This document shows, piece by piece, positions 1 to 30,237 of a stretch of 30,237 nucleotides of DNA. Numbering within the stretch: the first letter of the stretch is position 1; every line of letters begins with the position of its first letter. The notes beneath the pieces are model-generated. The model worked only from the letters and a program-made list of their open reading frames with translations. It did not search any database and was not told where the DNA came from. This stretch comes from a virus (lineage: Duplodnaviria > Heunggongvirae > Uroviricota > Caudoviricetes), in IMG/VR virus record IMGVR_UViG_3300044680_000064, positions 73,632-103,868 of that record. One strand, given 5' to 3'. The translations under genes were made by a program, and so were the position numbers.

Positions 1-186
1 GTGACGTTCCCACCGGACAACCATGTTGATCCGGGTTCGAGGAAGGTCATCCAGCAGCGCGTCCTCTGCACGCCCGCGATCAATCCAGCGACTGGGAAAC
101 CGAAGTCGCCGCCCGTTCTTCTACTTTTGCACGCGACGAAGAGTTATGTCGCGGCCGTGATTGATCGACTAACCAAGGGAGTGTGA
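1..186 (+). CDS. 3' end of a hypothetical late protein (truncated by window start)
   Basis: Open from base 1 to TGA at 184-186, 4 nt before the next GTG start; no recognisable motif. Confidence 0.5.
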   Translation: MTFPPDNHVDPGSRKVIQQRVLCTPAINPATGKPKSPPVLLLLHATKSYVAAVIDRLTKGV

Positions 187-190
187 GCCC

Positions 191-1273
191 GTGAACTCGC
201 AGCAAGCGATGGCGTATCTGGAAGCCGTCATTTATTCTGGGCAGTGGGAAGAGCAAAAGCACCCACGAGATCACGGAAAGTTTTCTAGCAAGCCAGGCGA
301 CAGAGGTGCATCGAACAACAAGGCGGCTAAGACTGAAGGCACGTCGAACGTCAAAACAAAAATCTCTAAATCTCCTCGCGCCGAATCCTCGGCACGACGA
401 CGCCGCATTGAAGAAACTAATCCGGACAGCAAAAAACTTCGTGAGCTTCTTGGCATTGGATTAACTAGCGCAGCGATTGGCTGGAGAGTCGGATCAGCCA
501 TCGGCGGCGGCGATGCACACAGCGCTTTAGTCGGCGCTAGTGCTGGCGGATTCGTAGGCGTTGCCGCTGGCATGTGGCTGTTGATGGGAGGAAGTCCGAA
601 AGACGTTGAGATCGACCCGAAGAAGTATCACGAGACAGGTAATATCGCAAATCCAACCTTGGGGAAGAAACCAAAAAACGAGTTTGAATTCCGAAAAACC
701 GTGGCGACGGCATTTATCTCTCACATGGGAGTGTCCCTGGAGAACCGGCGGGCATACTTTACGGCGTTCGACAAATCATTCAACAAAATGCCGCCGCCGA
801 TGCGACAAGCCTTCATGAAAAATCTGACGGACGTGAAAATCTATGATTCGTCAAAGGATTTGAATAAGTTCGGCAAGAAACTTGGTCTTCCAGGAAAAGG
901 CACGATTGCGATGGTCGAGACTGGCACTGGCGCTATGCACTTGGACGGAGCTGTCAAAGCGCAGCATAATGGTGGCCACACGGTCGATAATCGCTCCATG
1001 CTTGTCAATTATTACTCTCATGAAATGGGCCATGTGATCGACGGATGGCCGAAGATAAGCCAACAGACTCCGTGGCTCGCGGCATGGCTAACTGAGATTC
1101 GAAGCCCAGACGCCGAGCTTGGTGAAGCGGAACCTCCTCTCAGCGATTATGCCATGACAAGTGCATCGGAAGGATTTGCCGAGTTCACTCGTTTGCTCGT
1201 TACCAAACCGGAAGTGGCGCAGAAGAAGTTCCCAAAGTGTTGCGCCGTTTTCAAGAAAAACAAGTTGATGTGA
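191..1273 (+). CDS. Zincin metallopeptidase (anthrax lethal factor-like) with N-terminal KHPR motif and glycine-zipper segment
   Basis: HEMGH (1019-1033) followed by DYAMTSASEGFAE, with Tyr and Glu 7 residues apart as in lethal factor Y728/E735. The N-terminal WEEQKHPRDHGKF motif is common in phage virion-associated proteins. A hydrophobic Gly-rich segment GIGLTSAAIG...AGGFVGVAAG lies in the middle. Confidence 0.85.
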   Translation: MNSQQAMAYLEAVIYSGQWEEQKHPRDHGKFSSKPGDRGASNNKAAKTEGTSNVKTKISKSPRAESSARRRRIEETNPDSKKLRELLGIGLTSAAIGWRVGSAIGGGDAHSALVGASAGGFVGVAAGMWLLMGGSPKDVEIDPKKYHETGNIANPTLGKKPKNEFEFRKTVATAFISHMGVSLENRRAYFTAFDKSFNKMPPPMRQAFMKNLTDVKIYDSSKDLNKFGKKLGLPGKGTIAMVETGTGAMHLDGAVKAQHNGGHTVDNRSMLVNYYSHEMGHVIDGWPKISQQTPWLAAWLTEIRSPDAELGEAEPPLSDYAMTSASEGFAEFTRLLVTKPEVAQKKFPKCCAVFKKNKLM

Positions 1274-1276
1274 ACC

Positions 1277-1447
1277 ATGCCAGAACTAGAAGACATCTTC
1301 GACGAGCCGATTTACAAGGATGGCGTCCACGCCGATACTGTGGCGTCTGGTGATTCTCGTTCTGACGATGACGAAGAGACTGACGACGACGAGAAGCCGA
1401 TGACCTCTCAAGAAGCACTGCAAGCGATTCTCTACTCAATTTCGTGA
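1277..1447 (+). CDS. Small acidic protein (56 aa), not in the ORF track
   Basis: ATG 1277 to TGA 1445-1447, translating to MPELEDIFDEPIY...DDDEETDDDEKPMTSQEALQAILYSIS. It fills the gap exactly, with 3-nt and 4-nt spacers to its neighbours. Confidence 0.6.
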   Translation: MPELEDIFDEPIYKDGVHADTVASGDSRSDDDEETDDDEKPMTSQEALQAILYSIS

Positions 1448-1451
1448 AACA

Positions 1452-2720
1452 ATGGCAGGATTCGGAGATTTTGCGAACTTCGCCGGCCAAGGCGCGGCTG
1501 GTTTTGTGTCGCCGTCCGCACCCGGCTTACTTTCGCCGCTGACCGATCTCGTTACTTCTTTCACGGCCACGCTCAAGAAATTGACCGAGCCGTTTGAGAA
1601 GATCACGGACCTCGCCGCGCACTTCGTCCAGAACATTGACCCTGCCATCCTCAACGATCTCAACCGCAAGTTCCGCGATCTCAACGCAACCGTTGGTTTG
1701 GCATTGCGACCAATCATCGACACGACTCGCGAGATTGTGAAGTATCTGTCGGATCGCTTGCTGCCGATCATGCGACAGCTTCAGCCGCTCGTGGAGAAGA
1801 TTAGCTCCGCGGTCGGCGGCGCTCTAATGGACGCGATTGACAACTTCGCCAAGACGGCGCAGGCAATGATGCCGACGTTTCAGCAGATCACGGAAGTTCT
1901 GACCGGCGTCGTGCGCATCGTCATGGACATCAACACAGCGCTGATTGCATTCGGGCGATTCATTTCCGAACTGGCAACCAACGCGATGGGCGGGATGAAG
2001 GGCAGCGTCGAAGGCGTTCGCGACTTCATGGACAAGCTGCGCCAGCGAATCCAGGAATTGATCGGCACGATTATCATGTTCGTCGCCAGGCTCATGCTCG
2101 CGCTCGGGTTTGCGGACTCTGTGAAAGCTCTGCTCAAGAGTTTGGAACGTGGTGCCGGCCCGGCCAAAAAAGACGAATCGGGCGGTCTGGCTGTTGCGCT
2201 CAATCCGATGTTCAAGTCGATCAGCGATCTTTCGCGCAGCATTCAACAGGAAGCGTTTGCGGCCAGCTCGGGATCGACTGGAAAACGACCGGACGAAGCG
2301 GCAGCCGAATTCCTTGGCAACATTGCCGCAGACCTCAAAAAACTCATCGCGGCTGGCGATAAAGACTCGGCCATCAACCAAATCAAAACGGCGATTAAAA
2401 ACATCGAAACAAAGGCCGGAGAAATCAAGACTGGCGCGATGGATATCAAGACCGCAATTGTCAACGGTTTCAATGACGCTTTGAAATGGGCCGAACAGTA
2501 TATCACTCGCCCGGTAACGAAAATATGGGACAGCGTATTGCATCCGTTGTTGCAATATCTGAACAACCATTTCCACTTGACGGAAACAGATCAAGAAAAG
2601 AACGTCAGACAAGCGAAAGATGCGCTGAATCATAAGGGCGCGGCGAAGAGATTCGTTGCCGCTGGCGGCAATGTAGGGAACATGATTGGTGCGTGGATAG
2701 CAGACCAATTCTCAGATTGA
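1452..2720 (+). CDS. Tape-measure-like protein (short, 422 aa)
   Basis: Amphipathic, Ala/Leu/Ile-rich, all-helical-looking sequence with periodic aromatics near the C-terminus (FNDALKW...TKIWDS). It sits just upstream of tail-like genes. Confidence 0.65.
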   Translation: MAGFGDFANFAGQGAAGFVSPSAPGLLSPLTDLVTSFTATLKKLTEPFEKITDLAAHFVQNIDPAILNDLNRKFRDLNATVGLALRPIIDTTREIVKYLSDRLLPIMRQLQPLVEKISSAVGGALMDAIDNFAKTAQAMMPTFQQITEVLTGVVRIVMDINTALIAFGRFISELATNAMGGMKGSVEGVRDFMDKLRQRIQELIGTIIMFVARLMLALGFADSVKALLKSLERGAGPAKKDESGGLAVALNPMFKSISDLSRSIQQEAFAASSGSTGKRPDEAAAEFLGNIAADLKKLIAAGDKDSAINQIKTAIKNIETKAGEIKTGAMDIKTAIVNGFNDALKWAEQYITRPVTKIWDSVLHPLLQYLNNHFHLTETDQEKNVRQAKDALNHKGAAKRFVAAGGNVGNMIGAWIADQFSD

Positions 2721-2729
2721 TAGGATCTC

Positions 2730-3947
2730 ATGGGCGTTCAACCGCAGCTTTGGATGGAACAGGTAGCCGGCAATTCGCCGTCATCGGCCGCTTTCTCATA
2801 CCAGGGAGGCGGTCGGTCGAGTCGCAATTATTTTATCGGTGACGATGGCACTGGCGTTCATGCACCTGTTACCAACTTCACGCAACTTCAAAACGCCTTA
2901 CTCACGCTGCTCGGCGATGTAACTCCAAATCTTGTTGATGGGACAAGTCTCAAGAGAACTCCGCCGCTTGCGGATCCAATGTATCCGTGGCTTTTTTGCG
3001 AGAGCGTCGGCTCGGTTCAAGGAATCGGCCATCCCGTTCAAGTGAATCCCGACCCGACTGGCTTGCTGGAAATTCCGCAGGTCGAGTACACGGCGCTTTA
3101 CCCGTGCTACAAATTCTCAGGGTGTCTCTTTGGAGCAAGGCCATACACTCTTCTCAACGATACCGCGGTGAATGGATTTGGCAGTCTGAGCGCCAATGGT
3201 ACGCCGTGGTACGATGAGACGTTCACGCTTCAAGAGCAGGACGCCTACGCAAACGAATGGATACGCTACGTCGATGTCGAGCACTCGCCATCAGGAGAGT
3301 TTCTCGTCGCGCAAGCCGGTCAGTTTATTTTCGATGTCGCTGGTGGATACTCGCCAAACGGAAAACCAGCTGGCAATGGTCAGCTTCGCATGTTCTTTCG
3401 AAAGGATGCACTGCGAATCACCTGGTACATGGTGCCGTACACGTTCATCAGCTCGCCGGACAGCTTCATCCTTGAAGGCATCGGCCACATAAATCAGAAT
3501 CCGTGGTGCGATTGGGACAAGGGCCAGCTGCTGCTTGAAGGCATTCAGATCGTTCGCTACACGCCGATAGTACCGCAAATGGCCCTTTGGCCGGTGGCGA
3601 CCAATGCTTATGCGAACAACAAGTATTGCAACATTTCATTTTTCATGACGCTAGTCAATCGACCGTTCGCGACGATCTCCGATGGCGGCGATGGAACCAG
3701 ACTGGCGATCCCGAATGATCCGGTGCTGCCGCCGTGGGCTGACGACGCGGCCGCAATCCAGATAGTCCAGAGACACCACAACCTCGTCCCATGGGGGCAT
3801 TGCCTCTACCAGTTCTTTTATGCGAAGCTCCAGAATATCGCCGATTACGAAGGCGCGCAGGGACTGCCGGTCTATCCGAGTTTTCCGTTCGAGCTGCTTT
3901 TCACGAATCCAGATGGCGACAGCCCAACTCCTGGGGGCACGCTGTAA
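2730..3947 (+). CDS. Putative tail protein (distal tail / hub position)
   Basis: 405-aa Pro/aromatic-rich, beta-type sequence directly after the tape-measure-like gene. The call rests on synteny only. Confidence 0.55.
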   Translation: MGVQPQLWMEQVAGNSPSSAAFSYQGGGRSSRNYFIGDDGTGVHAPVTNFTQLQNALLTLLGDVTPNLVDGTSLKRTPPLADPMYPWLFCESVGSVQGIGHPVQVNPDPTGLLEIPQVEYTALYPCYKFSGCLFGARPYTLLNDTAVNGFGSLSANGTPWYDETFTLQEQDAYANEWIRYVDVEHSPSGEFLVAQAGQFIFDVAGGYSPNGKPAGNGQLRMFFRKDALRITWYMVPYTFISSPDSFILEGIGHINQNPWCDWDKGQLLLEGIQIVRYTPIVPQMALWPVATNAYANNKYCNISFFMTLVNRPFATISDGGDGTRLAIPNDPVLPPWADDAAAIQIVQRHHNLVPWGHCLYQFFYAKLQNIADYEGAQGLPVYPSFPFELLFTNPDGDSPTPGGTL

Positions 3948-5056
3948 TGCGGATGACGCCGCTGGATCCGGTCAGGCAACCGAGCAGCGAAATCTTCGTC
4001 GCCCAGCTCACGTCTGCCGATACGTCCACTGACTATGACAGCGATCCATACGCTTATCCATCAAGCTGTCAAGCGTATTCTTGGATTGAGATGCGGCTCG
4101 ATCCAGGAAGTTGCGGATATGTCCCAAACGAGTGGGGCCGATTCGGAACTCCAGAGCAAAACCCAGTCTACACGCTCAATGGAGAGCTTCTCCAGACGCC
4201 CATCTTGGCTTATGTGAAATTGCGTGGCTGGATTCTTGGGCAGCAGGTCTACGACGTTGTCGGCGTCGTTGGTGAAACGACAACTCCATATTCGCAATAC
4301 TATGGCAGCCCGAATTGCTGCTCGGAATGTCAGACCATCCAAGCTGTCGTGACATGCTCGGCATCCAACGGCGACGGAACAACGACGAATCAGTTCACCC
4401 TGACTTGTTGGCCGTCCGGGCAAATTATTTTCAGCGGTTGCGTGACCGTTTCGAGCTGTCCGTGCAATCAATATTACTCGTCGCCGGGAATGCCGGGCTC
4501 ATGTTCGTGCGACCCGTCATGCAATGTGACGTCCTACGTTTTGTTTTTCCCGCACGGCGTGCCAGCGGATGGGACGTGCTTCAATTGCAATATGTTTTCG
4601 ACGACGTTCAATGAGGCAAGCGGCGCTACGCCAGGGTATTCTCAGTGGTGCCTTAACGAGCAGGCGACAACTCCATACGGGTGCGTGTACGAAGGCCAAG
4701 CGACTGGCGATTTGTGCGGCGACGTCAGCTTCTTTGTGGCCACGCTGACAATCAACGATGACGGCAGCGCCACGCTACTCATTGTGACGGAATCGCTCGG
4801 AACGACTATGCCGCAGGCGCAATACCACGTCAACAATTTTGCGTGCGGCCAATCGAATGCGTTGGGCTTGATTTACCAGATTTCTGGCAGGACGTCAGCA
4901 TGCAAGAACTGGCCAGAACTCGTCAATATTACCCCATGCTTCGATTGCGGATTCGATACGGCTATTCCGTTGAACTGTCCGCCTTCAGGCGGTGGCAGTG
5001 GCGGCACAAGCGGCATCAGCCCGAGCGGCGGTGGCCCTAGCGGCGGACCAATGTGA
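3947..5056 (+). CDS. Cysteine-rich putative tail/tip protein (369 aa)
   Basis: Start reassigned to ATG 3947 (TAATG overlap with the upstream stop). About 23 Cys by hand count (NCCSEC, SCPC, SCSCDPSC, TCFNC, PCFDC) and a Gly/Ser/Pro C-terminal tail. Confidence 0.7.
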   Translation: MRMTPLDPVRQPSSEIFVAQLTSADTSTDYDSDPYAYPSSCQAYSWIEMRLDPGSCGYVPNEWGRFGTPEQNPVYTLNGELLQTPILAYVKLRGWILGQQVYDVVGVVGETTTPYSQYYGSPNCCSECQTIQAVVTCSASNGDGTTTNQFTLTCWPSGQIIFSGCVTVSSCPCNQYYSSPGMPGSCSCDPSCNVTSYVLFFPHGVPADGTCFNCNMFSTTFNEASGATPGYSQWCLNEQATTPYGCVYEGQATGDLCGDVSFFVATLTINDDGSATLLIVTESLGTTMPQAQYHVNNFACGQSNALGLIYQISGRTSACKNWPELVNITPCFDCGFDTAIPLNCPPSGGGSGGTSGISPSGGGPSGGPM

Positions 5057-5073
5057 GATGATAGGATCACCAG

Positions 5074-6990
5074 ATGGCTTGTAATTCTCCGAACTGCAAA
5101 GAAGTCAAAGCGGCACACGAAGCCGTAATGCAGCAATCGCATACTAGCGAGACAAAGCACCTTCTCTACCATTGCTACCCGGTGCGCCCGAGTGGCGAAT
5201 GCTGGCGTTGGAATCTCGCGCAAATCAAGAAGCGTGAGTCACTGTTCGATGGCCTGAAGATTGTGTGTGTGGCTCAAGATGGGATGGCTGAAGACGTCAG
5301 TGTCGTCCAGAAGTTTCTCGGTTCGAACTTTATCGTCGTCGGTCGCAGAAACGACATTACTATCGCTGAAGTCCAGACTTGGTGGTTCGGTTGGAGTCAG
5401 TACCTTCTGCACAACTCCGGTCGTGTGTTCTATGCGCACGCCAAGGGCGTCAGCCATCCGTGGAAGACGGGCAGTCCAATCGCACGTTGGACAAATTTGA
5501 TGTACGAAACGTGTCTGGATTATTGGCCGATTGCCGAACGTCTCTTGAACGAGCATCCTGTCGCTGGCTCATTCTGCCTAAAAGGTCAGTGCTTTCCAAG
5601 CTCACGATTCTTCTACTCTGGCGCGTTCTTTTGGACCAATATCGACGCAGCTCGCGATACCTGGGCGATCATCGACCACCAGCGATGGGGAGTCGAAGCG
5701 TGGCCGGGGCGGCATTTCCCCAATCCGGGAGTGATCTTTAGCGAAAGTCCGATCAAGAATGGTCGTCATATCATCCTGTACGATCATCGGCACATTTTCG
5801 AGCAGGAGAAGAAAGCTCTTGAATGGCGAGAGCTGAATCAGAACGAAAAGATTGACTTCGCCGTCCAGCAATCGTCGGACAAGCCGATGCGGCCAAGTGC
5901 GCCGTTGCCGCCATGCGTCGAACTTGGTCACGCCAAGGGATCTCAGCAGCTCATCCAACTCGGGCTGGACCCGCTAAAGTGTGGCTGTGGCGGAAAAGTC
6001 CGCGCTTGCGGTATTCATGACAACTGCACGACAGAAACTCCATTCAAGGATTTCGCATGCTGTGCAACGTGCATGGACTACGACGATGGCAACGGAAAAG
6101 ACCCGGACCTCGCGACCGAGCCTATTTGTAATGAGACGAAGGCCAAGACCAATGCGACAGTTCATCGTCACCGCGCCGCACTTTACCGCCAGTTGCGAGC
6201 GCCGGCGCCGAAATACACTGGCCCGGACGATGGGTGCGGACTGATTCTTGCTGGCGGCGGAAGATACTGGCCAGGGACGGTCATCGCCGCAAAGATGTGG
6301 CGCAAGTTTACGAATCTGCCGATCGAAATTTGGAAGTACCTTCCCGGTCAGGACCACAATCCGAAAGACCTCGAAGGAGTGGAAGGCATCACGTATCGAG
6401 ACGCGGCCGAGTTTGAGCCGCGGCGAATGACGCTGTTCGAAATCAAGGCGCTCGCGCTCCAGCATGCCAAGTTCCGCTACGCATTCTGGCTGGATAGCGA
6501 CGGATGGCCCACGGCAGACCCATCGCCGCTTTTCGAACTGCTCAAGAAATACTCGTTTTTGTACTGGCGTGACATTGCCGAATACAAGGTTCGCGCGAAG
6601 TGGGAGATGGTCGGCGTTGACGGCTCGGAAAGAATTCCGCACGTTCAAGCCGGTCATTTGCTCTTTGATCGCAAGGCGTGCTGGAAGGAATTGTCGATCA
6701 TCCACTGGATGAATCAGCACAGCGACTTCTATTATTGGCCGCATATTTCCGGCGATCATGACCAATCCCTGTGGCGTGTCATCTGGACCGCGACGCAGAA
6801 TAGTTGGCGATGCCTCGGGAACGCTGTTTGGAAGTATCCAGCGTTCAGTTGCAAGTTCAAAGGCCAGACGATGTGCGTCCACCGCTGCGCTGGAGACGCA
6901 AAGATCATGGCCGGAAACAAGAGGCTGATGCCGGGCATTCATCCATACGAAAAAGAAGCCTGGGCAATCTTCGACGAGGTCACTAAATGA
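5074..6990 (+). CDS. Two-domain glycosyltransferase: N-terminal HxKG-type GT-like domain, Cys-rich linker, C-terminal GT71/Mnn2-like alpha-mannosyltransferase domain
   Basis: N domain: VFYAHAKGVSH, FYSGAFFW, RWGVEAWPG. Linker: CVELG..CGCGG..CGIHDNC..CCATC. C domain: GLILAGGG, LPIEIW, IKALAL, WLDSD (DxD), AGHLLFDRK, GDHDQ, VHRC, which follow the PF11051 motif order. Confidence 0.8.
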   Translation: MACNSPNCKEVKAAHEAVMQQSHTSETKHLLYHCYPVRPSGECWRWNLAQIKKRESLFDGLKIVCVAQDGMAEDVSVVQKFLGSNFIVVGRRNDITIAEVQTWWFGWSQYLLHNSGRVFYAHAKGVSHPWKTGSPIARWTNLMYETCLDYWPIAERLLNEHPVAGSFCLKGQCFPSSRFFYSGAFFWTNIDAARDTWAIIDHQRWGVEAWPGRHFPNPGVIFSESPIKNGRHIILYDHRHIFEQEKKALEWRELNQNEKIDFAVQQSSDKPMRPSAPLPPCVELGHAKGSQQLIQLGLDPLKCGCGGKVRACGIHDNCTTETPFKDFACCATCMDYDDGNGKDPDLATEPICNETKAKTNATVHRHRAALYRQLRAPAPKYTGPDDGCGLILAGGGRYWPGTVIAAKMWRKFTNLPIEIWKYLPGQDHNPKDLEGVEGITYRDAAEFEPRRMTLFEIKALALQHAKFRYAFWLDSDGWPTADPSPLFELLKKYSFLYWRDIAEYKVRAKWEMVGVDGSERIPHVQAGHLLFDRKACWKELSIIHWMNQHSDFYYWPHISGDHDQSLWRVIWTATQNSWRCLGNAVWKYPAFSCKFKGQTMCVHRCAGDAKIMAGNKRLMPGIHPYEKEAWAIFDEVTK

Positions 6991-7322
6991 GCCAATATCC
7001 ACACATGCGCGTCGTGTGCGTATGCCACGGCGGCAACGTTCGCTCGGTCGGACTAGCGAGGATTCTCAAGCACGGCGACTTCGGCAACCACGACGCGGTA
7101 GCCATCGGCTGCACGACCGCAGGGCGGACGGTCAAGGAACTTCTATTCTCATGGGCCGATCGCATCGTGTGCATGCAGCCGGTAATGCGCGAGACCATTC
7201 CCGAGCGGTATCTGCCCAAGGTCCGGATTTGCGACGTCGGCGAAGATGTCTATGGATATCCGACGCATCCGGATTTGATGAAAAAGTGCAACGAGTGGCT
7301 GCAAGTCGATGGGCTGTCTTGA
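6987..7322 (+). CDS. Low-molecular-weight protein tyrosine phosphatase-like protein
   Basis: N-terminal P-loop VCVCHGGNVRS (C-X5-R-S at 7023-7046), plus WADRIVCM and EDVYG (general-acid DPY equivalent). ATGA overlap with the GT gene. Confidence 0.8.
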   Translation: MSQYPHMRVVCVCHGGNVRSVGLARILKHGDFGNHDAVAIGCTTAGRTVKELLFSWADRIVCMQPVMRETIPERYLPKVRICDVGEDVYGYPTHPDLMKKCNEWLQVDGLS

Positions 7323-7435
7323 TGCTTCAAGCCTGAAACAAGTCAAATCCTGCTTTGCCTCTCAATCCGCTCGTTTTGAGCCTATGAAGATAGACCAAAA
7401 CGCACGCGGATTCTCTGTCTTTTGAGGCTACTCTC

Positions 7436-7696
7436 ATGGCCGGTGGACCAATCGGGCCAAGCTCCGTTTACCTCGGCGGCGAATCAATTAAAACCGCTAT
7501 GGCCGAGTGCACCTGCGCGTGCCACAAGAGGGGCGAAGAATTTAGATTCCTTCATTTCCTGCCATGCTGCGAAGGATGCTGTGAACACTGCAAGAAATGG
7601 TTTAAGTCGGGACTTTGCGCCCATCGAGAATCATGCGGCGAAAAACCCGAAGACGACACGTTGCGATTCGAGAACGGCGTGCCGGTGGTGAGTTAA
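7436..7696 (+). CDS. Small Cys/His-rich protein
   Basis: GAGG 8 nt before ATG; CTCACH, CCEGCCEHC and CAHRESC motifs; TAA directly abuts the next ATG. Confidence 0.55.
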   Translation: MAGGPIGPSSVYLGGESIKTAMAECTCACHKRGEEFRFLHFLPCCEGCCEHCKKWFKSGLCAHRESCGEKPEDDTLRFENGVPVVS

Positions 7697-9313
7697 ATGT
7701 CTGGACCATCTACCTCAGTGAATCCCGTTCTCTGGCACGACTTCAGCACTGGAGTCTACCAAGATAGCGGCACGTCTACGCCATGCACAGACGGCACCGC
7801 ACTTCAGCACATAGTTGACCAGAGCGGCAACGGCAACGACGGCCAGCAGGCTACGTCAGGGAATCGTCCAACTTGGCACAGCAACCCGTTCGGCTCGTTG
7901 ATGGGAGTGAATCAGGCCGGCGCATCGTTTAACGCCAGTAACAGCCAATACCTGCTTCACCCTTACAACGTCGCCAACGGCATCACGCTCTTTGTAATCG
8001 GCATGTGTCAAGGCACTGGCGACATGGCATGGATGGGGCTGGAGGCGTCGTCGGGAAACCTCGCTCCGTACTACTTTAAACCAAGCAACTCGGCCAGCCT
8101 CAATTCCGCAGTTGGTGAAGCCGGTGGGACGACTCTCTACGGCGGTCGAAACACCAACATCATGTTCATGCAGTTGGTGACGATCAGCAACAACACCGTG
8201 ACGCTCTGGCAAAATGGCGTCCAGGTCGCGAGCGCGTCATTCAGTGGCCAAGCATCGCCGGGAAGCAACGGATTCGTTGGTGCTAGCTATTACGGCGGGA
8301 ATCCAGTTGACTTTTTGACCGGGATTATCCGGCACCTGTTCATATTCCCGCAAGTCCTTGGGTCAATCGACATCGCGGCCTGCTTCAGTTGGGGGCGGTC
8401 ATACCTTCCGCCCGCGCCATCGCTCTCAGGTGTGAGCTACATCGGCGCTTTCTTCGATTCAACGAATGAAGTTTTGGTCATGGGCACGAGTTCGGACGGG
8501 ATCAACTTCCAGCAGTACCCGATTTCGTACGTGCCGAGCGGGATCAATTCTGGTTCGGTTGGTGCAACGACGCGTGATCCGCGAATCATCCAGAATTACA
8601 CAACGAAGACGGTCTGGAATCTCGCTCACACTTCCATCAGCTTGAGCACCGGGTTGCAAAGTGGCATGGCCCAGACGACGGACTTCGCTTACTGGACTTC
8701 GCTACCAAACCTCGATTGGTCTGACGTGACGGGCAGCCCGAATCAGGCATGGGCTCCGAATCTCTACGTCGATGGGAGCGGAAACACTTGGGTTTATTGT
8801 GCGGTCGGGAATTCGAGCGGGCCGACGCATGCGATTTGGTACAAGGAATTCACGGCAGCCGATTTGTCGTCAGCCGGTTCATCGACCGAGACTTCGATCA
8901 CGTCAGCGCCGACGAATATCATCGACCCGTTCCTGCTTCTTTACAGCGGCACGTACTATCTATTCTTCGCCAACAACACAGGCGGGTATGTTGGATATGC
9001 AAGCTGCTCAACGCAGAATGGCACGTACACCGTTGGCGTGAGCGGAGCTTCCAACACGCTCGGCCTTGGAGCGGCTGAAGGTCCGTTCTTTGTGACAGTT
9101 GGCAGCAATCTAACGATTTACGTTGATGCGACGGGCGCCGCACATCTCGAATATTCGCAGCCGAGCGGCGGACCAACCGGAACGTATCCGACGCCATCGA
9201 ACGTCAACCTGACCGCGTATGGCGGTGGATCGCTGACGCCAAGACATGGGACAATTATCAATTATTCAGCTGCTACCAGTCAAGGAACCGCTTCGCTTTG
9301 GCTTGTTGGCTAA
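7697..9313 (+). CDS. LamG/concanavalin-A-like domain fused to GH43-like five-bladed beta-propeller (putative receptor-binding / glycan-degrading virion protein)
   Basis: N half: DQSGNGN..Q.TSGNRP, TLWQNGVQV, FLTGIIRHLFIF. C half: RDPRII, WAPNLY, IIDPFL..GTYYLFF, EGPF, giving the three acidic positions of GH43-like propellers. Confidence 0.75.
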   Translation: MSGPSTSVNPVLWHDFSTGVYQDSGTSTPCTDGTALQHIVDQSGNGNDGQQATSGNRPTWHSNPFGSLMGVNQAGASFNASNSQYLLHPYNVANGITLFVIGMCQGTGDMAWMGLEASSGNLAPYYFKPSNSASLNSAVGEAGGTTLYGGRNTNIMFMQLVTISNNTVTLWQNGVQVASASFSGQASPGSNGFVGASYYGGNPVDFLTGIIRHLFIFPQVLGSIDIAACFSWGRSYLPPAPSLSGVSYIGAFFDSTNEVLVMGTSSDGINFQQYPISYVPSGINSGSVGATTRDPRIIQNYTTKTVWNLAHTSISLSTGLQSGMAQTTDFAYWTSLPNLDWSDVTGSPNQAWAPNLYVDGSGNTWVYCAVGNSSGPTHAIWYKEFTAADLSSAGSSTETSITSAPTNIIDPFLLLYSGTYYLFFANNTGGYVGYASCSTQNGTYTVGVSGASNTLGLGAAEGPFFVTVGSNLTIYVDATGAAHLEYSQPSGGPTGTYPTPSNVNLTAYGGGSLTPRHGTIINYSAATSQGTASLWLVG

Positions 9314-9316
9314 ATT

Positions 9317-12205
9317 ATGCTAAATCGAATCTCACCAGCTGTCGCCATTTCCGCAGGGACTCAACAAGTCTCTAGCGGTAGTCTGATATTCTCTAATTCC
9401 AATGGCGTATCGTTCGGGATCAACGGTAATACTCTGACGGCCAGCGCCGCCGGTGGCGGAGGCGGCGCATTCACGGGCGGAATGTCCACATTTGGGAACA
9501 CGCTCGGAAACACGGGCCTTGTCACGGGCCAACTTGTCCTCGTCGGAACGAACAATATCACGCTATCGGGATCGACCAATGGCGGGAGCATGACGATTTC
9601 GTTCTCTGGCGGCGCTGGTGCGGCCGGGAACACCGGATACATTTCAGCCGGCACTCTCACGGCCAGTCTCGGCACGGTAGTCTTCAGCAATAGCGGCGGC
9701 GTTAGTTTTGGCATCAATGGCCAGACCGTCACGGCTACGGTTGCGACAAATTACCTAACCACCGCTGACCTATCGCAGAATAGCAGCAAGTACATTCAGG
9801 CGTGGGATCTGACTGGTAATACAGCCGGAACAACATCGTCGGCCCAAGGTACTGCGCTGTGGTTATCGGGCGGCAATAGCATTACGGTCTCTGGAAACAG
9901 CAACACAATCGTCTTCTCGGTCGGGAACTACCTGACAACGGCCGATCTTTCGCAGAATAGTTCGAAGTATGCCGGCATCAATGGCGCGATCACGGGCGGC
10001 AGCATCACGGTCAATACATCTGGCGTCTCGGTGGCCTTGCCCGCTTATCTGACGACGGCGATGCAGAGCAACGCCACAACGATCTCGAATATCAACGTCA
10101 GTGCCGGAACGACGAGCCAGAATCTGTCCGCACTGGTATTCTCGAACTCGAACAACTTCAGTTTTGGTCTGAACGGTTCGACGATCACGGGCAGTTACAC
10201 AGTCCCAACGCAAACGAATCAGTCTGGGAACGTTTACGCATCGTCGAACACCTTTGGAACATCGTCTGGAACTTATGATGCACGCTCGCTGTCTATCGCG
10301 GGAAGCGGGGCTGTCTCTGTTGCAGCCAGCAATTCCGGTTGGGTAATCAGCGCGCCGACGCAAACGAACGATACTGGCAAGGTCTATGCGTCGTCCAATA
10401 CATTCGGCACGTCTAGCGGGACGTTCGATGTACGAACGTTGTCGATTGCCGGCAGCGGTGCCGTTAGCGTCGCTGCAAGTAATTCGGGATGGGTTATTTC
10501 GGCTCCGACGCAAACGGCCCAAACACAGAATTGCGTCGATCTTAGCCTTTCTGGCAACAGCACCTCGGCCGGCGCTGGCTACATCCTGATTTCGTCAGGC
10601 ACAGCTGTTCTTGCTGGCGGAAACAACATCACGCTGTCTCAGAATGGGCAGTCCATTACCATCTCTGGTGCCAACGCTGCCGGTGCCCAAACGGGTATCA
10701 GTGGCATCGCAGACTCGGCCCATACGCAGACTGTTGGCACTCTTTCGTTCGCCAATAGCAATGGCGTGACGTTCGGCCTTTCCACTGGCGCGAACACCGG
10801 CACGCTGACCGCCAGCGTCGCCGCGCAGACGAATCAGACGGGCGGAGTTTATGCCAGTTCCAACACGTTCGGGACATCTAGCGGCACTTACGACGCCCGC
10901 TCAATCTCGATCGCCGGAAGCGGAAATGTTTCAATCGCGGCTAGCAATTCCGGCTGGGTGGTGAGCGTTCCGAATCAGACCAATCAAACTGGCAATGTGT
11001 ATGCCAGTTCGAATACGTTCGGCACGAGCAGCGGGACGTATGACGCGAGGAGCCTGTCAATTGCTGGCTCTGGCGCCGTGTCCGTGGCGGCATCGAACTC
11101 TGGTTTCGTCATCAGCGCTCCGGTGCAGACCAATCAAAGCGTCGGTCTTTACGCCCTTGGCAACACGACCCAGAACAGTTCGACAACTCTGGATGCGCGT
11201 TCGCTTAGTTACAACGCGATCGGTGCTATGTCGTGGGGCTATTCCAACGGGTCCATTCAAGCATCCGTGCCGGCGACCTCCAGCCTGTCGGCTACCGGCT
11301 GGGCGTCAATCAGTGTCAACGGCTCAACGATCAGCATTGGCGCCTCGACAACGGCGAGCCTGTACGCTGTCGGCAACACCACAAACAACACGACGCAATC
11401 GCAGGATATCCGCACGGTCTCGTTCGCTGGCTTGGGCCAGGTCAGCGTCGGATTCAGCGGCGGTACGATGCAAGTGTCTGGACCGGCATTACTCTCGGCC
11501 TTTGAGCCGCTGCAACTCCAGACGAACACGAGCGTCAGCAGCTTCGCGACGAACTCGTACATCTTCCAGAAGATTCTGATTCCAGACCCGCTCGCGTGCA
11601 GCAAAATCAATGTCTTGAAGTCGCTCAACGCGGCCGTCGGCGCGAACGTCACAACGAAGACATTTAATCTGACCTACTTCCACGGTCTGACGCTCTTCTC
11701 GCGTCAGGATTATACGAACAATTCGAGTAATCTGTCGAGCTTTGCCTCGGCCAGTTTTGGTATCAGCCACACGTTCAGCTACAGCAGCTTGTCAGGCTCG
11801 GCAACCGTGGCATGGGCGACCAATTCGGCTGGCGGCACAAGCAGCGCCAGCTTCACAGATTCGATCATCTCGGGCATGACCAGCTATCTGACCGGCCTGA
11901 AGTTCGCCCAGATACCCTTCGTGGCAACGCTGACGAGCCCAGAAATCTGGATCGCGCACAACGAATCGTCGAGCACGAGCGGCAGCCCGCCCTGCGTCAG
12001 CGTGTCGTTCAGCGACGTTTACATGACTCCACTTGTGTCCACCATCGGGGCGTGGTCAAATAGTGGAAGCGACACAGCCAGAAATCCGCAGGGCGAAGGC
12101 TTCGGCAACGCGTCGGCGACAGCGAACACGATGCCGTTCTCGAATATCTCCGCGGCGACGCAGGCTTTCATTTACCACAACTACTCGAATGTGCTGGTGA
12201 CATGA
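9317..12205 (+). CDS. Ser/Thr/Gly/Asn-rich repetitive fibre / adhesin-like protein (962 aa)
   Basis: Very few charged residues, three internal repeat families and a non-repetitive C-terminal region of about 240 aa. Confidence 0.8.
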   Translation: MLNRISPAVAISAGTQQVSSGSLIFSNSNGVSFGINGNTLTASAAGGGGGAFTGGMSTFGNTLGNTGLVTGQLVLVGTNNITLSGSTNGGSMTISFSGGAGAAGNTGYISAGTLTASLGTVVFSNSGGVSFGINGQTVTATVATNYLTTADLSQNSSKYIQAWDLTGNTAGTTSSAQGTALWLSGGNSITVSGNSNTIVFSVGNYLTTADLSQNSSKYAGINGAITGGSITVNTSGVSVALPAYLTTAMQSNATTISNINVSAGTTSQNLSALVFSNSNNFSFGLNGSTITGSYTVPTQTNQSGNVYASSNTFGTSSGTYDARSLSIAGSGAVSVAASNSGWVISAPTQTNDTGKVYASSNTFGTSSGTFDVRTLSIAGSGAVSVAASNSGWVISAPTQTAQTQNCVDLSLSGNSTSAGAGYILISSGTAVLAGGNNITLSQNGQSITISGANAAGAQTGISGIADSAHTQTVGTLSFANSNGVTFGLSTGANTGTLTASVAAQTNQTGGVYASSNTFGTSSGTYDARSISIAGSGNVSIAASNSGWVVSVPNQTNQTGNVYASSNTFGTSSGTYDARSLSIAGSGAVSVAASNSGFVISAPVQTNQSVGLYALGNTTQNSSTTLDARSLSYNAIGAMSWGYSNGSIQASVPATSSLSATGWASISVNGSTISIGASTTASLYAVGNTTNNTTQSQDIRTVSFAGLGQVSVGFSGGTMQVSGPALLSAFEPLQLQTNTSVSSFATNSYIFQKILIPDPLACSKINVLKSLNAAVGANVTTKTFNLTYFHGLTLFSRQDYTNNSSNLSSFASASFGISHTFSYSSLSGSATVAWATNSAGGTSSASFTDSIISGMTSYLTGLKFAQIPFVATLTSPEIWIAHNESSSTSGSPPCVSVSFSDVYMTPLVSTIGAWSNSGSDTARNPQGEGFGNASATANTMPFSNISAATQAFIYHNYSNVLVT
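10208..11122 (+). repeat. 50-aa (150-nt) coding repeats, four clear copies in two tandem pairs
   Basis: Units start at 10208, 10358, 10823 and 10973 with consensus xQTNQxGxVYASSNTFGTSSGTYDARSLSIAGSGAVSVAASNSGWVISAP. Two more degenerate copies follow 11123. Confidence 0.92.
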
Positions 12206-12924
12206 CGACGCAGCAGTTGATCGTGCAGGACATGGGAGGGTTCCATAATGCGAATCTCGAAGCGACACGCGCGCGACTTATCCGCGGCGGATCGTACAAG
12301 AAGCAGCGTGTCATTCTCATCATCCCGGCCATCAAGCCAATACCGCCCAAGGTGTATCTTTCGCACTGCTCGCTAATTTTCCCGCCTAATCAGCCGGTCG
12401 TCAGAATTTTGGCCGAAGGAATGGAGGTGGGAGATTCCTACAGTCAGGCCATCGCGAACGTGTTGTCGCATCCATACCTTTCTGAATTTGAGTACATTTG
12501 TACGATCGAGGCAGATAATTGCCCGCCCAATGATGGCGTCTTGAAGTTAATAGAGAGAATGGAAAATCATCCGGAAATGTCCGCGATTTCCGGTTTGTAC
12601 TATACAAAATTTTGCGGCGGCGTGGCCCAGATTTGGGGATCTCCACAGCAAGACCCAGTATTCAATTGTCGGCCACAGCTACCAGTGCCAGGCGAGTTGG
12701 TCGAAGCATACGGAATTGGCATGGGCTTCGCCCTATGGCGCACTTCCATGTTCAAAGATGCGCGCCTGCCGCGACCTTGGTTTAAGACGAATGCGAGCAA
12801 AAATGGTGTGGGAACTCAAGACCTGCACTTCGCATCCGAAATTCGTAAATTCGGCTACAGGCTTGGTGTCGATTGCGATGTCAAAGTAGGTCACTACGAT
12901 TTTGAAAATGACATGATGTGGTAG
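12202..12924 (+). CDS. Glycosyltransferase family 2-like (GT-A fold)
   Basis: EYICTIEADNCPP (DxD-like), AISGLYYTK, GIGMGFALW, PRPWF, TQDLHF, VDCDVKVGH. Confidence 0.82.
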   Translation: MTTQQLIVQDMGGFHNANLEATRARLIRGGSYKKQRVILIIPAIKPIPPKVYLSHCSLIFPPNQPVVRILAEGMEVGDSYSQAIANVLSHPYLSEFEYICTIEADNCPPNDGVLKLIERMENHPEMSAISGLYYTKFCGGVAQIWGSPQQDPVFNCRPQLPVPGELVEAYGIGMGFALWRTSMFKDARLPRPWFKTNASKNGVGTQDLHFASEIRKFGYRLGVDCDVKVGHYDFENDMMW

Positions 12925-12955
12925 AATGGTAATAGCCAACACATACGAGGTTGCT

Positions 12956-13438
12956 ATGCCATCTTCATCAGCCATCAGAAGTCGTAAGTATCGAGCGAAA
13001 GATGTAGACGCTTACAGGAAAAATAAACGCGAGTATGCTAGGACTCCAGAGCAGCGCGCTAAACGCAACGCCTACATGGCTATCTGGAGAGAGAGAAACC
13101 GAGAAAAACACAATCGTCAAGCGAGAGAATCACACGCCAGAAACTCGCACAAGCATAAGCAGAAACGCAAAGATCACGCTCTCAAGGTGTCTTACGGTCT
13201 TACGCGAGACGATTACAATGCAATGCTCGCTTCTCAAGATGGGGTATGCTTTATCTGCCGACTCGCCGAGAGAGCCAAGAAGACTGGGCAGACGCCGCGA
13301 AATCTGGCCGTTGACCATTGCCACGCAACCGGAAAGATTCGTGGTCTACTCTGCACAAAATGCAATGGTAATCTAGGCTGGTTCGAAAAGTTCAAGGATT
13401 CAATACTGAGATATTTGGATAGGACCATAGCTACATGA
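12956..13438 (+). CDS. Endonuclease VII-type HNH endonuclease (free-standing, homing-like)
   Basis: YGLT..Y..ML..Q.GVCFIC, LAVDHCHATGKIRGLLCTKCN. GAGG precedes ATG 12956; an alternative start is at 12926. The N-terminus is basic. Confidence 0.9.
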   Translation: MPSSSAIRSRKYRAKDVDAYRKNKREYARTPEQRAKRNAYMAIWRERNREKHNRQARESHARNSHKHKQKRKDHALKVSYGLTRDDYNAMLASQDGVCFICRLAERAKKTGQTPRNLAVDHCHATGKIRGLLCTKCNGNLGWFEKFKDSILRYLDRTIAT

Positions 13439-14220
13439 CCGCGACTCTCGAAGAGACAAGACCATTCGCCTCTGTCTTCTGCCGTCATTGTGGCGAAGGC
13501 TTCCTTCGCGCCGACTTGGCGGGCGACCATGAGGCAAAGTGCATAGGCATACAAGCCGCCGATGGCCGATGCGCGAGCTGCGGCTTGTTTATTTATCCGG
13601 ACGGTCTCTATGCGGGGCTTTTGCACGGCGAACCATGCCGATGCAATGTGAAACCGATTCTGAAACTTGACATCGGATGTGGCGGTAACAAGCGGCAGGA
13701 CAATGGCCCGTGGATTGGCGTCGATTGCTTGCAGATGATTGGCGTTGATGTTGTTGCCGATCTGCGAGAGACGTGGCCCTGGGAAGACGGCTCCGTGACG
13801 GAGATACACGCTTCGCATGTTCTGGAGCATTTTGGCTCGATGCAGCGCGTACATATCGCCAACGAGATGTACCGGGTGCTCATGCCTGGCGGCAAGGCGA
13901 CGGTGATCGTGCCTCATTGGGCGAGCTGTCGCGCCTACGGCGATCCGACGCATCAATGGCCACCCTGCGGAGAATTTTGGTTCTACTATCTTTCGCGTGA
14001 GTGGCGTCTCGGGAATGCCGACAAGAAGATTCCAGCCAACGCGCCGCACACGGACGCGAAATATCTCGAAGGCGGTTTCAACTGCGATTTCGAGGCGACG
14101 TGGGGCTACACGCCGCATCCGCACTGGCAAACGCGATCGGCCGAAGCGCAGCAGTTCGCTTTCCAGTTCAACAAGGAAGCGATTCAGGACATGATAAGTA
14201 CGTGGACGGCCCGGAAGTGA
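13435..14220 (+). CDS. Class I SAM-dependent methyltransferase with N-terminal Cys/His zinc-binding motifs
   Basis: LKLDIGCGG motif I, DVVADLRETWPWEDGSVTEIHASHVLEH and RVLMPGG. N-terminal CRHC..H..C and CASC..H..CRC. Confidence 0.85.
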   Translation: MTATLEETRPFASVFCRHCGEGFLRADLAGDHEAKCIGIQAADGRCASCGLFIYPDGLYAGLLHGEPCRCNVKPILKLDIGCGGNKRQDNGPWIGVDCLQMIGVDVVADLRETWPWEDGSVTEIHASHVLEHFGSMQRVHIANEMYRVLMPGGKATVIVPHWASCRAYGDPTHQWPPCGEFWFYYLSREWRLGNADKKIPANAPHTDAKYLEGGFNCDFEATWGYTPHPHWQTRSAEAQQFAFQFNKEAIQDMISTWTARK

Positions 14221-14221
14221 C

Positions 14222-14578
14222 ATGCCGAACCAGATTCAAGTATCGACAACCACCGGCAGCACGATCTACGCCCTGGTCCGCAATGCGGCCTCGCTGATTT
14301 GGAACGGCTCTGGATTCGAGACATACGAGACGGCGAATTACGCCAACTACCCGCTCTCGATGACCGAACAAGGATCACACAGCGGCTATTACGCTGGCCC
14401 GTTCCCGATCGTGATACCAGGCGAGTACGAAATTGTGATGAAGGCGCAGTCGGGCGGTTCGCCAGCCGAGACGGACCAGAGCGCCGGGAATCAGACGGTG
14501 GTGTGGGACGGCACGCAGTTTGGCCTTGTCGGTCTTGAGAATGGCGGCATCGCGTACATCGGACCAAGTTTGTCATGA
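14222..14578 (+). CDS. Putative virion protein, paralogue of 14575-15291
   Basis: 73 of the first 105 residues are identical, without gaps, to the next ORF (hand alignment). Confidence 0.8.
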   Translation: MPNQIQVSTTTGSTIYALVRNAASLIWNGSGFETYETANYANYPLSMTEQGSHSGYYAGPFPIVIPGEYEIVMKAQSGGSPAETDQSAGNQTVVWDGTQFGLVGLENGGIAYIGPSLS

Positions 14579-15291
14579 GCGATCAAATCCAAGTTGACGG
14601 TTTGACAGGCCAGACGGTCTACTCTCTCGTGCGCAATGCGCTGGGCGCGATCTGGAATGGCACGGCGTTCGTCACCTACGTCACTGCCAACTACGCGACG
14701 TACCCAATTGCAATGACCGAGCAGGGCTCGCATTCAGGCTATTACGCCGGCACGTTCCCCACTGTCGCCGCGGGTGAATACGAGGTCGTGGCGAAGCAGC
14801 AGGCCGGCGGCAGCCCGGCGGAGACTGACGCGACGGTTGGCAACGGAACCATCGTCTGGGACGGGACACAGTTCTCGCTCGTCGGTCTGTTGCAAAACAC
14901 AATCAATTGTTCCGGCCCGGTCGATCCGATCACGGGCAACGTCACGATCATCGGCGGCGATGCGTACACGGCGGCAAACGGCAGACCGTTGCTTTGGAAC
15001 GCTCCCGTAGGGAATGGAATACCAGACCTAACTGGCGCCACTCTGGTCGCGAATTTCTACAAGTCGAAGTTGCTTGTCAATCCGACGATTGTCGGGACCG
15101 CGACGGCGCTCAATGCGGGCGGTTCAAGCCAGCAAGTTCAGCTGTCTTTGCAACCGGACGACTCAGCTGCGGTAATCGGCTGCACTCTGCTCGCGATCGT
15201 CGCTTATGACTCGTCGTTGACAACGTGGACGGTGATAAGACAGTCAACGACTATTCTTGAACCGAGCAACCTTGGCGTGCCACGGATATGA
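14575..15291 (+). CDS. Putative virion protein, paralogous N domain plus a C-terminal extension of about 130 aa
   Basis: ATGA overlap; shares MTEQGSHSGYYAG and GGSPAETD with the upstream ORF. Confidence 0.8.
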   Translation: MSDQIQVDGLTGQTVYSLVRNALGAIWNGTAFVTYVTANYATYPIAMTEQGSHSGYYAGTFPTVAAGEYEVVAKQQAGGSPAETDATVGNGTIVWDGTQFSLVGLLQNTINCSGPVDPITGNVTIIGGDAYTAANGRPLLWNAPVGNGIPDLTGATLVANFYKSKLLVNPTIVGTATALNAGGSSQQVQLSLQPDDSAAVIGCTLLAIVAYDSSLTTWTVIRQSTTILEPSNLGVPRI

Positions 15292-15294
15292 AAG

Positions 15295-15660
15295 ATGACC
15301 GTCAGCCGATTGTACTTCAGAAAAGGTAAGCTAGTCCAGCTTCGGGCGATTGATCTTGTCGGCTTGAAGACGCTTAGAGATGCAGACGGCTGGCGGCTTG
15401 TGACATCATCCAACATCAAGGCGCTACGGTGGAGACCGCCATTTGAAGGAGATAACGGCCGCTCTGGTCTCGGTGTGTGGTTTGCTCCGACGAATGCGGA
15501 TGGAAAGCCAAGCGGCAAGGAAACGATTTACTGGCTTTCTGGAGTTCCGTTCGACGAATACGCCAAGATGCTGACATCGGCCAGTAAAGGGAAATTCTAC
15601 TATTACTTCGTGCGTCCACGGTGGCCAGTAACTGCTGGCCCACTAGAAATAGGCGACTAA
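15295..15660 (+). CDS. KTSC domain protein
   Basis: VTSSNI...LGVWF...YWLSGVPFDEYAKMLTSASKGKFYYYFVR fits the KTSC pattern SS.I...L.V.F...Y.Y..VP...Y..L..A.SKG.F. Confidence 0.75.
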   Translation: MTVSRLYFRKGKLVQLRAIDLVGLKTLRDADGWRLVTSSNIKALRWRPPFEGDNGRSGLGVWFAPTNADGKPSGKETIYWLSGVPFDEYAKMLTSASKGKFYYYFVRPRWPVTAGPLEIGD

Positions 15661-15674
15661 CTCAAGGGTGAAAT

Positions 15675-16343
15675 ATGAATCGCGTCAAACAATCGTGCCT
15701 CAACCTCTTCGACGCGACCGGCGCTGCTGTCGGTGGCACGTCTCTTAGCGGGTTGCAGTTCCCAGGCTCGAATACTGTCGCGCCGACGGTTGAGAATCGC
15801 AGCCAGATTCTGCCGCTGTCAGGCGGCTACGTCTTCCCGATCAGCAATGCGACTCCAGCCGTGTGCGGCGGCGTTGTTTCTGTCGGTCAGGACTGGGGCG
15901 ACATTTTGCTCGACTTCTTGGCAACCGGCACGGGTAACTTAGTCGTTGAAATCGGCAAGATCAGCGCCGTGCTGCCGGCCGCTTCGCCGCCTTCATTTGG
16001 CTTGGCCGAACCGCTGGCCAAGTTGACTCTGTCGCCATCGGCGACAAGCGCACCTGCCAATCTTGATCCTTACACGTTGACGACGATTGCTTCGACGACG
16101 TTTTCGTTCTTCGACGCGACCACGCGCACGACTTTGTATGGCAACAACGAACAAGTCACGCTGTCGGCGAACGGCGGCTCCGCGAACGGGTTCCCGGTCC
16201 AGGTCCGCGTCAACACAACTGAAGGTCTTTTCTATTACGTGCTAATCTTGGCACTGAACAGTCTCACCCGAGTCCGCTGCAACTTCCGTCCCGTCCCATC
16301 CAGCGGCAGCTTTATCAATGGCGTCGTAAAATCTGAGACATGA
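15675..16343 (+). CDS. Hypothetical protein, probably structural (low charge, beta-rich)
   Basis: AAGGG-type RBS and 222-aa ORF; no motif recognised. Confidence 0.65.
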   Translation: MNRVKQSCLNLFDATGAAVGGTSLSGLQFPGSNTVAPTVENRSQILPLSGGYVFPISNATPAVCGGVVSVGQDWGDILLDFLATGTGNLVVEIGKISAVLPAASPPSFGLAEPLAKLTLSPSATSAPANLDPYTLTTIASTTFSFFDATTRTTLYGNNEQVTLSANGGSANGFPVQVRVNTTEGLFYYVLILALNSLTRVRCNFRPVPSSGSFINGVVKSET

Positions 16344-16364
16344 GAAATCAGAGATAGGACCATC

Positions 16365-16556
16365 ATGTCACAGCCGCGCGTCAACTACGCGCGCTGCCAA
16401 TGGTGCAGCGCGCGTCTTTCTTTCATCGGGATATTCGAATGCACCATCCCCAAGACTGGCGAGCGCGAAGATATGAAGATTCTTCAATGCGAGAAGTGCT
16501 TGCGAGGCGTGATCGTCAGGCCGGAAGACGTTGCGGTTGATTCGAGACGGGGATAG
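16365..16556 (+). CDS. Small zinc-ribbon protein
   Basis: AGGA RBS; CQWC and CEKC pairs. Confidence 0.6.
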   Translation: MSQPRVNYARCQWCSARLSFIGIFECTIPKTGEREDMKILQCEKCLRGVIVRPEDVAVDSRRG

Positions 16557-17085
16557 TTGACGGCCAGAACTTCGGATCATCGAACCAGACGACCATCTCG
16601 CTTTGATCCTTGATCTTAAACTCAACCCACTTCACAAAAATGCCTGCCACGAATCTGGCGTTGTCGTCGGGAATGACTTTGGCCGCAACCAATAAATCTT
16701 CTACGGCCTTAGTTCTGTTTCCGACATCCGCTTGCGGATCCCAATCGAGGCCGGGGTAAAGCAGCATGCACACGAGAACTGGATAGCTCGGTGGCGATGG
16801 CATGCCAAGAGCTATCGGAATCATCGAATCTCGCCACGCCTTGTATTCAGGAGTTATCCCGCGGCCTTTCCCTTTCTGGCCGGTCTTGCGGTTGTAGAAG
16901 AGCGAGTTCGAGCTGGGCGGCAGCTTGATCGTGATCGGCACTCGAAACATGGAAGGAATGCACGTCTCGCCATCCATGCGGCACGAAGCCGCGGCCTCAC
17001 CGACTATCGAGAATCGTCCTTCCGACGCCAGCTTGCGCAGCCCGTCCATCGTGCTCGGATGCTTCGTGATCTTCGGACGTCCCAT
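16516..17085 (-). CDS. rusA: RusA-like Holliday junction resolvase
   Basis: LPPSSN, YKAWR, DVGNRTKAVEDLL and IPDDN follow the RusA pattern PPS.N / D.DN..K...D.L / DD. Confidence 0.8.
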   Translation of the reverse strand: MGRPKITKHPSTMDGLRKLASEGRFSIVGEAAASCRMDGETCIPSMFRVPITIKLPPSSNSLFYNRKTGQKGKGRGITPEYKAWRDSMIPIALGMPSPPSYPVLVCMLLYPGLDWDPQADVGNRTKAVEDLLVAAKVIPDDNARFVAGIFVKWVEFKIKDQSEMVVWFDDPKFWPSTIPVSNQPQRLPA

Positions 17086-17087
17086 GC

Positions 17088-17399
17088 TCAGTCCTTGTGG
17101 TGTTTTGGAAGTGAATCGCCGGTCGCTTTGCGGTGGGCTTTGACAGCGCGGTGATAATCTGGAAGTTCGTCGTCAGTCAACCGCGTATCCCAGACGACAT
17201 CAACCAACCAACTATCGGACCAGTTCCCGATCGGGTCTCGCAAGCGAACAACTCTACCTTTTACGGCGAATTGCTCTGGTATCCAACGAATGGTGTACTC
17301 GCGCACGCCTGCGATAATTCCGGCCGACGTTTGCTGGACAGGGGTTGTTTGGCGAATCAGATGGCACTGTCGATAATAAACGATCTTGGCCATGCTCAC
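17088..17399 (-). CDS. Hypothetical phage protein
   Basis: Coupled to both neighbours (ATGA overlap, 2-nt gap); RWIPEQFAVKGRVVRL core. Confidence 0.7.
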   Translation of the reverse strand: MSMAKIVYYRQCHLIRQTTPVQQTSAGIIAGVREYTIRWIPEQFAVKGRVVRLRDPIGNWSDSWLVDVVWDTRLTDDELPDYHRAVKAHRKATGDSLPKHHKD

Positions 17400-17716
17400 G
17401 CCGCCTTTCTCGTTGCAGGAATATTCGGCGCCCCTTGCGCCAGCCGTTGATGATAGTAGTCGAAGGCTCCGAATAGCCGATATAAATCGCAGCCGATGAA
17501 CGACAGCGGAGTCTCAAGGACCATGCCGCGTTCCAAGGCGTCCTCGATCGCCTCTTCGCTCATGCGCCGCACGCTCTCGTGATCGCCGTGAATGACAGAC
17601 TTGGCCGCATGGCTAATCACGCTCATGTTCATGCCTGGTCCGGCGCTGAACTTGAACGGCTTGCGTTGCGACTTCCAAATTCTGTATACGTCCTGCTGAG
17701 GAAGTTCGTCGGCCAT
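17396..17716 (-). CDS. Hypothetical protein
   Basis: AAGGAG RBS before ATG 17716, preferred over 17749. Confidence 0.65.
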   Translation of the reverse strand: MADELPQQDVYRIWKSQRKPFKFSAGPGMNMSVISHAAKSVIHGDHESVRRMSEEAIEDALERGMVLETPLSFIGCDLYRLFGAFDYYHQRLAQGAPNIPATRKAA

Positions 17717-17761
17717 GTCGGCGCTCCTTGAGTGACAGATGGATGACATCAGTGGTCAAAT

Positions 17762-18760
17762 TTACACGAACATATTCGGCGTGACAAGGCTGATTCTCTT
17801 TTTCGACAGAGCGACTTGTGATTCGCGAAGGTCGCATGCTATACCGCGACGGCCATTCTCAATTGCCACGGCGACCGCTGTTCCGGAGCCAGAATGAGGA
17901 TCACAAACAATGCCGTCTGGAGGACAAAAAGATTGGATGAAGAAATTGGCCAAAGACTCCGGGAACGGGGCTTCATTCTCGTGGCACAATTCATTTCCCA
18001 TGACGCCGCCGCCAACGATGCAGCGTACTATCTCTGACTTGGCATCGTCGGCAATGTTGCACGAAATGAGAAGTTGGCGGACTTCGGCAAGCGTGTACGT
18101 CGTCTTGATTTCGTTGCCAGGATTCGCCTTCGCTGGCGGATCGTATCCCATAAACGCTTCTGGCTGCGGATTGTTCACAATATCTCGATCATGAGTTCCT
18201 TTGACCGAGCCATCATCAGCGTGCCGGAAGTTCTTTCTCTTTCCAGACGCGCTACGATTACTCATCTCTCCGCCTGGTGCGTATTTAGGCTTGCGCCCCA
18301 TCGCCGTATTGTTGCTCCAAGGAAACTTTCCTCCTGGTCCGGCGCAGATAATCCATTCATAGTCGTTACGAAGCCAGTCTGGACCGCCGCTGCCAGGAAT
18401 TCCGACCCGGCAGAAGAAAGGCGGTTTTCGTAGATGAACGCCACGCCGATGGAGATCAGCCATGAGTAGCGCTGGACTCGCGCTGTAGCGAAAATTCCGG
18501 GTCTGCCCTTCGACCACCCACGCCACGAGCCCGCGGCAGATGCGCAAGCATTCCACAAATCGTTCGACGCACCAATCAACCCACTCTTGATCCTTGAGCT
18601 TAAAATCAAGTTCAGCATACAAACGTGCTGATTCGTATGGCGGAGACGTGAGCACCATATCAACGCATTTGGCTGGAAGAGACTTCAACCAGACAAGATT
18701 GTTATCTTGTTCGACTGACCAGCGTGCCGAGCCATTCAGAACATCATGTGCTGTGCTCAT
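17762..18760 (-). CDS. DNA amino-methyltransferase, beta class (probably N4-cytosine)
   Basis: Catalytic motif IV LTSPPY near the N-terminus and SAM-binding motif I CDPHSGSGT near the C-terminus, plus RRGIACDL. Confidence 0.9.
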   Translation of the reverse strand: MSTAHDVLNGSARWSVEQDNNLVWLKSLPAKCVDMVLTSPPYESARLYAELDFKLKDQEWVDWCVERFVECLRICRGLVAWVVEGQTRNFRYSASPALLMADLHRRGVHLRKPPFFCRVGIPGSGGPDWLRNDYEWIICAGPGGKFPWSNNTAMGRKPKYAPGGEMSNRSASGKRKNFRHADDGSVKGTHDRDIVNNPQPEAFMGYDPPAKANPGNEIKTTYTLAEVRQLLISCNIADDAKSEIVRCIVGGGVMGNELCHENEAPFPESLANFFIQSFCPPDGIVCDPHSGSGTAVAVAIENGRRGIACDLRESQVALSKKRISLVTPNMFV

Positions 18761-19464
18761 TCGCCTTTCATCTCCCAGATAACATCCATCATCCGCAGTT
18801 TCTTAACCGCCTGCCGCGCCCACCATCTGGCCACGGTCTTGTGCACGCCGAATTCGGCAGCGATGTCCGTGTAGGTGCGCTCTTCCAAATAGCGCATCCG
18901 AGCTACCTCGCCAAGCGGAATCGGAAGACGATCCAAGATCGAGTCCACGTCAATTTTCTCGTCTGGTGCCGCGTCCATGACTGCCGGCTCGATGTAGTCG
19001 TGCCACGCCCGAGAGCCGGAGCAGCCATCTAGTTCATTTACGTCATCCATAACGTCAAGGCGTTGGACGATCGGATCGACATGCGTCTTGCATTTGTTGA
19101 CGAACGATGGCCCAATCTGGTGCCAGTTCTTGAACTCGTCCTGCATGTGCTTGAGGATGTAACTGGCGCAATAAGTCCCGAAGGACAGACCTCGCTCGAA
19201 CTGGAATCTCTGCGCGGCGACGACCATCCCGAACATGGCAGCGCCGGCAAGCTCTGTTGCGACCTCGTGGATATTGAGTTGTGGCCGTCCTTGTCTCATG
19301 AGCCGAGCGAACTTGTAGGCTTCGTCGTAGGCAAAGGCCATCCACTTGGTCACGAGATTGCTTCGCTCACTGGTGAGCGGGGTTCCGTTCTGTTCTTCGG
19401 TGAACTTGGAGTTAGGGTGAAGATTCATTTCTTTTGATCCCCTGGTTTGGAAGTTTCGGTCCAT
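18757..19464 (-). CDS. Phage-encoded sigma-70 family RNA polymerase sigma factor
   Basis: Region 2-like GMVVAAQRFQFERGLSFGTY and region 4 HTH LDRLP...RYLEERTYTDIAAEFGVHKTVARWWARQAVKKLR. An alternative start is at 19428. Confidence 0.8.
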   Translation of the reverse strand: MDRNFQTRGSKEMNLHPNSKFTEEQNGTPLTSERSNLVTKWMAFAYDEAYKFARLMRQGRPQLNIHEVATELAGAAMFGMVVAAQRFQFERGLSFGTYCASYILKHMQDEFKNWHQIGPSFVNKCKTHVDPIVQRLDVMDDVNELDGCSGSRAWHDYIEPAVMDAAPDEKIDVDSILDRLPIPLGEVARMRYLEERTYTDIAAEFGVHKTVARWWARQAVKKLRMMDVIWEMKGE

Positions 19465-19701
19465 CTACTTTCGCTTGATTGCTTTCCGAACAGCGAACGT
19501 CTGCGGCTTCTGGGCCTGCGTCAGCACTTCGTCCTGAATCTTCCGCACCACGTCGAGCGGAATCAGGCGTGCCCGATAATCGGCGAACGCGGCATCGACG
19601 CGAGCCTTCTGCTGCGCCGATAGCCTCTTTATGTGCTTGTCGCAGAGAAACACCGATCCTTCAATCGGCGTACCGCACTCGTTCCACGGACAGATACGCA
19701 T
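19465..19701 (-). CDS. Small hypothetical protein with C-x4-C / CxxH motif
   Basis: GGAG RBS; ICPWNEC...LCDKH. Confidence 0.7.
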   Translation of the reverse strand: MRICPWNECGTPIEGSVFLCDKHIKRLSAQQKARVDAAFADYRARLIPLDVVRKIQDEVLTQAQKPQTFAVRKAIKRK

Positions 19702-19703
19702 CG

Positions 19704-20891
19704 CTAAGCTCCTTGTTTGCCTTGGATTTCATCGAGCGCCGAATGCACATTGTCGCAGTCGCGATCGCCAAGAGATTCAATCTTTGGCTGCTCCTTCTGC
19801 TCTTCGCCCATGACGCCAGCCTGAATCATGGCCGAGGTCAGGTCTGCGGCCGTGATCTTTTCCTTGACGATACGGTTGTGCAATCCCTTTTGCGCGAAGG
19901 TGCGTTCGGCCTTCTTGCCTTTCGCCGGCTTGTCCGTCGCCGCCGGCTCGACGTGCTGAGTCTCCACGGGCTTGCCCGCACCAAACAAATCCGAGTTGTC
20001 CTGCGTCTGCGGCGGTTCCTGTTGCGCCGCTGCCTCCTGAACTGGCGTTGCGACCGTCTCCGGATCTTTGGGCGTTTCCTGCCGTTGCTCCTGCTGAGGC
20101 TCGTCCTGACGCTCCTGGACGGCCTCCGGCTGTGGCGATGGCTTATATGGCGTCTTGAAGCTGGTTCGCCCGACCGGAAGAGGCTCCGCTCGCGCCGTGG
20201 CCGCTTGCACCTGGCTGACGGCCGATTCGGCATCCTCGATAATGTCCTCCAGATACATGCCGCCGAGAGAATTCGGGAAGGCATGGCGCAATGCTTGCGC
20301 CTGCGCTACCTTGGCGATCATTCGGAATGGATTCGTCAGCCACACGCCGAATGGCTTCATGTAGTTCCGCAGATTCACGCGTGCTACGGAATGGTGCTCG
20401 ATACCCTTCTGGTACACTCGGCACCAACCGCCAAGTATGGTGTCGTTCGGCATCGTGAATTCGCCTTCAACGTCGATGACCTCATCGCCGCGCTGGACGA
20501 TCACGCCATATTCCATGCCGTTATAGCGCGGATGGACCTCCGCCCGCTTGATGAGAGCCTGGACGGCGGTGATGAGCGAGAACTCCGGGCCGTCCTTTGT
20601 GTCGTAGCCGACGATGTAGGCGTCGCCGATCCACGGGTTGAGCCCGCGGGACTGGCAGAGCATACAAAAACGAATGGCCTGAATGTCATCGCAAATCTTC
20701 CCCTGCTTGGTCGGCTTGCAGAGGAACTTCTTGACGAGAACGGGCGAGAGCTTGATCGGCTTCTCTTCTTGGAACGGCACGAATTCGACGGCCTTGTCGG
20801 GCAAGCCTTCCAGCCACGCATTGGCGTCGAACGATGGCCGCTCTGCCGCCTTGGCTTCGGTCGTCACGGTCGTCTTGTTTTGCGGGTTCAT
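19704..20891 (-). CDS. bet: Phage recombination protein Bet (RecT/Redbeta single-strand annealing family)
   Basis: GLNPWIGDAYIVGY, LGGWCRVY, WLTNPFRMIAKVAQAQALRHAFP..LGGMY; acidic Gln/Pro-rich linker and a C-terminal helical domain. Confidence 0.92.
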   Translation of the reverse strand: MNPQNKTTVTTEAKAAERPSFDANAWLEGLPDKAVEFVPFQEEKPIKLSPVLVKKFLCKPTKQGKICDDIQAIRFCMLCQSRGLNPWIGDAYIVGYDTKDGPEFSLITAVQALIKRAEVHPRYNGMEYGVIVQRGDEVIDVEGEFTMPNDTILGGWCRVYQKGIEHHSVARVNLRNYMKPFGVWLTNPFRMIAKVAQAQALRHAFPNSLGGMYLEDIIEDAESAVSQVQAATARAEPLPVGRTSFKTPYKPSPQPEAVQERQDEPQQEQRQETPKDPETVATPVQEAAAQQEPPQTQDNSDLFGAGKPVETQHVEPAATDKPAKGKKAERTFAQKGLHNRIVKEKITAADLTSAMIQAGVMGEEQKEQPKIESLGDRDCDNVHSALDEIQGKQGA

Positions 20892-21967
20892 TTTTTTGCT
20901 CCGATCTTGAGGACTTCGACGGTCTCTTCGGTCAACGCATTGGACTGTTCAAGCCGGCTCACGAGAGCCTTAAACGCGAGTCCCTTTTTACCGTGCGGCG
21001 TCTTCGCGGCGATGGCCTGCTCAACCTGTTTTTTGCTAATGGACAGTAGTCCATCAACTGTATCTTGCCCAAGTTCGTCCTGCAAGACGACTTTTGCCTT
21101 TTTGTAGTCGATCGGCCGTCGCGTCTGCTCTTCGATGTAGAGAGCCCCATACTTGCCGCCACGTGCCGCTGTCTCGGTACGCAGCGTTTCGATGAGTCGC
21201 TCGCAATCGGTCTTGAGCTGTCGCGCCTTATCGAGCACGTCGCCGGCTGACTCTTCGTCGATCCTGCCGGTGGATGACAGCCACGAATACGACGCGATTT
21301 GCGTCTTGCGGGCCTCGCACTCGAATACCCGCGGGCAGAACTTGCAATGCGGGCCGGTGACGTATTCTTGCGTAGTTTTCAGGTGCTTGCAGAGCCAAGC
21401 CCACCAATCCGCGAGCTGGTCGTGATCCAGCACTTCCAGCGTTTCGGCCGTTCCGGAGCGGACCTTGATGATGGACACTCGAACGGTTTCGACTTCCGGA
21501 TAGAGATTCATTACCAGTAGCGCGTAGCCCTTGAGTTGGTGCTCGAAGTCATAATCGCCGAACCCGGACTTCCAATCTGGGATTCTGGCTTCCGTTCCCA
21601 CGACGGAAACCAAGTCAGGATGGCCAGTCAATTCGACGCCAGCCAAGTCATCGACAAAATTCATGCCCTCCTCGACAATCGGATTCGGGAAGCTATTCCG
21701 CAACTCGTCTTTCCACAACACCGTTCCACGAGCCACGAGCTTTGCCAGTTCGTCGCGCTCGACCTGCCACTTGTCGGCGCATAGGTACGGATCAATTGCC
21801 TCCGGACCACCGCATTCCCAGTTTTTGATGCGTGCGGCCATGACCTCATGAAACGCGGAGCCAAGGTCGGCGTAGTCTCGCGGCGTGCCGATCTTGACCA
21901 GCGGCTCGATGGAGCTCGCGGCGCATGCGGCAAGTCTCGGTAAACTTGAGCAACGGATAGAGATCAT
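20888..21967 (-). CDS. Cas4-like / PD-(D/E)XK exonuclease with 1+3 Cys Fe-S motif
   Basis: SSL...C, GSAFH, GHPDLV, IPDWKSG, QLKGYA and HCKFCPRVFEC. It is adjacent to bet, in the position of lambda exo. Confidence 0.85.
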   Translation of the reverse strand: MISIRCSSLPRLAACAASSIEPLVKIGTPRDYADLGSAFHEVMAARIKNWECGGPEAIDPYLCADKWQVERDELAKLVARGTVLWKDELRNSFPNPIVEEGMNFVDDLAGVELTGHPDLVSVVGTEARIPDWKSGFGDYDFEHQLKGYALLVMNLYPEVETVRVSIIKVRSGTAETLEVLDHDQLADWWAWLCKHLKTTQEYVTGPHCKFCPRVFECEARKTQIASYSWLSSTGRIDEESAGDVLDKARQLKTDCERLIETLRTETAARGGKYGALYIEEQTRRPIDYKKAKVVLQDELGQDTVDGLLSISKKQVEQAIAAKTPHGKKGLAFKALVSRLEQSNALTEETVEVLKIGAKK

Positions 21968-21972
21968 GAGTT

Positions 21973-22128
21973 TTACTCCGTGACTTCTTTGAGGATAGCT
22001 CTCGTTCGTTCGACCAAATTAACGTATTTGCACCCGGCGTGATGCTCTTTCTGGTCGCGCCATTGATCGGCATCGTTGGCACAGTAAGGACAGTAGCGAT
22101 TCTCGGCAGCGTCCGAATCTCTGATCCG
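21973..22128 (-). pseudogene. Start-less reading frame encoding a CPYC...HHAGC zinc-binding C-terminal half
   Basis: 51 codons RIRDSDAAENRYCPYC...HHAGCKY...KEVTE ending in TAA just before the nuclease RBS. An in-frame TGA lies immediately upstream, with no start codon after it. Confidence 0.4.
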
Positions 22129-22161
22129 TCAAATTTTTCCAGGCTGGCATAGCATGAGCCC

Positions 22162-22294
22162 ATCAAGCAAAACAGCCGCCGCCCCCGGCGTAACCCTGCC
22201 AGGAGCGATGCGCGAGAGCGACGGCTGTTTCGATTGTTATTCATGCTGCGGTCCTGGCAGGGACAGATTTAATTTACAAAACTACCTGCTTGAT
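22162..22294 (-). ncRNA. Candidate structured RNA element (three helices, pseudoknot topology)
   Basis: AUCAAGCA/UGCUUGAU (8 bp), CCCUGCCAGGA/UCCUGGCAGGG (11 bp perfect) and AAACAGCCGUCG/CGGCGGCUGUUU (12 bp with one G-U). Confidence 0.4.
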
Positions 22295-22296
22295 CG

Positions 22297-23832
22297 TCAA
22301 GACTGACTGTTGACAATTTCTGCACGAAGCTCCCCGTCTGCGGCCTCGGCGGTATACACGAGAATGCCCTTTTCCTCCGCCCAAAGCGCAACCTTTTTTT
22401 TGTTGCCTGGATCGAGTTGCTCGTAGCAGTACTGCTCCAATGTCAGCTCCCCCAATTGGTCGCCTTGACGTTCGAAGGCCGCGCCAGCGATTGCAAGCGA
22501 GAGCATCGTTCTCTCTCCTGGGCTGAGGTCTGAGAATAGCGTCTTCGGCCCGCGCTCGCTCGGCGTCACGAGCCGCATCTTCTCGTTCACCTGCTCGATT
22601 GCCAGCGGCACGCCGCTCTTGGCCACGATGTCGGACAGTACGCGATCGGTTGCCTTGGCTGCGTCGCGGAATCGTTCGCTTTCTCTCTGGTGCTTCTCGC
22701 CTTCGATTTTGTACTGCTCGCCCAGTTTCTTCTGGCGCAGAGCATCTTCGATCACGCCGCCCATCTTGACGGCTCGCGTGGCGTTGTTGACGGCCGCTTG
22801 TGCGTTGGCGATGTCGTCGGCGGTGATGACGGACATGGTGCGAGCGTTGTCGTCGTTTATGGTCTGCTGCCACGAACGAATTGTTTTTTCGTGCTGTTCA
22901 GCCGCGGCCAGTTTCTGGATTTCGCGCTGAGCAATGTAGGTTTGTCGTTCCACCTGCTGCTTTGACAAGTCTCGTTTCTTCTGGGCGGCAATCACCTCAG
23001 TTTCAGCCGCTGCGAGCTCGTCTTCGAGAAGATGCAACAACTTCGTTTCCTCGAAAACGATCTTGCCAGCATCAGTGACGGTCGGACCAGTGTATTCGGC
23101 TTCTGCCTTCTGCAAGCGGAACTTCGCCAGCTCGATTTGCTCCGCGTGCTGCTTCGCCGCTTTCTGCTCCGATTCCAGCCGCTGCTTGTGCGCCACCGCG
23201 TCCGTTAGCCGCGTCTGGAGTGATGCGCTGTCGTGTTCGCCAGAGGTGTCGATTCCCTCGATCGCCTGCCGTGCGGCCTCGTGACGCGCCAAGAGATTCT
23301 TCGCCTCGTCGCCTTCCTTGCGGGCCTGCTGCTCCAAGGCCCGCTTAACGCGACTCGCCATGACCAAAATGTCGTCGGTGTCTTTGGCCGCAGGCCCGAC
23401 GTGTTTGTCGAACTCGGCAGCCCCGCCGCAGATTTCGTAAAAGAGCGATGGATCGGCAGTCGGGTATAGCAGGCTGATAATGGCCTTGATGCGCTTGGCG
23501 TCGGCCGCTTCCGGGTCGTCGATGCCTGGATCGATCAAGCTGCTGACCGAAAGCCGGCTCTCCAATGAATAGACGGTCGCTTCGCCACGAATCTGCGATT
23601 TGCGAGAGACAAGAAGAGTAACGCCAAAACCGTCGAATCGAGCTTCTCGCTCCCCGTCCTTGATCGGCACTTTCAGGTCTTTCTTGCCGGTCACGGCGCG
23701 GCCAAGAACATTGAGAGCATGGCTTTTACCAGAGCCATTATGACCTCTCAGCACACACAATCCGCCCCTCTCCGGAATCGGAATTCGGAGCGTGGCGATT
23801 GGACCGACGTTGGTAATAACTGCTTCATTCAT
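22297..23832 (-). CDS. SMC/Rad50/SbcC-like ABC ATPase with coiled coil and degenerate Walker B
   Basis: ITNVG start strand, Walker A GHNGSGKS, central coiled coil, signature LSPGE, LTLEQ in place of hhhhDE, then D-loop QLD. Confidence 0.85.
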   Translation of the reverse strand: MNEAVITNVGPIATLRIPIPERGGLCVLRGHNGSGKSHALNVLGRAVTGKKDLKVPIKDGEREARFDGFGVTLLVSRKSQIRGEATVYSLESRLSVSSLIDPGIDDPEAADAKRIKAIISLLYPTADPSLFYEICGGAAEFDKHVGPAAKDTDDILVMASRVKRALEQQARKEGDEAKNLLARHEAARQAIEGIDTSGEHDSASLQTRLTDAVAHKQRLESEQKAAKQHAEQIELAKFRLQKAEAEYTGPTVTDAGKIVFEETKLLHLLEDELAAAETEVIAAQKKRDLSKQQVERQTYIAQREIQKLAAAEQHEKTIRSWQQTINDDNARTMSVITADDIANAQAAVNNATRAVKMGGVIEDALRQKKLGEQYKIEGEKHQRESERFRDAAKATDRVLSDIVAKSGVPLAIEQVNEKMRLVTPSERGPKTLFSDLSPGERTMLSLAIAGAAFERQGDQLGELTLEQYCYEQLDPGNKKKVALWAEEKGILVYTAEAADGELRAEIVNSQS

Positions 23833-23869
23833 GATTGATCCCCTAAGAGTTATCGAACACAGTCAGCGT

Positions 23870-23898
23870 AAGATAATGATTACGTCGGAAGGAGTCAA
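23870..23898 (-). promoter_or_regulatory. Sigma-70-type promoter upstream of the ATPase-nuclease-bet genes
   Basis: TTGACT (23898-23893), a 17-nt spacer and TATCTT (23875-23870), 38 nt before the ATPase ATG. Confidence 0.55.
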
Positions 23899-23907
23899 CA
23901 TAAATCT

Positions 23908-24888
23908 TCAAGATTTTTGAAGGATTTCGGGAAATTCCCGAATGCGAAGATCAAGTGGCCATTCCTCAATGTTACCGCCATGACCATCGGCCAGACGGAG
24001 CGAGACGCGACCGTCAACGAACTCACCATGAAGATCGCGGCCGGCGACGCCATTCTCTTCGTCACTCGCCTTAGCCCCAAGTTGTTTGGTAAAAAAGGCG
24101 CATCCTTCGACGCTCTTGCATTGGTTAATGAGAGAGCGAATCCATTTCAATTCGCATGGCCTTGCGTTGCGGCCACTTTCGCCGCCGCACACCACAAAAC
24201 GGATTCCGTTCTTGCCGAGCCAGTTTAGGTGCAGGCCATTGTAATTGCCTTGCATGACGATTGGACCGATCAACGGTTCGGCGCTCACCCAAACGAGCCA
24301 TCCAGACCGCATCAATGGCGACGCGTCTGCCGCACGCCGATCGAACGTTGCCTGGTTCTCGGCAGAAAAGCCTGTCCAGATGTTGGCAAAAGGAAGATCG
24401 CTTCCATTGATTGCCGGCCTCTTCGGATTGTCGTAGCCCATGCGATGCTTCACAGCTTCATGGATGTGTTGATGGCGGTAGTAATCAGTCAGATAATCGG
24501 ACATCCTCTTCGCTCGCTTCGTTAGCACTTGGAATGTGTGCTGTTTGGCCAATGCCATCACTGCGAAGATTTGGTCGAGCCAGGTGTCCGAAACCCAATG
24601 CCCAAACAGATCGGTCATGCTGCAAGGGAAGATCATCGCTGGCTTTTTCCAGTGCAATGGCTGGGCGAGGACTCTCTCGTCGAGAAAGACCTCAATGTCC
24701 TCTGGCATCGGTTTGCCTTTGCCGGGAAACGTCGGCATTCCGAAGCGGCGTTGCATGGTTGAACTGTAGCAGTTGGCGCAACCACTCGAATCGAGTTCGC
24801 AGTAATGGCCGACAGCGCCCGTCTTCTTGTTGCGAGCTCGAATTGGGTTCCACGTTTTGTTTGTCCATTGAATGCTGGTGTCGCCCAC
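23908..24888 (-). CDS. Phage Gp37/Gp68 family protein (DUF5131, radical-SAM-like)
   Basis: TSIQWT..TWNP, C-x6-C-x2-C (CELDSSGCANC), SMTDLF, HTFQVLTKR, WVSAEPLIG, GGESG..ARP, FFTKQLG; GTG start with GGAGG RBS. Confidence 0.92.
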   Translation of the reverse strand: MGDTSIQWTNKTWNPIRARNKKTGAVGHYCELDSSGCANCYSSTMQRRFGMPTFPGKGKPMPEDIEVFLDERVLAQPLHWKKPAMIFPCSMTDLFGHWVSDTWLDQIFAVMALAKQHTFQVLTKRAKRMSDYLTDYYRHQHIHEAVKHRMGYDNPKRPAINGSDLPFANIWTGFSAENQATFDRRAADASPLMRSGWLVWVSAEPLIGPIVMQGNYNGLHLNWLGKNGIRFVVCGGESGRNARPCELKWIRSLINQCKSVEGCAFFTKQLGAKASDEENGVAGRDLHGEFVDGRVSLRLADGHGGNIEEWPLDLRIREFPEILQKS

Positions 24889-24890
24889 GA

Positions 24891-25160
24891 TTAACCTCCA
24901 GTGAGTTCTCGCGTATGAAACACGACGTCCGGCTCCCAGTACACGCGGAAGCGTTTCACGGTCCCATCGGGAATCCTGACACTGACGTTGAGACCGCTGG
25001 CCTCTCCCATCTCGCCAGCGGATTCGTTGTACAGCCGTTTGGTGTACTCTTCGGCGGCATCGTCCGAGAAGTATGCCAGGACCATCTTCGGTTCGCGTTT
25101 GCTGTGGTGCTCGCCGCTATCGTCCCAAACCAAGAATCTGATTTTGCCGTTGTTGCTCAT
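24891..25160 (-). CDS. Hypothetical phage protein (89 aa)
   Basis: GAGAGG RBS before ATG 25160, which overlaps the upstream stop. Confidence 0.65.
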   Translation of the reverse strand: MSNNGKIRFLVWDDSGEHHSKREPKMVLAYFSDDAAEEYTKRLYNESAGEMGEASGLNVSVRIPDGTVKRFRVYWEPDVVFHTRELTGG

Positions 25161-25387
25161 GCCAACCAATCCTCTCTGTCGTCTCGCGACGAAATTGCGG
25201 ACGCGATGCTCAGTCCAGCCAGCGCCAGACCGACAGCGGCCACGGCGATCACGCATAGGCTGCCGGCGATCGTGTAGGCGACGCTCTTCGTCTCCTGCGG
25301 ATTAAGGCCGTAGTTCCTCTGGAAATTGAATGTCGAGCGCGGCACGCCGAGCACGTCGGCAAGCCTTGCAATCTGCTCCGTGTCCAT
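25157..25387 (-). CDS. Small membrane protein
   Basis: GGAGG RBS; one long hydrophobic segment VAYTIAGSLCVIAVAAVGLALAGLSIASAI. Confidence 0.65.
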   Translation of the reverse strand: MDTEQIARLADVLGVPRSTFNFQRNYGLNPQETKSVAYTIAGSLCVIAVAAVGLALAGLSIASAISSRDDREDWLA

Positions 25388-25412
25388 GCGATACCTCCGT
25401 TAGATGATGCTG

Positions 25413-26372
25413 TCATTTTACGATACGGACCAGCTGACAATTCACGCCGGTTCGATTAAATGTGTCGATTGTGTCAAAAGCCTTGGATGGCAGAGGAAAA
25501 CTATCGTAGTTCACGGTCGCCAGCCATGCTTGCGTATCCGCTGGAATCGCACCTCCCGGCACGACCGAGACGAGAATCCCGCCCGGCGCGAGCATCTGAT
25601 AAGCGTGTTCGACGTGCCGCCACGCCTGACGGCGCTCGAACGGCGGATTCATAACGATACGGTCGAAAGGCGTCGTGAATGTCGCCTCAAGAAAGTCGCC
25701 ACGATAAACGTCATAGCCCTTCATTGCGAGAATGTCGATCAGAGAATAGCGGAGCTCGCAGAGCGCCATTTGCGACGGCTTGCACTTCTCCATGATCGCG
25801 TCTGCGATTGAGCCGATTCCAGCTGACGGCTCGAGGATTTTCAGGCCGTCATGCAAGTCAGCCAAATTGAGGAGCTGTTCGATAACGGCAGGCGGTGACG
25901 GGTAGAACCCCTCAATTGCTTGGCCGCGCAGAGCCGTGATCGCACGTTCCAAGTTCTGCTTGGCCACGCGCTCGGCGTCCGCCGCCTTCGCTTCGTCGTC
26001 CTTGGAAGATTCCACGAGTGCCCGAAGCGCCTTGGCCATATCGCATTGGTCGGCCGGCTCGTGAGTATCGTGGTGATCGTAATAGCCGTTCGAGCCGTTT
26101 TTGGTGCGTACCATCTGCAAGATGACAGACGTGCGCGGTTTCATGGCAGATAGAATCGCCGGCACCGTGCCGGCCCGGTGAGCCGCCGCAAGCGCCCGCA
26201 TTGCGGCTTGAGCTCGCCGCAAGTTCTCGCCATCGTGGCAACGAGAGCTATACTCGCAGCCGCGCTTTGGCGTCCAGCCATGAGTAAGCGGGCGTGTTTT
26301 CTCGTCGATCTTCGCTTGCAGGCTGTCGGCCACTTCGTCGAACTTGTCGGCGATGGTGTTGGTCGTGGTCAT
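25413..26372 (-). CDS. Class I SAM-dependent N6-adenine-type methyltransferase (motif I before NPPF)
   Basis: FYPSP, ILEPSAGIG, GDFL, IVMNPPF and LAPGG; GAGG RBS before ATG 26372; helical N-terminal extension. Confidence 0.85.
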   Translation of the reverse strand: MTTTNTIADKFDEVADSLQAKIDEKTRPLTHGWTPKRGCEYSSRCHDGENLRRAQAAMRALAAAHRAGTVPAILSAMKPRTSVILQMVRTKNGSNGYYDHHDTHEPADQCDMAKALRALVESSKDDEAKAADAERVAKQNLERAITALRGQAIEGFYPSPPAVIEQLLNLADLHDGLKILEPSAGIGSIADAIMEKCKPSQMALCELRYSLIDILAMKGYDVYRGDFLEATFTTPFDRIVMNPPFERRQAWRHVEHAYQMLAPGGILVSVVPGGAIPADTQAWLATVNYDSFPLPSKAFDTIDTFNRTGVNCQLVRIVK

Positions 26373-26374
26373 CA

Positions 26375-26815
26375 CTATTTCACCTCTTTCGTTTTGCGTA
26401 CAAAACGCTGCTTGTCGGCATCCCATTTCGCCTCTTCGTAGAGCCGGTTCAAGTCAGGTCCAGCGCCAGGATCATCTTTCTCGCATCGTTGCCAGCCGAT
26501 CACGCCCGGAATCATGCGCGAGTACCAGCCGAATTCGATGCACTCGGCCTCGCCGGGCCAAACGCCAGTCCAAAGCATGCGACGGCATCCCCACTCTTCG
26601 TCCCACTTATCAAACATCGTTACGGTTGGTCCATTGTGGTAGATATCCCGATAATCGCGCTCCAAAGTTGCCGGATTCATACCGTTGACTTCATAGATGC
26701 AGTTGCAGCTAAGCAACTGACCGCCGCATCGCGGACATCGCTCTACATCGCAACCCGAATCGTGCAGTTCGCCTTGCTTCGCGCCGCAATCGGGGCAGAG
26801 ATTATCTCGGTTCAT
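26375..26815 (-). CDS. Cys-rich zinc-binding hypothetical protein
   Basis: GGAG RBS before ATG 26815; CPDC...H..GCD.E.CPRCGGQLLSC.C and WTG.WPG..EC. Confidence 0.75.
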   Translation of the reverse strand: MNRDNLCPDCGAKQGELHDSGCDVERCPRCGGQLLSCNCIYEVNGMNPATLERDYRDIYHNGPTVTMFDKWDEEWGCRRMLWTGVWPGEAECIEFGWYSRMIPGVIGWQRCEKDDPGAGPDLNRLYEEAKWDADKQRFVRKTKEVK

Positions 26816-26827
26816 GCTCGTTCTCCG

Positions 26828-26872
26828 GAAATAAAAAAGGCGGCGCCACAAGCACGCCGCCACGGGGGAAGA
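26828..26872 (-). terminator. Hairpin + U-tract element, copy 1 of an intergenic direct repeat
   Basis: TCTTCCCCCGTGGCGGCG-TGCTTGTGG-CGCCGCC-TTTTTTATTTC, starting right after the stop codon at 26873. Confidence 0.7.
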
Positions 26873-27256
26873 TTAAGCCACCTCGCATGGAGTAAGCCAC
26901 AGGGCAGCATCGTCAAGTTCAATTTCTTCTTTGGCGGCGACATACTTGGAGAACTTGTCCCACAGTTTTTTCGCCGCCTTGATCTCCGTTTCGAACTCGA
27001 CTTTGATGTCATCGAGCTTCATTGACTTTTCCAGCAGATAAGCGGCACCATCCTCACCGCTTCCGCCCACAGCGACCCAGACACCGAGAAGATCACCGTC
27101 TATTTCCCAGCGAACTTGCAACTGCTCTCGTCCGTGGGTGAAGTTGACAGACTTTTCAAAACGACAAATGAGATCATAGAGCGGCTCGTCGCTGTCCGTC
27201 GTCGGCAGCTTCGGCGGCTTGCAGCCGTACATGAGGCCAATAGCTTGCTGTCCCAT
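26873..27256 (-). CDS. Hypothetical acidic protein
   Basis: AGGAG RBS; 127 aa; flanked by the direct repeats. Confidence 0.75.
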   Translation of the reverse strand: MGQQAIGLMYGCKPPKLPTTDSDEPLYDLICRFEKSVNFTHGREQLQVRWEIDGDLLGVWVAVGGSGEDGAAYLLEKSMKLDDIKVEFETEIKAAKKLWDKFSKYVAAKEEIELDDAALWLTPCEVA

Positions 27257-27282
27257 TTGATTGCTCCTAATGGTTAGTCACA

Positions 27283-27325
27283 GAAATAAAATGAGCGGCC
27301 AGCGAGCAGCCGCCACGGGGGAAGA
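27283..27325 (-). repeat. Intergenic direct repeat, copy 2 (weaker hairpin)
   Basis: 17-bp exact match TCTTCCCCCGTGGCGGC (27325-27309 vs 26872-26856), plus shared TGCT, GCCGC and TTTTATTTC. Confidence 0.8.
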
Positions 27326-27328
27326 CAA

Positions 27329-27694
27329 TCACAGATTCTTTGGGTCGATAGCGACCTTCCAGCCAAAGACTTTCGACCGATGCCGTCGCGGCAACGCGTC
27401 CCTCATGCCGCGTTCGACATGGTAATCGCTGCGAAGTTCCTTGGATACCGCCATTCCAAGTCGAATCCACTCGCCATCGACGCGAACGTAATACGACCAA
27501 GCGTACCACGTTCCACCGCTGCAAATCTTGCGGATATACTCGATATGCTTTTCGAGCATACCAATTGTTCCAAACTCGCTCGGCTTATCGTCCGGATCAA
27601 TGGCAAATTCATCTCGCTTGGGAGTGCTGCTCCAGCCGAATCCGAGCCGAGTCCGTGTCGTTATCTCGATCTTCTTGTCGTCAGTGGCCAGCAT
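27329..27694 (-). CDS. Hypothetical protein
   Basis: AAGGAG RBS; 121 aa. Confidence 0.7.
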   Translation of the reverse strand: MLATDDKKIEITTRTRLGFGWSSTPKRDEFAIDPDDKPSEFGTIGMLEKHIEYIRKICSGGTWYAWSYYVRVDGEWIRLGMAVSKELRSDYHVERGMRDALPRRHRSKVFGWKVAIDPKNL

Positions 27695-27707
27695 GGTCAG
27701 TCTCCTT

Positions 27708-28682
27708 TCAGACGCAAACGCTCTCGCCTTCGGTCGGCGCGGTCACGGTATAAGAGCCGGTCAGCGGTTCGCCTGGGGCTTCCGGGTTAAGGTCCGATTC
27801 CGTCGCCGGGCTGTCGTCTTCGGGTACGTCCTTCAGACGATTCGCCGGTACTTCGTGCTTCGGCATGCTGTCTTTGGCCTTCCGCCATTCCGGCATTGGC
27901 ACTCCACCACCGGAGAGCGGCATGATTAAGCCGGTGAATATTTGCGCCGTCTGAAGGTTGCTCGACTCGACGTAGATAGGCGATTCGATCTGGAACGGCT
28001 TGTGCTCGACGACCTTGGGCGCCGGCAGTTCGGGATTGTCGATATGTGCCTGCCACTCGGCTTTCGCCGTCTCGAGTTCGTCGGCCTGCTTTTGCATGTA
28101 TTCGCTGAACGCCAAGTTCTTGGCATGCAGACGGACGCGAACGTATCGGCAATCTTCGCTGGCGTACTGCTTCGCCGTTTGCAGCATCTTTATCATCGCA
28201 TCCGGGTCGATGAAGAATTCGACCAAGGCATTGTTCTTCGGAAGCACTTCCTTGTAGGGCGGATAGCGCCCTTCGATGTGCCGAGACGACGATACCGGAG
28301 ATGAATCCAAATCCGTGCAGCCAAGAGTGATCTCCGTCTCGCTTGTCTTGACCGCGACCGAAGCGAGGATCGGCTTTCCATTGCCACGCCCGTATCGCCT
28401 CGTCAGTTTCGCCGCGGCTTTCATCGTATCTTGCCAGAACTTGAGCGGAACCAGTGCGGCAGACGAGCCGTTCGGCGCGTTCGTCATCGCCGGAATTTCC
28501 GGGTATTCCTTATCGTCGCCGACATAGCAGCCTTCGACGATTCCGATCATTTTGCTGTCGGTCGCGATGGCGCGGTAGGTAGTATCGTCGAGCTCAAGTT
28601 TGATGCAATTCATCGAGAACTTTGTTGACTCGGATGCGGCCAGGTTGCCGATGGCAGCGAGATTGGTCGGTAACAGTTTCAC
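27708..28682 (-). CDS. DNA polymerase III beta-clamp-like protein, domains II-III only
   Basis: GTG 28682 with GGGGAG RBS. AIATDSKMI corresponds to VATDGHRL, IEGRYPPYKEVLP to IEGxFPDYxxVIP, and GLIMPL to the C-terminal xLMP. Confidence 0.75.
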   Translation of the reverse strand: MKLLPTNLAAIGNLAASESTKFSMNCIKLELDDTTYRAIATDSKMIGIVEGCYVGDDKEYPEIPAMTNAPNGSSAALVPLKFWQDTMKAAAKLTRRYGRGNGKPILASVAVKTSETEITLGCTDLDSSPVSSSRHIEGRYPPYKEVLPKNNALVEFFIDPDAMIKMLQTAKQYASEDCRYVRVRLHAKNLAFSEYMQKQADELETAKAEWQAHIDNPELPAPKVVEHKPFQIESPIYVESSNLQTAQIFTGLIMPLSGGGVPMPEWRKAKDSMPKHEVPANRLKDVPEDDSPATESDLNPEAPGEPLTGSYTVTAPTEGESVCV

Positions 28683-28767
28683 GGATATACTCCCCTGTAA
28701 GTGTGAGACAGAACGGACAGTTGAGACAAGGTACTGCGGACTATTGCTTGTCGGTTTCCTCCTTGTT

Positions 28768-29439
28768 TCACCGCTGTTGAATGGTTGCCGGTACTTGACA
28801 CGCCTCGGACGTTTGAACGATTGAGTTCGGGTCAACAGCTATACCCAACTGCTCGCGACAGGAATGACAGCCCGAGCCGGAAAAGCCTGCCGTTGAAACT
28901 TGACCGCCGCGAGTGATGGTCAAAATTCCGCCTTCTGGATGATGCACGAGTAGGTCGCCGTTCTCGGCGCGCTCCGTGAGCCAGCCGAGATTGCGAGCTG
29001 TTTGCTCGGTCATTACGTCTGCGTACTCGACTTTGAGCTTGTCGATTTGCGTTATGTCGGTCCACGTTGATCCATAGTTGTCGTAGATCAACTTGCCATC
29101 GACGCGAGCTACTAATTCGTGAAACGAGTACGTCTTGCCATTGACGGTGTGGTGACCATTCGCAGTCGGCACGCGAAATCCAAAACCTTCTTGCGTTGAG
29201 TCGCCGAGATCGTAAGTTCCCCATCCGTAGAAAATGCCGCCGATGTTCTCGACCGCCGTTTTGAGGCAGTCGCCATCGCGAAAATCTATGGCCAATTCTG
29301 CTGAGTGACTGTGGACGCGAGTCCTGCCGATCTTCGCCAGCAATGGCATAAATCGGCAAAGATACAGTCCGCCGATCTTCTGCTCGTGAGCCGGACAGGT
29401 GCGGTCGCAGTCAAAGCCAGCCATTTGAAGTTCACGCAT
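28768..29439 (-). CDS. DUF1257-like domain fused to DUF2997-like domain
   Basis: GGAG RBS before ATG 29439. SH...I.FRD..CL..AV, LIYDNYG..W...IDKL.VEYA, then a C-terminal TITRGGQVSTAGFSGSGC...EQLG segment. Confidence 0.6.
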   Translation of the reverse strand: MRELQMAGFDCDRTCPAHEQKIGGLYLCRFMPLLAKIGRTRVHSHSAELAIDFRDGDCLKTAVENIGGIFYGWGTYDLGDSTQEGFGFRVPTANGHHTVNGKTYSFHELVARVDGKLIYDNYGSTWTDITQIDKLKVEYADVMTEQTARNLGWLTERAENGDLLVHHPEGGILTITRGGQVSTAGFSGSGCHSCREQLGIAVDPNSIVQTSEACQVPATIQQR

Positions 29440-29441
29440 GG

Positions 29442-29705
29442 TCAATCTCCAATCCGGCGCATGCCGCCGCACGGGTAACGCTTCTCGATCTCGTTTATGT
29501 GCCACTTCTGAATGTCGATAAACTTTTGCTGTATGGAAGCTATCTCGACGAGATGGTGCATCTGTTCGGCCGATCGCGCATTGACTTCGCTTTGCAGCTT
29601 CAAAGCGTTCTGCATGTCGTCGATTCGACGTTGCTGTCCGACAATGCAATTACCTTGCACGATAGCAGCGACGCATACGACAGCCAAAAGGATATTCTTC
29701 CACAT
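29442..29705 (-). CDS. Membrane-anchored coiled-coil small protein
   Basis: GAGG RBS; N-terminal hydrophobic ILLAVVCVAAIV followed by a heptad-like region. Confidence 0.7.
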   Translation of the reverse strand: MWKNILLAVVCVAAIVQGNCIVGQQRRIDDMQNALKLQSEVNARSAEQMHHLVEIASIQQKFIDIQKWHINEIEKRYPCGGMRRIGD

Positions 29706-29723
29706 GGTAGACCTCTTGAGTTA

Positions 29724-29757
29724 GAAAACGCGCGACCGGCCATCCTAGCCGGTCGCG
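29724..29757 (-). terminator. Rho-independent terminator-like hairpin
   Basis: Perfect 10-bp stem CGCGACCGGC/GCCGGTCGCG with a 7-nt loop, followed by CGTTTTCT on the minus strand. Confidence 0.65.
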
Positions 29758-29777
29758 GCTATCAGGGGAGACAGCAC

Positions 29778-30237
29778 TCACTTTGACTTTTTCTTCGTTT
29801 TCGTCTTTTTCTCCATCGCCGCTTCTTCGGCCGCTCGCTCGCGAATGTAAGCCATCGCGAGTTCTTGTCGTATATTGCCGAAGTTTTGCGGCTGCACATC
29901 GGGTCTGTTCTTGAGATGAATAAGTCTCGCCGCGATGGGGAAGCCGTATTTTTGTCGCAGCTTATAGCCGACGCCATCGGCCATGTTGACTAAATGACCA
30001 GCAGTACACATGGGCGTCTTGCATAGATTTGTTTCCGGATCACAATCCGGACCATAGGTTGATTGGTTGTGAATCCTTTCTTTGGCTTCGATGGCATGCA
30101 AGAGTTTGGTGTAGAGCATCGGAATAATTGGGATGGAGTCCCATTCCTTTTGATATTCTTCCAAGTCGCTCGGCGTCCACCCGGCAGCGCGAAAGTCGCT
30201 CGGCGTCAACCCGGCAGCGCGAAAGTCGCTCGGCGTC
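29778..30237 (-). CDS. Repeat-containing protein (5' end outside window) with C-terminal C-x4-C-x-AGH domain
   Basis: The frame stays open to the window edge; (L/W)TPSDFRAAG repeats, then CKTPMCTAGH...AARLI...RP, and a Lys-rich tail. Confidence 0.75.
   Translation of the reverse strand, partial: TPSDFRAAGLTPSDFRAAGWTPSDLEEYQKEWDSIPIIPMLYTKLLHAIEAKERIHNQSTYGPDCDPETNLCKTPMCTAGHLVNMADGVGYKLRQKYGFPIAARLIHLKNRPDVQPQNFGNIRQELAMAYIRERAAEEAAMEKKTKTKKKSK
30163..30237. repeat. 30-bp tandem repeat, 2.5 copies visible
   Basis: aagtcgctcggcgtc(c/a)acccggcagcgcga units at 30163, 30193 and 30223, with one mismatch between units. Confidence 0.95.

Follow-up and report, generated by a model that had tools for sequence, protein, structure and literature searches.

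Gene content and organization of the locus

The window analysed here is the whole stretch of 30,237 nucleotides from an uncultured phage of approximately 104 kb (positions 73,632 to 103,868 of IMG/VR record IMGVR_UViG_3300044680_000064). The original prediction had read its positions 5074-14220 as one coupled 9-kb run encoding a single glycan system, and ORFs were confirmed at all coordinates that it gave. The features considered here are as follows.

5074-6990, + strand: accessory two-domain protein, 638 aa (Mannosyl_trans3 C-terminal domain; DUF8361/RgpF-like N-terminal lead)
6987-7322, + strand: LMW-PTP/ArsC-like ORF, 111 aa, with a C-x5-R-S motif (sequence, Atlas fold)
7436-7696, + strand: Cys-rich ORF, 86 aa, 10 Cys (sequence)
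7697-9313, + strand: tail protein, 538 aa, LamG-like domain and GH43/sialidase-like propeller (sub-threshold Pfam, phrog, Atlas)
9317-12205, + strand: repeat fibre, 962 aa, proposed acceptor (composition, repeats, repeat-motif HMM, AlphaFold2, VIA match)
12202-12924, + strand: soluble GT-A-fold glycosyltransferase (GT), 240 aa, core enzyme 1 (AlphaFold2, Foldseek, invariant residues)
12926-13438, + strand: Endonuclease VII/HNH homing endonuclease, 170 aa (Pfam 5.5e-20; phrog_2914 8.3e-29)
13435-14220, + strand: class-I SAM methyltransferase, core enzyme 2 (Methyltransf_11 9.7e-7, SAM motif)
14222-15291, + strand: two ORFs, 118 and 238 aa, with a common N-terminal domain (sequence)
16387-16415, + strand: strongest terminator-like hairpin (11 pairs, 9 G-C), which closes the + strand late operon holding the module described below

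Coupling within the run is as tight as predicted: neighbouring ORFs overlap by 4 nt or stand 0-3 nt apart, with the sole exception of a 113-nt gap at 7323-7435. The module lies in the late structural operon, behind the tail genes, and the phage encodes a separate N6/N4 DNA methylase at 17762-18760.

The 638-aa protein consists of a domain at residues 1-267, a Cys-rich linker, and a C-terminal domain (approximately 306-636) with an LDADA motif. When scanned alone, the C-terminal part matched Mannosyl_trans3 (GT71/GT8-like) at 22.4 bits against a cut-off of 22, and all 36 aligned relatives of this domain matched the same family (best 7.3e-27), which bears out the predicted GT71/Mnn2-like domain; the accompanying proposal of a mannose-containing glycan goes back solely to the family name and is not retained. 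For the N-terminal domain, previously read as an HxKG-type GT, neither Pfam nor the PDB gave a sequence match, and the sole lead is to DUF8361/RgpF-like GT-A models in the ESM-Atlas. Among 2584 relatives of one domain or the other, none of the best 150 carries both. With regard to the predicted phosphatase, the 111-aa ORF has the motif, and its fold matches LMWPc clusters in the Atlas (TM 0.72-0.81, features 0.91), while the Pfam LMWPc HMM does not match it. Similarly, the LamG and GH43 matches of the 538-aa protein both fall below the Pfam cut-offs while its Atlas features agree (0.93-0.95); this protein has a phrog "tail protein" match (9.5e-6) and no PDB sequence match, and is a candidate receptor-binding or glycan-cutting protein.

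None of the 32 related loci sampled (27 found through the 240-aa GT and five found independently through fibre relatives) contains the 638-aa protein, the phosphatase-like ORF, or the LamG/propeller protein, which argues against the 9-kb run being one glycan system; the last two are lineage-specific and lie near the module without belonging to it. Relatives of two other neighbours occur in one of these loci (L024), where a Cys-rich 86-aa ORF relative lies downstream of the module and a relative of the 118- and 238-aa ORFs follows the methyltransferase gene, suggesting that the module may optionally extend to the latter ORFs. The homing endonuclease, which the original gene list overlooked, is missing from the GT-methyltransferase junction in most loci; a 50%-identical copy occupies the same junction in L028, and other endonuclease families occupy it in L007, L016, and L021. 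This gene is a selfish insertion that belongs neither to the module nor to any glycan system.

The repeat fibre and the two core enzymes

As predicted, the fibre is dominated by Ser, Thr, Gly, and Asn (51% of residues), and only 4% of its residues are charged. It contains approximately six copies of a 32-aa unit (core FSNSNGVSFG) and at least four near-identical 50-aa units, followed by a variable C-terminal beta-sandwich knob (approximately residues 735-962). In the AlphaFold2 model the knob has a pLDDT of 70-84 and the repeats, as unmodelled beta-hairpins, one of approximately 40; a structure search gave the Bxb1 tail tip as the top VIA match (Z 10.0), with lectin/CBM domains next. The fibre has at least 2078 relatives at E ≤ 1e-10, nearly all without a name. 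An earlier hand count of about 35 N-x-S/T sequons proved exact (35, with x not Pro). Compared with the expected 24.9 ± 4.0, this is an excess (z approximately 2.4-2.5, p approximately 0.01), but a marginal one, to which the recurrence of a single repeat unit contributes most. Asn-x-Ser/Thr also makes ordinary beta-turns, Ser/Thr/Gly/Asn-rich fibres are common without glycosylation, and neither of the known N-glycosyltransferase families is among the Pfam or fold matches obtained here.

The start of the 240-aa GT gene overlaps the end of the fibre gene by ATGA, so that the two are translationally coupled. The AlphaFold2 model of its product shows a GT-A fold (pLDDT 85.7), and Foldseek comparison with the PDB (best 1.5e-10) returned STIV A197, the LH3 GT domain, mimivirus R699, and SpsA; a viral GT-A and collagen glycosyltransferases thus rank highest among the solved structures. 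The protein had been called a GT2 enzyme; it stays below the Pfam GT2 cut-off (12.5 versus 23.3 bits), and it is the GT-A fold that stands. Residues E103, D105, N106, and H231 are invariant in the family (n = 32 sequences), and the E-x-D-N stretch aligns with the T-D-D-N stretch of SpsA. Relatives fall into at least 1324 protein clusters (identity 60-69% among the best 120), none of which has a recorded Pfam domain or a functional name, while several of the fold-cluster relatives are entries named as methyltransferase-domain proteins. A tblastn search of 50,697 phage records found only three identical records, all uncultured, and no cultured phage. The GT-A fold alone says nothing about the identity of the acceptor.

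The predicted SAM methyltransferase was confirmed by a Methyltransf_11 match above the Pfam cut-off (9.7e-7), an intact SAM-binding stretch (LDIGCGG), and 18 invariant residues (n = 16 sequences); its PDB profile matches are to generic class-I methyltransferases only. Conservation begins at approximately residue 72, and an in-frame GTG can be read at 13648; codons 1-71 encode a Cys/His-rich extension that is absent from relatives. Neither this enzyme nor the 240-aa GT has a membrane segment.

A mobile three-gene module

The 9-kb run is not a single cassette; its conserved core consists of three genes, encoding the fibre, the 240-aa GT, and the methyltransferase. Independent assortment of GTs and fibre among relatives would have spoken against the original prediction; the 240-aa GT and the methyltransferase do not behave in this way and stay with the repeat fibre in nearly every locus sampled. 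Specifically, the methyltransferase gene lies 3' of the GT gene in 25 of the 27 loci found through the GT (the other two end too early downstream), a fibre of the same family, as judged by its repeat part, lies upstream of the GT in 20 of these 27, and all five loci found through the fibre have both enzymes 0-7 kb downstream. With one exception, an HMM of the 32-aa repeat matched only the ORF before the GT (2453 ORFs, with a further 496 ORFs screened); L017, and possibly also L005 and L020, has the enzyme pair without a detectable repeat fibre.

Across loci the GT is 49-66% identical (median 61%), and the loci are binned to at least five phyla, while the fibre knob was matched in only 1 of 29 loci. 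In many other phages the module lies between portal and capsid genes, including after the portal gene in phages with P22-portal, Phage_portal, and Phage_portal_2 proteins; in L021 it follows tail genes, as here. The surrounding head and tail genes belong to unrelated families in different loci, and in the 10-kb flanks of L021, L024, and L025 similarity to the present genome is confined to the module genes. The contigs concerned range from approximately 42 to 450 kb, and the module is found in late structural operons rather than at prophage ends. The fibre, GT, and methyltransferase genes are thus shown to form a portable unit that moves between otherwise unrelated tailed phages. Moreover, at least four other loci (L021, L025, and L031 among them) have extra, non-orthologous GT genes next to the core, and L029 has extra methyltransferases, with a gene of the RMNT_CmcI (rhamnosyl O-methyltransferase) family between fibre and GT, so that the predicted grouping of GTs around a fibre is a recurring theme.

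Proposed function and alternative explanations

We tentatively favour, as a serious possibility still somewhat short of probable, a model in which the phage glycosylates its own fibre. The GT would transfer a sugar from the host nucleotide-sugar pool to Ser/Thr (or Asn) residues of the conserved fibre repeats in the cytoplasm of the infected cell, before or during assembly; the methyltransferase would then O-methylate this sugar and, in the present phage, the two-domain GT (5074-6990) may extend or diversify the glycan. The product would be a glycan-coated fibre, perhaps shielded from proteases or host lectins, or tuned in its adhesion. Conservation of the GT at approximately 61% identity across at least five phyla, together with variability of the knob, suggests that what the GT is conserved with is the repeat region rather than the receptor-binding end or a host glycan, and hence points to the repeats as the putative acceptor. 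A precedent is provided by cluster O mycobacteriophages, in which an O-methyltransferase gene is followed by three GT genes whose products, together with the methyltransferase, modify capsid and tail-tube proteins, as summarized in PMC11600133 (citing Freeman et al. 2023).

Gene linkage is equally compatible with modification of the fibre and modification of its ligand. The two enzymes, with the accessory GT, could during infection act on an envelope glycan of the host or on its precursor in the cytoplasm, masking the receptor or keeping progeny off debris, with the fibre linked because it binds that glycan. The gtrABC conversion genes of P22 adjoin the tailspike gene. The lectin/CBM-like beta-sandwich at the fibre tip and the adjacent glycosidase-like LamG/propeller tail protein agree with such a role, as does the precedent of phage GTs that change host serotype (PMC12619734). 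We nevertheless consider host-surface remodelling unlikely, since the enzymes are soluble and have no flippase or membrane GT partner, conservation of the GT despite varying knobs and several host phyla is hard to fit with a host-specific acceptor, and the module does not lie at prophage ends. Linkage with the fibre, soluble enzymes, and placement in late structural operons are more in keeping with modification of a phage protein than with Gtr-type conversion of the host surface.

The modified phage protein could also be the capsid, the tail tube, or another virion protein, with the fibre as an unmodified passenger in a mobile block. Capsid and tail-tube proteins are the targets in the known precedent, as far as described in PMC11600133 and PMC12619734, and the block often sits between portal and capsid genes; a target of this kind is nonetheless quite improbable, given that the neighbouring head and tail genes differ in family from locus to locus and that the repeat fibre is the only conserved possible acceptor travelling with the enzymes. 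There is likewise only a small chance that the enzymes act outside protein glycosylation, i.e., on a small molecule, in DNA hypermodification, in sugar-free protein methylation, or as non-catalytic fibre assembly factors. The generic class-I matches of the methyltransferase would allow this, a phage tail protein is reported to be methylated in a host-dependent manner (PMC13445384), and viral GTs can hypermodify DNA (work cited in PMC12619734). Invariant catalytic-type residues in both enzymes argue against dead scaffolds, however, and the structural-operon position, the fibre linkage, and the separate DNA methylase of this phage argue against a role in DNA modification.

Comparison with known systems

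Fibre glycosylation as proposed here recalls virion glycosylation in actinobacteriophages (Che8, Corndog, Myrna, and cluster O), where, as far as outlined in PMC11600133 and PMC12619734 (via Freeman et al. 2023), soluble phage GTs are likewise clustered with an O-methyltransferase and the proposed product is likewise a glycan on virion proteins. In the same accounts the acceptors are capsid and tail-tube C-termini and no single substrate gene is coupled to the enzymes, whereas here one GT-A enzyme and one methyltransferase form a mobile unit with a repeat fibre of their own; tblastn of the 240-aa GT against the 50,697 phage records gave no actinobacteriophage match. The best solved match of this GT, STIV A197 (PDB 2c0n; E 1.5e-10, TM 0.58 by query and 0.72 by target), is also a small soluble viral GT-A, from an archaeal virus and at 14% identity, i.e., a match at the fold level only. 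The capsid protein of STIV is glycosylated, and we know of no methyltransferase or fibre linked to A197. Next in the fold search are the GT-A collagen glycosyltransferases (LH3 GT domain, ColGalT1, mimivirus R699; 11-16% identity). The solved LH3 and ColGalT1 entries represent collagen lysine-linked glycosylation, in which a sugar is placed onto a repetitive structural protein, as proposed here; their acceptor is hydroxylysine in Gly-X-Y repeats, while the present locus has neither a hydroxylase nor a collagen repeat.

Gtr O-antigen conversion (P22, SfV) shares the placement of a GT beside a tailspike or fibre gene. Gtr systems need a flippase, a membrane bactoprenol GT, and a membrane serotype-specific GT, whereas all proteins considered here lack membrane segments. 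Two further systems are likened to the module at the level of description. Chlorovirus PBCV-1 A064R, with two rhamnosyltransferase domains and a methyltransferase domain, acts on the capsid glycan and thus illustrates how viral cytoplasmic GT and methyltransferase activities make a methylated virion-protein glycan, although it belongs to a eukaryotic giant virus, its domains are fused, and the glycan is N-linked and carried by the major capsid protein. In the adhesin pairs TibC/TibA, Aah/AIDA-I, and HMW1C/HMW1, the enzymes are heptosyltransferases or GT41 N-glycosyltransferases rather than GT-A proteins, and there is no methyltransferase; the genetic logic is the same as that of the module, in that a repeat-rich, beta-structured surface fibre is encoded beside the soluble, cytoplasmic enzyme that attaches sugars to its repeats.

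Fibre, glycosyltransferase and methyltransferase genes co-occur and move together

The original prediction for this region was one coupled 9-kb glycan cassette (5074-14220) wrapped around a Ser/Thr-rich fibre. Comparison with related phage loci instead identified a unit of three genes, encoding the repeat fibre, a 240-aa glycosyltransferase (GT) and a SAM methyltransferase, as the 638-aa GT, the phosphatase-like ORF and the LamG/propeller protein had no relatives in 32 of 32 loci.

Features of the region (window coordinates, strand, description)
5074-6990, +, two-domain protein, 638 aa; C-terminal domain Mannosyl_trans3, N-terminal domain an ESM Atlas lead
6987-7322, +, LMW-PTP/ArsC-like ORF, 111 aa; C-x5-R-S motif and Atlas fold matches
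7697-9313, +, LamG/propeller protein, 538 aa; sub-cut-off Pfam matches and a phrog 'tail protein' match
9317-12205, +, repeat fibre, 962 aa; 51% S/T/G/N, 4% charged, exactly 35 sequons
12202-12924, +, GT, 240 aa; confident GT-A fold, score below PF00535 cut-off
12926-13438, +, Endonuclease VII/HNH homing endonuclease, 170 aa; between the GT and methyltransferase genes
13435-14220, +, SAM methyltransferase, 261 aa; Methyltransf_11

Searches with the GT yielded 27 loci (11 from IMG/VR, nine MAG contigs, six from exact-protein look-ups, and one GenBank record), which include near-duplicates (L004/L005, L008-L010, and L022/L023) and hence represent about 25 independent observations. A methyltransferase was found 3' of the GT in 25 of the 27; of the other two loci, one ends inside the GT and one has only 0.8 kb of downstream DNA. 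The fibre repeat region was found 5' of the GT in 20 of the 27, and the loci without detected repeats mostly had a short or partial S/T/G/N-rich ORF at that position; one locus (L017) had no S/T/G/N-rich fibre-type ORF upstream of the GT. A reverse search from fibre relatives found the GT and methyltransferase families 0-7 kb downstream in all five independent places with DNA, at 59-62% and 43-54% identity, respectively. The enzymes thus accompany the repeat fibre in most loci from both search directions, as the proposed association between fibre and enzymes had implied.

The unit lies between a P22-type portal and a capsid gene in loci L001-L005. L022/L023 and L024 carry it with a Phage_portal gene on one side and protease/HK97 capsid genes on the other, L025 has it after a lambda-type portal, and in the window genome and L021 it follows tail genes; the contigs that bear it range from 42 kb to 448 kb. 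Of the flanking sequence retrieved for L021, L024, and L025, only the module genes matched this genome. The three genes occur together and relocate as one unit, which is far more widespread than originally thought.

The 118-aa and 238-aa ORFs of the window (14222-15291) have in common an N-terminal domain about 110 aa long. A domain 48-50% identical to it is found 3' of the methyltransferase in L024 (14936-15964), a 103,794-bp JGI contig, almost as long as this genome, with a terminase that shows faint Pfam marks of an intein; this contig also encodes, at 16491-16649, a protein related to the Cys-rich 86-aa ORF (window 7436-7696). These three ORFs are candidates for optional additions to the module.

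The two enzymes and their gene junction

The 240-aa GT was modelled by AlphaFold2 (pLDDT 85.7, pTM 0.82) as a Rossmann-like alpha/beta/alpha GT-A fold. Comparison with the PDB gave 301 matches at E<=0.001, those listed being all GT-A enzymes or nucleotidyltransferases; the closest solved fold was STIV A197, followed by collagen glycosyltransferases. Matching AFDB clusters carry the name glycosyltransferase, and some fold relatives bear methyltransferase-domain protein names. The acidic DxD-type metal/nucleotide-sugar motif after the fourth strand is present as E-x-D rather than D-x-D; E103, D105, and N106, as well as H231, are invariant in an alignment of 32 sequences, and the segment with E103, D105, and N106 lines up with T-D-D-N in SpsA. 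As the score against Pfam Glycos_transf_2 (PF00535) was 12.5 bits, below the gathering cut-off of 23.3 (18.5 bits for the relative in locus L001), we refer to the protein as having a GT-A fold and not as a PF00535 member. At least 1324 clusters of relatives were found (90% clustering), and none of the best 120 of these, at 60-69% identity, has a Pfam domain on record or a functional name; a tblastn search of 50,697 phage records (E<=1e-5) matched only three identical uncultured records and no cultured phage.

The 261-aa ORF qualifies as a class-I SAM methyltransferase (29.8 bits against Methyltransf_11, cut-off 21.2), with a glycine-rich SAM motif (LDIGCGG) conserved among relatives and 18 invariant residues. 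Both enzymes are soluble and, judged from their sequences, look catalytically intact. The methyltransferase gene starts with a 71-codon Cys/His-rich extension (13435-13647; CxxC...HxxxC, CxxC...CxC) that is missing from 15 of 15 aligned relatives, and starting instead at an in-frame GTG (13648) would give the usual protein length. The extra codons may be left over from the endonuclease insertion or may encode a genuine zinc-binding addition.

The homing endonuclease gene between the two enzyme genes was left out of the original inventory. The GT-methyltransferase junction is a recurrent landing site for mobile genes, including homing endonucleases of differing families.

Junction occupants in other loci
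L028:8714-9187, Endonuclease VII copy, 50% identical to that at window 12926-13438
L007:10678-11463, GIY-YIG
L016:10239-10793, HNH_3
L021:10743-11528, NUMOD3 protein
L014:10633-12373, class-A-type beta-lactamase-family gene and IS200-like transposase

In L017, what looked like a single ORF fusing GT and methyltransferase was discounted because the two matches occupy separate frames, overlapping by 33 nt. Two more endonuclease genes, one of them Endonuclease VII/HNH-like, are located in the structural region just 5' of the window (L030, this genome just upstream), and homing endonucleases seem unusually numerous in this genome.

Further endonuclease genes
Genome 66409-67029 (L030:10409-11029), -, endonuclease gene 1
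Genome 70465-71760 (L030:14465-15760), -, endonuclease gene 2

The repeat fibre

The fibre consists of conserved 32-aa and 50-aa repeats and a variable C-terminal knob (residues about 735-962), with at least 2078 relatives at E<=1e-10. A profile of the 32-aa unit (core FSNSNGVSFG) matched the ORF 5' of the GT, with one other match in the 2453 ORFs searched, which covered the loci as well as the entire genome, and its matches in 496 further ORFs were again confined to the ORF preceding the GT; other S/T/G/N-rich ORFs gave no match. The knob was detected in just one other locus (L024).

The monomer model can be relied on only for residues about 735-905; in it the repeats form isolated beta-hairpins only (pLDDT about 40), an outcome to be expected for a multimeric shaft and not evidence of disorder. 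Residues about 735-905 were modelled as a beta-sandwich (pLDDT 70-84), and the best structural match of the knob was a mycobacteriophage Bxb1 tail tip chain (Z 10.0, rmsd 4.1, 170 aligned residues), followed by a cyanophage A4 capsid unit chain (Z 9.1) and by lectin-like and carbohydrate-binding modules (Z 5-7.6). BFVD matches of the fibre model (TM <= 0.2) were disregarded.

The exact number of N-x-S/T sequons in the fibre, 35, agrees with the earlier hand count of about 35 and exceeds the 24.9 +/- 4.0 found in composition-matched shuffles (z about 2.4-2.5, p about 0.01), with which local shuffles agree; across 32 fibre family members, mean z was 2.2 for the sequon and -0.5 for the reversed pattern. 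This excess is marginal and makes a weak argument for glycosylation, as repeat copies are not independent. The asymmetry between sequon and reversed pattern stems from conserved repeat text (Q-T-N-Q-T and G-N-T-T-Q-N-S-S), Asn-x-Ser/Thr is also an ordinary turn motif, and both known N-glycosyltransferase families were missing from the Pfam and fold matches of all proteins in 5074-14220.

Genes around the core

With regard to the three GT domains originally claimed, two were supported (the 240-aa GT-A protein and the Mannosyl_trans3 domain of the 638-aa protein), while the third, the 'HxKG-type' residues 1-267 of the 638-aa protein, is a lead only. Scanned alone, residues about 300-638 scored 22.4 bits against Mannosyl_trans3 (PF11051; GT71-like; cut-off 22), which also matched 36 of 36 aligned relatives of this domain (best 7.3e-27); an LDADA motif is present, and weak PDB profile matches were to MNT2 and Skp1 galactosyltransferase. 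Residues 1-267 had no match in Pfam and PDB sequence searches and their family no profile similarity, by hhalign, to the 240-aa GT family; the Atlas model resembled RgpF and GT clusters (TM 0.54-0.68), with a feature match to DUF8361 (0.97). The two domains, aligned separately, are widespread singly (2584 relatives in total), and none of the best 150 of these relatives had both in one protein. Searches of phage and IMG/VR collections found no relatives of the 9-kb run (megablast) or of the 638-aa protein (tblastn and pattern scan). The 638-aa protein has 23 Cys, including a Cys-rich linker (residues about 285-345) kept in relatives of its C-terminal domain, and a 421-aa ORF at 3791-5056 has 24 Cys; such contents are unusual among cytoplasmic phage proteins.

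The proposed phosphatase has a C-x5-R-(S/T) P-loop (C-H-G-G-N-V-R-S, residues 13-20) and Atlas fold matches to LMWPc clusters (TM 0.72-0.81), but the LMWPc HMM (PF01451) had no match at E<=10 in a six-frame genome search and none by hmmscan of the 111-aa ORF. For the 538-aa ORF, matches to glycoside hydrolase family 43 (23.4 bits, cut-off 32.2) and LamG were both below cut-off, and Atlas features pointed to LamG as well as GH43 or sialidase propellers.

Other loci carry different genes beside the core, including a GT9+GT34-like protein (L021), GT4-like and GT2-like genes (L025), and three annotated GT genes with a second methyltransferase (MW202524.1). In a 57-kb phage contig (L029:7534-16633), an RMNT_CmcI gene, three more methyltransferases, and a B12-binding radical-SAM enzyme surround the core, which suggests that this phage carries a much more elaborate modification. 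Since unrelated extra modification genes recur beside the core, the predicted arrangement of enzymes around a fibre represents a recurring theme, but one of interchangeable parts.

Genome and operon setting

The window is the final 30 kb of one viral contig (103,868 bp, linear record) with an estimated completeness (CheckV-type) of about 71%, and its GC content is 52-60%. A late structural operon on the + strand begins before the window and ends at a strong hairpin (16387-16415), beyond which lie converging minus-strand genes for a DNA methylase, a sigma-like factor, and RecT. Located 5' of 5074-14220 are a protease-like ORF, a 422-aa protein that matches tape-measure proteins, and two unassigned ORFs, and an ORF resembling head-tail adaptors is found 5 kb outside the window on its 5' side; in this phage the region thus occupies the distal end of the operon's tail portion. 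The ORFs of the region were confirmed as originally described; neighbours overlap by 4 nt or are 0-3 nt apart, the one exception being a 113-nt gap before 7436.

The genome promoter motif GTCGTA(G/T)AAT was not enriched in the window as judged against 100 shuffles (four matches with one mismatch, a number reached in 12 of the 100), and sigma-70-like and terminator-like sites in the window did not exceed chance level. A perfect 8-bp-stem palindrome within the GT gene (12571-12593; CCGGAAAT...ATTTCCGG) scores as terminator-like on either strand. Epimerase, Phage_capsid, and Phage_portal HMMs had zero matches in this incomplete record, and no phage-encoded nucleotide-sugar step was thus seen.

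Discussion

Overall, the observation underlying the original prediction was partly confirmed and its interpretation partly supported; glycosylation of the fibre can reasonably be inferred, but is not itself a result. The GT would act on the conserved repeat region, which is most likely its constant acceptor, since GT identity stays at about 61% across changes of knob and binned host. The methyltransferase would then cap the sugar; such capping fits the pairing of glycosyltransferases with a methyltransferase known in mycobacteriophages (PMC11600133), the methyltransferase-domain names among GT fold relatives, and the presence of a sugar O-methyltransferase family gene in L029. We consider glycosylation of the fibre repeats by the GT, with capping by the methyltransferase, a tentative reading that comes close to an even chance.

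Three other readings are less probable. Remodelling of host glycans by the enzymes seems unlikely to us; the GT family is found with changing binned hosts. Modification of another virion target is less probable still; the unit is found next to portal, capsid and tail genes, and the 32-aa repeats are close to confined to the ORF preceding the GT. Least probable, by a little, are non-glycan roles for the enzymes.

Glycosylation of the fibre also leads to a broader proposal, namely that the 240-aa protein founds an unannotated protein-glycosyltransferase family with a dedicated beta-hairpin repeat fibre as acceptor and, with the methyltransferase, constitutes the most widespread self-contained tailed-phage virion-glycosylation module, one that fits head as well as tail operons; we regard this as possible, if rather doubtful. 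If the acceptors are the N-Q-T and N-T-T sites conserved in the repeats, the GT would in addition represent a novel type of cytoplasmic N-glycosyltransferase.

To our knowledge, virion glycosylation by phage-encoded enzymes has been demonstrated only in a few actinobacteriophages, and we found no description of the fibre-GT-methyltransferase module in the literature. If the proposal is true, thousands of proteins from uncultured phages of many environments share a compact substrate-plus-enzymes module, phage glycoproteins would be common and not a curiosity, and two large protein families without functional annotation would gain a name; the three-gene system would be directly testable by co-expression in E. 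coli. Glycan-coated fibres bear on host recognition and particle stability, as well as on immune recognition should such phages be used. The GT-methyltransferase junction also provides a neat natural case of homing between conserved genes.

By function, the system closest to the module is virion glycosylation in actinobacteriophages. Common to the module and mycobacteriophage-type systems is the clustering of phage GT genes with a methyltransferase gene, which in the module is found at every locus with enough downstream DNA. The module differs in that the gene for the substrate, the fibre, is part of the unit and in that its GT has no relative in cultured phage records; it thus represents an analogue rather than a member of the mycobacteriophage lineage. 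With regard to genetic logic, the combination of fibre and GT is the same as that of bacterial adhesin-plus-glycosyltransferase pairs.
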